Source of the DNA: a virus
Virus record (IMG/VR): IMGVR_UViG_3300009432_001268
Location: 1-64,000 of that record
Direction: 5' to 3' (one strand)
Length of the DNA stretch: 64,000 nt
A program made the translations under genes and the position numbers. The notes under the pieces are model-generated. The model saw nothing but the letters and a program-made list of their open reading frames with translations, was not told the DNA's origin and did not search any database. Below, piece after piece: positions 1 through 64,000 of the stretch. Numbering within the stretch: position 1 is the first letter of the stretch; the number at the start of each line of letters is the position of its first letter.

Positions 1-189
1 TTAGTCATAATTATCTAGATCTTCCCCTTCTTCTATTTCTGGTAAAGCCTTGTTTAAGCTGTGCCTAACTTCCTCGAGCATCCTTTGATAGTGTTGTTTA
101 GTCCAGCCGTCATTATGGTTGCTAGAAGCCTCAATTTTCCATTTGCTTATCTGTCCCAGAAGGTCTTCGAGAGGGGATTCATTTTTCAT
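1..189 (-). CDS. hypothetical protein
   Basis: ORF ends in TAA at 1-3; ATG at 189 (MKNESPL) preferred over the track start at 198 because TAAGGT lies 7 nt upstream. Confidence 0.6.
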   Translation of the reverse strand: MKNESPLEDLLGQISKWKIEASSNHNDGWTKQHYQRMLEEVRHSLNKALPEIEEGEDLDNYD

Positions 190-232
190 AACTCGCACCT
201 TATTATCAACTACTTTTAAACAAAAACCAAAA

Positions 233-577
233 TTATTTTATCTCATCTGAAGGCTTTTGAGGGTAGGACTGGGAATAATCACATTCTCCATAAAAATAAT
301 TATCTAATTGCTCAGATAACCTCACTTTAGCTACTTCGAGGTCAACTTCGTACCATTCATTCTTTATCTGTGTGGCGAATCGGCTCATTTGCTCTTTTAT
401 ATTCTTTTCTGCTTGAAGATATTCCGGATGTTGAATAGAATAAATAACTTCATAATCTCTGAATGGAGAACCGGTTTGATAAGTTTGAAGCCGCTTTTTT
501 AAATTCCGGGTTGTCCCTACTTTTATCCACCCCTGCCAAGATTTGTTTGTTATAATGTACAAATATCCCGACGGCAT
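233..577 (-). CDS. GIY-YIG-like / T5orf172 (MUG113) domain protein
   Basis: GYLYII...WIKVGTT.NLKKRLQTYQTGSP...AE...NEWY pattern typical of T5orf172. Confidence 0.8.
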   Translation of the reverse strand: MPSGYLYIITNKSWQGWIKVGTTRNLKKRLQTYQTGSPFRDYEVIYSIQHPEYLQAEKNIKEQMSRFATQIKNEWYEVDLEVAKVRLSEQLDNYFYGECDYSQSYPQKPSDEIK

Positions 578-587
578 AGAAGTTTTT

Positions 588-695
588 TTACCGTTTAAAG
601 CAGGAATCGCACAACAAAACCATCTTCTCCTTAACCTTAACCCACATCAATTCGGTTTCTTCGAACTTTTTCTTGCACTTGGAACATTCAGACAT
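588..695 (-). CDS. 35-aa CxxC...CxxC zinc-ribbon microprotein (absent from ORF track)
   Basis: Manual translation MSECSKCKKKFEETELMWVKVKEKMVLLCDSCFKR; fills an otherwise empty gap in the operon. Confidence 0.65.
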   Translation of the reverse strand: MSECSKCKKKFEETELMWVKVKEKMVLLCDSCFKR

Positions 696-799
696 TTATC
701 AGTGTCTCCCCAGTTAATTACATCATAATTGTCCTTGTAGCGGCGGGAAAATCCTCCTCGGGGTTTATCGCCTTTGCCTGCTCCTTTTGCTTTACCCAT
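647..799 (-). CDS. small basic hypothetical protein
   Basis: ATG at 799 overlaps the stop of the upstream gene; MGKAKGAGKGDKPR...NYDVINW. Confidence 0.55.
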   Translation of the reverse strand: MGKAKGAGKGDKPRGGFSRRYKDNYDVINWGDTDKCLNVPSARKSSKKPN

Positions 800-1307
800 T
801 TTCGAGTTCTGACGTTGGAATATTATAACAATCTGCGGTAAACTTGAAAGGGTAATTGGGGGAAGAGTCCGGATCAAGTTCTCCTTTTTTCCTAAAAACT
901 GCCTTTTTATAAAATTCCTCTTTTGAAATACTTCCGAGATACCACGCCGTCTTCTTGTCGTTTAGGACGCTAACAAATGCATATCTGTCACATTTTTGCT
1001 TAGTATTGAAGTCGGCGACGGTGCAATTATAATTGGCTCGGGGGGCTACCTTACGCTCTTTGGTCTTTACATCTATTTTCACTCCGTTTCGGTCTATCAA
1101 GTCGTAATCGTAAGTGTCCTTGATCTCGCCCCCTTCGAGGTGTAAGACTAAGGCTTCCCCAATGTAGGCCACCAGCCCTCCCTTTCCCTTTCTAATGGAG
1201 TTGTTAAGAAGGGGTAGGTCAGCCGCTCTTTGTTCAGCTTTTTTTCGAGTCGCTGGGCTTATCGTGTATGGTTTTAAAGGAGGCTCTGCCCCAAATAATT
1301 TTTTCAT
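792..1307 (-). CDS. putative PD-(D/E)xK restriction-endonuclease-like protein
   Basis: GE...YDYDL...KIDVKTK catalytic-like motif. Confidence 0.55.
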   Translation of the reverse strand: MKKLFGAEPPLKPYTISPATRKKAEQRAADLPLLNNSIRKGKGGLVAYIGEALVLHLEGGEIKDTYDYDLIDRNGVKIDVKTKERKVAPRANYNCTVADFNTKQKCDRYAFVSVLNDKKTAWYLGSISKEEFYKKAVFRKKGELDPDSSPNYPFKFTADCYNIPTSELENG

Positions 1308-2017
1308 TTCTTTTGCATCCTTTCAATGATTTCGAACATTTTGATACGCGGGATGTCTTTAATTGAACCCCAACCGTCTGCCCCGTCCACAGCTTCCTTG
1401 ACCATTTTATCCTTAATGCTGGCGAAGCTTACTTTCTTCTCTTTCATTAGGGTGTTTAGGTAGATGTCCGGCGAAGCTGCATTCTTATTAGCGCTTGGTT
1501 TTGATATTTTCACATTTTTAATTTCTTCTTTAGCTACAATGTTGATGCGCAGGAAGTTGCGTACTGCTCGACAGAAAGCACGATTCTCGGCTATTGCAGC
1601 AAGATACATTTGGCCGAAGCCTTCGGTGTTGTTTAGTCCTGCGTCCGCTACGCTTTGAAAAAGTACAGATTCCATTTTTTCAGTCTCGTAATTTCCTATC
1701 CAAACTATTGAGCACGAAACACATACGTATTCGGGAGAAGCGTGTGTCACTGTGTAGGTGACAGAGTGGAAGCCCCTTATATTAGCTAAGTCCTTGAGTC
1801 CCCCAAGAAGGATAATCAACTCATGATCTTCGAGTTTAGAGATGTCGGCCTCGTCTGTCCGGTCTCTATTCGCTACTAGAAACTCCGGCTTGACCATCTT
1901 TCGCCAATTAACAGATCCATCGTCGCTAAAAATATATTTAACGTTCTTATCTTCCATCAAGCCGTATTCGTTACGCTTGAATGTGGTTGGCGGCTTATTT
2001 ATTACAGTAGTTCCCAT
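1304..2017 (-). CDS. putative single-strand annealing protein (Rad52/Erf/Sak-like)
   Basis: C-terminal AIAENRAFCRAVRNFLRINIVAKEEI resembles the AE(T)RA..RA......EE helix of Rad52-fold annealases. Confidence 0.5.
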   Translation of the reverse strand: MGTTVINKPPTTFKRNEYGLMEDKNVKYIFSDDGSVNWRKMVKPEFLVANRDRTDEADISKLEDHELIILLGGLKDLANIRGFHSVTYTVTHASPEYVCVSCSIVWIGNYETEKMESVLFQSVADAGLNNTEGFGQMYLAAIAENRAFCRAVRNFLRINIVAKEEIKNVKISKPSANKNAASPDIYLNTLMKEKKVSFASIKDKMVKEAVDGADGWGSIKDIPRIKMFEIIERMQKK

Positions 2018-2026
2018 ACGTCCTGA

Positions 2027-2055
2027 AGACTAACTCAATTGGGGTAAGGTGTCAA
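2027..2055 (-). promoter_or_regulatory. sigma70-like promoter, CCCC-box class
   Basis: TTGACA-CCTTA-CCCC-AATTGAGT-TAGTCT, 17-nt spacer, 9 nt before ATG 2017. Confidence 0.7.
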
Positions 2056-2065
2056 CACTTAAAAT

Positions 2066-2137
2066 ATGCAGGTTCTTTGCCGGTACAACCACTCGGGAAG
2101 GAGAACCTGCGAACAACCCTCCTTTTTTGTGGCAGTA
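2066..2137 (-). ncRNA. 72-nt structured RNA element, copy A
   Basis: 61/72 identical, no gaps, to 38784-38855; nested stems plus GCAGGUUCU/AGAACCUGC pairing. Confidence 0.65.
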
Positions 2138-2142
2138 TGCTC

Positions 2143-3327
2143 TCACTCTTTTTTGACAAAGAAGTGAAAATGCTCCTCCTCTTCCCAGAAAAGAGGGTCA
2201 TCGATTACAGGCTGAGGGTCGTGCTGCATCGAAGGGCTTCCTTGGATATTTTTCGAGTAAGCAGCGGTGCTGGGATAAAAATTATTGTTATGAATGATGA
2301 AGTGAGTAGATTTATAATACAAATTTTCAAGGCCTTTGAGTTCTTCAAAATCGCTTTGAGAACGCGTAGGCATCTGGTTTACAAGTCCGTAATCCAAGTA
2401 GTCCAGCTTGAAGTCGCTTGTTTGTTCTTTCTCCTTGCGGCTCCTCAACAAGTAAGTGATAGATTTCTCCTTAACCTTTTGGATGAAGGAGGGGTCATTA
2501 TCATCCTCGACATAGTAAACTAACTCCACAATTTTTTTGTGGTATTGGTTTAAAATTTCATCGCTAAGGGGCCTATTTGTAATGATAGAGCACTCGCAAG
2601 ACTCCAGTTGTTTACGTAATACATCTTCGTTGAAGTTTAAATCCATTCGTATTATCAAGGACGAGACTCCAAATTTTTTCGTATCCAAGAGGTGAGTAAG
2701 AGTAGACTCTATTCTTGGTCGATGAAAAGAACCCCCTATCTTTACCGTTTCAAATTCAGGAACGAAGGTGTGTATTCCGGCAAAATTAAGAATTTTTTTG
2801 GCTACCTCCTCAGGTTTAATAGAGTTTATGGATTTTGGGTTTTCGTTGGGGTTAAACGATGGTTTGCGAGAACTCTGCGGTTTAAGGATTTCCAAGTTGT
2901 CCTCGTCCGTCCAGTAAGGAAGAAATTGGCTTGGGTAGCAATTATTGGAAAACAATACAACTGACTTCTTGTTGTAAGTCGAGGCTAGGTGAGAGGATTC
3001 GTTATTGGGACAAACGTGCATAAGTGATTTACTAATGACGTAGGCTTTTTGGTTAAAGTTGCATTGCCCTAGTGTCATATAGCATTGTCGGAGTGGGATG
3101 CAATCTTTGTTGCCGAGCTGAATAATTTTGATGCCCTGCTCTTCCAGTTTGGCATGGATGAGGTCGATGACAAGCTGCCAGTGGTCATACGTAAGCGCAG
3201 ACGTTCCTAGGTTGGACGTATCGATTGTTATGAATTTGTCGACCGCTAAAGGGAAATATTTTTCATAAACGGTAGCCCTGTCGATTTTTAAGTCGTTTTG
3301 TAAAGCGTATGATTCTAAAACGTGCAT
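2143..3327 (-). CDS. GT9 (heptosyltransferase-like) C-terminal domain protein with extra C-terminal region
   Basis: YDHWQLVI...IIQLG...NQKAYVISKS...SSHLASTYNKKSVVLF matches the GT9 C-domain pattern. Confidence 0.6.
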   Translation of the reverse strand: MHVLESYALQNDLKIDRATVYEKYFPLAVDKFITIDTSNLGTSALTYDHWQLVIDLIHAKLEEQGIKIIQLGNKDCIPLRQCYMTLGQCNFNQKAYVISKSLMHVCPNNESSHLASTYNKKSVVLFSNNCYPSQFLPYWTDEDNLEILKPQSSRKPSFNPNENPKSINSIKPEEVAKKILNFAGIHTFVPEFETVKIGGSFHRPRIESTLTHLLDTKKFGVSSLIIRMDLNFNEDVLRKQLESCECSIITNRPLSDEILNQYHKKIVELVYYVEDDNDPSFIQKVKEKSITYLLRSRKEKEQTSDFKLDYLDYGLVNQMPTRSQSDFEELKGLENLYYKSTHFIIHNNNFYPSTAAYSKNIQGSPSMQHDPQPVIDDPLFWEEEEHFHFFVKKE

Positions 3328-5246
3328 AATGCGGTCTTGTTTATCTCGTCTTTTCCGTTATGGATATAGTTGTTGGTTCGTTGCGTAGTTAAGTGGGGCG
3401 TGAAAGCTATTTCGAAACATCCTTCATGGTCGCCTATCCCCTCTAGGTACAAGGTGTTATCAAACTGGGGACTATATGGTATAACCTTATGTACGTGCTC
3501 ATTTCCATCTAGGATGTGGAAATTTTCAGCCTTGGTGGCTACGTATAAATTGTAACTAGGATACTTTTCCCTAATAGACTTAAACAAGGCAGTAGAAAGA
3601 AAAACATCAACCGGGGAATCTGGGATCACATAAATAATACGTTTGCCTTTATCGTCTTTGTCTAAAAAGTCCTCTATCTTTACTGGAAAATGTTTTTGGT
3701 TATGATCTCTAGCTACCTTCCTAAAGTAATCTTCTATTTGTGAGCGAGGTACTTTATTTTCCAGTGATGTCATCCAAGTTTTGTACCCCTCGTCGTTAGT
3801 GTGGTTTTCTGTAGATAAAATATCCCGGTAAAGAGTCAAGATCCAGTCGGAGTTGCTTTCTATGTTGGGGATGAAGGCGTCTGGATTATTTTTCTTATTT
3901 TTAGCTGAACCTTTGTCTTCTTCAAAATCGTATTCTTTGGTTTCAGCGTTATCTATGAAATCCTCAAAGAACTTACCCATAACCTCTACTGAAAAATTAT
4001 ACAAAACCCACTGTCGTCCTATTTTTCCGTTCTCGATTCTCTTTAAGATGGGCATTCGGTACACTTTGTTTATACTCTCGGATATAGAGTCTGGACAAGT
4101 GGAAGCTTTCTTGAATTCGGTTTGGTGCTCTCGGTATTCAGACCACTCCAAGGGAATTGAGCCCGACCCTTCTTCGCAGCTTTCTTCTCCACAACTATAA
4201 CTTGTGACCAACGTAATAAGCTCTGTCAGCTTCGCTTCCTGAATCGGGATCTCCTGCCCACCACTCGTAAACGGGTGACAATAAACATCCATAAAATTAT
4301 AGACTTCATTTAGCTGATCCTCTCTTACTCCAAATCCTACGTTTGTTGTTACTTGGGATTTTTCCGAAGAGCAGCGGGGGCAATTTTGGTCTTCTCCATC
4401 GTATTTTTTTACTTCGTAATCCCCGCATTTTTTACAGACGTGAGTAGTAAGGATTTCAGACTTGTCTATCCCGTACTCCTCGGCAAGTTTGTGAATGCCC
4501 CAGCCTTCTTTCCAGTAAGTATGAAAAAGAAGGTAAGTTTTTTTGTTTGGTTTATGCTTTGCTTTCCATTTTGCGTACCCCTCGAGGAGATTTGGGACAG
4601 ATTTCCTCAGCTGGTTTCTAAATACAAAGCCTACGATGAAAGCGTCTTCTTCTATATTATTCTTCTGGCGCAGCTTCAGTCTTTCCTCGTCCTCCAAGCG
4701 AAAGAAGTTGTCGGAGTCAATACACCCATGAACTGTCTTGACGTGCTTATGCCCCTTTTCGTGAAGGGCTTTCGTGGCGAAAGAACTCCAGATCCAATAG
4801 TTTTTTATTTTAGGAGCGTTCGCAATAGCACTCGGCAAGATCGGTAATGAATCGAGAGTAGTCCAAATAACCGAATTTATTTTGTCGAACCAAGGCTTTC
4901 CGATGGCGAATTCTGTCCCCCAGATATCTTGAACCCCGAAGTAGAAATCAGGTTTTTCTTCCTTCATGACCTTATCTATAAGGTGAGCGCCGTAACTAGC
5001 TAATCGTGCTTGCCCAGCGTCCTGCCCTATCCTGTGTCGTTCTGCGGGGTCACTGGGAAGTGTTCCTATAGATTTCCACGGCGTTGTTTCTAAAGCTGGG
5101 TTAGCGTAATCGGTCCCGCAGCAGTACTGAACAATCTCGTACTTTTTAGTTCGGTACAGATACGACAAAAGGGCCTTAGCATTTCTGCCAAAGCCCGTTT
5201 TCGCCAAACTCGAATCAGTTTGAAATAAAAGTTTCTTCATCACCAA
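3315..5246 (-). CDS. GT4 glycosyltransferase with zinc-ribbon insert and C-terminal GT9-like N-domain
   Basis: TGFG N-motif; RNQLRK; LNEVYNFMDVYCHPFTSGGQEIPIQEA; CKKC...CPRC; VDVFLSTALFKSIREKYP. Confidence 0.8.
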   Translation of the reverse strand: MVMKKLLFQTDSSLAKTGFGRNAKALLSYLYRTKKYEIVQYCCGTDYANPALETTPWKSIGTLPSDPAERHRIGQDAGQARLASYGAHLIDKVMKEEKPDFYFGVQDIWGTEFAIGKPWFDKINSVIWTTLDSLPILPSAIANAPKIKNYWIWSSFATKALHEKGHKHVKTVHGCIDSDNFFRLEDEERLKLRQKNNIEEDAFIVGFVFRNQLRKSVPNLLEGYAKWKAKHKPNKKTYLLFHTYWKEGWGIHKLAEEYGIDKSEILTTHVCKKCGDYEVKKYDGEDQNCPRCSSEKSQVTTNVGFGVREDQLNEVYNFMDVYCHPFTSGGQEIPIQEAKLTELITLVTSYSCGEESCEEGSGSIPLEWSEYREHQTEFKKASTCPDSISESINKVYRMPILKRIENGKIGRQWVLYNFSVEVMGKFFEDFIDNAETKEYDFEEDKGSAKNKKNNPDAFIPNIESNSDWILTLYRDILSTENHTNDEGYKTWMTSLENKVPRSQIEDYFRKVARDHNQKHFPVKIEDFLDKDDKGKRIIYVIPDSPVDVFLSTALFKSIREKYPSYNLYVATKAENFHILDGNEHVHKVIPYSPQFDNTLYLEGIGDHEGCFEIAFTPHLTTQRTNNYIHNGKDEINKTALCTF

Positions 5247-5788
5247 GGAACATCAAGATCTACTTCTTGACTATTATCCTTGGTCGGAGCAGAAGTTTCT
5301 ACTTTTTCCTCAATCTTTTTATTGTAAGACTGGCTTTCTTCAATGCAGTCCATAAAATAATTATTTAATACGGTTAGGGCGTACTGTTTTAACATCCGGC
5401 CCTCGGCGAAATTAAGCCCAATAATGAAGGACTTTTTAGTTCCTTCTTGGGTGTTGTTCTGGTTAAGGGAAAAACTGTATCCTACTTGGCTCCCGTCCCG
5501 CATATAGGGGCAGAACTTAAACGTGGTGTTCCTTTCCTTGGTTCCGTGAAAGTTCCCGTATTCTCCATTGGTTTCAATTGCGTGAACCAATCCTGCCAGT
5601 TCAGTCACGCTGAACTTCGAGTTAGCCTTCTTTTCTGGGCCTGAGCCCTTAAAGGTGCCGCTTTTTGTCTGGCCGTTCCAAGACGACTGCTTGATAAAAT
5701 TTACCCACAAAGCCTTATCGTTCTTGTTGTAGGAGAATGAGCAGGCTGAGCCGGTGTTTCTTGTGTTTGGTTTATAGAACTGTAACAT
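5240..5788 (-). CDS. putative Whirly/PC4-fold ssDNA-binding protein with acidic tip
   Basis: FYK, FSVTELAGLV, FH, GYSFSL and IGLNFAEGRML occur in the order of the Whirly motifs; ends DLDVPW. Confidence 0.55.
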   Translation of the reverse strand: MLQFYKPNTRNTGSACSFSYNKNDKALWVNFIKQSSWNGQTKSGTFKGSGPEKKANSKFSVTELAGLVHAIETNGEYGNFHGTKERNTTFKFCPYMRDGSQVGYSFSLNQNNTQEGTKKSFIIGLNFAEGRMLKQYALTVLNNYFMDCIEESQSYNKKIEEKVETSAPTKDNSQEVDLDVPW

Positions 5789-5818
5789 AATCAGTGTTTG
5801 TATTTTCTTTGTTTTCGG

Positions 5819-8458
5819 TTAGGAAGTCAAGTCTTTTATTTCACTCAGCTTCATAAATATTTTTTGATCTTGGACTCTCACCAAATCAGCGAAAATGGTG
5901 TCTCCGTCTTTCTTAATCCCTTTAACGATAACGATACCTTTCTTTACCGGTAACGCCCCACCGTTATCCCTTTTGCAATTGGCGATGTTATCTCTGTTTT
6001 TCTGGGTAAAGAGCATCGCTGTGCATACTCCCGTCTCGTCTTGGAGGGTGAGTCGTAAATAGGGGGTTCCTTTGCGGCTTTTGGCGCTATAGGTGTCCTC
6101 AACAGTAGCAATAAAGTTGACCTTACTGTTTTCAGTTTTATCCAAAGCTGTCTCTATGCTCTCCAAATGGGAGTATTCAGAACTCACCTCGCGTAAGGAT
6201 TTACCGTGAGTATACCCCAACAGGGCGTTTTCGTAATACCAGTTAGCGAAGTCTTCGTTAGTTTTGTTCTTGTCTAAAATCTGCTTGTAAGGCCGAAAGT
6301 TTCGGCGAATAGTTTGTATGCGGGTATCCTTGATTACCTGTTTACCTTTTTCATCTTTATGAGTTAGGTTCAGAGTCTTTACCGTTTCCATCAAATCCCC
6401 CTTCTTTTCCTCAGAAAGCTTAAAGGCAAATGTCTTCTCTCTGGGCGTAAGTAGGTTCCATAGCTGAGCTTCAGCTACGACGTGACTCCTTGAGTGCGGG
6501 AATTCGCCCTCTAAGATCCCAGATTGAATAAGGGCTGACAAAATACCGATACCAATTCCAGCTTCACCAGCACCTTGAAAAACCTCAAACTTGGTAGAGT
6601 ATTTATTTTTAAAGTTTTCAAGTTTCTTCATTGATTTATCAGATATGCCTTTGATGGAGGTGAGCCCAAAGCGAAGGTTGTCGCCCTCAATGGAAAAGTC
6701 CCTTTTTGACCTGAGCAAGTTAGGTGACAGCAACTCAATACCAAACTTAGGCAATTCTCGGCTGACTCTGGCTATTTCTGCCATGGGATCAGGCTCAAAC
6801 CGAGTCATCTTTAGTAATGCTAAAAAGAACTCTTTAGGGTATTTAAATTTTAAAAATGTGGTTATTGCCGACAAAGAAGCATAAGAAATCGCGTGAGACT
6901 TATTAAAAGAGTAATTAGCTGAATCTTCAAGGATTTCCCACAAAACATCTCCGACCTCTGGAGGGTGATTGTGTTCTTTTACTTTCTCTTTTATTTTCTT
7001 TTTCCACTTCCTGACCTCCTTGATCTTCTTTTTACCTACGATACGACGTAAGATTTCTGCTTCGTCTAAAGTGAAGCCTATCTGGTTGGCCATTTTCATT
7101 AACTGCTCTTGGTATAGAGCTACCCCTCCTGTGCTTTTTAGTATGTCGTCAAAGAGGGGGTGGATGGCTTCGTAAACTCCGTTGTTGGTGTAATTTGCGT
7201 ACTGATCAATGAACTGCATAGCTCCCGGACGGCCCAATGCCAGTACCGCGCTTAACTCCTCAAGGTTCTTAGGCTTAACCTTGCGGCACACTTCATAGTT
7301 TGTGTCGGCCTCTATGTGAAACAGGCCGTAACGGTTTTTTAGATCAAAAAGATTTTGGTAAATAAACTCGTCGTCTAAATCGATATCTTCCTGCCTAAGG
7401 TCTATACCTTTCGTTTTCTTCAGGATCTTGCAGCACTCATCCACTACTGAAACTGTTCTCAACCCTAAAACGTCCAGCTTAACATTAAACATGGAAACCC
7501 AGTTCATGTCAAAAGAGGATACCGTGTCCTTACTGGAATCTAATTCGCATGGGCAACTCTCAATCATCTTGTCGTACGACAATAAAATTCCTGAAGGGTG
7601 AACCCCTTTGTTTTTTATTAAGTTGCGAAGTTTAAGGGCTATATTGTAAACTTTTGGGTTTTGATCACACCACGTTGCGAGTTCAGGTACTTCGTTGCAA
7701 GCCTCTTTGATGTCCATTACTTGTCCGAAGACTTTTGGAATGAGGGCTGAGACGGTATTCATTTCAGATTCCTCTTTGCCTCCGACCACTTTCCCACACT
7801 CTTTCATTACCAGCTTGCCGCTTAAAGTGTTTAACGTTAAGATTTTTGAAGTGCTTCCCTTGAATTCCTTTTCCAAGTATGCAAGAACTTTATGCCGCTG
7901 ATGATAACATACATCTATGTCGACATCACACATCAATGACCCGTCCAAATAGGTTACTCCGTCCACTACTTTCTTCTTTGCTCTGGCTTTGGATACGAAT
8001 CTCTCAAAGAATAAGCCGTACTTTACTGGATCAATTTGCGTAATCTCTAGTAGGTACAACACCATGCTTCCGGCGGCAGAACCTCGGCCTAATCCAAGAG
8101 GTATGTCATTTTCCCGGCAATACGAAACAACTTTCCAAACCAAGAGGATATATTCTACAAAGTTTAACTCAGATAAAATCTCTAGCTCGTATTTTATTCG
8201 GTCAACGTAAACCTTCTTTAATTTACCCTTGTCGAGGCCTAGGTGAGTAAACCTTCGCAGGCACAGCTCCCTTAAAAAATCATAAGTGGAAATGTCTGCT
8301 GGGAGGGCTAGATCGTTAATATACCTGTCTTCAATTTTGAAGCTAGGTAACCGGACTCCGTGGAGAGGTATATTGAGGCGCGTGAAATTAGAGGAAAAGC
8401 TACTTCTTTTTCCTTTTTCTTTTTGGTTTTGGCTTTCGGGGAGAACTGTCGTCATCAT
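5819..8458 (-). CDS. dnaE: DNA polymerase III alpha (family C) catalytic subunit lacking the PHP domain
   Basis: GRGSAAGS, FERF, DVDID, GVHPSG, KLDVLGL, YQEQ, YSFNKSH, C-terminal OB fold; start codon uncertain. Confidence 0.95.
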   Translation of the reverse strand: MMTTVLPESQNQKEKGKRSSFSSNFTRLNIPLHGVRLPSFKIEDRYINDLALPADISTYDFLRELCLRRFTHLGLDKGKLKKVYVDRIKYELEILSELNFVEYILLVWKVVSYCRENDIPLGLGRGSAAGSMVLYLLEITQIDPVKYGLFFERFVSKARAKKKVVDGVTYLDGSLMCDVDIDVCYHQRHKVLAYLEKEFKGSTSKILTLNTLSGKLVMKECGKVVGGKEESEMNTVSALIPKVFGQVMDIKEACNEVPELATWCDQNPKVYNIALKLRNLIKNKGVHPSGILLSYDKMIESCPCELDSSKDTVSSFDMNWVSMFNVKLDVLGLRTVSVVDECCKILKKTKGIDLRQEDIDLDDEFIYQNLFDLKNRYGLFHIEADTNYEVCRKVKPKNLEELSAVLALGRPGAMQFIDQYANYTNNGVYEAIHPLFDDILKSTGGVALYQEQLMKMANQIGFTLDEAEILRRIVGKKKIKEVRKWKKKIKEKVKEHNHPPEVGDVLWEILEDSANYSFNKSHAISYASLSAITTFLKFKYPKEFFLALLKMTRFEPDPMAEIARVSRELPKFGIELLSPNLLRSKRDFSIEGDNLRFGLTSIKGISDKSMKKLENFKNKYSTKFEVFQGAGEAGIGIGILSALIQSGILEGEFPHSRSHVVAEAQLWNLLTPREKTFAFKLSEEKKGDLMETVKTLNLTHKDEKGKQVIKDTRIQTIRRNFRPYKQILDKNKTNEDFANWYYENALLGYTHGKSLREVSSEYSHLESIETALDKTENSKVNFIATVEDTYSAKSRKGTPYLRLTLQDETGVCTAMLFTQKNRDNIANCKRDNGGALPVKKGIVIVKGIKKDGDTIFADLVRVQDQKIFMKLSEIKDLTS

Positions 8459-8648
8459 CTCTTTCGGCTATTATTTCTTTTATCTGATCTAAGGAGGATA
8501 TTAAAACGTCTTCTGCGTTTTTTCTGACGTTAAAGAAGACATCTACCTTATCTTCGTGGCGACCTTCTCTGATCGCGAGAACGAGGTAATCGAGTTCCTC
8601 TTCGTCGAGTTTCTCTGTAATGTCATATATGAAATCTAAGCTTGGCAT
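8400..8648 (-). CDS. small acidic protein with highly basic C-terminal tail
   Basis: 82 aa ending PRKPKPKRKRKKK; GTGTAAT and TATAAT upstream; overlaps the dnaE ORF by 59 nt. Confidence 0.6.
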   Translation of the reverse strand: MPSLDFIYDITEKLDEEELDYLVLAIREGRHEDKVDVFFNVRKNAEDVLISSLDQIKEIIAERDDDDSSPRKPKPKRKRKKK

Positions 8649-8665
8649 GCAGGTATTATACCTAC

Positions 8666-8672
8666 ATTACAC
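8666..8672 (-). promoter_or_regulatory. GTGTAAT phage promoter motif
   Basis: Same heptamer precedes several other genes; 17 nt before ATG 8648. Confidence 0.45.
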
Positions 8673-8678
8673 TTTTAT

Positions 8679-9344
8679 TTAAAAATCTATTTGGTATTTT
8701 AACTTTTCCCAGATCTTAATGTTTAGTTCTAGGTCGACTAATGCATCGTGCAGGTTCGCGTAGTTGTGTTCTATGTCGTTAGATTTTCCCAACGCCCCCA
8801 GACTTGTTCTCAGGCCTCTTTTTCTTATGCCTATCATTTTCATTTGAAAGTCCAGTAAGCTGCACTCATTACTTTTGTACCTATGGGATAGTGCCGCCGC
8901 CTTCGCTATCGCGAAAGTGTCCAACGTCTTATGCGGCAAGCTATCGTAATTTTTCCCATGTCTCCTATACCAATTCCTTAATAAATAAATATCAAAGCCC
9001 AAGAAGTTGTGACCTACCAGATAGTCGGCTTTTTCCACCAGCTCGTAAATTACACTAAAGGCTTCTTCTTCGGGGATGCAGCGGCTTTTAAATTCAGTAT
9101 CTGAATATCCTGTTATCCGCTTGGCCTCTTTACTTATCTTTAGATCTGTATCCCACTTGAGGTACAAGTTCTGCCTTCCCCTCTCCACGCTTTTTATTTG
9201 GCCTTTGTCGTTTTCTACCGTTTCGGTTAGGATGGTAGCGACCTGCCAAGGGAGGTTGAACTTATCGCTCAGACAGACGTTGAAGGTTTCAAAGTCTAAA
9301 AAGAGGAATTTCTTTTTTTGGAATCTTATTAGATGGTTATCCAT
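8679..9344 (-). CDS. dnaQ: DEDDh 3'-5' exonuclease (DnaQ/epsilon-like)
   Basis: FLDFET (ExoI), GHNFLGFD (ExoII), HDALVD (ExoIII). Confidence 0.9.
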   Translation of the reverse strand: MDNHLIRFQKKKFLFLDFETFNVCLSDKFNLPWQVATILTETVENDKGQIKSVERGRQNLYLKWDTDLKISKEAKRITGYSDTEFKSRCIPEEEAFSVIYELVEKADYLVGHNFLGFDIYLLRNWYRRHGKNYDSLPHKTLDTFAIAKAAALSHRYKSNECSLLDFQMKMIGIRKRGLRTSLGALGKSNDIEHNYANLHDALVDLELNIKIWEKLKYQIDF

Positions 9345-10101
9345 TTACGACCTCCGAGTAACTTTCGTAGCAAAATTCAGGAGAACACATGCCGTCAAAA
9401 TTAGGTTTCTCTACGGTGGTTCGTCCGTTAATACAGCGAAACGTTAGGTATGCAGAAAAGTCTTTTTTATTTTTGTAGTAAATGCTTTTTGTTTTAACTG
9501 TCTCGTACTCACCGGTACAGTAATCCAACACTCTTTCTTGCATGTCTTTATCTAACAAGACGTCGTTGTCTTCTGAGAAAAATACTGGCTTTGCAAAAGA
9601 GAAATCTGGGACACACTGAGAATCGGTATACTTATTTTTATAAAGAAACGAATCGTAGAAAGGAATTGCAAGTAGTAAGTCATTGCTCCATAAGGGCTTA
9701 AGTCTTTCAAAGTCTATTCGAGGCTCGTAATAGAAACCTTCCTGCGCCGCAAGCGTATAAATTTTTATTAATTGACTGTATCCTTTTGCGTTCTTAGCGA
9801 AAATTATATTTTTGTAGGCATTCCGCCTTCCTTCTTCGCTTTTGTTGTTGCTGTCGGGACAGAAGGTTAAACGAAGGCCAAAGATAAGTTTTATTTTTAA
9901 GGCCTCTGCGTTAGTATAAGCTTCAAGAAACCCGGCCATGTTGTCGTCAACGAGGTACATCTCTTTAATTCCTGCGTCATCGCAAATATCAAAAACAGAA
10001 TCAGAGCTTTCACTGTCCTCTTCTCCTTTAGGCATCTTAAGTGTCAAGATGGAGCGCCCGAGGCTGTAGTGGCTTTTGAATATAGGAATTATTTCCTCCA
10101 T
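9337..10101 (-). CDS. stand-alone PHP domain of DNA polymerase III alpha
   Basis: KSHYSL, LVDDNMAG, KLIFG, FAKNAKGYSQLIK, GFYYEPRID; ATG 10101 supported by the upstream promoter. Confidence 0.88.
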   Translation of the reverse strand: MEEIIPIFKSHYSLGRSILTLKMPKGEEDSESSDSVFDICDDAGIKEMYLVDDNMAGFLEAYTNAEALKIKLIFGLRLTFCPDSNNKSEEGRRNAYKNIIFAKNAKGYSQLIKIYTLAAQEGFYYEPRIDFERLKPLWSNDLLLAIPFYDSFLYKNKYTDSQCVPDFSFAKPVFFSEDNDVLLDKDMQERVLDYCTGEYETVKTKSIYYKNKKDFSAYLTFRCINGRTTVEKPNFDGMCSPEFCYESYSEVVNG

Positions 10102-10110
10102 ATGGGAATA

Positions 10111-10139
10111 AGTATGCGACACTTAGGCAAACATGTCAA
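10111..10139 (-). promoter_or_regulatory. sigma70-like promoter
   Basis: TTGACA-N17-CATACT, 9 nt before ATG 10101. Confidence 0.6.
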
Positions 10140-11118
10140 GGATATTATCTTGAGACATTCCTTTGTGTCGGGGACAGCCGTCATAGCTTCTCTTTTCTAT
10201 TTTTTCCCCTTTTTTGAGGTTTTTTTCAAGATCCTTTTTCTTTAAAGAATTTTGAGTTTGTTCCCCTTCTTTATTTACAGCCACAAAGTAATCATAAGCA
10301 TCAATGTAAGGGCACCTCCATTTTCCGATCTTGCACAACCAAGCATCCTTCTTTTTGTCAGCGGCGTAGTTTGTCACAGCGGTCTCTTCCGTAAAGTTGT
10401 TTATTACCTCGAAAGAGTGAGCTAAATAATGCTCAAGCCCGCTGAGCTGCGCATCAGTAAACTCTAGCTGCTGGAGAGGCTTTCTGGGAAAACGTAAAAA
10501 CTGGAACTCCACAGTGGGTTTGTACCCCTTCCATTCTTTTTTGGAAGCGAGTGTATAAACCATCGCTTGAATGTTGGAATGAAGTTCTTCACCTCGAAAT
10601 TTATTTTTACTGCTCTTGTAATCTACAATTTTGATTTGTTTAGTCTTTTTGTAAACTATAGGCTTGTCAATAAAGCCTCTTATTTTATACGGAGGGTTTT
10701 TGTTGTCGATCAAGAACTCGTGCTCAGGTTTATCCACCTTGCCTCCAGCCCCAAAAAAATCACAACCCAGTCCTACTATTATCATGTCGTTCATAAGGGT
10801 TGTGTTCTCTTCATTTGTCATCGGTAAATCGAAACTCTTTTCCATTTGTATTAAGTGTTTCATCACCAAGCGGTGAACCGCAGCGCTCGCTTTTAGCACC
10901 CCCGCTTTTGTTATTAGGGTATAGTGTTTCTTATGCTTTTTCTTGACCAGCATCTCGAAAACTAGATGGCAAACCGTTCCTCGGAGTGCTCCTTCGTTCT
11001 GCTTCTGAGGAAGCTTGAGGTGGTAATTGCACCAGTAAGACCATGAGCAGGTCTCAAGGGTTTTTAGTCTGGATGCGGAAAGAACTCTTTCCCTTACGTC
11101 TTTTTTTGGCTTTTCCAT
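10123..11118 (-). CDS. PD-(D/E)xK exonuclease, RecB/Cas4-like
   Basis: LSASRL..C, GT..H, RGFID, IVDYKS, Q...Y, C-terminal cysteines. Confidence 0.85.
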   Translation of the reverse strand: MEKPKKDVRERVLSASRLKTLETCSWSYWCNYHLKLPQKQNEGALRGTVCHLVFEMLVKKKHKKHYTLITKAGVLKASAAVHRLVMKHLIQMEKSFDLPMTNEENTTLMNDMIIVGLGCDFFGAGGKVDKPEHEFLIDNKNPPYKIRGFIDKPIVYKKTKQIKIVDYKSSKNKFRGEELHSNIQAMVYTLASKKEWKGYKPTVEFQFLRFPRKPLQQLEFTDAQLSGLEHYLAHSFEVINNFTEETAVTNYAADKKKDAWLCKIGKWRCPYIDAYDYFVAVNKEGEQTQNSLKKKDLEKNLKKGEKIEKRSYDGCPRHKGMSQDNILDMFA

Positions 11119-11987
11119 CTTAATATTTCACCTTTGGACATACATCCAAAATCATTTTTAGAGGGCAGTCTGATTTCCAGTTGGGATGCGTCAAATTGCC
11201 GACGAAGATTGTTATACGCTTTTTTAGCTGCCGCGTTTCCTGCTTGATTATCGTCATTGTTAAATGAGATATATATTTTTTTAGGGTCTGTAAACATTAA
11301 GACCTGCTTTATTTTTGGCGTTATAGCTAGCCCGAAAGTCACGATACAGTTTTTAATTCCTGCCTCCCATAAAGCAAGCATGTCCCCTATGCTTTCTACC
11401 AGAAAAACTTTTCTGTCATTGCGAAGAAAATTTAAATTGTACTTCATTGGGTAAGCCCATGAATTTTTCTCCCCAAGGAGTTTCCATTTCATTTGCTGTT
11501 TTCCGGTTACGTCTCTTCCCGCCACACCGACAAGCCTGTCCCTCTTATCAAAAACAGGAAAAACATAACGGTCTTTCATTTTACCTGACCTCATTACTCC
11601 GCTATCAAAAAGTTGAAGAGTTTCCGATGAGACTCCCCTTCCTTTCCAGTATGAGTAATCAGGGATGATACGCCTCAAGTCCTCCTTGTTAAAAATAGTT
11701 GGCTCTTTCAGCTTCTCTTTTTCAGGCTTAGGGACTCTAAGCTGGAAGTTGTTGGAAATGTAGCTCTTAGCCTCGCTAAGGTCTTTTAGATTAAGAGTTA
11801 TTTGAACGAGCTCTTCTAGGTTTCCAAATCGATTCTCTTTAAAATCGACCCATCTACCCGAGTCTTTCTTAATGGACAAGACGCTATTACTGCTGGAGTC
11901 GCGGTAAAGCGGCTTTGTTCTGTACTCTTTTCCGCTATCAAAAAGAGTATAGCCTATATTAATTAGAATGTCTTTAACGTCATGCAT
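11094..11987 (-). CDS. dnaG: DNA primase (DnaG-like TOPRIM)
   Basis: YWKGRGVS, RYVFPVFD, GVAGR, LVESIGD, FNND...AG, NDFG; adjacent to dnaB. Confidence 0.8.
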   Translation of the reverse strand: MHDVKDILINIGYTLFDSGKEYRTKPLYRDSSSNSVLSIKKDSGRWVDFKENRFGNLEELVQITLNLKDLSEAKSYISNNFQLRVPKPEKEKLKEPTIFNKEDLRRIIPDYSYWKGRGVSSETLQLFDSGVMRSGKMKDRYVFPVFDKRDRLVGVAGRDVTGKQQMKWKLLGEKNSWAYPMKYNLNFLRNDRKVFLVESIGDMLALWEAGIKNCIVTFGLAITPKIKQVLMFTDPKKIYISFNNDDNQAGNAAAKKAYNNLRRQFDASQLEIRLPSKNDFGCMSKGEILRWKSQKKT

Positions 11988-13506
11988 TCGTATTAAAAAA
12001 AGATAAAGCAGGGCTTTCTTCTGGGGGCTCGCCGCTTTGAATGTTATAGTTTTGTTGCTCGAAGGTAATGATGTCGTGAAGGGATCCTTCCTCCTTGACC
12101 TTAAAGTTTTCCACTCGGAAATTTAAGAAGTTGTTGACGAACTTTTCGCTACGTATTTCTCTGCCGTTTGTGGTTTCTGTTGTGGTTCGGCGAAGCAGGT
12201 CTTGGTGTCCTGCGGCATCCCTTCCTTGAAAGCGGGTTTTGAGGGGGATGAGCTTGTGGGTTCCGAACCTAGGTCCATCTGTAGCGATCTCGTCGAGAGT
12301 CTTTCGGCGGAAGATGGCCACAAACGTCGCAAACCACTGAAGCCTATCAGACAAGGAGATCGCAGAACTATCGTCAACTAAGGTGCCGGAGTTGCGGTTG
12401 AAACTTTCGCCAGAACGGTTCATCTGCATGGCTGTTATGAGAGGCGCGTTTATTTCCTCAGACACCCTCTTTAGCTTGTCTATCTTTTCTCCGATAGCTT
12501 GGTGCTCTGCCCAGTTTTTCCCGACCTTGTCGCCTGTCATTTTCACATAGTCATAGGCTATTACGCACTTGTTTCCTCTTCCTACATATTTCATGTGCCA
12601 CCGCCTAATTATAGCACATATTTCGTCGGTAGTTTTATTACGAACGTGATAATGATAATATTTATGCTTTTTAAGTTCGTGAAAATATCCCCTGACCTTG
12701 TCAACCATCTCTTCGTCCGATCTCCACTTCCCTGTCTCTAGGAACCAAAGGGGGACTCCGGTTTTAGCTGCCGCCATCCTGAACTGGATTTCGTCCGTGG
12801 TCATCTCCGTATCCAATACGAGAACAGGAACATCGTTTTTAATTGCTGTTCCTAAGCACAACTCATTGATAAATGTTGTTTTGCCTTGAGCTGGTCTGGA
12901 AACTATCGCGTAAATGTTGCCACCTCGTAGCCCGCCAAAGAGGCGGTTAAATTCATCGTAAGTAGTAGAGAGCCCCGTATCGTCAGATGGGTTATTGCCT
13001 CTTTCTTCGATCTTAAACTCTAAGTCGTCGAAAACGTTTTGAGGGTCATCTTCAAATGAATAACTAGAAATCTTTTCGCTGTAGATGGAATCAGTAGAGG
13101 CTATTATCTCATCTAAGCCTTCGTTAGAAGAGTTAGTTACGTGCTCCTTAATTCGGTCGGCTGTCTCGCTTAGTTCTCTTCTTATACGGAACTTTAGAAG
13201 CTCTTTACAGGAGTCGATTACTGCATCATGCGTTATGGACGTATAACTTAACGTGTTAACATAATCGTAAATATCAATATCATCTTTAGATGAGATGCCT
13301 AAGTTTGATATCTTAGTGGCTACTAGAACTTTATCTATTTTTTCACCGTTGAGAATAGCTTCCCTAAGGATGCAATAAATTGTCTGGTGAATATCGTTAT
13401 AAAAGTCCGCAGCATTAACGAAAGAATCTATCTCAGTTAATACTTCGGGGTGCTTAAGAAGTCCGCCTAAAACGTGACTCTCGACCTGATTAGAGTATAT
13501 GGGCAT
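11980..13506 (-). CDS. dnaB: replicative DNA helicase
   Basis: N-terminal E..VLGGLL...DFY; Walker A SRPAQGKT; DTEM; YDY; QMNR; KTR. Confidence 0.95.
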   Translation of the reverse strand: MPIYSNQVESHVLGGLLKHPEVLTEIDSFVNAADFYNDIHQTIYCILREAILNGEKIDKVLVATKISNLGISSKDDIDIYDYVNTLSYTSITHDAVIDSCKELLKFRIRRELSETADRIKEHVTNSSNEGLDEIIASTDSIYSEKISSYSFEDDPQNVFDDLEFKIEERGNNPSDDTGLSTTYDEFNRLFGGLRGGNIYAIVSRPAQGKTTFINELCLGTAIKNDVPVLVLDTEMTTDEIQFRMAAAKTGVPLWFLETGKWRSDEEMVDKVRGYFHELKKHKYYHYHVRNKTTDEICAIIRRWHMKYVGRGNKCVIAYDYVKMTGDKVGKNWAEHQAIGEKIDKLKRVSEEINAPLITAMQMNRSGESFNRNSGTLVDDSSAISLSDRLQWFATFVAIFRRKTLDEIATDGPRFGTHKLIPLKTRFQGRDAAGHQDLLRRTTTETTNGREIRSEKFVNNFLNFRVENFKVKEEGSLHDIITFEQQNYNIQSGEPPEESPALSFFNTNA

Positions 13507-13534
13507 TTATTCTATAGAAAATAGAAAATGTTGG

Positions 13535-14815
13535 TCACTTGTAGACTCGATCTACCTTAAAGAAATAATCAAAAAGCGTATCGGGCGCTTCTAACCCTCC
13601 GATTGCCGTATATACAGCTACGCCTTCTTTTGCTCCCGCATAAATTCCCCGATGAACCGTTGACTGAGTTCCCATCATTCGGCTTAGCTGCTCGAATCCG
13701 TGCTCTAAACTGGCTTGAGGAATCTTATCGAGAGAACCCTTGTCGCCAATAATAACGCACGCAGCCACGTTCCCTGTCGCGGCATCAACCCCTGCCAATA
13801 TGTTTTTGCGTAGGTTGTCCCTAACAGCATAAGAAATCCCCGTATCGGTATAGTCCTTGACCGGAGTGGCTCCAAACATAATTAATCCGGAAGAGAAAAT
13901 TGTATCCAGATCTGCTTTGTCGAAGGTCGTGTAGGCTGACTCTTTCGCCGATATCTTATTGAATAGATGAAAGATAGAACAAATGCTATTATTTGCAGTG
14001 CCCCAAAACTGGTTAACGCTTAACTTCGGATAGAGCTGTTTGATTTTTTCATTATCAAGAATAATTAAAGGAGAAACTACTCCCGCCTTTTGCAGGCCTA
14101 AGGTTCTAGTCACTGTCTTTTTGGAATTTTCTTGGACCTTTATTCCTTCTCCTCTAGTTGGTAACGCCAAAATACAACCTACCTTTGCATCGGTGTCTTT
14201 TTTCTCTTTCCCTAAGGACTGACTAAGGTCATGACAGATATCTAACACCCTAGCCACACCTCCGGCTCCAGTCCCGCCTCCTGCACCCGCACAAACTAAA
14301 ACTCTTTCGTAAGATGTCCCAAAGGTCTTTTTTAGAAAATCCAGAATGTCTTCGTACCTAGTTCTGAAAACTTCATCTGCCGCTTCTGGGTTCTTTCCGG
14401 CTCCGCCTTCTCCAATAAGGAGCTTATTTTCTTCGGGTATTTTAATTAAAGACAGGTCCTGTTGAGCGGTATTGATAATCCCTACTCGACGATACCCCAA
14501 GTTCCAAAAAGACTCGGCAAGCCTTGACCCCCCTTGACCAACTCCAACGATAGCAAAATTAAAGGCGGCGTCGTTAAACTCATCTTTAATTGAGTCTTCT
14601 AAGGGGTCATCATCTGGAAGGGGGATGTCGGGCAAATCTATACCTAAATCCATTACTTCGGTACGCACTTCCGCGGAGGCTGGCTCGGCAGAATCTGAAG
14701 CTTGACCGATAGGAGGTTCCGTAGGTAGTTCGGGAGCTTCTCCCGCCACTAAAGACGTAGGAACTTCCGTGGGGGCTTTCTCTGGGTAGTATTCGTTTAT
14801 GCTTGTATCACTCAT
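13535..14815 (-). CDS. tubulin/FtsZ-family GTPase with acidic Pro-rich N-terminal extension
   Basis: GVGQGG, INTA..D, GAGKNPE, signature GGGTGAG, LDN, T7-like FDKADL. Confidence 0.9.
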   Translation of the reverse strand: MSDTSINEYYPEKAPTEVPTSLVAGEAPELPTEPPIGQASDSAEPASAEVRTEVMDLGIDLPDIPLPDDDPLEDSIKDEFNDAAFNFAIVGVGQGGSRLAESFWNLGYRRVGIINTAQQDLSLIKIPEENKLLIGEGGAGKNPEAADEVFRTRYEDILDFLKKTFGTSYERVLVCAGAGGGTGAGGVARVLDICHDLSQSLGKEKKDTDAKVGCILALPTRGEGIKVQENSKKTVTRTLGLQKAGVVSPLIILDNEKIKQLYPKLSVNQFWGTANNSICSIFHLFNKISAKESAYTTFDKADLDTIFSSGLIMFGATPVKDYTDTGISYAVRDNLRKNILAGVDAATGNVAACVIIGDKGSLDKIPQASLEHGFEQLSRMMGTQSTVHRGIYAGAKEGVAVYTAIGGLEAPDTLFDYFFKVDRVYK

Positions 14816-15080
14816 TTTCGTCTAGTCCTTCTTCTTCATCTTCTCCAAATACATTATTTAAATTTTCATCGAAGCTCTTGGCATTCATGCCTTCCATCGC
14901 GTCAGACCAGTGACTTACGAGATATTGCAAAGACATAGCGTTTCTTTCGTCTTCTACTTTTGAATAGACTTGAGGGTTGCCCTCTTCGTCAAAATTAAAG
15001 AGCATGAAGCCCCCGCATGACCACTCACTTAGCTGGTCTAAGATGTTATCGGGAATTCTTTGCGTCTCACCTATTTTCAT
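14808..15080 (-). CDS. hypothetical protein
   Basis: ORF coupled to the tubulin gene; ATG 15080 is 7 nt after GTGTAAT. Confidence 0.65.
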   Translation of the reverse strand: MKIGETQRIPDNILDQLSEWSCGGFMLFNFDEEGNPQVYSKVEDERNAMSLQYLVSHWSDAMEGMNAKSFDENLNNVFGEDEEEGLDENE

Positions 15081-15087
15081 ACAATTC

Positions 15088-15094
15088 ATTACAC
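15088..15094 (-). promoter_or_regulatory. GTGTAAT phage promoter motif
   Basis: Intergenic; 7 nt before ATG, the same spacing as at 34209. Confidence 0.5.
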
Positions 15095-15098
15095 TCTT

Positions 15099-15515
15099 TT
15101 ATATATTTACCGAAAACTTCTCAAAAATGTATTCTCGCGACAGTGATGGTAAGTCCTCTGCCTTTATCTCAAGAACCTCAAAACCGTTATTTTCAAGCCA
15201 GATCATCTTGTGGTGATCTCTTTTTATCGATTTTAGGTAGTTGGCTCGAGAATTACCATGGAAGAACTTGTTAAATGAATCGTGCTGAGCACCTTGCGCT
15301 TCAACTGCAATCCGTTTCGTCATATTTACAAAGTCTACTTTCATCCTCGTGCCGTAAACGGGAAACTCCTCGTAACAAATGTGTTTTTCCCAAAAAGGCC
15401 TGAAGAACTGCTTAACTTCGAATTGAAAGTTTGAGCGACATTCTTTATCCCAATCGGCTCGATACTTATGGACACTTTTGTATTTAAGTTTTCCTCCGAT
15501 GTCATATAATTTCAC
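15099..15515 (-). CDS. Vsr/DUF559-like endonuclease
   Basis: EEFPV...VDF...IAVEAQGAQH...RD..K..WLENNGFEVLEI. Confidence 0.8.
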   Translation of the reverse strand: MKLYDIGGKLKYKSVHKYRADWDKECRSNFQFEVKQFFRPFWEKHICYEEFPVYGTRMKVDFVNMTKRIAVEAQGAQHDSFNKFFHGNSRANYLKSIKRDHHKMIWLENNGFEVLEIKAEDLPSLSREYIFEKFSVNI

Positions 15516-16600
15516 TATTTAACCTGTAGGGCTTTTTTAAATTTATTGAAAAGGTAATCGCGAACTTCGTGCGCCTCTTCTAAATACTTCCGGAAATTGT
15601 CCAATCCTTGGTGCTTTGCTTCTATTTCTAAGCCTTCTTTTCTAATCTCTTCCACCAAGCTGTCCCCCACGATGATCCAAGCGCCTTTGGTGGTCGCCAT
15701 GTCCCACTGAATAAGCATGTCTATAATCTCATACTCTATCCATATACTCCTGCCTCCTGTTCGGCCGTATTTGATAGGGTAACGAACCTCTGTACCTGTT
15801 TTCTCGTTTGCTGACTTCCGGAATATAACCCTGCACCAGTGTCCGTCGCCATTATTTTCTTTTGGCGGGATTAAGTCTTTCGACCAGCGCGGCTGGAATT
15901 CGAGAATCCAGTCGGAGTAGTGTAGCAAAGCGTTTCCTCCCGAAGCGTTGGTGAGCTTGGGGTCGGTCTTCTCGTATTGATTTATGCTGACCTTGCTCCT
16001 GACTTGCGAGATCATGAAGCAAATGTGACCCTTCGTGGAAAGCCCTAAAGCCATCTTCTTCAAAAAGTTAGAGCTTAGAACGGAACCGCCAGCCACCTTG
16101 TCTGAGTCTTCGAAAGAGCGATCCATGTCTTTCTTTGGAACCATCGCATCCATCGAGTCGACAATAAAAAAATATTTACATTCGGTGGGGTTGTTCGTTA
16201 TCAAATCCCGCATTAGTTGCAAAACGCTCTCGAAAATATTACTTTTATAAACGAACCATTTTTCGGCGGTAGTATCGACTCCGGAGCGATCAATCATGTC
16301 CGACGAGAGCCTACCTTCGGACTTGATGTAAACGACCATAGAGTTCTCTACTGTCGTTTGGAAATTACGAGCAAAAGATAAAGCGCATGAAGTTTTACCC
16401 CCTTCGGATACTCCGGAGGCCCGGATAATAGAAGGTCTAATTCCTCCACCCATTTCAATATCCAACAACAAGCTTCCGCTGGAAACCGTGTAATCCGGCG
16501 TATTTTCAAAGTTATAGTGGTCCTGCTTGTTTTCTTTAAGGTAGCTCTGTATTTGCTCTACAGGGCTTAGTCCTTCAGTTGTTTTCTTTTTTGCTGCCAT
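15515..16600 (-). CDS. recA: RecA/UvsX-family recombinase
   Basis: SSGSLLLD..MGGG, GVSEGGKTS, IVDSM, ISQVR, SGGNAL. Confidence 0.92.
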   Translation of the reverse strand: MAAKKKTTEGLSPVEQIQSYLKENKQDHYNFENTPDYTVSSGSLLLDIEMGGGIRPSIIRASGVSEGGKTSCALSFARNFQTTVENSMVVYIKSEGRLSSDMIDRSGVDTTAEKWFVYKSNIFESVLQLMRDLITNNPTECKYFFIVDSMDAMVPKKDMDRSFEDSDKVAGGSVLSSNFLKKMALGLSTKGHICFMISQVRSKVSINQYEKTDPKLTNASGGNALLHYSDWILEFQPRWSKDLIPPKENNGDGHWCRVIFRKSANEKTGTEVRYPIKYGRTGGRSIWIEYEIIDMLIQWDMATTKGAWIIVGDSLVEEIRKEGLEIEAKHQGLDNFRKYLEEAHEVRDYLFNKFKKALQVK

Positions 16601-17048
16601 AATTTAAAAAGTCTTTAATGTTTGTGGTTTTTTTGGACATCGACTTGTCGTCACCAATTTTGACGTCTGATACATTATGTCGAATTGGGGGTGGTAAGTC
16701 AAGACCAAATTTAGCGTACTCTACTTTAAGATACTCCCAGCCTTGCGGAGCAATGTACCAAGCCAAACTGTCAGCCTCGAATTTAGGAGGCAGCGCTGCC
16801 CAGAAAGCTCTCAAGGGGTACTTTTCAATTAACTTTTTGGTAAATTTTATTTCTCGAAAACGTGCATTCTGGTCTTTCCATATGGCCTTGGGGTTTTTAA
16901 GTAATTTATTTACTATTAAAGAATTTAATGGCTCCTCGAACTTCTTCCGCCCTTTCTTCAGGCAGAATGAAGAGCAAAACTTTTTTTTATGAGGAGAGAG
17001 AAAAGGTTTGTGGCAATGCTCGCAATCAAATCTTTTAGGTTTCGCCAT
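16575..17048 (-). CDS. hypothetical protein with N-terminal zinc finger
   Basis: CEHC...KFCSSFC; has its own promoter. Confidence 0.65.
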   Translation of the reverse strand: MAKPKRFDCEHCHKPFLSPHKKKFCSSFCLKKGRKKFEEPLNSLIVNKLLKNPKAIWKDQNARFREIKFTKKLIEKYPLRAFWAALPPKFEADSLAWYIAPQGWEYLKVEYAKFGLDLPPPIRHNVSDVKIGDDKSMSKKTTNIKDFLNYGSKKENN

Positions 17049-17056
17049 CGGCCCCT

Positions 17057-17085
17057 ACCTTATTGTGTTCGGGGTTGCATGTCAA
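17057..17085 (-). promoter_or_regulatory. sigma70-like promoter, CCCC-box class
   Basis: TTGACA-TGCAA-CCCC-GAACACAA-TAAGGT, 8 nt before ATG 17048. Confidence 0.7.
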
Positions 17086-17158
17086 GAACGGATTTTTCTA
17101 AAGAGGGCCCTTATTTTATTTTTTACTAGTATTTTTGAAAAACCTTGAGGGAGTAGGC

Positions 17159-18211
17159 TCAGGGGGAAAAAGCCCGTTTTTTTGCAATTTCAAGGTCATT
17201 ATTTACCATCCTTTTCACCAAATCTTGGAAAGAAAACTTGGGTTTCCACCCAAGTTCCTCTCGGATGGGGTTGGAGTCACCGTAGAGTAGGTCAACTTCA
17301 GCGGGGCGATAAAACTCCTCATTAATCTCCGCTAAAATTTTATTTTCTTGAAAAACTCTAAATTTTTCATCTCTGCCTTCACCGCTCCATAAGCCCGCTA
17401 TTCCCGCTTCTTGAAAAGCTAAGGAAACAAATTCTTTTACACTATGAGTTTCGTTGCTGGATAATACGTATTCCTTTGGTTCTTTTTGGTTGAGCATCAG
17501 CCAAACAGCCCTAACAAAATCCTCCGAGTCAGACCAATCTCGTCTTGAATTTATGTTTCCGAGCTGAAGTGGCGTGAAGTCTTCGCCCGTATCCAAAGCG
17601 TATTTAATTTGGGCGACCCCTTTAGTAATCTTTCTGGTGACGAACTCTTCTCCACGGCGAAGCCCTTCGTGATTAAAGAGGATACTGTGGATAGCGAACA
17701 TATCGTAAGATTCCCTGTAAACTTTCACCAAGTGGCGTGAGGCCGCTTTTGAGGCTCCGTATGGGCTTCTAGCTTTGATCGGGTGGTTAATGTCCTGAGG
17801 GCTGTAGTCTACGTCCCCAAATTCTTCAGAGCTTCCGGCGCTGTAAAAGCGACACTCGGGCTTAAACTTCCTTATGGCCTCCAAGGATCGGATTACCCCC
17901 AAGGTGTTAACATCAAAAACCTGCAGGGGCATATCCCAACTACATCCCACGAAGGAATTGGCCCCAAAATTAATAAAATAATCGGGTTGAGTTTCTTTCA
18001 CGACCTTGTCGATCGAAACATCGTCAGTTAAGTCGCCGTAAACCAAGCTGAAGCTGGGGTGATTTTCAAAAGCTTCAATATTGCTTTTATTGACATTGGA
18101 GGTTCGACGCATCATTCCTACTATCTCCATGTTGCCTTCGAGCGACAATAGGTATTCGGCCATGTTAGCTCCATCTTGACCGAGGATTCCTGTTATTAGT
18201 ACTTTTTTCAT
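17159..18211 (-). CDS. gmd: GDP-mannose 4,6-dehydratase
   Basis: LITGILGQDG, GDLTD, SSEEFG, SPYGASK, FNHE, FVTRKIT, RDW, RPAEVDLL.GD. Confidence 0.95.
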   Translation of the reverse strand: MKKVLITGILGQDGANMAEYLLSLEGNMEIVGMMRRTSNVNKSNIEAFENHPSFSLVYGDLTDDVSIDKVVKETQPDYFINFGANSFVGCSWDMPLQVFDVNTLGVIRSLEAIRKFKPECRFYSAGSSEEFGDVDYSPQDINHPIKARSPYGASKAASRHLVKVYRESYDMFAIHSILFNHEGLRRGEEFVTRKITKGVAQIKYALDTGEDFTPLQLGNINSRRDWSDSEDFVRAVWLMLNQKEPKEYVLSSNETHSVKEFVSLAFQEAGIAGLWSGEGRDEKFRVFQENKILAEINEEFYRPAEVDLLYGDSNPIREELGWKPKFSFQDLVKRMVNNDLEIAKKRAFSP

Positions 18212-18861
18212 GTTTTTAATTTTGCTGTAATAACCTTGTCGTGTAAGGAGATTATATTGTGGGTTTCGGAAATAAAAGCTACCATCTTATGAAATTTTGC
18301 TTCTTCACCATGAATTTCCATGCAAATAAATTTGAAAATAGAGATGTCTTGGTTTAGCAAAAAATCATGTTCCGCCCCTTCAACATCGCACTTTAACAAT
18401 TGTATAGGAATCTTGCAGGACTCACAAAAATATTTTTTCCTTACGTCTTCCACTGAAATAGTAGGTACATCAGCTATCTTGTCTTTTTCTATATGGCTGT
18501 GGGAGAGGTATATAGAGCAATCTCCGGAACGTTTATCTGTGTGGTCATAAATAGGAACGGTCATGCCCCCTGTTTTGTAGCAGGCTTTGTTCTCTACGGA
18601 ATAAAAATCTCTTAAATCATAGCCAGAAGGGGGAGCGTTGAGGTTATAAAAATCAAGTGCTTCCTTCATTAATTTTATATTTTTGGGGTTCGCTTCATAA
18701 CAAACATATTTATCAAACCTGCAATTAAAAACCAAAGGAAACGCTCCTACGTTACTACCACAATCTATTACGACGCCTCCTTTACAATCAGCGGGGAGGC
18801 CGTAACTCTGGCTTACTTCGGAAGTTATAAACTCAAGCCAATCTTTGTCTTTTTGTTCCAT
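18208..18861 (-). CDS. FkbM-family methyltransferase
   Basis: VIDCGSNVG, YEAN, LLKCDVEGAE, MEIH. Confidence 0.8.
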   Translation of the reverse strand: MEQKDKDWLEFITSEVSQSYGLPADCKGGVVIDCGSNVGAFPLVFNCRFDKYVCYEANPKNIKLMKEALDFYNLNAPPSGYDLRDFYSVENKACYKTGGMTVPIYDHTDKRSGDCSIYLSHSHIEKDKIADVPTISVEDVRKKYFCESCKIPIQLLKCDVEGAEHDFLLNQDISIFKFICMEIHGEEAKFHKMVAFISETHNIISLHDKVITAKLKT

Positions 18862-19277
18862 ATATCTGTGTAGTCTGTACAAACCGCAAAACAATCATAT
18901 TTGTTTCCCCAATCAGCATCTTTATGTACGATAACTGACTTGTCTACGACTTCCTCGCCGGGAAACGTCCAGATATATCCCTTCGAGGTTACTGTGAATT
19001 TGTCAGTTTCGTGCCAAAAGCAATGTAGGTTATTGTGAAGCATGCTCTCCAAGGCTTCTAAGTTTTTGGCGTGGCACCACAACTTATCATTTTTTAAAAA
19101 CTCTACTCCTATTTCGTATCTGGGCTCATCGTGACCGAGAAAGAACTTGCCGTTAATTTTCCATACATCTATTTCGCAGTCAAGCCCGGAGCTTAGGACT
19201 TTCGTCACCTGCTCCGGAACGTTTTCAATATCTTCGTCGGGCCCTCGTAAATTTCCCCTGTGAGATATCGTTGTCAT
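18825..19277 (-). CDS. minimal glycerophosphodiester-phosphodiesterase/PLC-like protein
   Basis: ISHRG...EN...EIDVW...LGHD, C-terminal CTD. Confidence 0.65.
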   Translation of the reverse strand: MTTISHRGNLRGPDEDIENVPEQVTKVLSSGLDCEIDVWKINGKFFLGHDEPRYEIGVEFLKNDKLWCHAKNLEALESMLHNNLHCFWHETDKFTVTSKGYIWTFPGEEVVDKSVIVHKDADWGNKYDCFAVCTDYTDIWNKKTKIGLSL

Positions 19278-20635
19278 TTATTATAGTTCTCAATATAACA
19301 CCTTAGATCTTCGGGGGTTCCTAGTCCCCACATTTTATCTATATTGAATATTGCTACTTGTTTATTGTCGTCTACCGCTTCGTTAAAAACAGGGCAAACA
19401 TAGAATTCGTTGTTGGTTCTAATATTTTTTTCTATCATTTGTTCGGCGTATTTGACGTATTCACTACCCTTCTTCCAGTAATATATACCAACAGTCGCGC
19501 AGTCGGATATCGGTTTCTTTTCCGCGACCTCCGTTACCCTCCCTTGTTCGTTTACTTTTGCGTAAGACCATTTGGGATGAGTTGAGGTGAAGGTTAGGAT
19601 GCCTCCATCTAGATCCTGCTCTTGCATCTTGTATAAAAATTTGCTCGAAGACCATTCAACAAATTGGTCAGAGTTTGCCATTAGTAGGGGCTTATCATTG
19701 TTTATATATTCCTTAGCGAGTAGCGTGGTGCAAGCCGCTCCCTCCGTCATGGTGTCAACTTCTACGATGGTGCAGTTGGGAGCTATTAAGTTCAAGACCG
19801 AGTCAAGGTTGTATTTCTCCTTGTGTTTTTTCTGCACGATGAATATGTAATTCGCTTCTACCCCCAGATTGTCCACGACAGTTTGGATCATGGGCTTTCC
19901 GTTAACTTCTATTAAGGGTTTTGGAAAAACGTATCCCGCTTTTTCAAAGCGACTACCTGCTCCAGCCATGGGGATCAAAACGTTGAGGTTCTCGTCTTTC
20001 CACTTAGGGTTAGTTGTTTCTTCTGTAGTCATACAGTTTATTATTTTAGATAATGTTAAATCTGAGGAATCCTTAACCCGACAAACTTTTGCGCCGCTTC
20101 TTTGCGCCGCTAAAAGACCGTTGGGAGAGTCCTCAATTATTATAGTGTCTTCCGGGTCAGTTTTCAAAGCGGACATCGCTTTCCAGTACATCTCCGGATG
20201 GGGTTTGGGATTTTTAACATCTTCATTTGATGCTAAATAATCAAAATAAGAAATAATGTTCAGTTTAGAGAGTATTTTGTAAACTGTTTTTCTTATTGCG
20301 TTGGAGCAGCAAGCGATCAGGAAATTTTCTTCCTCTAGGTGTTTGAATATCTGAATCAGTTTTTCGTTTTCTACAATTTTGTCTAACTCGTTGTTTGTTA
20401 TTTGCTGTTTTCGCGTCCAAATTCTTTCGTGCTTTGATGTAGGGAGATTCTTTGCCTCAGATAACATCTTAAGTTTTTCTTTAGTACTTAACCCGTCGTA
20501 GGTAGATATATGTTCCGATTCCGTAATGACATAGCCCTCCCCCTCTTCTCTTAAGGCCTTGTTCAAGGCTTCGTAGTGAGTGTCCTTCGTGTCAATGAGA
20601 ACCCCGTCAAGGTCGAATATAATTAGTTTTTTCAA
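19274..20635 (-). CDS. HAD phosphatase fused to sugar-nucleotidyltransferase
   Basis: FDLDGVL, KPHPE, IEDS; then IPMAGAGSRF...PKPLI, EKK, GLGTPEDL. Confidence 0.9.
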   Translation of the reverse strand: MKKLIIFDLDGVLIDTKDTHYEALNKALREEGEGYVITESEHISTYDGLSTKEKLKMLSEAKNLPTSKHERIWTRKQQITNNELDKIVENEKLIQIFKHLEEENFLIACCSNAIRKTVYKILSKLNIISYFDYLASNEDVKNPKPHPEMYWKAMSALKTDPEDTIIIEDSPNGLLAAQRSGAKVCRVKDSSDLTLSKIINCMTTEETTNPKWKDENLNVLIPMAGAGSRFEKAGYVFPKPLIEVNGKPMIQTVVDNLGVEANYIFIVQKKHKEKYNLDSVLNLIAPNCTIVEVDTMTEGAACTTLLAKEYINNDKPLLMANSDQFVEWSSSKFLYKMQEQDLDGGILTFTSTHPKWSYAKVNEQGRVTEVAEKKPISDCATVGIYYWKKGSEYVKYAEQMIEKNIRTNNEFYVCPVFNEAVDDNKQVAIFNIDKMWGLGTPEDLRCYIENYNK

Positions 20636-21351
20636 GCTGTGCCTCTTTCGTTAAAATCGATTCCATACTCACCACAAAGTGTCTTTATTTCAGTTGGGTA
20701 TTCATTATAGGTCCATTTCCCTTTGTAAATCATGTTACCGTGAGGGTAAGCCACTGACTCCCAGTGGGCCAAGCCTCTTTTCCTCTCCTCTTCAAATGAA
20801 GACATGTAACATTTGTTATGAACAAAATTAGTAAAAATAGAATATATTTTAGATTCAAAGTCCCAAATATTAGTTGGGGCGCAAGAACTGAACACGTCTA
20901 AAAGTTTGGATGCTTTACATAGGGTCGGTTGGATAGTAAAGGAGTATTGCTTAGGGCATGGGGAAAGGTCGGGGTGAACATCGGAAACTGGAAAGTCAAA
21001 ATCTCCCGGTGTATCCATACATTTTAACAGTTTTATAAAATCCGCTTTGTCGTTTTTAATTAAATCGCAATATTCCTCTAAGGTATTATATAGCGGGGTG
21101 TCGTAAAGAATCATGTCCTCGTGAGTGAAGAGTATTATTTCATCTCCCAATGGTAATAGGGCGTTCTTTATCCGGCTTGAGTACTCCAACTTTTGATCAT
21201 AGTATGATGTTTCGTACGGTGTCAAAAAGTCATCTTCGCAATTGGCTAATACTTTTTTAGAATGCTTCGGGAAGTACTTATCCAACCGCCCAAAAAAAGC
21301 AGGCCATATATCTTTGCAATCAGTGTGGGTGTGTATAAAAAAGCTAAACAT
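20632..21351 (-). CDS. putative GT-A fold glycosyltransferase
   Basis: HTD..DIW, ILFTHEDM, WDFE; context in the glycan island. Confidence 0.45.
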   Translation of the reverse strand: MFSFFIHTHTDCKDIWPAFFGRLDKYFPKHSKKVLANCEDDFLTPYETSYYDQKLEYSSRIKNALLPLGDEIILFTHEDMILYDTPLYNTLEEYCDLIKNDKADFIKLLKCMDTPGDFDFPVSDVHPDLSPCPKQYSFTIQPTLCKASKLLDVFSSCAPTNIWDFESKIYSIFTNFVHNKCYMSSFEEERKRGLAHWESVAYPHGNMIYKGKWTYNEYPTEIKTLCGEYGIDFNERGTA

Positions 21352-21365
21352 TACTATTAGTTTTG

Positions 21366-22451
21366 TTAAGTTAAAAAAGATACTCCGCTATTGATGTTAT
21401 TAAGCTGTTGCTTTATCTCTTCCGAGTAGGGTCCCATCTCGCACAGTACTATAGGGTTTTCGTCTCCCTCTATTACTGATAAAGGCTCAATCATTAAATC
21501 AGTGCCATAAAGTTTTTTTCCGTGCTTGTCTTTTGCGTTGTCAAGAATAGATACTACCATCTTTGGGTCTAATTTCAATGAAATTAGAAGTTGGGCGGGA
21601 AAATGGGCTCCGTACAGATAAAACTTTTGGGAAAGTTTATTGAGTTTTTTCACAATATTTTTGTAGTGGCCCAAGGTGTTAGTCAGGTCTTGAGTCAGGT
21701 TATTTGACTTGGATTTCTTTATTTCAAAAAAAACTGAATGATTTTTAAAATTTAAGACTTGCTCGACTTGGAATCCGCTTTTATCGAAAAGAAGAAAAGC
21801 CCTATTTTTATCGCAAAAAAAAGTGTGTTCAAAATGTAGCCCCAATGGTGGCATTAATTTATTTTTGTTTATGTATTCAAAATTAGGGATAGAGATAAAA
21901 ATAGAACCATTGTCTTTCAAGCATTTCCTTAGCTCTTTTAGCGTATCGACTGGTTCGTACAGGTGTTCAAAAACATGAGACATTATGATAGTGTCTACTT
22001 TTTTGTTTTTAAAATGTTTTGAAAACCCTTCTCCCACGAAGCCGTCAATGTAAGTAACGTTTTTAGGTAAAGTCAAAGATGGGTCAATGTTTGGTTGGGC
22101 CACGGTCCAGCTTTTCGATTTAAGTAAAACTTTTTTTAATTTAAAAGACGGATCTCCTATCTCTAAGGCGTTATTTGGCTCGACAGAAGATAGTATAAAA
22201 TCTGCAAATTTTAAATAATGACCCTTCCATAAAGGACCAACTATGCTTATGTTATGGTTTTCATCATATATTTTTTCCAACCCCACTAAATTTAGAAGCT
22301 GTATTCCTTTACATTTTTGGCACACTCCATAAACTAAGTCCTCAAAAGAAAATTTTTCTTTGTTTGTCGCCCCCATATAGATTGGAAATTGGGGGATACT
22401 CTCTATGAGGTCTAAAGACCCACTACCGCAAAAAACACAAATACTTCTCAT
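21366..22451 (-). CDS. class I SAM methyltransferase (NDP-sugar C-methyltransferase-like)
   Basis: N-terminal CVFC...CQKC, LEIG, HVFEHL, SIPN, EH, C-terminal YGA...LDN..K.GK. Confidence 0.75.
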   Translation of the reverse strand: MRSICVFCGSGSLDLIESIPQFPIYMGATNKEKFSFEDLVYGVCQKCKGIQLLNLVGLEKIYDENHNISIVGPLWKGHYLKFADFILSSVEPNNALEIGDPSFKLKKVLLKSKSWTVAQPNIDPSLTLPKNVTYIDGFVGEGFSKHFKNKKVDTIIMSHVFEHLYEPVDTLKELRKCLKDNGSIFISIPNFEYINKNKLMPPLGLHFEHTFFCDKNRAFLLFDKSGFQVEQVLNFKNHSVFFEIKKSKSNNLTQDLTNTLGHYKNIVKKLNKLSQKFYLYGAHFPAQLLISLKLDPKMVVSILDNAKDKHGKKLYGTDLMIEPLSVIEGDENPIVLCEMGPYSEEIKQQLNNINSGVSFLT

Positions 22452-23314
22452 GGGTTACCTATTTTAAAATCGTTTTTGAGCATAGAGGAGGTTTTGTAGT
22501 AAAGGCCCACGTCTTTCATGAACCATTTTGCGCAATGGTGTGTGCTGATAGCCGTCCATCTAGGGTATTTGACTAAATTGCTGCTTCTTTCGCTAATAGG
22601 CTTTAGCGATTCGTTGGAGAATTCATCAAAAGCGTTACTGTCAAACCATCCGCTCTCTAGAGCTCTAGAGTAGTCGCTTTCCTTTTTAAAATATTCAAAA
22701 CACTTATCGTACCACGTTGAGATTAAATCTATATTATTAGAGTTGGAGTACCACCAGTGGTCGGCGTATCCCGCATTAAACTGGTACCAGAAAGGGGTGT
22801 GCACCTGCTCCATGGATGCAGAGGGGTTGAAGATAACGTCAGTGGGATAACACCCGGCTGGTTGGTAGTACTCTTTGCCGCGAGTCCCCAAGTCGAATCT
22901 TCCGAGAAAGACCGCGTCGTACAAAAAGCCGTTCTTCTTTTCGAATTGTTTTTTTATTTTTACCGCTTCTTTTCTAGAGTAAAGATAGCTCAAAATAATT
23001 TCCAGTTTGCACTCTTTGTACATTGTTTTTTCTCTTTCGAAGCCTTTATTGTACCAGTCTTCGTCCATTAGCGACAGCTCGCGAGAAAAGTCTTTTTGCT
23101 TTTCGACCTTGATCACCTTAATCCATTCCCCGTAAGTTTTTTTTATCTTTTTTTCGTTTTCTATGTCCCAAGAGTGAATAAAAATGTCTACTTCTCCGTT
23201 GAGTTTATCGATAATCTGCTCTTTAACGTGGAGAAAAGCTTTTTCAGCCGCTACGGTGGTGGCGGTGTCTGATCGGCTAGAAAAATAACCGTTAAATAGT
23301 AATGCCGTTTTCAT
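22448..23314 (-). CDS. putative glycosyltransferase-like protein
   Basis: MKTALL.G, DIFIHSW, YD.V...RFD pattern seen in glycan clusters. Confidence 0.45.
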   Translation of the reverse strand: MKTALLFNGYFSSRSDTATTVAAEKAFLHVKEQIIDKLNGEVDIFIHSWDIENEKKIKKTYGEWIKVIKVEKQKDFSRELSLMDEDWYNKGFEREKTMYKECKLEIILSYLYSRKEAVKIKKQFEKKNGFLYDAVFLGRFDLGTRGKEYYQPAGCYPTDVIFNPSASMEQVHTPFWYQFNAGYADHWWYSNSNNIDLISTWYDKCFEYFKKESDYSRALESGWFDSNAFDEFSNESLKPISERSSNLVKYPRWTAISTHHCAKWFMKDVGLYYKTSSMLKNDFKIGNP

Positions 23315-23913
23315 TTAAACAAATTAAAAGTTCTTAAGTCTCTGTAAGGGGGGTCTTCAACTTGGTCTTCCGCGTGTTCTGGGTAAGCCATTAGGAGAGT
23401 TAGCCCTCTGGCGGCTTGTTCTGGTGTCATGTACATATTCCAACCGCCGTCTCCTAGGTGGTCGTCTTGAAAGGGAACGCCTATGGTGCGGCCTTCGTAC
23501 CTCAACTGCCTTATGGTTTCTGTAGCTCTTTTGTCGTCCGTAAGAATCATGCCTCCTTTTCCTATTTTTAAGGGCTTTTTATGGTGGAAGGACAGGCACA
23601 TGTAGGAGCCGGGAACATACATCCCTGACGTTAACCTCTTAGCGGCGTCGTAAATGGGAAAAGGTTTAAGCTGGTAAATTCCGCTCCATTCAATATCTTC
23701 AAATTCTACCTTTGCTCCGGCTTGTAGTATCGATTGAGGAGGGGAGATATAAGTACGAGCGGGAATTGTTATTGTCGAACCTTGTACTTGTAAATATTTA
23801 CAACAAAGAAATATGGCGTCGGTGCAACTATCGCAAGCAATAGCATAAGGAGCGCCGGTATATTCAGCGACTGCTTCCTCGAACCATTCAACTATTTCAA
23901 AGGGGTTTCTCAT
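23311..23913 (-). CDS. short DegT/DnrJ/EryC1/StrS PLP-dependent aminotransferase
   Basis: FE..VAEY, SCT.A, DAA, SFHHKK, GKGGMI. Confidence 0.85.
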   Translation of the reverse strand: MRNPFEIVEWFEEAVAEYTGAPYAIACDSCTDAIFLCCKYLQVQGSTITIPARTYISPPQSILQAGAKVEFEDIEWSGIYQLKPFPIYDAAKRLTSGMYVPGSYMCLSFHHKKPLKIGKGGMILTDDKRATETIRQLRYEGRTIGVPFQDDHLGDGGWNMYMTPEQAARGLTLLMAYPEHAEDQVEDPPYRDLRTFNLFK

Positions 23914-24284
23914 CTTTCCAAAACATAATACTTCTTCTTAAAGCCAGAACTTTCAAATAATTTTAAACTGGCTTCGTTATCTAACTTAATCTTAGCGAAA
24001 GCCTCCGGGTGCTTTTCCATAAAACTTTCCACCATGAGTTTAGCGACCCCTCTTCTTTGATATTCTTTTCTTGTACCGAGCCTTATATCGTTTTCCACAT
24101 GCCCAATAAATCCTATAACCTTTCTCATGTGAGTACAGATTAAATAATTTTTAAAATGATGGGTCATATATTTGAAATGATCCTCGGGGGGGATAATGTC
24201 AGAATTGCCAAAACCTTCTCGGTTTTCGTTGCGAATTTCTAAAATGTCATCCCAGTGACAGGTTTCGCACTTTATTATTTCCAT
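23910..24284 (-). CDS. GNAT N-acetyltransferase (PseH-like)
   Basis: IRN, YQRRGVA, NEASLKLFESSGF. Confidence 0.8.
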   Translation of the reverse strand: MEIIKCETCHWDDILEIRNENREGFGNSDIIPPEDHFKYMTHHFKNYLICTHMRKVIGFIGHVENDIRLGTRKEYQRRGVAKLMVESFMEKHPEAFAKIKLDNEASLKLFESSGFKKKYYVLER

Positions 24285-25084
24285 ACGTCCTCCTCGTGAA
24301 GGACAGGGTGGTCAGAGTTGCCCCAGTGAGCTAGTAGGTATGTTCTGCTAGATTTCCACCCTTCTAACTGAAGGAGAGGCCCCAGCGAAGACCCTATGTC
24401 CATGTACTGGTTGTCGCCGTGATCTTTAAAGAGGTCGTAGCATAAAAAGTTGCTAAGTGTGGCGGCAGAAAAAAGGAATAAATGATTAGAAATATCATTT
24501 TCTTTTGTCCACTCACTAATCTCTTTAGGCAAATCAAAATTGTTTACCATGCAGTTGCTGCCGATTGGAAAGAACTTCTTTACTTTAAAAGGTAATTTGT
24601 CCAGTTTAGAGTTCTCATTGGCCACCAAAACTATATCTTTACCCTCGAACAAAGGAAGCATTTCTTTAATAAAACGAGAATAGTTTCCATTTATCATTAC
24701 GTTACAAAAAGATAGACTTCCCCAGTCGTCCGGGCCGTACAATTCCGTACAAAATTTCCAAGATTGTCCGCCATCCAAACTGTTCTGTCCCGGAATGCCT
24801 TTTATATAATTCTTTTTCTTAAATTTGAAAGCTTCTATGAGCTTTTCGTGCTCTCTTTTATTGAGGGAAGGGATAAAGCTTTTTTGTTCCTCGGGCATGT
24901 AGCTGTTAGCGTAAACTTTTTGGTCGCCGTGAATATCTCCTTGGATGAAGTGATCTTCAGCGAGAACAACAGTCTTGTTTCTCAGCACCGTAACCTCTCC
25001 GTCTGAGAAGCGAGAAAAAGCAAAAGGGGTTCTATCCTTGACGAGGGCTAGAATTCTGTCAAATTCTTCTTTATAATTCTTCAT
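24275..25084 (-). CDS. GT-D fold (DUF1792-like) glycosyltransferase
   Basis: FAFSRFSDGE, DIGS. Confidence 0.6.
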   Translation of the reverse strand: MKNYKEEFDRILALVKDRTPFAFSRFSDGEVTVLRNKTVVLAEDHFIQGDIHGDQKVYANSYMPEEQKSFIPSLNKREHEKLIEAFKFKKKNYIKGIPGQNSLDGGQSWKFCTELYGPDDWGSLSFCNVMINGNYSRFIKEMLPLFEGKDIVLVANENSKLDKLPFKVKKFFPIGSNCMVNNFDLPKEISEWTKENDISNHLFLFSAATLSNFLCYDLFKDHGDNQYMDIGSSLGPLLQLEGWKSSRTYLLAHWGNSDHPVLHEEDVWK

Positions 25085-25979
25085 CTACAAAGTCTAGGTT
25101 GAGTCCTCCAATGTGTCGTGGCATCCATCCTGTAACTTGGGTTATTTTGGAGGTATCCACTGAGTAGCGAACGTCTTGCCCCCAACGATCCTCTACGTGC
25201 TGGATCTCTGCGTCAGTCTTGTTAAATTTTTTTATTATAGTCTGCACTACTTCCTTGTTTGTAAAATGATTATTAGCTGCGATATTAAAGCAATCATTTG
25301 TAATCCCTTTTTCTATGATGCTCATTATACCGTCAACATTATCCTTTACATAAGTCCAATCCCTTACGTAAGAGCCATCCCCATGGAGGGGTATTTTACT
25401 GCCGTCTTTCAGGCAAGAAATGGCTTTAGCTACGAGCTTCTCTTCATACTGTCTGCTGCCGTAGTTATTGCCGCTTCGGCTTACCACGTACTCGATCCCG
25501 TAAGTTCGGTGGTAAGAGTTTATTAGCATCTCCGAACAGGCTTTGGTCGCTGAATAGGGGTTGCTCGGGTTAAGTTTATCATTTTCTTTGAAGGCTCCCT
25601 CGGTTATGTCACCGTAAACTTCGTCCGTGCTGATGTGAAAAAAGAGAGGGCGTTTATATTTCGGCTTGGTTCTTATGAGCTCCAGTAGGTTGTGTACACC
25701 TATAACGTTTGACTCTATAAAAGGAGCGCAGTTCGTTATGGAGTTATCCACGTGGCTTTCTGCTGCAAAATTAACAACTATATCGCAAGTGGGAAGGTGC
25801 CTTATGTTGGCAATGTTACCATGCGTTAACGTATAGTTTTTATCTTTATCCCAAGGAAGCGATCGGTGAGAAGCGTATCCCATCTTGTCTATGTCATAAA
25901 CGCGCCACCCTTTTTCTAGGGCGCTCTCGACAAAATGGCTTCCTATAAAGCCTCTGCCGCCTGTTACTGTAACTTTCAT
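25071..25979 (-). CDS. rfbB: dTDP-glucose 4,6-dehydratase
   Basis: VTGGRGFIGS, FAAESHVDNSI, HISTDEVYG, PYSATK, NNYG, DR.G.D.RY. Confidence 0.93.
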   Translation of the reverse strand: MKVTVTGGRGFIGSHFVESALEKGWRVYDIDKMGYASHRSLPWDKDKNYTLTHGNIANIRHLPTCDIVVNFAAESHVDNSITNCAPFIESNVIGVHNLLELIRTKPKYKRPLFFHISTDEVYGDITEGAFKENDKLNPSNPYSATKACSEMLINSYHRTYGIEYVVSRSGNNYGSRQYEEKLVAKAISCLKDGSKIPLHGDGSYVRDWTYVKDNVDGIMSIIEKGITNDCFNIAANNHFTNKEVVQTIIKKFNKTDAEIQHVEDRWGQDVRYSVDTSKITQVTGWMPRHIGGLNLDFVDEEL

Positions 25980-26980
25980 AGCAGTTGTAATATTTTCTCC
26001 GCTGCTTTGCCGTCTCCAAAAGGGCACTCTCCTTCTGGGGTAAAGTCTTCTTTTACTTTATTAAAGAGATTGGGAAGCTCCCCAACTGATTTACATAGAT
26101 AAGTGAAAGTTCCTAACGCTTCGGGCCTTTCAGTAGTCTCCCTACAAACAATAACTTTCTTCTTCAAGAACGATGCTTCTTCTTGAAGGCCCCCGCTATC
26201 CGTGATCAAAAAACGGCAAGCAGTTATTCTTTTTATGAATTCTTTATGGGGAAGAGGTTGTATGGCTCTAACATTACTTAGCGGTTTCTTGAATGTCCCT
26301 TTGGAGTCCGGGTTGGGGTGAGATATAAAAACAAAATTTAAAGTGGGGTTCTCGGAGGCTATCTCTTCTATTTGCTGATACCAGAAAGGTATCAGTTTGT
26401 GGTTTTCTCTCCGGTGAAGGGTTATTAGAATGTCGTTATTGTAACTAACGTCAGCCGTTGTTAGGTGGTCGAGAACAGTATTTCCTACCACATGCATTTC
26501 TCCTTTAACGTTTTCGTTTATAAGGTTTGTTTTGTTTGCTTCGGTGGCGCATAAGTGTACGTCAGTTAGGCGAGAAATACTTTGTCTGTAAGTCTCCTCG
26601 GGGTATGGGTGCCTCTTGTCATGGGTTCTCAGTCCTGCTTCGAGATGAATTACCCCTAACCCTTTGTTGAATGCAGTCAAAGCGCAAGCAAAGGCTGACG
26701 CCGTGTCTCCTTGAACCATTACGTGAGTGAAGCCGTCTTCTAAAATTTGATCGAAAGCATAAGACCCAGTTATAAAAGAGAAAATTGAATTTAGTCTGTT
26801 GGGGGAGCAGTTATTAATTTCGAGGGAGTAATTAGGTTTTAAGCCTCCGTCTAGTAGGTCTGTATGCTGCCCCGTGCACAAGGAAGATATATTGTGGTAC
26901 TGCACCAGACAGTTCTTTAAAATTGGTGAAATCTTAATGAGCTCAGGCCGAGTTCCGTAGCAAATTAATATTTTTTTCAT
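25976..26980 (-). CDS. wecB: UDP-N-acetylglucosamine 2-epimerase (non-hydrolysing)
   Basis: GTRPE.IK, TGQH, VQGDT, HLEAGLRT, PEE, HRREN, TDSGGLQEEA, TERPE. Confidence 0.95.
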   Translation of the reverse strand: MKKILICYGTRPELIKISPILKNCLVQYHNISSLCTGQHTDLLDGGLKPNYSLEINNCSPNRLNSIFSFITGSYAFDQILEDGFTHVMVQGDTASAFACALTAFNKGLGVIHLEAGLRTHDKRHPYPEETYRQSISRLTDVHLCATEANKTNLINENVKGEMHVVGNTVLDHLTTADVSYNNDILITLHRRENHKLIPFWYQQIEEIASENPTLNFVFISHPNPDSKGTFKKPLSNVRAIQPLPHKEFIKRITACRFLITDSGGLQEEASFLKKKVIVCRETTERPEALGTFTYLCKSVGELPNLFNKVKEDFTPEGECPFGDGKAAEKILQLL

Positions 26981-34918: not shown

Positions 34919-35063
34919 AAAGTATTATCTTATTGAATCCGCAAAAAGAAAATGGTCATATGGCGCGTTCCCTCATACCGAAGAGGGACTGATCGAAGCG
35001 AAAAAGTATTTAAGGAACCTACAGAAGAATACAGACGAGAAGCTGGAGATCATTGAAAAGTAA
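34896..35063 (+). CDS. 55-aa hypothetical protein (absent from ORF track)
   Basis: Manual translation MPKNKKNKKYYLIESAKRKWSYGAFPHTEEG...IIEK. Confidence 0.55.
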   Translation: MPKNKKNKKYYLIESAKRKWSYGAFPHTEEGLIEAKKYLRNLQKNTDEKLEIIEK

Positions 35064-35064
35064 C

Positions 35065-35093
35065 TTGACATCTCTCCCCGAAACCCCCATGCT
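35065..35093 (+). promoter_or_regulatory. sigma70-like promoter, CCCC-box class
   Basis: TTGACA-TCTCT-CCCC-GAAACCCC-CATGCT upstream of nrdJ. Confidence 0.6.
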
Positions 35094-35137
35094 TGCCTTT
35101 CGGCCCTAATAAAGGCCCCCATATATAATTTTACATA

Positions 35138-37072
35138 ATGAAACAAGACACCGCTATCATCACCCCCGACTTTCTAAAGAAGTATAAAAATAAACAACCT
35201 AAGTGGGGCTTTAACGGCTTGGGGTACATCGTTTACAAGAGAACCTATTCTCGCGCCAAGGCAGACGGAACCCTCGAAGAATGGCACGAAACCGTAGCTC
35301 GATGCATTAACGGAGCTCAAAAAATAGGCGCTAAGTATACCAAAAAGGAAGCGGAAAGATTATTCGATTTAGTTTTTAATTTAAAATGCAACTTCGCAGG
35401 TCGCGGACTCTGGCAACTAGGAACCTCTACCGTTGATCGATTCGGAGGAAACAGTTTGCTTAATTGTTGGTTTACGGCCATCAAGAAGCCGGAGGACTTT
35501 TGTTTTATTTTCGAGAACTTAATGCTCGGAGGAGGAGTAGGCTACTCCATTAGAAGGGAAGACATTCACGAGCTTCCTCGCGTCAAAAAGAACGTAGGAA
35601 TTACCGTACAGAACACTAATGACGCAGACTTTATTGTGTCAGACAGCAGAGAAGGATGGGTAAGATTACTGTCTAAAGTCTTAGATTCCTACTTTTTCTC
35701 GGGAAAATCTTTTTCGTACTCTACCGTTCTTGTTAGGAGCGCCGGGAAACCCATTCAGGGTTTTGGCGGTACAGCCAGCGGCCCTGAAATCTTAATTGAA
35801 GGAATAAGCAAGATAGGTGGAGTAATAAAAGCCAGAGAAGGTAAAAAGCTTCGAAGCTTGGATGTTTTAGATATCGCCAATATCATTGGCTCTGTTGTTG
35901 TGGCCGGTAATGTTCGCCGTTCCGCTGAAATAGCCTTGGGAGACCCTGACGACTACCTATATATAAAAGCAAAGCGCTGGGACTTGGGCAATATCCCTAA
36001 CTGGAGAGCCATGAGTAACAATACCATCTATTGCGACAGCTACGATCATATCGCAGAAGGTATTTGGGATGGTTACGGGGGCAACGGAGAGCCTTACGGA
36101 TTCTTTAACCTTGGCCTAAGTTCCAAGTTTGGGCGGACAGGAGAAAAAAGCAAAGAAAACTGCGAAGGCACCAACCCTTGCGGAGAAATTTCGCTCGCAG
36201 ATAAAGAGTGCTGCAATTTAGCGGAACTTTATTTAAACAACATTGAGTCGAAGCAGGAAATGATTGAATGCGCAACGCTTCTTTACAAAACTCAAAAAGC
36301 AATCTGTGCTCTCCCATTTATCCACGAAGACACAAATAAAATTGTCCACAAGAACTTTAGAATAGGACAAGGCATTACTGGAATTTGCCAATGCCTTCAT
36401 GACGACAAACTTGAATGGCTTGACGACTGTTACAAAGCTCTACGCAAATACGACCAAGAATGGAGCAAGAAGAATGGATGGCCAGAGAGCATAAAGCTCA
36501 CTACTGTGAAGCCCAGCGGAACCTTAAGTCTCCTAGCTGGAGCAACTCCGGGAGTTCACCCCGCTTTTTCTCAGTACTACATCAGGAGGGTTAGGATGTC
36601 GAGTGAAGATGCACTGGTTCAAATTTGCCGCGAAATGAACTACCACGTTGAGTACGTCAAGAATTTTGATGGCTCCCTAAATCGCGATACGGTCGTTGTG
36701 GAGTTTCCCTGCAAATCAGGCAAGAACGCCGTGCTTGCGGAAGACACAAAAGCAACCGATCAGCTAGAGCTGGTAAAGAGAATACAAAAAGAGTGGTCTG
36801 ACAACGCAGTTTCTTGCACCGTCTATTACAAAAAAGAAGAGCTGGAAGAGATAAAAGAATGGCTAAGGAAAAACTACAAAAACAACATTAAAAGTGTTTC
36901 TTTCTTATTGCACCAAGATCACGGCTTCGACCAAGCTCCTTACGAAAAAATAGACGAAGAAACCTACCGAAAACTTTCTCTAGCCGTCAAAAAAGTAACT
37001 CCAGCTAAAGTCGGGAACGGTCACGTGCTGGAAGGACTTGAATGCGAAGGGGGAGCATGCCCGATAAGATAA
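35138..37072 (+). CDS. nrdJ: class II adenosylcobalamin-dependent ribonucleotide reductase (monomeric RTPR type)
   Basis: YKRTYSR, AGRGLW, NC, AGNVRRSA, TNPCGE, CNL, TTVKPSGT, C-terminal CEGGACP. Confidence 0.95.
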   Translation: MKQDTAIITPDFLKKYKNKQPKWGFNGLGYIVYKRTYSRAKADGTLEEWHETVARCINGAQKIGAKYTKKEAERLFDLVFNLKCNFAGRGLWQLGTSTVDRFGGNSLLNCWFTAIKKPEDFCFIFENLMLGGGVGYSIRREDIHELPRVKKNVGITVQNTNDADFIVSDSREGWVRLLSKVLDSYFFSGKSFSYSTVLVRSAGKPIQGFGGTASGPEILIEGISKIGGVIKAREGKKLRSLDVLDIANIIGSVVVAGNVRRSAEIALGDPDDYLYIKAKRWDLGNIPNWRAMSNNTIYCDSYDHIAEGIWDGYGGNGEPYGFFNLGLSSKFGRTGEKSKENCEGTNPCGEISLADKECCNLAELYLNNIESKQEMIECATLLYKTQKAICALPFIHEDTNKIVHKNFRIGQGITGICQCLHDDKLEWLDDCYKALRKYDQEWSKKNGWPESIKLTTVKPSGTLSLLAGATPGVHPAFSQYYIRRVRMSSEDALVQICREMNYHVEYVKNFDGSLNRDTVVVEFPCKSGKNAVLAEDTKATDQLELVKRIQKEWSDNAVSCTVYYKKEELEEIKEWLRKNYKNNIKSVSFLLHQDHGFDQAPYEKIDEETYRKLSLAVKKVTPAKVGNGHVLEGLECEGGACPIR

Positions 37073-37076
37073 TTTT

Positions 37077-37340
37077 ATGCCTAGGGTGAAACACGGAGAA
37101 GGAGAGGCTTCTTTGATGGGCTTTCCGACGGCAAACATAGATCTTGAGTGTGAAAAAGGTGTTTATCTTTGTGAAACGAACTATGGACACGGCCTAGCAA
37201 TTTGCGCTTTTGAAAACGAAGTCGAAGTTCATTTGGTAGGATTTGAAGGCAATATTTATGGGAAAAATCTTGATATAAAAAAAATGAAGCCTATAAACAA
37301 AAGAAGAATTCTCGAAATAGCGATTTTAATCAATGACTAA
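37077..37340 (+). CDS. riboflavin kinase (flavokinase) domain, short
   Basis: HG.G...GFPTAN, GVY, EVHL..F.GNIYG. Confidence 0.75.
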   Translation: MPRVKHGEGEASLMGFPTANIDLECEKGVYLCETNYGHGLAICAFENEVEVHLVGFEGNIYGKNLDIKKMKPINKRRILEIAILIND

Positions 37341-38115
37341 CTCGTCAACCCAATTAGATCACTCAAAAGTAAATATATTTTACCCTGTCATTGGCTATAC
37401 AGGGATGGTTCACTCTGAATACATGATGAGCACCATAAACCTACTACTTTTGTGTAGGCAGAAGGGAATTAATCTCGGCATGAGATCTATTTGGTTTGAG
37501 AGTCTTATAAGTAGAGCAAGGAACGCTTCCGCAGCTTTCATGCTGGCTAAAGACTATACCCACTTGCTTTTTGTGGACACTGACGTAATCTTCGATGCCC
37601 ACGACGTCTTGAAACTAGTAGACCAACAGAAGGAAGTCGTGGTTGGAGTTTACCCCAAAAAATATTGGAGCCATCAAAAAATGCAAGCGATGGGTTCTTC
37701 TGGAAAAATCCCAGAACAGTGGAGACATTTAGCCACGGACTTTTCCACTGAACTCCCGCCAGCATCGTACACTAAAAGCAAAACAGGACAATCGGTGGAG
37801 GCTAACTATGCAGCTACCGGCTTTATGCTAATAAGTCGATCCTGCATAGAAAAAATAATTAAAGCCAGACCTGACATAAAATATACTAATGATATTGACG
37901 GATACATGGATGCCGGAGACAATTTCCATGACATCTTTCAGTGCAAAGTGAACCCTGACACCAAAAAGTACGAAAGCGAAGACTACGGCTTCTGCAAGAT
38001 GTGGAAGTCTTTGGGCGGAGAGATCACCGTTGTCCCAGATATCTCTTTGGGTCACCGCGGGTTCAACACTTACTATGGAAACCTTAAATTTCAGTCTAAC
38101 TACTTCAATCTTTAA
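37333..38115 (+). CDS. GT-A fold glycosyltransferase-like protein
   Basis: ESLISRARN, THLLFVDTD, G.YPKK, ATGFMLI, SEDYGFC..W, H.G. Confidence 0.75.
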   Translation: MTNSSTQLDHSKVNIFYPVIGYTGMVHSEYMMSTINLLLLCRQKGINLGMRSIWFESLISRARNASAAFMLAKDYTHLLFVDTDVIFDAHDVLKLVDQQKEVVVGVYPKKYWSHQKMQAMGSSGKIPEQWRHLATDFSTELPPASYTKSKTGQSVEANYAATGFMLISRSCIEKIIKARPDIKYTNDIDGYMDAGDNFHDIFQCKVNPDTKKYESEDYGFCKMWKSLGGEITVVPDISLGHRGFNTYYGNLKFQSNYFNL

Positions 38116-38165
38116 TTAAAAATTCCCTAGTTGAGCTTCTTGAATGTAATAAACCTTAGACGCAC

Positions 38166-38363
38166 ATGTCAGACCTCCCCTATAGCGAAGAATCCTTTAT
38201 GCTAAAACAGGCCGTTTGCAAACTCATGGAAGTCTCCCTAGACCTTGGAACCAACCGCGGAAACGCTCTTAACGGAGAATTCAAAAAAATGGACGACCTT
38301 TTGAACCTAATGAGCAGAGTTAAAAACAATATGGAGAAAAAAAATGAACATCTCAGAATTTGA
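38166..38363 (+). CDS. hypothetical protein
   Basis: 65-aa ORF; ATGTAAT upstream. Confidence 0.5.
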   Translation: MSDLPYSEESFMLKQAVCKLMEVSLDLGTNRGNALNGEFKKMDDLLNLMSRVKNNMEKKNEHLRI

Positions 38364-38538
38364 AAGAGGAAAGCCCATACAAACCCATAAACTCCTCACC
38401 AGACTAATAAAAAAATACAAAAAGATAGTAGACGAATTGCCCCTTATGGACGACGAAGACGCTATAAAGGTGGAGATGTCAGCTGATTTCATAAGGGAGC
38501 TAACAACCCTAAAAAAAACTTTTGAAAAGGGGCAATAA
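38344..38538 (+). CDS. hypothetical protein
   Basis: 64-aa ORF overlapping the previous gene. Confidence 0.55.
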   Translation: MNISEFERGKPIQTHKLLTRLIKKYKKIVDELPLMDDEDAIKVEMSADFIRELTTLKKTFEKGQ

Positions 38539-38556
38539 CGAGTAAAATAATAACGT

Positions 38557-38778
38557 ATGTCTAATTACCTTAAGATAATGCTGGAGTCCTCGCGCCGATG
38601 CTCGGCCGCTACCCAAGACGCCGCCAACGATGCTCGAAACGCCGCAGACGAAGCCTGCTCTCATGCCAAGGAGATAGACTCTATGGCTACTGAGGCAGCC
38701 AACAGGGCCGTAGAGGCGAACGAGAGGGTCAAGGTCCTCGAAGCTAAGCTAACGGCTCAGAACGCAGATCCTGCCTGA
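38557..38778 (+). CDS. alanine-rich coiled-coil protein
   Basis: AA..A...A heptads. Confidence 0.6.
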   Translation: MSNYLKIMLESSRRCSAATQDAANDARNAADEACSHAKEIDSMATEAANRAVEANERVKVLEAKLTAQNADPA

Positions 38779-38783
38779 TGATT

Positions 38784-38855
38784 TACTACCACGTTAAAGG
38801 AGGGTTGTTCGCAGGTTCTCCTTACTGAGTGGTTGTGTTTTCAAAGAACCTGCAT
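38784..38855 (+). ncRNA. 72-nt structured RNA element, copy B
   Basis: 61/72 identical to the reverse complement of 2066-2137. Confidence 0.65.
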
Positions 38856-38864
38856 TAATTTTTA

Positions 38865-39083
38865 ATGGGCGAAAAAACCACAATTACCTGTCTCTGCCAT
38901 ATCGAAGTGGATGATAACGAGTATGAGGCGCTTACCATAGTCGACGACATGTTGGGAAACAAGCACTCAGTAATTGATATTAATACTGGCCTACTTTCAG
39001 AAAAAATAACTTTAATAGTAAACGAAACTATTACGACCACAGCGCACGGATGCGGAGTAAGATACAAGAAAGAAAAGGTTTAA
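38865..39083 (+). CDS. hypothetical protein
   Basis: 72-aa ORF in the operon. Confidence 0.5.
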   Translation: MGEKTTITCLCHIEVDDNEYEALTIVDDMLGNKHSVIDINTGLLSEKITLIVNETITTTAHGCGVRYKKEKV

Positions 39084-39084
39084 A

Positions 39085-39663
39085 ATGGGAATGTTCGATG
39101 AGATAATGGTGCCAAAGGGATATCTGAAGAGCCTTCTAAACGAAGAAGACGAGAAGCTGTTGGAGAAAAACCACCTCTTTCAGACCAAAGACTTGGACAA
39201 TTTGATGGATCTTTACAAAGTCCACCGTCAATATCTTTACAAAAAGAAAAAGGAGGCTCTCCCCTTCGAAGAGTGGGAGAAAGTAAAAAAGAATGTCGTC
39301 ATTCGCTTTCATGACTACCTAACAAGCAAAAATCACGACGAATACTCTATAGAATTTCAATTCAGCTTTAAGAACGGAAAAGTAGACAAGAAAGAACTGC
39401 TTAAATTCACACTAGAATCAACCAAGAAAGAATCGGAAGAGACTCAAAAAATGTGGGACACCGAACAAAAAATATTCGGCTCCTACAGAGACCACTCCCT
39501 TAAATACAGACTCTTCTCCCGAATGGAAAACTGCTTCCAGAAAATGACAAACTGGGCCAGAAACAAACACTGCATACCCCTTAATATACGCCAAGAAGCG
39601 TATGAAAAATCGGGACGACTTAAAAAAGATCCCCACTGTTTGGATTTGCACAAAGACCTGTAG
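39085..39663 (+). CDS. hypothetical phage protein (MGMFD family)
   Basis: MGMFD...FQTKDL pattern. Confidence 0.7.
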   Translation: MGMFDEIMVPKGYLKSLLNEEDEKLLEKNHLFQTKDLDNLMDLYKVHRQYLYKKKKEALPFEEWEKVKKNVVIRFHDYLTSKNHDEYSIEFQFSFKNGKVDKKELLKFTLESTKKESEETQKMWDTEQKIFGSYRDHSLKYRLFSRMENCFQKMTNWARNKHCIPLNIRQEAYEKSGRLKKDPHCLDLHKDL

Positions 39664-39676
39664 ACGAAGTTTGCAA

Positions 39677-39796
39677 ATGGCCAAAAAAAGTAAATTAACC
39701 AGATCACCACAATGGAGAAAACATTTGCGTAAATTTTGGCAAAGAGTATTTTGGAAGAAAGAAAGACAAAACAACAAAAAAGAACTTAAAGAATGA
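39677..39796 (+). CDS. small basic hypothetical protein
   Basis: MAKKSKLTRSPQWRKHLR; stop overlaps the next ATG. Confidence 0.55.
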   Translation: MAKKSKLTRSPQWRKHLRKFWQRVFWKKERQNNKKELKE

Positions 39797-40113
39797 AAAT
39801 AATAACCTATATGAAACCATCCTGTGGATGGAGTAATGGAGTTCGAGCAATAATGCGTAAGTACGACTTGCCGTTTGAGGATCGAGATATAATTAACGAC
39901 TCCGAACACCGACAAGAAATGATACAAAAAACAAACCAAATGCTACAACCCTGCGTCGAGATTAACGGCAAAATGCTGGTTGACGTTAGCGGTGAAGAAG
40001 TCGAAGCTTACCTGTTGTCTAATAGTCTGGTGAACATCAACGAAAAAGAGGCAGACGTTCCCACTGACCGAGCATGCGAAAGTGAAACGGTTAATGTTAA
40101 ATTTAAACCATGA
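39793..40113 (+). CDS. glutaredoxin-like protein (CGWS)
   Basis: Y.KPSCGWS, TNQ..QPCVEING. Confidence 0.85.
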   Translation: MKIITYMKPSCGWSNGVRAIMRKYDLPFEDRDIINDSEHRQEMIQKTNQMLQPCVEINGKMLVDVSGEEVEAYLLSNSLVNINEKEADVPTDRACESETVNVKFKP

Positions 40114-40517
40114 CAACAGAAGAATCCCTTAACAAAACTTGGTTCATAGATATTGACGGAACCATAGTCAAACACTTATATAATCAAGATATTGACTTGG
40201 CGATAGACTCCTTAGGTGAGAAAAGCCACACTCTAGAGACGCCTATTAAAAAAAGCGTCAGCTTCCTTAAAGACCTTCCCAAGGAAGACACTGTTGTGCT
40301 CACCACAGCAAGAGACGGCAAGCACAAAGATCATACAGAAAGAATGCTTAAGCATTTTGGGGTAAGGTACGATCGAATAATGTTTGACTTGAGAGCCGGG
40401 CCTCGTTATTTGATAAACGACATAAAACCTGTCGGGACAGCCGGAAATGCGGCACCAATAAACACCGCTTACTCTTTAAACGTTAAAAGAGACGAGGGAA
40501 TTGATTTGCAGATATAA
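40110..40517 (+). CDS. HAD-superfamily phosphatase (cap-less)
   Basis: FIDIDGT, TTAR, IND. Confidence 0.8.
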   Translation: MTTEESLNKTWFIDIDGTIVKHLYNQDIDLAIDSLGEKSHTLETPIKKSVSFLKDLPKEDTVVLTTARDGKHKDHTERMLKHFGVRYDRIMFDLRAGPRYLINDIKPVGTAGNAAPINTAYSLNVKRDEGIDLQI

Positions 40518-40523
40518 ATACCA

Positions 40524-41171
40524 ATGGAGAAAGAGAAGGGGGCGAAAAAACATGATCTTTTTATCACCGACTTGTGGGAGTTTGACTTCCCTTACCATGA
40601 TCAATTCAAACCTCAGGTTCTAGACTTCGTTGCTTCTTCGAAACCTCAAGAGCACATTAACCAAACAGGAAACCCGTCTTTAAATTCTTATGGAGGAGAT
40701 GAGTTGAGTTTTGACGAAGATAGAAGCATCTTCTCTTTTTTTAAGACTCAAGCCCTTAAGCTTCTAAAAGAAGTCGAAAAAATCCATGATTGGGACAGCG
40801 GGGAATGGGATCGTCTTGATCCGTGGTTAAATGTAAACCGAAAAGGAAACTTTAACCCTCCTCACGTGCATCCGGGAAACGATTATTCAGGATGCTACTA
40901 CGCCAGCTTTCCGGAGAACTCAGGACTTATTCATTTTCTAGACCCTCGCCCTCAACACAGATTCTCATCCCCTAACCCTAAAAGTAAAGAAAATGAAAAC
41001 TGGTACCTTTCAGATAACCCTTACGACACAAGTTTATTTACTCACAAAATAAAGGAGGGAAAAGTTGTTATATTCCCCTCTTGGCTCACCCACTATGTCG
41101 ACCCCAACCCTACCGACTCCCTTAGGATATCCATCCCCTTTAACGCTAAATATACCCAGTATGGAAATTAA
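40524..41171 (+). CDS. 2OG-Fe(II) oxygenase (TIGR02466-like)
   Basis: W.NVN..G.FN.PHVH, SGCYY, DPR, IFPSWL.H.V.PN, RISI.FN. Confidence 0.9.
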   Translation: MEKEKGAKKHDLFITDLWEFDFPYHDQFKPQVLDFVASSKPQEHINQTGNPSLNSYGGDELSFDEDRSIFSFFKTQALKLLKEVEKIHDWDSGEWDRLDPWLNVNRKGNFNPPHVHPGNDYSGCYYASFPENSGLIHFLDPRPQHRFSSPNPKSKENENWYLSDNPYDTSLFTHKIKEGKVVIFPSWLTHYVDPNPTDSLRISIPFNAKYTQYGN

Positions 41172-41373
41172 AAAAGAAAACTTAATCTATTTCGTTAACT
41201 TTGTGAACGAATGTTGCGCCGTAATGGACGACGACTATGTTGGGGAGTGGGTTACCACTCCAAATTCAGATCTGAACATGGAGAGACCCTTTGATTTAAT
41301 AGGTGAGGAAGTTGGTAGAAATAAACTTTACCGCCTTTTATATTTTATTGGAATAGGCGAGGCCGACCTTTAA
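41161..41373 (+). CDS. Xre/MbcA/ParS antitoxin C-terminal-domain-like protein
   Basis: EWVTTPNSDLNMERPFDLI...G...L..LL..I..G. Confidence 0.6.
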   Translation: MEIKKENLIYFVNFVNECCAVMDDDYVGEWVTTPNSDLNMERPFDLIGEEVGRNKLYRLLYFIGIGEADL

Positions 41374-44300
41374 ACTTCTGGAACACTACTTACTATAACA
41401 GTCGTGCCATCGGGAAATTGGGTTCGGGTAACCAAGAAAACTACTCCGTTAACAGTTTCTCGATTCGTAAAGTTCGTGACATTGGAGCTACTGGCCGGAA
41501 TATCGTCTTGGTTATTTATCTCAAATTCAACCACGGTAGCGTCCAGCAAGACCTCAAAGTTCCCTACTGTATCGTTAGTTCCTCCCGAAAATATCAAAGA
41601 GGTATCCCCTTTTACCTCTATGGCCCCTTTAGGAACCGTAACCGTTATCTTTTCGTCTGAATTAAGAACGAACAGGGCCTCAAGTGGAGCTCCACTGTAT
41701 GTGTCAAAAAACACCCCAGTTACAGGAGTAAACCCAGCACCAGAAACCTCAATAGTCGACCCCGTTATGCCTCTGCTCGGGGAGTAGCCTGTAGCGTTTA
41801 CCTGTGTTCCTTGGATAATAAATTCATCAGGGAACCTAGTTACCTGATTGGCTAAATAACCAGCAGAAACTGAGGATGAATAGCCCTCTTGAGAAGGAAG
41901 ATCCCAAGGATTACTAATGAATAACTTTCCTGTTCCAACAAACCCGTCATCGATTTGAAAATCAATAGTATTGTAAAAAGTATTGGGATAAGATTCGATA
42001 CCGCTCCCCGAACTAAAACCGCTAATCGGCCAAAGATGAACTTGGTTTATTCCATTAGAGTTACCTGTCCCTGAAATCCCCACGCTAAGTGACCCACTAG
42101 TCATAGACCCATCGCTATTCAACCCTGTTATTCTAATACTGCTCCCCGAAACCACCGTGTTAGAGACGTTAAAACCAGTCACCCCTGTTATTACAGCCAG
42201 CGGAAAAACTTCAGACAATGAATTTGATGCGTTTGGATTTTCCCTTCCAGATATAAAAATATCCCCAAACTTAATTCCGGTTGGAACTAAAGCCGTTATA
42301 GTCTCTACCCCAAGACTGCTGGTAGAGTTGGTCAAATTTTCGGAGCTCACTGACCCCCCTAGTGGATTAATAAAGTTAACATCCAAACCGGTTACGTTTT
42401 GACCGCTAAGGGTAAAAGTATGACCGGGAAGAAAATAGTTAGAAAATCCAGATATTTTTGTGACGTTAATCTCTGAGGGAGACTCAGTTACTCGGCCCTT
42501 AAAATCTCGCAGCTCAAAAATACCACTTCCGCTGTTTATTAAAGTGGGGACCTGAAAGGATAATATTGAAGGGGTTTTTTGGTTAAAAGTATTTAATATA
42601 AAAGAGGATGAGCTTCCCGAGAAAGCCACGCCCGTAACTAAATGCATCCTGTCCCCAGTAACGGACATGAAGTCTCCCTCCTTAAAGACTTGGTCATCAT
42701 TAAATGTTTCGGGCTTCTCTTCCATGCCCAAATAAAATCCACTGATAGAAGGCTTACTGGGAGACACTCCTAACACTCTAATTGAAGAAGCAAACCCACC
42801 GCTTGTGTTTACATTTATTGTGTCACTAGGAGAATTGTCTGGAATGACAAAAGTAAAACCTGTCTCTGATGGGTGAGAGTAGCCAGACACCACGTAGTTT
42901 GGCCCAACAGAAAGACCGCTTTCTTTTATTCCCTCAAAATAACCGGAAACACTTATCGACTCTCCGAATTCTCCACTTAAAGGCTCGAACCCACTTAAAG
43001 TGGGAGACTTAAAAGTACCAATTGTTTGCAGAGTACTATATGACCTTTTATTCTTAACCCTTAATTTATAATTAATTCCAGTTTGAAATGAGTTAGGGTA
43101 GTCAAAAACTATCTCGGTATTATTAGCGTTATATCCACTAACAGGAAGTTCACCCATAAAACGAGAAGGAGCTGCATTATGGTCCTGAAGGAAAACCCGC
43201 GTTCCTGAATAGAGATTTGTACCTATTATTGTCCCCGTAGAACCGGGCTGAACTTCTGTAGAAGGAGTAACAGAAGTTATAGTAGGTGTCCCTAACCCAA
43301 AGAAACCATTGGATACAGTTGTAGTTCCAAAAAATCCTGAGGCTGTTACGTTAAAGCTTTCCCCCAAAGTCCCCACGGGCATTGAGCTAGAAAGAGAAAG
43401 GGATATGGATTCTCCCGGCACACCACCTATTATTGTGGTGACAGCCTCAGAACCCACTCCCACGTTTCCTCCGTTAACAGGAACTAAATTTACACCCGTA
43501 ACAGAATAGAGATCACTTCCTTGAATTTGAAGGATGTCTCCCGCCACCCCAGAAGAAGGGGTAATGCTAGTTATTTTCGGCGCGCCAATAGCGGGAGTAA
43601 ATGTAAAATCGGAAGGGTACTCTTCTGGATAAGAGTTGGAATAAAGAAAAACACTACTAGAAGAAATGGAAGGGTCAAGTCCCGCCGCTAAATTGCCTCC
43701 AGAGGTCATTATGCTAATACCTGAAGGTACAACTCCTGTAAGCTTAGTGTCATCAACTAAAGCAAAATTTCCTGTTTGCCCTCCTATATTCACTAAATAC
43801 TTCTCAAACTCTATCCCTGAATACAAAATACCCGAAGTGAAATTCTTCCCAGATATATGCGTAATGTCTCCGGTTTCTATAGCGTTTCTTATTCCCGTTA
43901 TCTCCGCTAACGGTTTGAAATTTATATCTGAGGAAGCCGTTACCGAAACACCGCTCTTCAAAAGAAGGTTTGGAACTCCTCTCACGTTTCCGCTTGGAAC
44001 GGTGCCTTGTACGGTCGTGGAATTAGGGACAGCTATGTCTCCAAACTCTATAGAATTAACGGAAAACCCTGTTACTCCAGACATGGACAGCCCTTGAACC
44101 GTCAGGGTCTCTCCAGAGGTTAACTGCCCAGCGCTTAGCCCTGTAACTTCGGCAATAGGAACAAATTCATTATAGCTAATTCCACTAGCCTCAGAAAGGC
44201 TACCAAGTAAACCCGTCCTCAATGATGAGAAAACCGTAACGCCCCCATAGTCTGCGTTTGACGGCACTAAAACCTGTATTTCTTGGTCAGATATTCCAAA

Positions 44301-44654
44301 AAAAGTTCCAGAGACTTCTCCAAATTTAACACTCGTTATCTGGTAGAAATTTTCCCCCGAAATCTCCATTAAATCTCCAGCCTTTCCACTCACATAACTT
44401 GAATTGAGCCCGCTCACCACTACCTGACTCGCCGAATCTAAAACAACCTGAGCGACCCCCATGTTTATTATATCATCCCCAGCCTCCAAGAACGCTTCTT
44501 GCGTATAAGCAGCGGGAGGGACAACGCCAGACACTCCAGTTGTGTCAAGATAACCAAGAGAAGAAACCTGCTCGTCGCCAAACCTAACCCTCTCAACGAA
44601 GTTCATGTTCGTTCCGCTAATAGAAAAAAGTTTTTTTGGATTAAAAGTAGGCAT
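41370..44654 (-). CDS. virion structural protein with multiple IPT/TIG (Ig-like) repeats
   Basis: Repeated P.ITS.TP.SG..G..I.G.N...V.F and I...VP units. Confidence 0.8.
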   Translation of the reverse strand: MPTFNPKKLFSISGTNMNFVERVRFGDEQVSSLGYLDTTGVSGVVPPAAYTQEAFLEAGDDIINMGVAQVVLDSASQVVVSGLNSSYVSGKAGDLMEISGENFYQITSVKFGEVSGTFFGISDQEIQVLVPSNADYGGVTVFSSLRTGLLGSLSEASGISYNEFVPIAEVTGLSAGQLTSGETLTVQGLSMSGVTGFSVNSIEFGDIAVPNSTTVQGTVPSGNVRGVPNLLLKSGVSVTASSDINFKPLAEITGIRNAIETGDITHISGKNFTSGILYSGIEFEKYLVNIGGQTGNFALVDDTKLTGVVPSGISIMTSGGNLAAGLDPSISSSSVFLYSNSYPEEYPSDFTFTPAIGAPKITSITPSSGVAGDILQIQGSDLYSVTGVNLVPVNGGNVGVGSEAVTTIIGGVPGESISLSLSSSMPVGTLGESFNVTASGFFGTTTVSNGFFGLGTPTITSVTPSTEVQPGSTGTIIGTNLYSGTRVFLQDHNAAPSRFMGELPVSGYNANNTEIVFDYPNSFQTGINYKLRVKNKRSYSTLQTIGTFKSPTLSGFEPLSGEFGESISVSGYFEGIKESGLSVGPNYVVSGYSHPSETGFTFVIPDNSPSDTINVNTSGGFASSIRVLGVSPSKPSISGFYLGMEEKPETFNDDQVFKEGDFMSVTGDRMHLVTGVAFSGSSSSFILNTFNQKTPSILSFQVPTLINSGSGIFELRDFKGRVTESPSEINVTKISGFSNYFLPGHTFTLSGQNVTGLDVNFINPLGGSVSSENLTNSTSSLGVETITALVPTGIKFGDIFISGRENPNASNSLSEVFPLAVITGVTGFNVSNTVVSGSSIRITGLNSDGSMTSGSLSVGISGTGNSNGINQVHLWPISGFSSGSGIESYPNTFYNTIDFQIDDGFVGTGKLFISNPWDLPSQEGYSSSVSAGYLANQVTRFPDEFIIQGTQVNATGYSPSRGITGSTIEVSGAGFTPVTGVFFDTYSGAPLEALFVLNSDEKITVTVPKGAIEVKGDTSLIFSGGTNDTVGNFEVLLDATVVEFEINNQDDIPASSSNVTNFTNRETVNGVVFLVTRTQFPDGTTVIVSSVPEV

Positions 44655-44659
44655 TTATT

Positions 44660-45490
44660 TTATAGTCCGATAAATCCTCCTGCGTCCACCACAACCTTAG
44701 ACGCATCAGTGCTCCCTTGTATGATGTTTATCGTTTGTTTTATATAGTCCCCCACAGAAGAGCCTATATCCCTTTGCTGTAAAGCCCCATCGCATGTAAA
44801 GTTTTCGACTACGTTATTCTGGTTATTTTTTAAATCCACTGAAATTTTAGCGCTGGCCCCAGAATAAGGAAGATACCCTGAAGGCGTATCTATTTCAAAA
44901 TTTAAATTAACATTTTTAGGCCCAAAACTAACAGAGCTCGGTTTGGTTTCGTTTATTAAATAAACCGGCTTAACTTCCGCTGTATAGTTATAGGCTCCCC
45001 CCACAAAATTTTCTACACTTCCCGATTCAAAAACCTGACCGACATTCGAAACCACCGCATTTCTAAAGTTTAAAACCGTGGAAATATCAGGAGCCAACTC
45101 TTCCACCGAGGTAAAATCCCCTTGTAGTTCGTCAAAAAATGTTACAGTAGCGCTGGCGGAAGCTGGGGCATTTGGTCCGAAGTTTACTGAATAAGAAGTT
45201 AGGTATCCGCTATCAAAATTTAACCCCCCAAAATTTCCGGAGATTACAGTGGTTTCTTTTTCTCTTTCGCCTTGACCAGTAATAAAACTTTTAAAATAGT
45301 CTTTTCCTGTCAAATAGTAGTTGAAAGATAGCGTCCCACCTACGCCGTTAGAAGCGACGTACTTGTTCGTGCTTCTTTGGGTTATTAAATAGTTAGGCTG
45401 AAGACTAGCGCTTAAAGACAGTGAAGCATTTGACGCAAGAATCTCTTCATCATTGACCTTGAGTTTGGCATTGCTCGCTGAATAAAACAC
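44660..45490 (-). CDS. tail tube/hub-like structural protein, paralog 3
   Basis: GYLTSYSVN motif shared with the two neighbours. Confidence 0.55.
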   Translation of the reverse strand: MFYSASNAKLKVNDEEILASNASLSLSASLQPNYLITQRSTNKYVASNGVGGTLSFNYYLTGKDYFKSFITGQGEREKETTVISGNFGGLNFDSGYLTSYSVNFGPNAPASASATVTFFDELQGDFTSVEELAPDISTVLNFRNAVVSNVGQVFESGSVENFVGGAYNYTAEVKPVYLINETKPSSVSFGPKNVNLNFEIDTPSGYLPYSGASAKISVDLKNNQNNVVENFTCDGALQQRDIGSSVGDYIKQTINIIQGSTDASKVVVDAGGFIGL

Positions 45491-45491
45491 A

Positions 45492-46379
45492 TTAATAGGA
45501 GGCGGTTAAAGTTTTTTGGCTTCTTACTATATCGTCTAAACCCGCGCTCATTGAAGTAGAAACCTGCTTGCCAGAAATCATCTTTAATTGCATTTTATCA
45601 TTGGTAGAGGCGGTATCGAGACCATGCAGATCAATAGTATAATCATTGCTGGATTCGTCAAACGCCAGCCCAGAGTTAAAAATATCTTCCGTTACATTGA
45701 TAGATTCCTGAGCGGTAGTATAAAGTGACGTAACCGGAAACTCCTGACCCAGCTTGTAAATTGGGTTATGGTTAAAAGAAACTGAATAGTCAGCACCAAA
45801 TACGGTTCCAACATCTGTTGGGGCGGGATCGGCACCTGCCCCAATAGTCGTCTCTAGTGTGGTCAGAGGGGTATACCTACCATGAGCCACCCCAGTTGCT
45901 AACTCGGTCCCTAAATTGCCCGCGCTGGGAAAAATGGTAGAATTTGCTAACCTTCCGCTCACCGGAAGCTGACTGCCTGACCCATAAAAAGTAAAACTCG
46001 CGCTCGAAGTAGAAACCGAATTGCTAGCCACGTTTAAACTGTAAGAATTCAAAAATCCGATCCCCTTGACGCCTGCCCCGCTTATGGTAACGCCGGAGGC
46101 CGTTGACCCTATGGAATGTTTTATCCCACTAGCCAAAAAATTAATGAGGTTTCCTTTTTGGCCATAATTAACCCCCGTGATAGATGTGATAAAATTAAAA
46201 GATACATCCCCAACCCTTGCCGAAGAGGGAAACTGACCCAAGGTACCTTTATTGCCTATTGCATAGAGGGGTTGCGCAGAAGAGGAGAGATTAACGGTAA
46301 AATCCGCCGCCAAAAGAGTCTCATTAATACCTCCCCATTCGACGTTAACCGATGCCTTATCATAAAATACCGTTGCCAT
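45492..46379 (-). CDS. tail tube/hub-like structural protein, paralog 2
   Basis: PLYAIG, GFLNSYSLN, PIYKLG. Confidence 0.55.
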   Translation of the reverse strand: MATVFYDKASVNVEWGGINETLLAADFTVNLSSSAQPLYAIGNKGTLGQFPSSARVGDVSFNFITSITGVNYGQKGNLINFLASGIKHSIGSTASGVTISGAGVKGIGFLNSYSLNVASNSVSTSSASFTFYGSGSQLPVSGRLANSTIFPSAGNLGTELATGVAHGRYTPLTTLETTIGAGADPAPTDVGTVFGADYSVSFNHNPIYKLGQEFPVTSLYTTAQESINVTEDIFNSGLAFDESSNDYTIDLHGLDTASTNDKMQLKMISGKQVSTSMSAGLDDIVRSQKTLTASY

Positions 46380-46397
46380 AACCTTTTATTTACAAGT

Positions 46398-46404
46398 ATT
46401 ACAC
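46398..46404 (-). promoter_or_regulatory. GTGTAAT phage promoter motif
   Basis: In a 30-nt intergenic gap, 18 nt before ATG 46379. Confidence 0.55.
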
Positions 46405-46409
46405 ATTTT

Positions 46410-47240
46410 TTACCTCAAAATGAATGATCTTAAATTAAAATTAACTGTGGCGTTAGAATCTACGCCCCCTTGAAAAGATTCCGACGTCAAAAGCATATCA
46501 TTAAAAGAATATGTTAACAATGTAGTGTCAGAGTTGTTTTTTTTCAAAGTTATTACCGTATTCTCAAAAACCGTCTGATCAGGAACAAGCCTCATGTTTT
46601 TTATCTCATAATCATCAGGTTCTATGGTAAAGTTGACATTCACCTCCACCGGAGTTCCAGCTATAACCCCTGTAGGCACGTCGTTACCCAAGGCATACAA
46701 AGGCAACCTAGGGGTAGCTATATTTACGTCAAAGGAACTGACACGATTAGTATTAAAAGTATCCAAATTAATCTCCATAGAGCTATAACTGGGAATATTT
46801 ACGACACTAGGGTAGGAATCTGTGGGCACATTAGCTAACGTTCCCGTCCCGAATTCTCCGTAAATCACAGAGCTTGTGGAGACCTGAGGGATCTCACCTA
46901 TAGAGCAACTAACCGAATAAGTCTCCATATAACCCTCAGTAAAAATAAAATTTTTGGTTCCGTGGTTAACTACGCCACTAAAAGCGATGTCACCAGTGAA
47001 GTTTTGCATTATTTCTGCAGAGGCGGCTGGAGCTGAAGGAGAAAGTGTATAAATCAGGAGGTTGCTGACGTCCAAAGTTGCAGTTTGAGGGCCTTCTGGG
47101 GCATATTTTATGCTATTTATACCTAAATTCCTAAGTGGTTGAGCCACAGAAGCGTAATTGGCAGACACAGACTGAACCCCTTGTATACCACTCCCATTGA
47201 TGGTTATACTTTCCGCCTCTCTCCTAATTCTTCCTAACAT
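46410..47240 (-). CDS. tail tube/hub-like structural protein, paralog 1
   Basis: GVQSVS, GYMETYSVS, PLYALG. Confidence 0.55.
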   Translation of the reverse strand: MLGRIRREAESITINGSGIQGVQSVSANYASVAQPLRNLGINSIKYAPEGPQTATLDVSNLLIYTLSPSAPAASAEIMQNFTGDIAFSGVVNHGTKNFIFTEGYMETYSVSCSIGEIPQVSTSSVIYGEFGTGTLANVPTDSYPSVVNIPSYSSMEINLDTFNTNRVSSFDVNIATPRLPLYALGNDVPTGVIAGTPVEVNVNFTIEPDDYEIKNMRLVPDQTVFENTVITLKKNNSDTTLLTYSFNDMLLTSESFQGGVDSNATVNFNLRSFILR

Positions 47241-47254
47241 TACCTTATCTTTAT

Positions 47255-47278
47255 TTTACACTACTTTTTGAGTGTAAT
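47255..47278. promoter_or_regulatory. back-to-back divergent GTGTAA(A/T) motifs
   Basis: TTTACACT-ACTTTTTG-AGTGTAAT between divergent tail genes. Confidence 0.6.
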
Positions 47279-47303
47279 ATAATAAATAAAGGTTTAAGGT
47301 AAA

Positions 47304-47861
47304 ATGGCTAATAGTATTTATAACGTTCCGATTCACAGAGCAGCCTCTTCCTATGACAAAAACGATATCGTCATGGTTCGTGAAAACATAGGAGCAAGCA
47401 ATATTCCCAAAAAATTAAAATACTATTACGCCTTAAAAAATATGGTGGCAGGAGTAGCTATCACCGACACAACAAATTGGGGAGGTTACACCACGATAAA
47501 CGGCGAAAGCGTTCCCCAGTTTCTATGGACCCCATCTTACAATCTCTCTGTTAATCATAGCCCGAGGGTGAATTCGGTTGTTTTTGGTAATGGTTACGAA
47601 CAAAGGACACCAGATGGAATTTATACGGGGCTTATTAAAATGGATGTCACGTTAGACCTTAGAAACCAAGCAGAAGCTACGGCAATCATACAATTTTTAA
47701 AAGCAAGGAAGGCGACGGAAAGCTTTACCGTGAAGAACCTACCTCCTATATACGCTGACGAAGCACTTAAAAAACGTTTTGTTAGCCCTAATTTCAGTAG
47801 TAATTTTTCTTTCCACGACAACTACTCCATCAAAACTTCGTTTGTTGAGACCAATAATTAA
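47304..47861 (+). CDS. lambda gpM-like minor/distal tail protein
   Basis: F.WTP, P.V..V.FGNGYEQR..DG, AIIQFL. Confidence 0.85.
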   Translation: MANSIYNVPIHRAASSYDKNDIVMVRENIGASNIPKKLKYYYALKNMVAGVAITDTTNWGGYTTINGESVPQFLWTPSYNLSVNHSPRVNSVVFGNGYEQRTPDGIYTGLIKMDVTLDLRNQAEATAIIQFLKARKATESFTVKNLPPIYADEALKKRFVSPNFSSNFSFHDNYSIKTSFVETNN

Positions 47862-47863
47862 AA

Positions 47864-49099
47864 ATGCCTGACTACAATCCATCAACCGAAAGGGCTAAAT
47901 CATCAATAAAATCCCTTAATTTTGAACTAACTAATCTAACACCTTCATCTGTGGTGACTTTTTTTGAAATAGATATTAGTTCTATTTTAAAAGATAAAGG
48001 GATTGTCCCAGACCTGACAAAAGAGGCGGAAAGTATTGGGTTTGCGCCTGCTAAAGATGTAGCGGATGGGATATTGCGGTTTCATAACAATATAAAGATT
48101 TTTAACTCCTACGTAGTCTGGCAAGGCAAGACTTACTACCCAGCCCCAATTCAAGCAGAAGGGTTCGAGTCTACCAGCAAAGGTGTTCTCCCTAGGCCCA
48201 CCTTAAGCATTGCTAGCCAATCACAAACTGGATCCGACCAACTAGCCCTACTTAAACATGAAATAAGAAAACTTGGAGACATAATCAATGCAAAAGTTAC
48301 ACGTCGCCGAACCTTTGCTAAATATATAGACAGGGTTAACTTTCTTGGTCAAAGCGCAAAATCCACTCGAAGCTCAGGCACCTTACCCCAAGGCTACGAA
48401 CCTGACCCGTATGCAGAACTACCCAAGGATATTTACTTCATAGAAAGAAAAGCAACAGAAAACAAAAACGTGCTTACTTACGAACTCTCTTCTATACTTG
48501 ATCTGGAAGGTATTAAAATCCCGAAGAGGGTAATAGTATCTGACAAATGCGTGTGGCAGTATAGGGGCATCGGCTGCTGGTACCAAGACGCGGGAAAAGA
48601 CAAGGTGGATGGAGAAAATATGGTCCCGCTTTTGAACAAGGCGGAACTAAATTATCTTGACCCCCCGGCAGGAGCTATTATTACTAATAACACTATCCCC
48701 AATAACGGTCTCCCAAAAAAAGCGCCTCCTGTCGCAACAGAAAATGACGAAAAAATTAATGCTTTACTACCGGCGAACGTTACAGTAAAGGACTCGCCAG
48801 ATAATTCAAAATGGAACGATCTTAAAACATACACCGCAGGAGATTACGTCTACTTGCTAAAAGATAAAATCAAATACTACTTTGTAGCCAAAGCAGCCGT
48901 ACCCGTAGGAATAATTCCCCCAAATACGGAATACTGGGTAGCCGACGAATGCTCCAAAAGCCTCACGGGATGCAGAATGCGTTGGGGTCTTAATGGATCT
49001 TTCAAAAACGGTAATAATTCGAATAATTGTAAAATAAAAGCTGGAGACTTACCCTTCGGAGGGTTTCCAGCAGCAAGAAAGATAGCTCGAGGAGGATGA
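47864..49099 (+). CDS. lambda gpL-like tail tip protein
   Basis: WQG..Y...PIQAEGFE, RRRTFAKY, C.WQYRG.GC, D.CSK...GC..R, PFGGFP. Confidence 0.9.
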   Translation: MPDYNPSTERAKSSIKSLNFELTNLTPSSVVTFFEIDISSILKDKGIVPDLTKEAESIGFAPAKDVADGILRFHNNIKIFNSYVVWQGKTYYPAPIQAEGFESTSKGVLPRPTLSIASQSQTGSDQLALLKHEIRKLGDIINAKVTRRRTFAKYIDRVNFLGQSAKSTRSSGTLPQGYEPDPYAELPKDIYFIERKATENKNVLTYELSSILDLEGIKIPKRVIVSDKCVWQYRGIGCWYQDAGKDKVDGENMVPLLNKAELNYLDPPAGAIITNNTIPNNGLPKKAPPVATENDEKINALLPANVTVKDSPDNSKWNDLKTYTAGDYVYLLKDKIKYYFVAKAAVPVGIIPPNTEYWVADECSKSLTGCRMRWGLNGSFKNGNNSNNCKIKAGDLPFGGFPAARKIARGG

Positions 49100-49833
49100 T
49101 GTTTAAAAAGCAAATAAAAGACTTGATCAAGTCCCATGCCCTTAGAGATAGGCCTCGCGAATGCTGTGGGCTAATACTTCACGACGGCCAAAACATGCAA
49201 GCCTTTCCTTGCCGAAACAGTTCTGAAGAGCCCAAGTCTCATTTTTCCATTCATCCGGGAGACTATACGAGGGGATCTCGTAGGGGAACCATTCAAGCTG
49301 TTTACCATTCCCACAACTCAGACAACGAGAACTTTTCTGTAAATGATAAATTTCACAGCTCTAGCCACGAATTAGACTATGTCCTTTATAACACGGTAAA
49401 AAACAGTTTCTCTTTGTTCGATTACAAGAAAAACAAAACCTTCTTTTATAATCGTTTGTTTAAGATAGGAGAGTCAGACTGCTATACTATCATCAAAGAG
49501 TATTATGCTGATCTTGGAATCAAACTAGAAGGAGAAAACACCTTTGGTAATGATTGGTATAAAAAAAATCCTCAGGTAGTGGGAGAACTTTTTGCGCTTA
49601 ATAAAAAAAATCCAAATTTACCCATAATCGAACTTAACCCATCAACACCTCTCAAAGAACACGACGTAATAGTTTTTGAATTCGTCAAGGGAGCAGGACC
49701 CAATCATGTAGCGGTTTATTTGGGGGATGGAACAATGATTCATCATCCACGAAACAAATACCCCTGCATAGAAAACTTAAACAAGATATATCGGCGAAAG
49801 ATATATAAGATATACAGACACGAAGGACTATGA
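49096..49833 (+). CDS. lambda gpK-like JAB + NlpC/P60 tail assembly protein
   Basis: P.ECCGL, YHSH...S..D, DCY, NHVAVYLG...IHH. Confidence 0.9.
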   Translation: MMFKKQIKDLIKSHALRDRPRECCGLILHDGQNMQAFPCRNSSEEPKSHFSIHPGDYTRGSRRGTIQAVYHSHNSDNENFSVNDKFHSSSHELDYVLYNTVKNSFSLFDYKKNKTFFYNRLFKIGESDCYTIIKEYYADLGIKLEGENTFGNDWYKKNPQVVGELFALNKKNPNLPIIELNPSTPLKEHDVIVFEFVKGAGPNHVAVYLGDGTMIHHPRNKYPCIENLNKIYRRKIYKIYRHEGL

Positions 49834-50612
49834 GCGATCTAGTTAATATTAAAATTCACGGAATTCTTGGCAAGCAACTCGGTAAAAGCGAGTGGAAGCT
49901 TAAAGTTCGAAGCGTCGGAGATGCCGTTCGAGGTATCCAGTGCAATTCAAAAAAGCTATACTCTCAACTTCTGGAAAACGACAAAAAGAATATTCGCTAT
50001 AGGGTTCTCATTAACAACGAGGATTTTCTAACGGAAGAAGGGAAAGACCCCAATACCCCAGAAGGCTTCATGAATTCCGAACTGGTTAGAGATTTTAATA
50101 ATTTGAAAACCATAGATATAGTTCCCGTCTTGGAAGGTTCAGACAACTTTATGTCGATCTTTACTATCGTTATAGGAATAGCCTTGATAGCGACTGGAAT
50201 AGGAGCAGCCGGAGGTTTTAGTGCTTTTATGTCCGGTGCAGGAAGCATGATGAACACAGCTATGGTCATGGGGGGCTTGGGGCTGGTAGCTGCAGGGGTC
50301 ACCAACCTCCTCACCCCCATGCCTAAATTTGGAGACTTCCGAGAGATAGAACAAGGCGGAGCTCGATCATACCTGTTTAATGGCCCAGAGAACACTATTC
50401 GTGAAGGAGGCCCCGTTTTCGTTGGGTACGGCAGGCTTCTTGTCGGAAGTCATGTTATACAGTCCTCTTCTGATGTCGTAGACACGGACGCAGAAGTAAA
50501 ACCGAAAGACACGTGGGGAGAAACAAAGTATGGATTACTTTACAACCTACCAAACGCAGGAGGTCTCTTAAACGATCGCGAGAAAGAATGGAACAAAGAA
50601 CCCGGAACCTAA
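49830..50612 (+). CDS. lambda gpI-like tail assembly protein
   Basis: HG.LG ubiquitin-like N-terminus, IVPV.EG, SYLFNG..NT..EG.PV.VGYG...VGS. Confidence 0.9.
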   Translation: MSDLVNIKIHGILGKQLGKSEWKLKVRSVGDAVRGIQCNSKKLYSQLLENDKKNIRYRVLINNEDFLTEEGKDPNTPEGFMNSELVRDFNNLKTIDIVPVLEGSDNFMSIFTIVIGIALIATGIGAAGGFSAFMSGAGSMMNTAMVMGGLGLVAAGVTNLLTPMPKFGDFREIEQGGARSYLFNGPENTIREGGPVFVGYGRLLVGSHVIQSSSDVVDTDAEVKPKDTWGETKYGLLYNLPNAGGLLNDREKEWNKEPGT

Positions 50613-50615
50613 ACC

Positions 50616-53600
50616 ATGGGAAGTAAGAAAAAACAAAAACAAGGTCGACCAAACGTAACAGACGTCTCAGCTGTAAAAAATGCAGCCGGAGAATATGTTG
50701 TCTCCCGGTCTTACGCTGAAGTAGTTGACCTGATTAGCGAAGGCGAAATAGAGGGAATTGTTAGTGGGTCTTATCATTACGAGGGGGACCAAGTTAAGGT
50801 GACTGCCGGTAACAACCCGACAGGATACATCGAAGCCAACTTCACACATTACACAGCCACAGGAATAAAGTCACCTACGGACGCGGGATACGCAGATCAA
50901 CTCAAAGAATTGGGATTCCTACGTTCGATTTATTGGAACAGCGTTCCTGTCGTAGACAAAGACGGGTATTATAACTTTGCAAGCGTCAACATAGACTCTT
51001 CTGTTGGCCTCCCCGCTGGGCACAAACCTAACGTCAATACCCAGATGAACAATTACACGGGACTAACGGGTGAGGAAGTTCTCGATTTAAGTGTTTATAG
51101 GTCAATAGGGGAAAGATTGTATGGCGCGGAAATAGAAGGAGGAGACCTATCTCCTACCGATACTAAACGCGCCACCTTGAAAAGTGGGTCGACAATAGAT
51201 AAGTACTCAAAAACTTACTCAATCCTTAACAAAGAATGCTCCCGAATAGACTTAAGAATTAAAATAGCCGGACTGTTTGAGCAGGTTCAGGCAGGCCCCA
51301 AGACTTACGAAAAAAATAAACAATTAGCGGCATGCGCCGGAGCCTCTACTGGTTACGGAGACATGAAAGCTAGAACAGTAGCCTACAGTGTTTATTATCA
51401 ACCTATCTTTGACGAAAGATTCGTAAGCCCATCAAGTCCTAGTGCTCAGAAAAACCAACAAGCTACAAACAAATGGCTCGGTCCCATAAGAGAGACCGTA
51501 ACAGGGAAACTTGACTCACCATATATAAGGACGACCACTATCCCCCCATCGGGAAACTTTACAGAGTTTAACTATCAAGATTTGCCCGGTTTTGAGGGGT
51601 GGAGAATAAGAATAGTCCGAACAACCCCGGAGTCATTAACTTCCTTTTTGAGAAACACTACTTTCGTTGACTCCTTAACGGAAGTTTACGGAACCACTTT
51701 GCTTTATCCGTACTCGTCCATGATTTATTCGCAGTTTGATGCGCGATCTTTCTCACGTATTCCTTCACGAGCCTACGATGCCAAACTAATCAAGGTTAAG
51801 GTTCCGAATAATTATGACCCCATCTTAAAAACGTACGGTAAAAGCGACGCTACAACCCACAAAACACGCACAGGATCAACACTCTGGGATCTTTTCAACA
51901 CTAAAACTGGGGAAACTTCAAATGATTCTTTCTGGGATGGCGAGTTTAAAAAAAGTTATTGGGTCTTTCCCGGAACGGTAGCTAGTCATGAAAAATTCAA
52001 TATCCAAGGCAAATATTTTTTAGAATGGACGGACAACCCCGCTTGGTGTTTTTACGACATGCTTACCAACCCCCGTTACGGTTTGGGGGAATACATTAAA
52101 GAAAAAGAAATTGATAAATGGGCTTTGTATGAAATAGCTCAGTACTGTGATGGTTTAGTTCCGGATAGTTATGGTTCTCTAGAACCCCGATTTACCATTA
52201 ACCACATTATCTCAAGTCGAGAAGAAGCCTATAAGGTAATGAACGACTTAGCTTCCATCTTTCGCGGAATGATCTTCTATGCAAATGGAAGTATCTTTGC
52301 TGTTCAGGACAAATTCAAAAAAGCTGTATACCAATTTAACAACTCCAACGTGGCAGACGGAAACTTTACTTACTCTTCTTCAGCAAAGAAAGCTCGTCAC
52401 ACTGTAGCGATAGTTAGATACAACGATAAAAGAGATCTATTCAAGCCCACTATAGAATATGTGGAAAACGAGGAAGCCGTAAGAAGGTACGGTATAAGAG
52501 AAATAGAAACAAGTGCTTTAGGATGCACTAGCAGAGGGCAGGCACGTCGATTTGCCCAATGGATCTTAGCAAGTGAAGCGGAAGAAACAGAAACGGTATC
52601 TTTTAGTGCCGGGCAAGAAGGGGCATATCTCCAACCGGGTGACGTTGTACAAATCTACGACAACTTCCGCAGTCCGTTGAAGTATAGTGGAAGAACAAAC
52701 GCCGTCATACCCGGAGCCACAAGCACAAATGTTGTCACCGCGAACGAGATAACTCCTGCTTCGGGGAACAACTTCAATAGTATCATACTAGATCAAGCTC
52801 TTAATTTTACCTCAGATAATCTTTATAAGTTCAGCCTTCTTACACCTACGTATAATTACGACGCGAATACAGACGGACTTAACACTACGGACGAAAACGA
52901 AATAAGAAGAAGCCAAATTCAAAATTTGGTATTCAGCGGTGCACACGTTCGCAATGTTACAGGAAGTTATCGCTCTGACTACATGGAAGGTGGCAGCGGG
53001 GTGTGTACTCAAATATTCTTTAATACGGGGACTTATTTTGGAGGAATGGATAATAGTCTAAACTTTGATGACTATGTTGTTACTGGATACACCAACACAG
53101 GAGTAAACACTAACAACTTATACAACACGTCTGAGAGCTATTCGGGAGGCTGTTTCTCTGGAGAAAACCTCGTTTGGAGTATAGAGCCAGACGACTCCAA
53201 CGATACTGAGTTCATCAGTGGAAATTTTTCTAACTACAGGATAATTAATGTTAAAGAGAGTGAAGAAAACACATACGAGGTTTCTGCGCTTGCTTACTCC
53301 ACCGGCAAGTACAATAAGATTGAAGACTCGGTAAAACTTGAAGGAAAAAACGTTGACAAGTCACCTCTTTTCAACACAGGGCAACAAGACACGGAGAACC
53401 CGATCCCTGCCGGGACTAAAACCTATGCCCTTCCAGTCGATAAAGACGGCGCTCTCTCAGTTATTCCCGGAACTGCATACTCAACAACCACTGCCCAAAG
53501 CAATTATACAACCATAGATATTAAATTTGACCAAGCTGGGTACGCAAGAGATGAGTCCGATGACTTGAAATTAATAGACGAAAAGGCAAACAACGAGCTT

Positions 53601-56069
53601 CAATACATAATATGCTCACTACCAACTGACCCAGCAAGTGTTGGGGACACCGCTAAAGCCGTAACCGTTGATTCACAAACATACAGGACAGACTACCAAC
53701 CTTACGTTGTGGAGATGATAAACGGAGAACGCAGCAAAAACCCACGCTTTGAGAACGATAAATTCCACAGCGAAGTGCTAATAGGAGAGAATCTTACTGA
53801 CAGTAATAAAAATCGATGGATAGCCCTATTTGCCATGAGCCCACAAGGAGTCCTATCTCAGGCATTTATTAAAAAAATATCGTTAAGTACAGAAGGCCAG
53901 AATATATTCAGTTCAGTAAACAGTATATTAATTAATAACTTAAAAACAGAAGGAAGCGACGGGGATCCGAGATTTACTCCATCCCCAACTATTCCCACGG
54001 CTGGAACACTAACTCCGTTAGCCATCGAAGCATCCCAACCCGGATTCACATGGGACGCAAGCATAAAGGGAATTCTGAGCGCAGCACCAGATAGTGAGGA
54101 CCCCAGTTACCCACTACCCATTCCCGAAGACTCTACGGAATACAGGATAACAATAAGAAAACCAGCAACAAGCAATGAACCAAACAAGCCTAACGATATA
54201 GTTTACGTAGAGATAACCGGTTATAACACCACATCAGAAAGTCCTAATTTTGTTTTTAATGAAATTTACAACAACCCTACTCTTATTAGTGGCCAAGCGA
54301 CTAATGGTACAACAAAAACCGGATACAGGTATGACCCGGAAGTAATAGGATGGAAAGATGGAGCACCAATAGATAACTGGGCAGGCAAAGACAACAATCA
54401 AAAAGATGCATCAGAAGCACAATGGCTGACTGTCCACGGGAGCGGTTTTAACATAAGCAATGACATAAACAATTTTCCCGTAAGAAATTACGATATAGTA
54501 ATTGAAGCACAAGATAGCCAAGGCAACACCAGCGCTGGTAATAAAGTATTTCAAAATACTCGATTAAAAGGAGCCACAGAAAACGGGGATGTTAAAGGTG
54601 GAGAGCCCGGTTTTGATAGCGTCAATATAAACAAATCCTACGACATCCTAGGGGTTTCCTTGGCTGCTCCCCAGTCCGTGTTCTACACCCAAATAACAGG
54701 GTCAGACTCTAACTGGAACAAACAAACACGGTACCTTACTCCAGAGACGGCATTTGACAACGATATGCCTTACCTAGCCAAAGCGCATATTTACCCCGAT
54801 GGTTGGCTTCAAACCACCATGCTTTTATCAGAGAGGGACGGGACCATTGTTAAAGACCCTCCAAACGTTGGCGTCGTTCAGGACGCGGAAGAAATAGGAA
54901 AAAAATTCACTAACGCAAAGGGAATGGTTTACTATTATACAACAGGAAACCACGAGATAGAATACATAGATACGAAGGAAGAGGGCGTCACAGTTAAAAC
55001 CACCCCACAGCTAACAAACAGCGCTCCGGCATTTAGCCTAAACATAACTACCGATACTCTAAGTAGTCCAAATAACGCAGGAACAGAACAACCACTGCAA
55101 GTAAGTAACACCGAGCACATAGCCTTTGGAGGGATTGTGAACGCCGCACAGGAAAGCAACAAAAAAGGAGATAGCCTAGTAGCAGGAAATGTTCACAGAG
55201 GGTTTTATCTTTTCTCTGATAGTGACTCCTTGGAAGCTTTACGAATTCCTTTTCCCAAAATCAGTGACCCCCGAGTATCTAACATTCAACTCTCCTATGC
55301 ACTCTTTGATGAATACCATTTGTTGAGTGCCTTCGAATCGGATGGTTCGACCCCTAAAACTGAAGCAAGATCACCTATTAGCCCGATTAACGCGCCAAAC
55401 GTTCAAAAGATATTCACGGAAAAAAATATGAATTTTTCCAAAGCTACAACCCCGATGGTTGACAACAATCTAGTAAAAACAAAAAATGGGGCTACCGCCA
55501 TATTCGGAAAACGTGCGATAGGCGTTTCACAAAGTATTTATTTATCCGAATCTAGCGTACAAAGCGCCGGTGACGCAGCCTTAGGCTTTAGAGCTTGGGG
55601 ATCGATAAATATTATACGAGGCGGAAAACTAAACGACTTAGGAAGCGGCTTAGGAGACCTTACACAAAGAATACTCGGCACAGAGTGGCCTAATGGACGA
55701 CAACCGATGGTTTTAAAAACGTTTACGCCCTCTGATGTAGTATCTATTACCGCTGAGTATGCAGGCGGAGGCTTGCTTAGGATTATTGTGAACTTAAGAG
55801 TTCCCCAAGCAATAGATAAGTCGAAAATAGCCGTTATAGCTAATGGATATTACCCTAAAGAAGGGGTTACGTGCACAGTAGATGTTGATACGCATTCCAA
55901 GTCAGATGAAATACAACTTACATATAAGTTCGTCCGTACCAAAGAGAACGTTAAATCATCCACGTCAGTTACTAAATACTGGCCAGAAGTGTTAACCGCA
56001 CCGTCAGGACATCAAGACGCTTTACAGGCGTTTAACCTTTTCTTTGGCATTCTCGCTACAAACGAATAG
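50616..56069 (+). CDS. lambda gpJ-like central tail fibre / host-specificity protein
   Basis: DLISEGEIEG, WTDNPAWCFYD.LTNPRYGLG, IDKW.LY, GCTSRGQARR, PGDV. Confidence 0.92.
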   Translation: MGSKKKQKQGRPNVTDVSAVKNAAGEYVVSRSYAEVVDLISEGEIEGIVSGSYHYEGDQVKVTAGNNPTGYIEANFTHYTATGIKSPTDAGYADQLKELGFLRSIYWNSVPVVDKDGYYNFASVNIDSSVGLPAGHKPNVNTQMNNYTGLTGEEVLDLSVYRSIGERLYGAEIEGGDLSPTDTKRATLKSGSTIDKYSKTYSILNKECSRIDLRIKIAGLFEQVQAGPKTYEKNKQLAACAGASTGYGDMKARTVAYSVYYQPIFDERFVSPSSPSAQKNQQATNKWLGPIRETVTGKLDSPYIRTTTIPPSGNFTEFNYQDLPGFEGWRIRIVRTTPESLTSFLRNTTFVDSLTEVYGTTLLYPYSSMIYSQFDARSFSRIPSRAYDAKLIKVKVPNNYDPILKTYGKSDATTHKTRTGSTLWDLFNTKTGETSNDSFWDGEFKKSYWVFPGTVASHEKFNIQGKYFLEWTDNPAWCFYDMLTNPRYGLGEYIKEKEIDKWALYEIAQYCDGLVPDSYGSLEPRFTINHIISSREEAYKVMNDLASIFRGMIFYANGSIFAVQDKFKKAVYQFNNSNVADGNFTYSSSAKKARHTVAIVRYNDKRDLFKPTIEYVENEEAVRRYGIREIETSALGCTSRGQARRFAQWILASEAEETETVSFSAGQEGAYLQPGDVVQIYDNFRSPLKYSGRTNAVIPGATSTNVVTANEITPASGNNFNSIILDQALNFTSDNLYKFSLLTPTYNYDANTDGLNTTDENEIRRSQIQNLVFSGAHVRNVTGSYRSDYMEGGSGVCTQIFFNTGTYFGGMDNSLNFDDYVVTGYTNTGVNTNNLYNTSESYSGGCFSGENLVWSIEPDDSNDTEFISGNFSNYRIINVKESEENTYEVSALAYSTGKYNKIEDSVKLEGKNVDKSPLFNTGQQDTENPIPAGTKTYALPVDKDGALSVIPGTAYSTTTAQSNYTTIDIKFDQAGYARDESDDLKLIDEKANNELQYIICSLPTDPASVGDTAKAVTVDSQTYRTDYQPYVVEMINGERSKNPRFENDKFHSEVLIGENLTDSNKNRWIALFAMSPQGVLSQAFIKKISLSTEGQNIFSSVNSILINNLKTEGSDGDPRFTPSPTIPTAGTLTPLAIEASQPGFTWDASIKGILSAAPDSEDPSYPLPIPEDSTEYRITIRKPATSNEPNKPNDIVYVEITGYNTTSESPNFVFNEIYNNPTLISGQATNGTTKTGYRYDPEVIGWKDGAPIDNWAGKDNNQKDASEAQWLTVHGSGFNISNDINNFPVRNYDIVIEAQDSQGNTSAGNKVFQNTRLKGATENGDVKGGEPGFDSVNINKSYDILGVSLAAPQSVFYTQITGSDSNWNKQTRYLTPETAFDNDMPYLAKAHIYPDGWLQTTMLLSERDGTIVKDPPNVGVVQDAEEIGKKFTNAKGMVYYYTTGNHEIEYIDTKEEGVTVKTTPQLTNSAPAFSLNITTDTLSSPNNAGTEQPLQVSNTEHIAFGGIVNAAQESNKKGDSLVAGNVHRGFYLFSDSDSLEALRIPFPKISDPRVSNIQLSYALFDEYHLLSAFESDGSTPKTEARSPISPINAPNVQKIFTEKNMNFSKATTPMVDNNLVKTKNGATAIFGKRAIGVSQSIYLSESSVQSAGDAALGFRAWGSINIIRGGKLNDLGSGLGDLTQRILGTEWPNGRQPMVLKTFTPSDVVSITAEYAGGGLLRIIVNLRVPQAIDKSKIAVIANGYYPKEGVTCTVDVDTHSKSDEIQLTYKFVRTKENVKSSTSVTKYWPEVLTAPSGHQDALQAFNLFFGILATNE

Positions 56070-56077
56070 AATAAGAC

Positions 56078-56947
56078 ATGAAGCCCGAAATATTTGAGGC
56101 GTCCGTTGAAAAAGGAAGCAATAAATTATTTGTTATTTCCCATCGACAAGTGGGCGTAAGAAACGGAGCTTTCATTAAATTGGGTGTAAACGATATCTTT
56201 TACCGCGCCGAAAACTCAGAGACAATAAACCTAAGAAGGAAGTTCACGGCGGAAGATAAAGTCCTCACTATCAAAGGGAACTACAACTATAAGTTAACCT
56301 CTGGAGACTCACTAAATATAAAATATGAGGAGTACGAAGCTGTATCGGTTTCAGCTATAGAACCTCATTCAGGGAAATATTCAGTGGGGCAGAAGATATA
56401 TGCGCAGGGAGGAACAACGTCCAGCTCTGCCGAAAATGTAACCGGCGAATACACAGAGCTAGAAGTGGAAAAAATTAATGATGAAGGACAAATTCTTTCC
56501 CTCTCAATTTCAAAACCGGGTAAGTACATAACTCCCCCCGAAAGCCCTGTGGAAATAATGAACGAGGAAGGCAAGATAACTAAAGCTACAATAGAATTTG
56601 ATTATTCCTCTGAATCTTCGGCGATTGAAAGGGGCCTTACTTTCGTAGAGGGAGAATCCACCACGACAAGACTGGGAATAGCTTACCCACTTCCCTCGGC
56701 AATCAAAGAGGGAGAATTTACCTTATCTAAACAGATTATCTATCTAGATAAAGCTTACGCAGGTGAATCTTTAGATGGAGATACGTGTCAGATAACCTTT
56801 GATTATTCTCCTGTTAATGGAATACCCCTACTTCCGCCGAATAGTATAGACCCCCAATCCACTTACAACGAAGCCGTGAAGATAATTGATCAGAAATTTC
56901 TTGAGTTCGAAAAGAGAATTAAAAATCTAGAGAATAGAAACTATTAA
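56078..56947 (+). CDS. hypothetical tail-associated protein
   Basis: Follows gpJ; beta-rich with a C-terminal coiled coil. Confidence 0.6.
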   Translation: MKPEIFEASVEKGSNKLFVISHRQVGVRNGAFIKLGVNDIFYRAENSETINLRRKFTAEDKVLTIKGNYNYKLTSGDSLNIKYEEYEAVSVSAIEPHSGKYSVGQKIYAQGGTTSSSAENVTGEYTELEVEKINDEGQILSLSISKPGKYITPPESPVEIMNEEGKITKATIEFDYSSESSAIERGLTFVEGESTTTRLGIAYPLPSAIKEGEFTLSKQIIYLDKAYAGESLDGDTCQITFDYSPVNGIPLLPPNSIDPQSTYNEAVKIIDQKFLEFEKRIKNLENRNY

Positions 56948-59900
56948 GAATTTGCTTGCAACAATCCTCCGGGTCTTTGTTGTTTCACTATCTCATCAAG
57001 AACAACTCCCTGCAGAATCTTTCCAAACTCCTTGCTCTGATTAGCCTGTTCATTTTCTTCTCTTTCTCCTCCGCCTCCACTTCCCGTATCGGCGCTTGCA
57101 TCCGCTTTACCAGTCTTGTCAATGTTAACACTAATCTTAACGTTGTTTGTGGTGTTACCGCCAATCGAAGTTTCGCTGTGAGGTCCTTGGTTACCAGCCG
57201 AAGCTCCACCCACTGGACCTCCGCTTGCGTAGCTTGGGACATTACCCCTGTTTAATTCGTGCATGAAGTTCGCACCATGCGTACGAACAGTTTCGGGGCT
57301 CATTATATACTCTCCACCCATCACCATCGCAGGGCTACCACTTGCGCTGCCTCCGTTTGCGTAATGCTGGTAGCCGCCCAAAGCGCCTCCGGGAGGACCT
57401 TTATGAATAACATGATCTAAAGAAACAGGACGATTATAACCACTATCAGCACCAATTCCCGCTCCCATTCCTCTTAACATATCGGCACTTCCCGGTGTCG
57501 AAATAACCGAATTGTTGTAATTGCTGTTCCAAGTTCCAGACATCAAGCTAGAACCGGTTCCCGTTCCGTACCCTTTGTTGCCGAACCCCATATCCTTCAA
57601 CCCATAAGCTTGCCCGCCACTACCTTCAAAAGAACTATACGTTTGGCCTCCGGGACCCGCCACGTCCGGACCCGGAGCTTTCGGACCAAAAAGCTTAGCA
57701 CCACCAATCATCATGGCGGCATTCATGTAGGCACCAACTAACCTTTGCTTCTTTTGCTTCTTAACTGCATCAATTTGAGCCTTACGGCTTGCAGTCTCGG
57801 TCGCTAAGTAATCTTGATATTTAGCCATTGATTGCTCTTTACCAAACATCCTACCAGTTTGGGGATCATCCTCACCTAACCTACCCATTAATGAAAGCCC
57901 ACTACTCACCTCAAAACGTCCTTCCGTAGGCCTTGATCTTTCGCTAATCAATCTTCCTGTTTCCGGATCACGACGATAATAAGAAAACCCCTTTCCAAGA
58001 GAAACCCCTGCTCTTCCGCCGCCACCGGTAACCATGTCTCCTTGTCCCGCGTCTGGATCAGCCCCGCCAAAGAAGCCGTGTTTGCCCCTGCCCAAACCAT
58101 AATCTCGCGAAGGTAAAGGTTTCGGAGCTCCGGGCTGCATAGCCGACCCTATAACACCGGATAGAGCACTCGCGCCCATTGCAACCATACCCATTGTCCC
58201 CATGCTTGGCCCACCTCCTTTGGCTGGACCTCCCTCCGCGTAACCATTTATAGCATTTAATTTTCCATACCCAATTTTTTGCGCTGAAGATTTTTTAATT
58301 ACAAATTCGCCGCCCTGCATCATTGTTGGGACGTCATCTTTGTACCCAGAACCTCCCGTAACAACACCGCCCGCTGCATAACCGGGGACAGCACCTCCCT
58401 GCGAAAACATCTTGCTAAACATCATGTTTGAAAACATGTTTGCGGATATACTCGATATAGAATTAAGAATACTTTGAGCCATGTTAGCCAAGGCTCCCTC
58501 AACACTATTCGCCCCACTCGCCATAGACTGAAATGCATCGGCGAAAGATGACTTCATATTTTTAGCAACATCTTTTACTCCACTATCAAACTCAAGTAAC
58601 GCGTCGTTTTCTCCGTAAGCGAAGGATTCCCCGAAAGAAGCGGCAGGATTTAACGTCCCCGTTCCAGCACGAAAAGCTTTCATTCGGGCGTCTTGTTTAG
58701 CTGAAGCGATTTCCTGTTCGGTCACTCCAAAACGTTGCCCTGCGTAACCGGGGGCACGACCTTGTTGCATCGCCCTAAGCCCGGCGGGAACATTTGCAGC
58801 TGTTTCCGCTGCATTAATAAGTATACCTGCTCTTTTTCTATACTGAAATTGTTGGGCTGCGTTGTATAAATCGTTTAAAGATTTGGTACTTTTCGTTAGG
58901 TTTTCGGTGTTTGCTTTTTGGGCAGCGTTAGCCTCTGTGATCTTGATCCCACTTTTACTCCTAGCGTCAGCTTCACCGTCTATTGAGGTTTTCAGGTAGG
59001 CCAATAACAACTTGTCTTGAGCGCTTATGTTGTCACTTGTCTCCAAATCCGTTCTGGTTTTTTGCGCCAACCTAGGGTCATCTTGCACGGCCTTGAGGCG
59101 AGCTTTAATACCCTCTCTCTCCGGAGTCCCTATATCATCAGCTTTAATGAGGTTGTCCATGAAGGTCTTTTCAGCCTTCGCCGTTAAGAGCACCAGAGCT
59201 TCCTTTTGCTGCAGGTTCACCTTGTCTATCGCTAAACCCTTTTCTTTTAAGATCCTATCTTGCTCTAAGAGAGCTTTGGACTTAATCAACTCTTTCCCAA
59301 ACTCGGTAGCCCCGATCATTGTTTGAGCTAATCTATTTTCTAAATTCTCTGATGCCCCTCGACGAGTTAAGTCTCCCATTCCCGTAGTAAGCCTAGCCGC
59401 TGATGCCCTACCTTCGGCGGCAGCTCGCTGACTTCCCCTAAAGGATCCCTCTTGAGACAGGCGAAGCTTTCGCTTCGCTTCAAGTGGGTCCTCTTGGGGT
59501 CCAATGACTGCTTTCTCATACGACTCCAGAAGGTCAGGATTCAAAGACCCTGCCCCCTCGAACTGATTGCGCATGACAAATTCTCTCCCCTTATTTTGTG
59601 CGTCGGTAGTTCCTTCTCCCCCCGGACCGAATTTTTCCCCAAAAGCTTTACCCAAAGGCGCGTACCCAGAGTCCTGAAGTAAACCCGACATAGCCATGGC
59701 CTTCTCATTGTCTGGTAGTTGTTGGATTAATCTAACACGCTCTACCCCCGTCATTTTTTGAAGATATTTGCCCCTTACTTGAGTCGTGGTTTTAGTAAGA
59801 ACATCCGCCATAATAGTGGGATCTATCAGGCCTCTAGTAAATGTTTGTGCGGCGTCTCTGGTTTTTGGGTCATCTTTAACGACGCTCATCATATCGGCCG

Positions 59901-62900
59901 CCGTAAAACCGCCGAATCCACCACTCCTACCTTTCGCCTCACCGGAAGGAGAAAGTCTAGCTTCGGTGAACTTTGTAGCGTCAAAGTCTTTTGTTTTACC
60001 CGTAAACAACGCCGCCATTTCTTTCTGTGCTTGGACTTTAGTCATTTTAGCCTGAAGCTCCGTTAAAGCCTTCGAGCTAGGAACGCCCTTAGAAAACATC
60101 TTTCCTGCGGTAGGAATATTTGTTTCTATTTCTTTTACAAGATGTTTGAATATGGGTTGCTCGCTGCCTTTTAACTCGACCAACATGGCTTCTCGCTGCT
60201 GGTCTATCTTGGCTAAAGCCTCGATCCTTTTCTTAGGCGTCATCGAATCAAAATTCTTTAGTTCCTCTAGTCCGCTCACCAACTGATTAATATTTTCATT
60301 TACGACAGTAACGGTTTTCCCCAAATCCTCCAAGAATTTATCGGTTCCATCATCCATCAGGGTCATTATGTCGCTGAAAGAAGCGGCCAGTCCAATAGCC
60401 GCTCCTATAGCGGCTCCCGGCACCGCACCTATCCCGCCAGCAGGAGCACCCATACTCGCTCCCATTCCAGCAAACATTCCTACGTTAGCCAAAACCCCTA
60501 CCCCCGCTCCAACTTTAGCATTATCACTTTGAGCAGCCGCTCCTGTCACGGCAGAATAAGCCATAAAACCACCCATTCCAACGGCAGTTCCGTGCTTCTC
60601 CATGAAGTCAGCCATTCTTGATGTAGACTCGGCTGTTGAAGCTGTTGCTTTAGCGGTATCAGTTGCAAGTCTGGACTGCTTCGCCCCTGCTGATGGAAAT
60701 TTCTTTCGAAAAGCGTAATTAGGTACAACCCCTTGAGCAGCTCCATGCGTTTGGGGATTTATGCCCATAGATTTGGACCGGCTAATACCCTGACTTAAAC
60801 CACCGGGTTCATGTATAGTATTATAAACCCCAACGCCCCCGGGATTGCCCGCCGACTTCAAGGCCCCATTGTTGCCGACTCTTATAGCCGAAGCAGGAAC
60901 TCCAGCCTGCATTTCTCTGCTTACGGCGGAAGTTAAAGGCGAAAAGTTTGGAACAAAACCCATAGCTTTTCCTTTGCCAGTAAACTGACCCATTTTACCC
61001 ATATATAATTGAGTCAGTAACCTTTCCCCGACCTTACTCGTTCCCGGATCATTGAAGTACTTCTTCGGCATTTCTCCACCTTGGGCAGATTTCAACCTCC
61101 GTTTAGCATCGATACGAGTGATCGGCACTCCAAAAATCTTAGCCATAGCATCGCTTGGCTTAGCTCCAGATTCGAAATCAAATGCTGCACCGGGAATGGC
61201 TTGAGCAGCTTTCATTGACATTCTCATTGCTTCTTCGAAAATGCCGCCTTCAATACCGGCTTCTAATCTCCCCATTTTACCGGGCATCCCTTCTATGCCC
61301 ATTTTTTTCATCATGGTGGCGGAAAGGCTATTCATCCCCTTACTAAGATTAGCATCTATATCCCCAGCGAACAACTGTTCTGCAGTAGCTTCTGAACTTG
61401 GAGACTGAAAGCTTTTAGCTCTTATCCCGCGTAAAACAATTGTGGCGTTATCTTTAGCAAGTTGTTTTCCTATTTTACTTTTTCTCAAACCTACCAAACT
61501 GGAAGCTTGTGCTGAAGCGTTAAAACTTTTAGTGCCTCTTTCGTCATAACCCAATAAAACCCCTATATCATTAGCAGGTAGGGTATATGTTGCTTCCTTT
61601 CCCCCTATTCCTGCTTTTTTATTTCTTGTAGCCCAAGGACTAGAAGCTCCTTTCTTAAATGCGAAATTTGGGACAAATCCGCTAGCGGCATAAGGATCAA
61701 AACCATGCGCAGCACCAAAAGCTGATTGGTATCCAGCACCCGCGGAACTTCCTTGGGGAGGCATAATAGCAGACTGACTCATGCCGGGGAAACGTTTAAC
61801 AGTTTCAGCCGAATTATACATCATGGTTCCAGCTCCGGGTTGATTCATCGTCCTTATTGCCCCTGCCTGATAACCCCCAGCCGCCGCAGCCGCCCTCTCT
61901 GATCCAGCATTTGCGAAGTTAGGAATGAAACCCGACGCGCTTCCGGGACCACCTTTCATAAAAGCTCCCCCACTTTGTCCTACGCGAGCCCCTCTAGCGT
62001 AAAGAGCACGGCCAATCGGGGCAGCGGTAAGAGCCATAGACCTCCTTTCAGCAGCCTGTAGTCTTATAGTGCTAAGTATTTTCTTTTCGTACGTATAGAC
62101 ATCAAATGTTCCCGATTTAATTTGAGCTAGTATACCGGGCTCTTGCGCCATGGTTAACACCACAGCTTCTTCTAAAGCAGCCCTTTGTTTTGTGGCGTTA
62201 TTAATGCCAAGGACATCTTTTAATGCGCTGGTAGCGAACTTACCTAAGCTGATAGCCAGTTTACCAAATATAGCAACCGCGAACACCAAACCGGGACCGG
62301 AAATAAATTTACCTATGCCATCCATTAAACCCTTACCTATTGTTTTTCCGAAGCCCTCCATGGCACCATCTTTACCAAACGATTCTATCGTGGTGTTAAC
62401 CACCCCAAGTATATTCTCTATCGCAGGACCAAGGGCCCCTCCTCCCAAAGATGCTCCAGCTTGAGTGAGATTCGCAAGAGTACGGTTAACTAACGCGTCT
62501 AAGCTCTGATTTAATTGCTCATTTCTTTTGTAAGCTTCGTTAGTGGCTGAATTAGCAGTATCCAAGGCTCTTTTATAATTGGAGGTTTGGGAAGACAGAT
62601 CTGACATCGCAGCTTTCAAAATGTTTATCTGGAAAACACCAGCCACACTTTCCCCGACAGAGGCCTGTTGGGATTTAGTCAAGGTGCCGAACTTTTTAGA
62701 TAAGTTCTCCATGACCTGAATACCACTAAGCATCTTACCGCTCATGTCTTCTGTCGCAACGCCGAAACCTTTCAGTTTTGATTGAACATCACTACGTTGA
62801 ATACGGGTAAAGATGGTTTTGAACGCGTTACCAATGACAGCACCGCCTCGAGCTGTTTTTTGCTGCACGGCAGTTGTTATAGCCATCAACTCGTTCAGGT

Positions 62901-63606
62901 TAACCCCAGCATCCACCGCCGAAGAACCAACACGAGAAATTGATTTCGCTAAATCCTCTGAACTAACAGCAAAAGCCGCATCAACCTTGGCCATCCTGTT
63001 AATGACTTGAGCTGAAGTAACTCCTTCCTTATTAAAGGAGTTTACCGCTGCGGTAAGAGACTTGACTGCGTCCGCCGCGTTCATTCCCGTTAAACGCGTA
63101 AGGATAAGAGCATCCTTTGTTCGCATTAGAGTTTTTTCCATCCCCAAGCCTTGACGAGCTAATTCCGTAGCTGCCTCGGCCACGACATCGAACCCTTGAG
63201 CCGTTTCTCTTGATACCTTGAACATCCCTTGTCCAAACTTTGCAAGGTTTTTGGTCGAAGCATTCATGACGACGTTAACGTCTGCCATCGCTTTTTCTAC
63301 TTTTATTGCCGAAGACACCATCGCCTTCAAGGCGCGGTCAACCACCATTATTAATCCAGCGGATGCACCAAAAGCTATAACACGGGCATTTGAAGCTTCT
63401 AGGGATTTATTAAACTCATCAGCTTTTACTGTAGCTTTGGAAAGACCCGAGCCAAGAGCTCGAACCTTGTCTCCCCCTCCTCCCCCTCCGAAAGCCTTCC
63501 CCATGGTTTTACCCATGTCCCCCAACTTACGATTAATCTTTGCGATTTCTCGTTCGGCTTGCTTAGTAGCAAGCATAAGATCGACCGTTATTTTATCCCT
63601 AGCCAT
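56944..63606 (-). CDS. tail tape measure protein (TP901-like core), 2220 aa
   Basis: ELARQG, VDAAFAVSSEDLA, G..IGNAFKTIFTR; long A/G-rich helical body; C-terminal GG...GE(F/Y)(V/I) motifs. Confidence 0.92.
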   Translation of the reverse strand: MARDKITVDLMLATKQAEREIAKINRKLGDMGKTMGKAFGGGGGGDKVRALGSGLSKATVKADEFNKSLEASNARVIAFGASAGLIMVVDRALKAMVSSAIKVEKAMADVNVVMNASTKNLAKFGQGMFKVSRETAQGFDVVAEAATELARQGLGMEKTLMRTKDALILTRLTGMNAADAVKSLTAAVNSFNKEGVTSAQVINRMAKVDAAFAVSSEDLAKSISRVGSSAVDAGVNLNELMAITTAVQQKTARGGAVIGNAFKTIFTRIQRSDVQSKLKGFGVATEDMSGKMLSGIQVMENLSKKFGTLTKSQQASVGESVAGVFQINILKAAMSDLSSQTSNYKRALDTANSATNEAYKRNEQLNQSLDALVNRTLANLTQAGASLGGGALGPAIENILGVVNTTIESFGKDGAMEGFGKTIGKGLMDGIGKFISGPGLVFAVAIFGKLAISLGKFATSALKDVLGINNATKQRAALEEAVVLTMAQEPGILAQIKSGTFDVYTYEKKILSTIRLQAAERRSMALTAAPIGRALYARGARVGQSGGAFMKGGPGSASGFIPNFANAGSERAAAAAGGYQAGAIRTMNQPGAGTMMYNSAETVKRFPGMSQSAIMPPQGSSAGAGYQSAFGAAHGFDPYAASGFVPNFAFKKGASSPWATRNKKAGIGGKEATYTLPANDIGVLLGYDERGTKSFNASAQASSLVGLRKSKIGKQLAKDNATIVLRGIRAKSFQSPSSEATAEQLFAGDIDANLSKGMNSLSATMMKKMGIEGMPGKMGRLEAGIEGGIFEEAMRMSMKAAQAIPGAAFDFESGAKPSDAMAKIFGVPITRIDAKRRLKSAQGGEMPKKYFNDPGTSKVGERLLTQLYMGKMGQFTGKGKAMGFVPNFSPLTSAVSREMQAGVPASAIRVGNNGALKSAGNPGGVGVYNTIHEPGGLSQGISRSKSMGINPQTHGAAQGVVPNYAFRKKFPSAGAKQSRLATDTAKATASTAESTSRMADFMEKHGTAVGMGGFMAYSAVTGAAAQSDNAKVGAGVGVLANVGMFAGMGASMGAPAGGIGAVPGAAIGAAIGLAASFSDIMTLMDDGTDKFLEDLGKTVTVVNENINQLVSGLEELKNFDSMTPKKRIEALAKIDQQREAMLVELKGSEQPIFKHLVKEIETNIPTAGKMFSKGVPSSKALTELQAKMTKVQAQKEMAALFTGKTKDFDATKFTEARLSPSGEAKGRSGGFGGFTAADMMSVVKDDPKTRDAAQTFTRGLIDPTIMADVLTKTTTQVRGKYLQKMTGVERVRLIQQLPDNEKAMAMSGLLQDSGYAPLGKAFGEKFGPGGEGTTDAQNKGREFVMRNQFEGAGSLNPDLLESYEKAVIGPQEDPLEAKRKLRLSQEGSFRGSQRAAAEGRASAARLTTGMGDLTRRGASENLENRLAQTMIGATEFGKELIKSKALLEQDRILKEKGLAIDKVNLQQKEALVLLTAKAEKTFMDNLIKADDIGTPEREGIKARLKAVQDDPRLAQKTRTDLETSDNISAQDKLLLAYLKTSIDGEADARSKSGIKITEANAAQKANTENLTKSTKSLNDLYNAAQQFQYRKRAGILINAAETAANVPAGLRAMQQGRAPGYAGQRFGVTEQEIASAKQDARMKAFRAGTGTLNPAASFGESFAYGENDALLEFDSGVKDVAKNMKSSFADAFQSMASGANSVEGALANMAQSILNSISSISANMFSNMMFSKMFSQGGAVPGYAAGGVVTGGSGYKDDVPTMMQGGEFVIKKSSAQKIGYGKLNAINGYAEGGPAKGGGPSMGTMGMVAMGASALSGVIGSAMQPGAPKPLPSRDYGLGRGKHGFFGGADPDAGQGDMVTGGGGRAGVSLGKGFSYYRRDPETGRLISERSRPTEGRFEVSSGLSLMGRLGEDDPQTGRMFGKEQSMAKYQDYLATETASRKAQIDAVKKQKKQRLVGAYMNAAMMIGGAKLFGPKAPGPDVAGPGGQTYSSFEGSGGQAYGLKDMGFGNKGYGTGTGSSLMSGTWNSNYNNSVISTPGSADMLRGMGAGIGADSGYNRPVSLDHVIHKGPPGGALGGYQHYANGGSASGSPAMVMGGEYIMSPETVRTHGANFMHELNRGNVPSYASGGPVGGASAGNQGPHSETSIGGNTTNNVKISVNIDKTGKADASADTGSGGGGEREENEQANQSKEFGKILQGVVLDEIVKQQRPGGLLQANS

Positions 63607-63619
63607 ATTCCTAAGGATA

Positions 63620-63626
63620 ATTACAC
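63620..63626 (-). promoter_or_regulatory. GTGTAAT phage promoter motif
   Basis: In a 27-nt gap, 13 nt before the tape measure ATG. Confidence 0.55.
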
Positions 63627-63633
63627 TATTTTC

Positions 63634-63999
63634 TTAAGATACTCCGTGGATTTTCATCATGTCTTCCATATTAAGCCTACCGCCCTTCTCAGCGGCTTTT
63701 TTAGCGAGATTAATAGTCTCATTAGGGTCATCCAAACCAAGACGTTTAAGGTCTTGCTTTGTTGCTCCTACAAGAGACTGGGCACCGCCTTCTTGTCCAG
63801 CCACTTTGGACTTGTCAAGGGTTTCTTTGGCGCTTTTAGAAGATTCAAACCACTCTACCATCTTTTCCGGATCACCCGATATTTCATCGGGAGGTTTGTT
63901 GTCTGAATTTTCAATCAAACTCTTGTAATATCTCCCATAACCGAAGAGCTCTATCTGATAAAAGCTTAATTGAACCAAAGGCTTCCCAAAGAAAGAGTA
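63634..63999 (-). CDS. partial gene upstream of the tape measure (possible tail assembly chaperone)
   Basis: Frame is open to the window edge; function inferred from position only. Confidence 0.55.
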   Translation of the reverse strand, partial: YSFFGKPLVQLSFYQIELFGYGRYYKSLIENSDNKPPDEISGDPEKMVEWFESSKSAKETLDKSKVAGQEGGAQSLVGATKQDLKRLGLDDPNETINLAKKAAEKGGRLNMEDMMKIHGVS

Positions 64000-64000
64000 G

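What the first reader, a model, noticed from the sequence alone, without database searches (positions are those of the whole stretch)
2066..2137. Duplicated 72-nt pseudoknot-like RNA element exactly 5 nt after a TGA stop (copy A; copy B at 38784-38855)
Seen: two ungapped copies about 36.6 kb apart on opposite strands, 61/72 identical, both sense to unrelated genes and both starting 5 nt after TGA. Pairings: outer stem UACURCCAC/GUGGUUGUR, where both differences preserve pairing (G-U vs A-U, U-A vs U-G); inner stem AAGGAG/CUCCUU, hiding an SD-like sequence; and loop GCAGGUU pairing with downstream AACCUGC (H-type pseudoknot). Alternatively a 9-bp GCAGGUUCU/AGAACCUGC stem forms before an AU/U-rich tail. 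The other 9 differences fall in unpaired linkers. Inference: a cis-acting switch (riboswitch, attenuator, readthrough stimulator or processing signal) that matches no family I recognise.
Basis: partly seen in the sequence, partly recalled or inferred. Interest (0 to 1): 0.8.

Follow-up and report, generated by a model that had tools for sequence, protein, structure and literature searches.

The report
Portable knotted RNA module in phage
The two 72-base repeats are real copies of an uncatalogued, movable folded-RNA module that sits at gene boundaries of marine phages and, in relatives, surrounds transposon-type (TnpB-like) nuclease genes; what the module does is still unproven.

Summary
The two copies (2066-2137 minus, 38784-38855 plus) are 61/72 identical, the longest repeat in the window, and both start 5 nt after TGA.

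All three proposed pairings hold in relatives. On 38 distinct copies, P1 has changes on both sides in 9/9 pairs. The loop-to-3' pseudoknot has them in 6/7 pairs and is 96.6% paired. P2 has them in 3/6. No Rfam 15 family matches.

The riboswitch and readthrough readings do not fit. Stops are tandem, the neighbouring genes are unrelated, and the element is dispensable. Near-identical phages lack it precisely at three sites. One seawater DNA run holds the same 67-nt "empty" joint at copy B.

The element belongs to a wider family of about 70-77 nt: closing helix, hairpin, pseudoknot and a fixed-length variable linker. In related and unrelated marine phages the family stands in tandem arrays around accessory genes, notably TnpB-like genes. 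One array has its own consensus promoter and abuts a tRNA.

The window has no TnpB-like gene. A 90%-complete relative with at least 5 copies has none either.

Best reading (0.35): a portable, transcript-embedded boundary module. Main rival (0.3): an orphan partner RNA of TnpB-like proteins.

This scan had already noted the same family on other DNA (e1-6030957, e1-6011394, e1-5697176, e1-6082230).

The parts
2061..2137 (-). Copy A, whole module (77 model positions). On the minus strand: P1 5' strand 2137-2129, A-rich linker 2128-2125, P2 5' strand 2124-2118, loop 2117-2111, pseudoknot 5' strand 2110-2102, P2 3' strand 2103-2098, linker CCCGA 2097-2093, P1 3' strand 2092-2084, variable linker 2083-2080, CAAAG 2079-2075, pseudoknot 3' strand 2076-2068, start of the AU-rich tail 2067-2061.
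   Evidence: 96.1 bits; 91 bits; numbering; pair counts
38784..38860 (+). Copy B, whole module. P1 5' strand 38784-38792, P2 5' strand 38797-38803, pseudoknot 5' strand 38811-38819, P2 3' strand 38818-38823, linker ACUGA 38824-38828, P1 3' strand 38829-38837, variable linker 38838-38841, CAAAG 38842-38846, pseudoknot 3' strand 38845-38853, tail to 38864. The ATG of the next gene is at 38865.
   Evidence: 94.2 bits; 91 bits
2143..2145 (-). TGA stop of the 394-aa gene (2143-3327), 5 nt before copy A
38776..38781 (+). Tandem in-frame stops TGA TGA ending the 73-aa gene (38557-38778), just before copy B
2027..2055 (-). Promoter-like TTGACA (2055-2050), 17-nt spacer, TAGTCT (2032-2027), 9 nt before the ATG (2017) of the 237-aa gene. 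It is present unchanged in relatives that lack copy A, so it is not part of the element.
   Evidence: also noted by e1-6138694
38791..38857 (+). The 67 nt missing from the 'empty' form of site B. The joint 38790->38858 is seen in one seawater DNA run and in IMG/VR locus L022. The first 7-8 nt of P1 and the final U-rich tail remain.
41368..41375 (.). Empty site E. Here the stops of two convergent genes overlap. The 144-kb relative G001 has a full copy of the module inserted exactly at this place (L061:1501-1578).

Best explanation
Both copies belong to an uncatalogued family of phage RNA modules of about 70-77 nt.

Shown: the fold. It has a closing helix P1, a short purine/pyrimidine hairpin P2, and a 7-9-bp pseudoknot between the P2 loop and a 3' strand that always follows CAAA(G). 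It also has a linker of fixed length and free sequence, plus conserved unpaired A-rich and YGA linkers.

Shown: the module is dispensable and portable. It always lies in the sense strand at gene boundaries, is present or absent precisely between near-identical phages, and has no target duplication and no terminal inverted repeats.

Inferred: it is transcribed as part of the operon RNA and folds as it is made. It then marks the end of the upstream cistron. The compact knot would stop 3'-to-5' exonucleases. Where a U-tract follows, as in both window copies (5 U in 8), the pseudoknot helix would serve as a leaky terminator stem. Cleavage in the AU-rich tail would leave a nearly leaderless start for the next gene.

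Inferred: its 27-nt invariant core gives phage recombinases enough homology to move it, and the gene cassettes it brackets, between genomes. That would explain why it surrounds accessory genes, including TnpB-like genes, in relatives.
For: Structure: on 38 distinct copies, 86.4% of cells are paired against 71.8% in shuffles (0/500 reach the observed value). Slid controls give 39-49%. Changes on both sides are seen in 9/9 P1 pairs, 3/6 P2 pairs and 6/7 pseudoknot pairs. The pseudoknot was not part of the model that made the alignment.

Position and strand: every copy read lies after a stop codon on the sense strand.

Dispensable and portable, site A: present in 5 and absent in 15 of 20 loci holding the downstream gene. 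L003 and L004 have identical downstream flanks but differ by a 90-nt block.

Site B: absent in L022, whose neighbouring protein is 99% identical, and in one contig of DNA run X3. Run X6 holds the filled form.

Site E: filled in G001 and empty in the window.

Bracketing of cassettes: in L004 the order is 237-aa gene, 2 copies, 171-aa gene, 3 copies, TnpB-like gene, 2 copies.

U-rich tail: 20 of 33 distinct copies have at least 5 T in the 8 nt after the pseudoknot, against 6.1% of flanking windows. In arrays it is mostly the last copy that has the U-tract.

TnpB independence: no TnpB-like gene in the window or in G001, which is 90% complete and holds at least 5 copies. The copies are nevertheless kept intact.

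An RNA-library contig (X20, 203 nt) spans copy A with both flanks. This is weak, because DNA may be present in that library.
Against: No RNA ends, termination or stability were measured, so the function is inferred from anatomy.

The pseudoknot stem encloses about 24 nt, so it is not a canonical terminator. The terminator scan does not list it.

Unpaired nucleotides (A-rich linker, YGA, CAAA, GUU) stay conserved even in a distant AT-rich phage (L121). A mere end-cap would not need this. It points to a specific tertiary fold or a protein partner.

In L121 a 12/12 consensus promoter drives three copies that abut tRNA-Leu, with no coding gene between. Terminators would make no sense there, and the arrangement looks like RNA genes.

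The family clusters beside TnpB-like genes far more than its rarity predicts.

Relatives without the element show no substitute structure at sites A, B or E, so any cis role is non-essential.
Confidence: 0.35

Rival explanations
1. Orphan partner RNA of a phage TnpB-like protein (omega-RNA-like). The module would be the RNA half of an RNA-protein system. The protein would recognise the pseudoknot and conserved linkers, and the variable linker or the 3' flank would give specificity. Solo copies such as A and B would work with a TnpB-like protein encoded elsewhere in the genome or in a co-infecting phage, or would be relics. Nuclease-driven homing would explain the precise presence/absence.
For: TnpB-like genes (PF07282, 1.8e-12; phrog_506) in L004, L006/L107, L013, L111 and L121 have family members directly beside them. 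Model R2 gives E 0.0009 to 5e-11 for four of these loci and 0.04 for L111.

In G002 the three model hits at E<0.05 lie within 2 kb of the TnpB-like gene; the fourth (E 0.24, at about 72 kb) does not.

L121 has a promoter-driven array with no coding gene.

In ISDra2 omega-RNA the bases just 5' of the guide form a pseudoknot that the protein reads (PMC10097598, passages). The 3'-terminal pseudoknot strand here is analogous.

Downstream of the L006 and L112 TnpB-like genes, the 3' strand plus about 15-19 variable nt is repeated 4 and 6 times.

The linker before CAAAG has 3-4 states in each of 6 columns among 6 orthologues, while 66/77 positions are fixed.

Four earlier notes of this scan reached this reading on other DNA. 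They are leads, not evidence.
Against: No TnpB-like gene in the 64-kb window. None in G001, which is 144 kb, 90% complete and holds at least 5 intact copies; the control search rings in 8 of 14 genomes and in G002.

Unrelated genes, such as the 171-aa gene in L004, are bracketed in the same way.

Between the pseudoknot and the old flank lie 5-12 nt of the element's own tail, unlike an omega-RNA scaffold-to-guide joint.

A 5-6-nt variable stretch is too short to guide DNA cleavage.

The variability of the linker is not clearly above that of the most variable flanking sites. Only one pair (L001/L050) has like flanks but a different linker.
Confidence: 0.3
2. DNA-level element: an end-derived miniature of an IS200/IS605-type single-strand transposon (PATE-like). 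The hairpins would matter as single-stranded DNA for a Y1 transposase, and the RNA fold would be incidental.
For: No target duplication and no terminal inverted repeats. Insertion is strand-specific, and the strand also follows the probable replication direction on both arms. Presence/absence is precise. The element is adjacent to TnpB-like genes.
Against: No Y1 transposase (PF01797) in G001 or G002, while the control search rings in 6 of 14 genomes.

No conserved 4-5-nt target is seen at the left junctions of sites A, B, C/D and E.

G.U pairs, a long-range pseudoknot and conserved unpaired bases fit RNA better.

The empty site B keeps both tips of the element, which is not a clean excision.
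Confidence: 0.1
3. Either a ligand-sensing riboswitch or attenuator that chooses between P1+P2 and the 9-bp stem plus U-tail, or a stop-codon readthrough stimulator.
For: The two window copies fold into different minimum-energy forms: the terminator-like stem in A, and P1+P2 in B. P2 and the long stem compete for 2-3 nt. U-to-C changes that strengthen P2 weaken the long stem (L003, L050b).
Against: Stops are tandem. The neighbouring genes are unrelated. The element lies at 3' ends and ahead of a promoter. It is dispensable. The single-sequence fold z-scores are weak: -2.45 and -0.46 for the longer stretches, -1.36 and -0.52 for the shorter ones. All three helices are kept together, as expected for one knotted fold.
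Confidence: 0.05
4. A small self-cleaving ribozyme, or a dedicated RNase or RNase P-type punctuation mark that cuts the operon RNA at gene boundaries.
For: Unpaired bases are conserved inside a compact pseudoknot. Copies stand in tandem arrays. One copy ends exactly where a tRNA begins (L121:2773).
Against: No match to any Rfam ribozyme, even at E up to 10. From recalled descriptions, the helix order differs from HDV-like, pistol, twister and hammerhead ribozymes. No cleavage data exist.
Confidence: 0.08

Closest known systems
TnpB omega-RNA (reRNA) of IS200/IS605 OMEGA systems, e.g. ISDra2 (PMC10097598, passages read)
   Same: A structured RNA beside TnpB-type genes, read from the sense strand. 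The strand at the 3' end of the scaffold forms a pseudoknot with an upstream loop. The element moves without target duplication.
   Different: The window copies have no tnpB nearby, and G001 has none at all. The module is about 72 nt against a 116-nt scaffold of four stems. Its pseudoknot has 7-9 bp against 3-5. No 16-20-nt guide abuts the scaffold; the element's own AU-rich tail follows instead. Copies stand on both sides of the gene, in arrays, and also around unrelated genes.
PeSL (promoter-early stem-loop) mobile regulatory cassettes of T4-type phages (Arbiol et al. 2010, PMC2839356; recalled and named in note e1-5658264, not read here)
   Same: Short conserved intergenic modules that bracket accessory genes in variable regions of phage genomes. 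They are thought to drive cassette shuffling by recombination.
   Different: A PeSL is a promoter plus a simple hairpin. Here the promoter is not part of the element, since it is present in empty sites. The RNA is a covarying three-helix pseudoknot with conserved unpaired bases.
REP/BIME and PATE-type small intergenic repeats of bacteria and archaea (own knowledge)
   Same: Small structured repeats just after stop codons, without coding capacity and polymorphic between strains. They can stabilise upstream mRNA or aid termination.
   Different: Those are simple palindromes mobilised by RAYT/Y1 transposases. No such enzyme was found here, and the fold is a pseudoknot.
Intrinsic (Rho-independent) terminators
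   Same: A G+C-containing helix directly followed by a U-rich run in 20 of 33 copies. One copy sits between convergent genes.
   Different: The helix encloses about 24 structured nt instead of a 3-8-nt loop. U-tracts are missing from internal copies of arrays. The sequence is conserved far beyond what a terminator needs. The window also has ordinary terminators, for example just upstream of 34223 (print-out).

Membership tests
Any Rfam 15 family | Score at or above the family's gathering threshold | tested here: not met
   0 matches in the whole window. On the two 141-nt stretches at E up to 10, the best are LhrC (22.8 bits against a threshold of 110, on the opposite strand), the Na+ riboswitch (11.3 against 40.5) and the XIST A repeat (11.1 against 33).
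Intrinsic terminator | Short G+C-rich hairpin with a loop of 3-8 nt | tested here: not met
   The terminator scans do not list either copy. The 9-bp stem encloses about 24 nt.
Intrinsic terminator | U-tract directly after the stem | tested here: met
   5 T in 8 after both window copies. 20 of 33 distinct family copies have at least 5, against 6.1% of control windows.
TnpB omega-RNA (OMEGA) | Lies at or overlaps the 3' end of a tnpB gene | tested here: not met
   tblastn with the L004 TnpB-like protein finds nothing in the window. G001 has none. This is met only for other family members, in L004, L006, L013, L111 and L121.
TnpB omega-RNA (OMEGA) | The scaffold ends in a pseudoknot strand directly followed by a 16-20-nt guide that matches a TAM-flanked target | tested here: inconclusive
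   A 3' pseudoknot strand is present. However, 5-12 nt of the element's own tail lie before the old flank. No common motif is seen at the left junctions. Targets cannot be searched with these tools.
MITE | Terminal inverted repeats and a target-site duplication | tested here: not met
   Filled and empty sites A, B and E were compared. No duplication and no inverted termini were found.
IS200/IS605 end-derived element (PATE) | A Y1 (HUH) transposase available, and a fixed 4-5-nt target 5' of the element | tested here: not met
   PF01797 is absent from G001 and G002, while the control rings in 6 of 14 genomes. The left flanks differ between sites. The window itself was not scanned for PF01797.
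Readthrough or frameshift-stimulating pseudoknot | A single leaky stop or a slippery site, with an open extension frame | tested here: not met
   TGA TGA before copy B. TAG TAA TGA (L003, L043, L047) and TAG TAG (L001) before orthologues of copy A.
Riboswitch | 5'-leader position and a consistent class of regulated genes | tested here: not met
   The element lies at 3' ends. The neighbours have no shared family. It is absent from near-identical relatives.
PeSL cassette | The element carries an early promoter plus a stem-loop | tested here: not met
   The TTGACA promoter next to copy A is present unchanged in empty sites (L004, L007-L014). Copy B has no promoter-like site listed.

The most novel reading that the evidence does not exclude
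The module is the RNA component of an undescribed phage RNA-protein system built on TnpB-like proteins. It would be a compact pseudoknot scaffold that displays a short, fast-changing specificity loop, or alternative 3' modules as in the 4- and 6-unit mini-arrays after the L006 and L112 genes. Copies would be scattered through phage genomes as solo 'address labels'. They would be spread by nuclease-driven homing and used in conflicts between co-infecting phages. Copies A and B would then be trans-acting or homing-competent orphans rather than passive punctuation.
Probability: 0.3. Interest if true: 0.9.

Novelty: new variant of a known kind. Interest (0 to 1): 0.7.

Why it matters
The fold is well supported and matches no catalogued family, although the phage that carries it is common in seawater DNA: 19 DNA runs from 16 studies hold at least half of the sampled words of the copy-B region.

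If it is a boundary module, it shows how phages of hosts that make little use of Shine-Dalgarno sites punctuate long operons. It also shows how a 70-nt RNA can act as the linker for gene-cassette exchange.

If it is the partner RNA of TnpB-like proteins, it would be a new architecture of RNA-guided or RNA-addressed systems. It would sit on the TnpB-to-Cas12 path, with natural multi-module arrays.

Either way, the filled and empty alleles that coexist in nature give a ready test system.

Tried and rejected
Rfam: nothing at gathering or at E up to 10. tRNA/tmRNA: none in the window.

Phage GenBank collection, blastn of both neighbourhoods: no match.

The window's own genome is not held. I therefore could not ask whether a TnpB-like gene lies outside the window.

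One search used a wrong spacing and found nothing, so one viral scan was wasted.

GTDB genome scan with a degenerate pattern: 41 loci, none a true copy by model R1 (best 20.1 bits, E 0.035). This gives no host clue. The pattern demands the conserved core, so diverged cellular copies are not excluded.

Of the 32 metagenome pattern hits, 13 are true copies by reading and 19 are chance matches in unrelated sequence. That pattern fixes GGTTCTC, GA and CAAAGAACCTG, so the invariance of those letters in these 13 is partly by ascertainment. Copies found through proteins or models are free of this bias.

Micro-ORF or translation-coupling idea (note e1-6138704): the frame across the core is open in several copies. 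In L001/L057, however, two in-frame TAGs and no start codon precede it, and the differences between copies are not codon-periodic. Rejected.

Promoter inside the element: no consistent -10/-35 across copies (reading; scan). Rejected.

Shine-Dalgarno function of AAGGAGG: in other members P2 is GAGCGGG/CCCGUCUC, AGAGUG/CACU or AUAG/CUAU. The sequence is therefore structural. By a loose 4-mer test, only 20 of the 65 window genes I picked have an SD-like word upstream.

Automated helix finders were too noisy or crashed. I used model-based alignments instead.

'Linker evolves faster than neutral' (earlier notes): only partly borne out. The linker is the most variable stretch. The six orthologous phages are mosaic, though, and spacer and synonymous sites also show 2-4 states.

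The 67-nt skip at 39845-39913 in runs X2 and X3 lies inside a coding gene with no model hit, so it is unrelated.

Literature searches (listings and abstract starts only) found no description of this element. Supplements are closed and were not seen.

The 237-aa gene next to copy A has weak atlas leads to Sak/Rad52 annealing proteins (scores 0.89, below the tool's own bar). This is a lead only.

No structure prediction, complex prediction or representative-protein search was run.

Full report
1. THE OBSERVATION

Arms 2066-2137 and 38784-38855 form a 72-nt inverted repeat, 85% complementary (61/72). It is the longest repeat of the window by a factor of two.

Reading both places against the ORF list shows the orientation. 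The common sense strand is minus for copy A and plus for copy B, and in each case it is the strand of the flanking genes. Copy A begins 5 nt after the TGA of the 394-aa gene (2143-3327). Copy B begins 5 nt after the TGA of the 73-aa gene (38557-38778), and that stop is followed in frame by a second TGA.

P1 has an unmentioned U.U mismatch.

The window is phage DNA. It holds a DnaE-type polymerase, a class II ribonucleotide reductase and virion genes (first-stage notes). No whole genome is held for it, and GenBank phages have nothing similar.

2. NOT A KNOWN RNA FAMILY

cmscan finds nothing at gathering thresholds in 64 kb. On the two elements alone nothing credible appears at E up to 10. There are no tRNAs.

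3. RELATIVES, AND PRESENCE OR ABSENCE

I used the protein downstream of copy A (237 aa) to fetch 20 IMG/VR loci and read the DNA upstream of the gene in each.

- Five loci hold the element: L002, L003, L005, L006, L021.
- Fifteen do not.
- In the nine closer empties (L004, L007-L014), the stop codon TAG abuts the TTGAC promoter directly.
- L003 (filled) and L004 (empty) have identical downstream flanks and differ by one 90-nt block.

For copy B, L022 encodes a neighbouring protein that is 99% identical but lacks 67 nt of the element. It keeps the first 7-8 nt of P1 and the U-rich tail.

The same joint (38790->38858) occurs in a contig of seawater DNA run X3. Run X6 has the filled form with one difference.

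There is a third site. In the 144-kb relative G001, a full copy sits between two convergent genes (L061:1501-1578). In the window the stops of the homologous genes overlap at about 41370.

None of the junctions shows a target duplication or terminal inverted repeats. The element is therefore dispensable and portable.

4. THE FOLD IS REAL

Pattern scans and models recovered many more copies.

On the model-made alignment of 38 distinct copies (A5):
- 86.4% of pair cells are standard pairs, against 71.8% in shuffles (0 of 500 reach the observed value).
- Slid partners give 39-49%.
- Changes on both sides occur in 9 of 9 P1 pairs, 3 of 6 P2 pairs and 6 of 7 pseudoknot pairs.
- The pseudoknot is 96.6% paired, although the model used for alignment did not contain it.

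A caveat applies. P1 and P2 columns were fitted to the model, and copies found by my metagenome pattern had part of the pseudoknot fixed by the query.

Copies read by eye add full compensation:
- L004:6160-6236 has AAGAGUUCU/AGAACUCUU.
- L006:4716-4804 has CUGAUUCU/AGAAUCAG, and a P2 of GAGCGGG/CCCGUCUC.
- Each L121 copy has its own P1 and pseudoknot sequences.

The SD-like AAGGAGG of the window copies is therefore structural.

G.U pairs make the fold strand-specific.

Some unpaired positions are conserved throughout: an A-rich 5' linker, a GUU at the start of the loop, YGA after P2, and CAA(A) before the 3' strand. The 5-6 nt between P1 and CAAAG keep their length but not their sequence.

5. 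WHAT IT IS NOT

Readthrough is excluded by tandem stops: TGA TGA, TAG TAA TGA and TAG TAG.

A riboswitch is unlikely. The element lies at 3' ends, its neighbours are unrelated and of unknown family, and it is dispensable.

It is not a canonical terminator, because the helix encloses about 24 nt and the scan does not list it. Still, 20 of 33 distinct copies have at least 5 U in the next 8 nt, against 6.1% of flanking windows (many of the 33 are orthologues). In arrays it is mostly the last copy that carries the U-tract.

A micro-ORF is not conserved. No promoter is shared.

6. THE WIDER FAMILY AND THE TnpB LINK

In relatives, the region just downstream of the 237-aa gene is variable, and its accessory genes are separated by one to three tandem copies.

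In L004 the order is: 237-aa gene, two copies, a 171-aa gene, three copies, a 477-aa gene, two copies. The 477-aa protein is TnpB-like (PF07282 1.8e-12; phrog_506 3.3e-14).

Homologues sit in L005/L006 (54% identity) and L013 (28%). A profile scan of IMG/VR gave 20 loci.

With model R2, family members lie next to the TnpB-like gene in L106 (=L004), L107 (=L006), L013 and L121 at E 0.0009 to 5e-11, and in L111 at E 0.04. The more distant TnpB loci (L113-L120, L122-L125) show none at E below 0.04; the only hit there is L113, 16.2 bits, E 0.049.

In G002 (L121's 79-kb record) the three hits at E<0.05 lie within 2 kb of the gene, and a fourth weak hit (E 0.24) lies far from it at about 72 kb.

L121 has more. 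A 12/12 consensus promoter with a TG extension is followed by three copies. The last ends where tRNA-Leu(UAA) begins.

Downstream of the L006 and L112 genes, the 3' strand plus 15-19 further nt is repeated four and six times.

In ISDra2 omega-RNA, the bases just 5' of the guide make a pseudoknot that the protein reads (PMC10097598, passages). This is a resemblance in principle only.

Against a strict dependence on TnpB:
- The window has no TnpB-like gene.
- G001 (90% complete, at least 5 copies) has none by profile or by Pfam, while controls ring.
- No Y1 transposase is found in G001 or G002.

7. EARLIER NOTES OF THIS SCAN

Four follow-up notes on other genomes describe pseudoknot RNAs of about 60-70 nt in arrays beside phage TnpB-like genes, with one 6-nt hypervariable loop. 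One of them shares 16 of 39 words with L121's copies. So the family was seen before on other DNA.

My data agree on the fold and on the clustering beside TnpB-like genes.

They contradict 'only together with TnpB' for this lineage.

They only partly support 'faster than neutral'. Among six orthologues of copy A, the six linker columns have 3-4 states each while 66 of 77 positions are fixed. However, these phages are mosaic. Only one pair (L001/L050) combines like flanks with a different linker.

A loop of fixed length and free sequence, carried by an old and horizontally moving element, would look the same.

8. READING

Shown:
- a covarying three-helix pseudoknot;
- sense-strand, boundary position;
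- precise and natural presence/absence at three sites;
- membership of a family that brackets accessory genes, TnpB-like genes above all.

Inferred: function. I put 0.35 on a transcript-embedded boundary module. It would act as an exonuclease block, and as a leaky terminator where a U-tract follows, as in both window copies. It would also serve as a recombination linker for cassettes.

I put 0.3 on an orphan partner RNA of TnpB-like proteins.

The conserved unpaired bases and the L121 RNA-only operon pull towards a dedicated partner. The TnpB-free G001 and the bracketing of unrelated genes pull the other way.

9. NOVELTY

No Rfam family matches. Three searches (listings only) found no paper on it.

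It resembles known kinds (omega-RNA, PeSL, REP/PATE, terminators) in parts, but it fails a defining feature of each. I rate it a new variant of a known kind, namely small structured mobile intergenic modules. There is a 0.3 chance that it is the RNA half of a new TnpB-based system.

Noticed in passing
L112:2900-3180 and L006:6236-6450 (=L108): Downstream of two TnpB-like genes stand mini-arrays. L112 has six units of an 11-nt repeat (CAAAACUAGUC) plus 15-16 nt that share a YGAGG core. L006 has four 31-nt units, each starting (C/U)AAAGA(G/A)CCCUU; each can pair with one upstream hairpin loop (AAGGGUUCU). This looks like one scaffold with several alternative 3' modules.
   Followed up: partly
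L121:2499-2860: An RNA-only operon in an AT-rich marine phage. A 12/12 sigma70-type promoter with a TG extension is followed by three pseudoknot modules and then directly by tRNA-Leu(UAA) at 2773-2860.
   Followed up: partly
window 2015-2055 (minus) and relatives L002-L014: The 237-aa gene is preceded by TTGACA, 17 nt with a CCCC box, a weak -10, and then only 8-10 nt to the ATG. The mRNA would therefore be nearly leaderless. The layout is kept in relatives. By a loose test, only 20 of the 65 window genes I picked have an SD-like word upstream.
   Followed up: partly
window 233-577 (minus): A 114-aa T5orf172/GIY-YIG-type protein (PF10544 5e-13), homing-endonuclease-like. It lies in the same variable region where relatives carry TnpB-like genes.
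   Followed up: no
window 1304-2017 (minus): The 237-aa protein next to copy A has no Pfam or PHROG family. It has weak atlas leads (0.89) to Sak and Rad52-type single-strand annealing proteins. If true, a recombinase gene is flanked by the portable modules in many relatives.
   Followed up: partly
window 37072-37500: Seawater DNA contigs (X2, X3) join 37072 to 37356, 37363 or 37498. The 87-aa gene 37077-37340 is therefore another natural presence/absence cassette.
   Followed up: no
window 49396-49456 (minus): A weak model hit (R2 16.1 bits, E 0.049) antisense inside gene 49096-49833, with a P1-like stem and AACAAAGAG...U6. Probably chance.
   Followed up: no
L021:3711-3778, L045:1064-1119, L029:5599-5654, L013:3714-3786, L050:2064-2131, L063:~1525-1680: A 'short' form of the module: P1, the A-rich linker, a P2 hairpin with a small loop, and CUGA, with no pseudoknot. 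It often stands just upstream of a full copy, and is tandem in L063.
   Followed up: partly
window 40524-41373: A 2OG-Fe(II) oxygenase (PF13759 6e-23) is followed by a 102-aa protein with a weak Xre/MbcA/ParS antitoxin C-terminal match (E 5e-4, below cut-off). They stand at the end of the rightward early operon.
   Followed up: no
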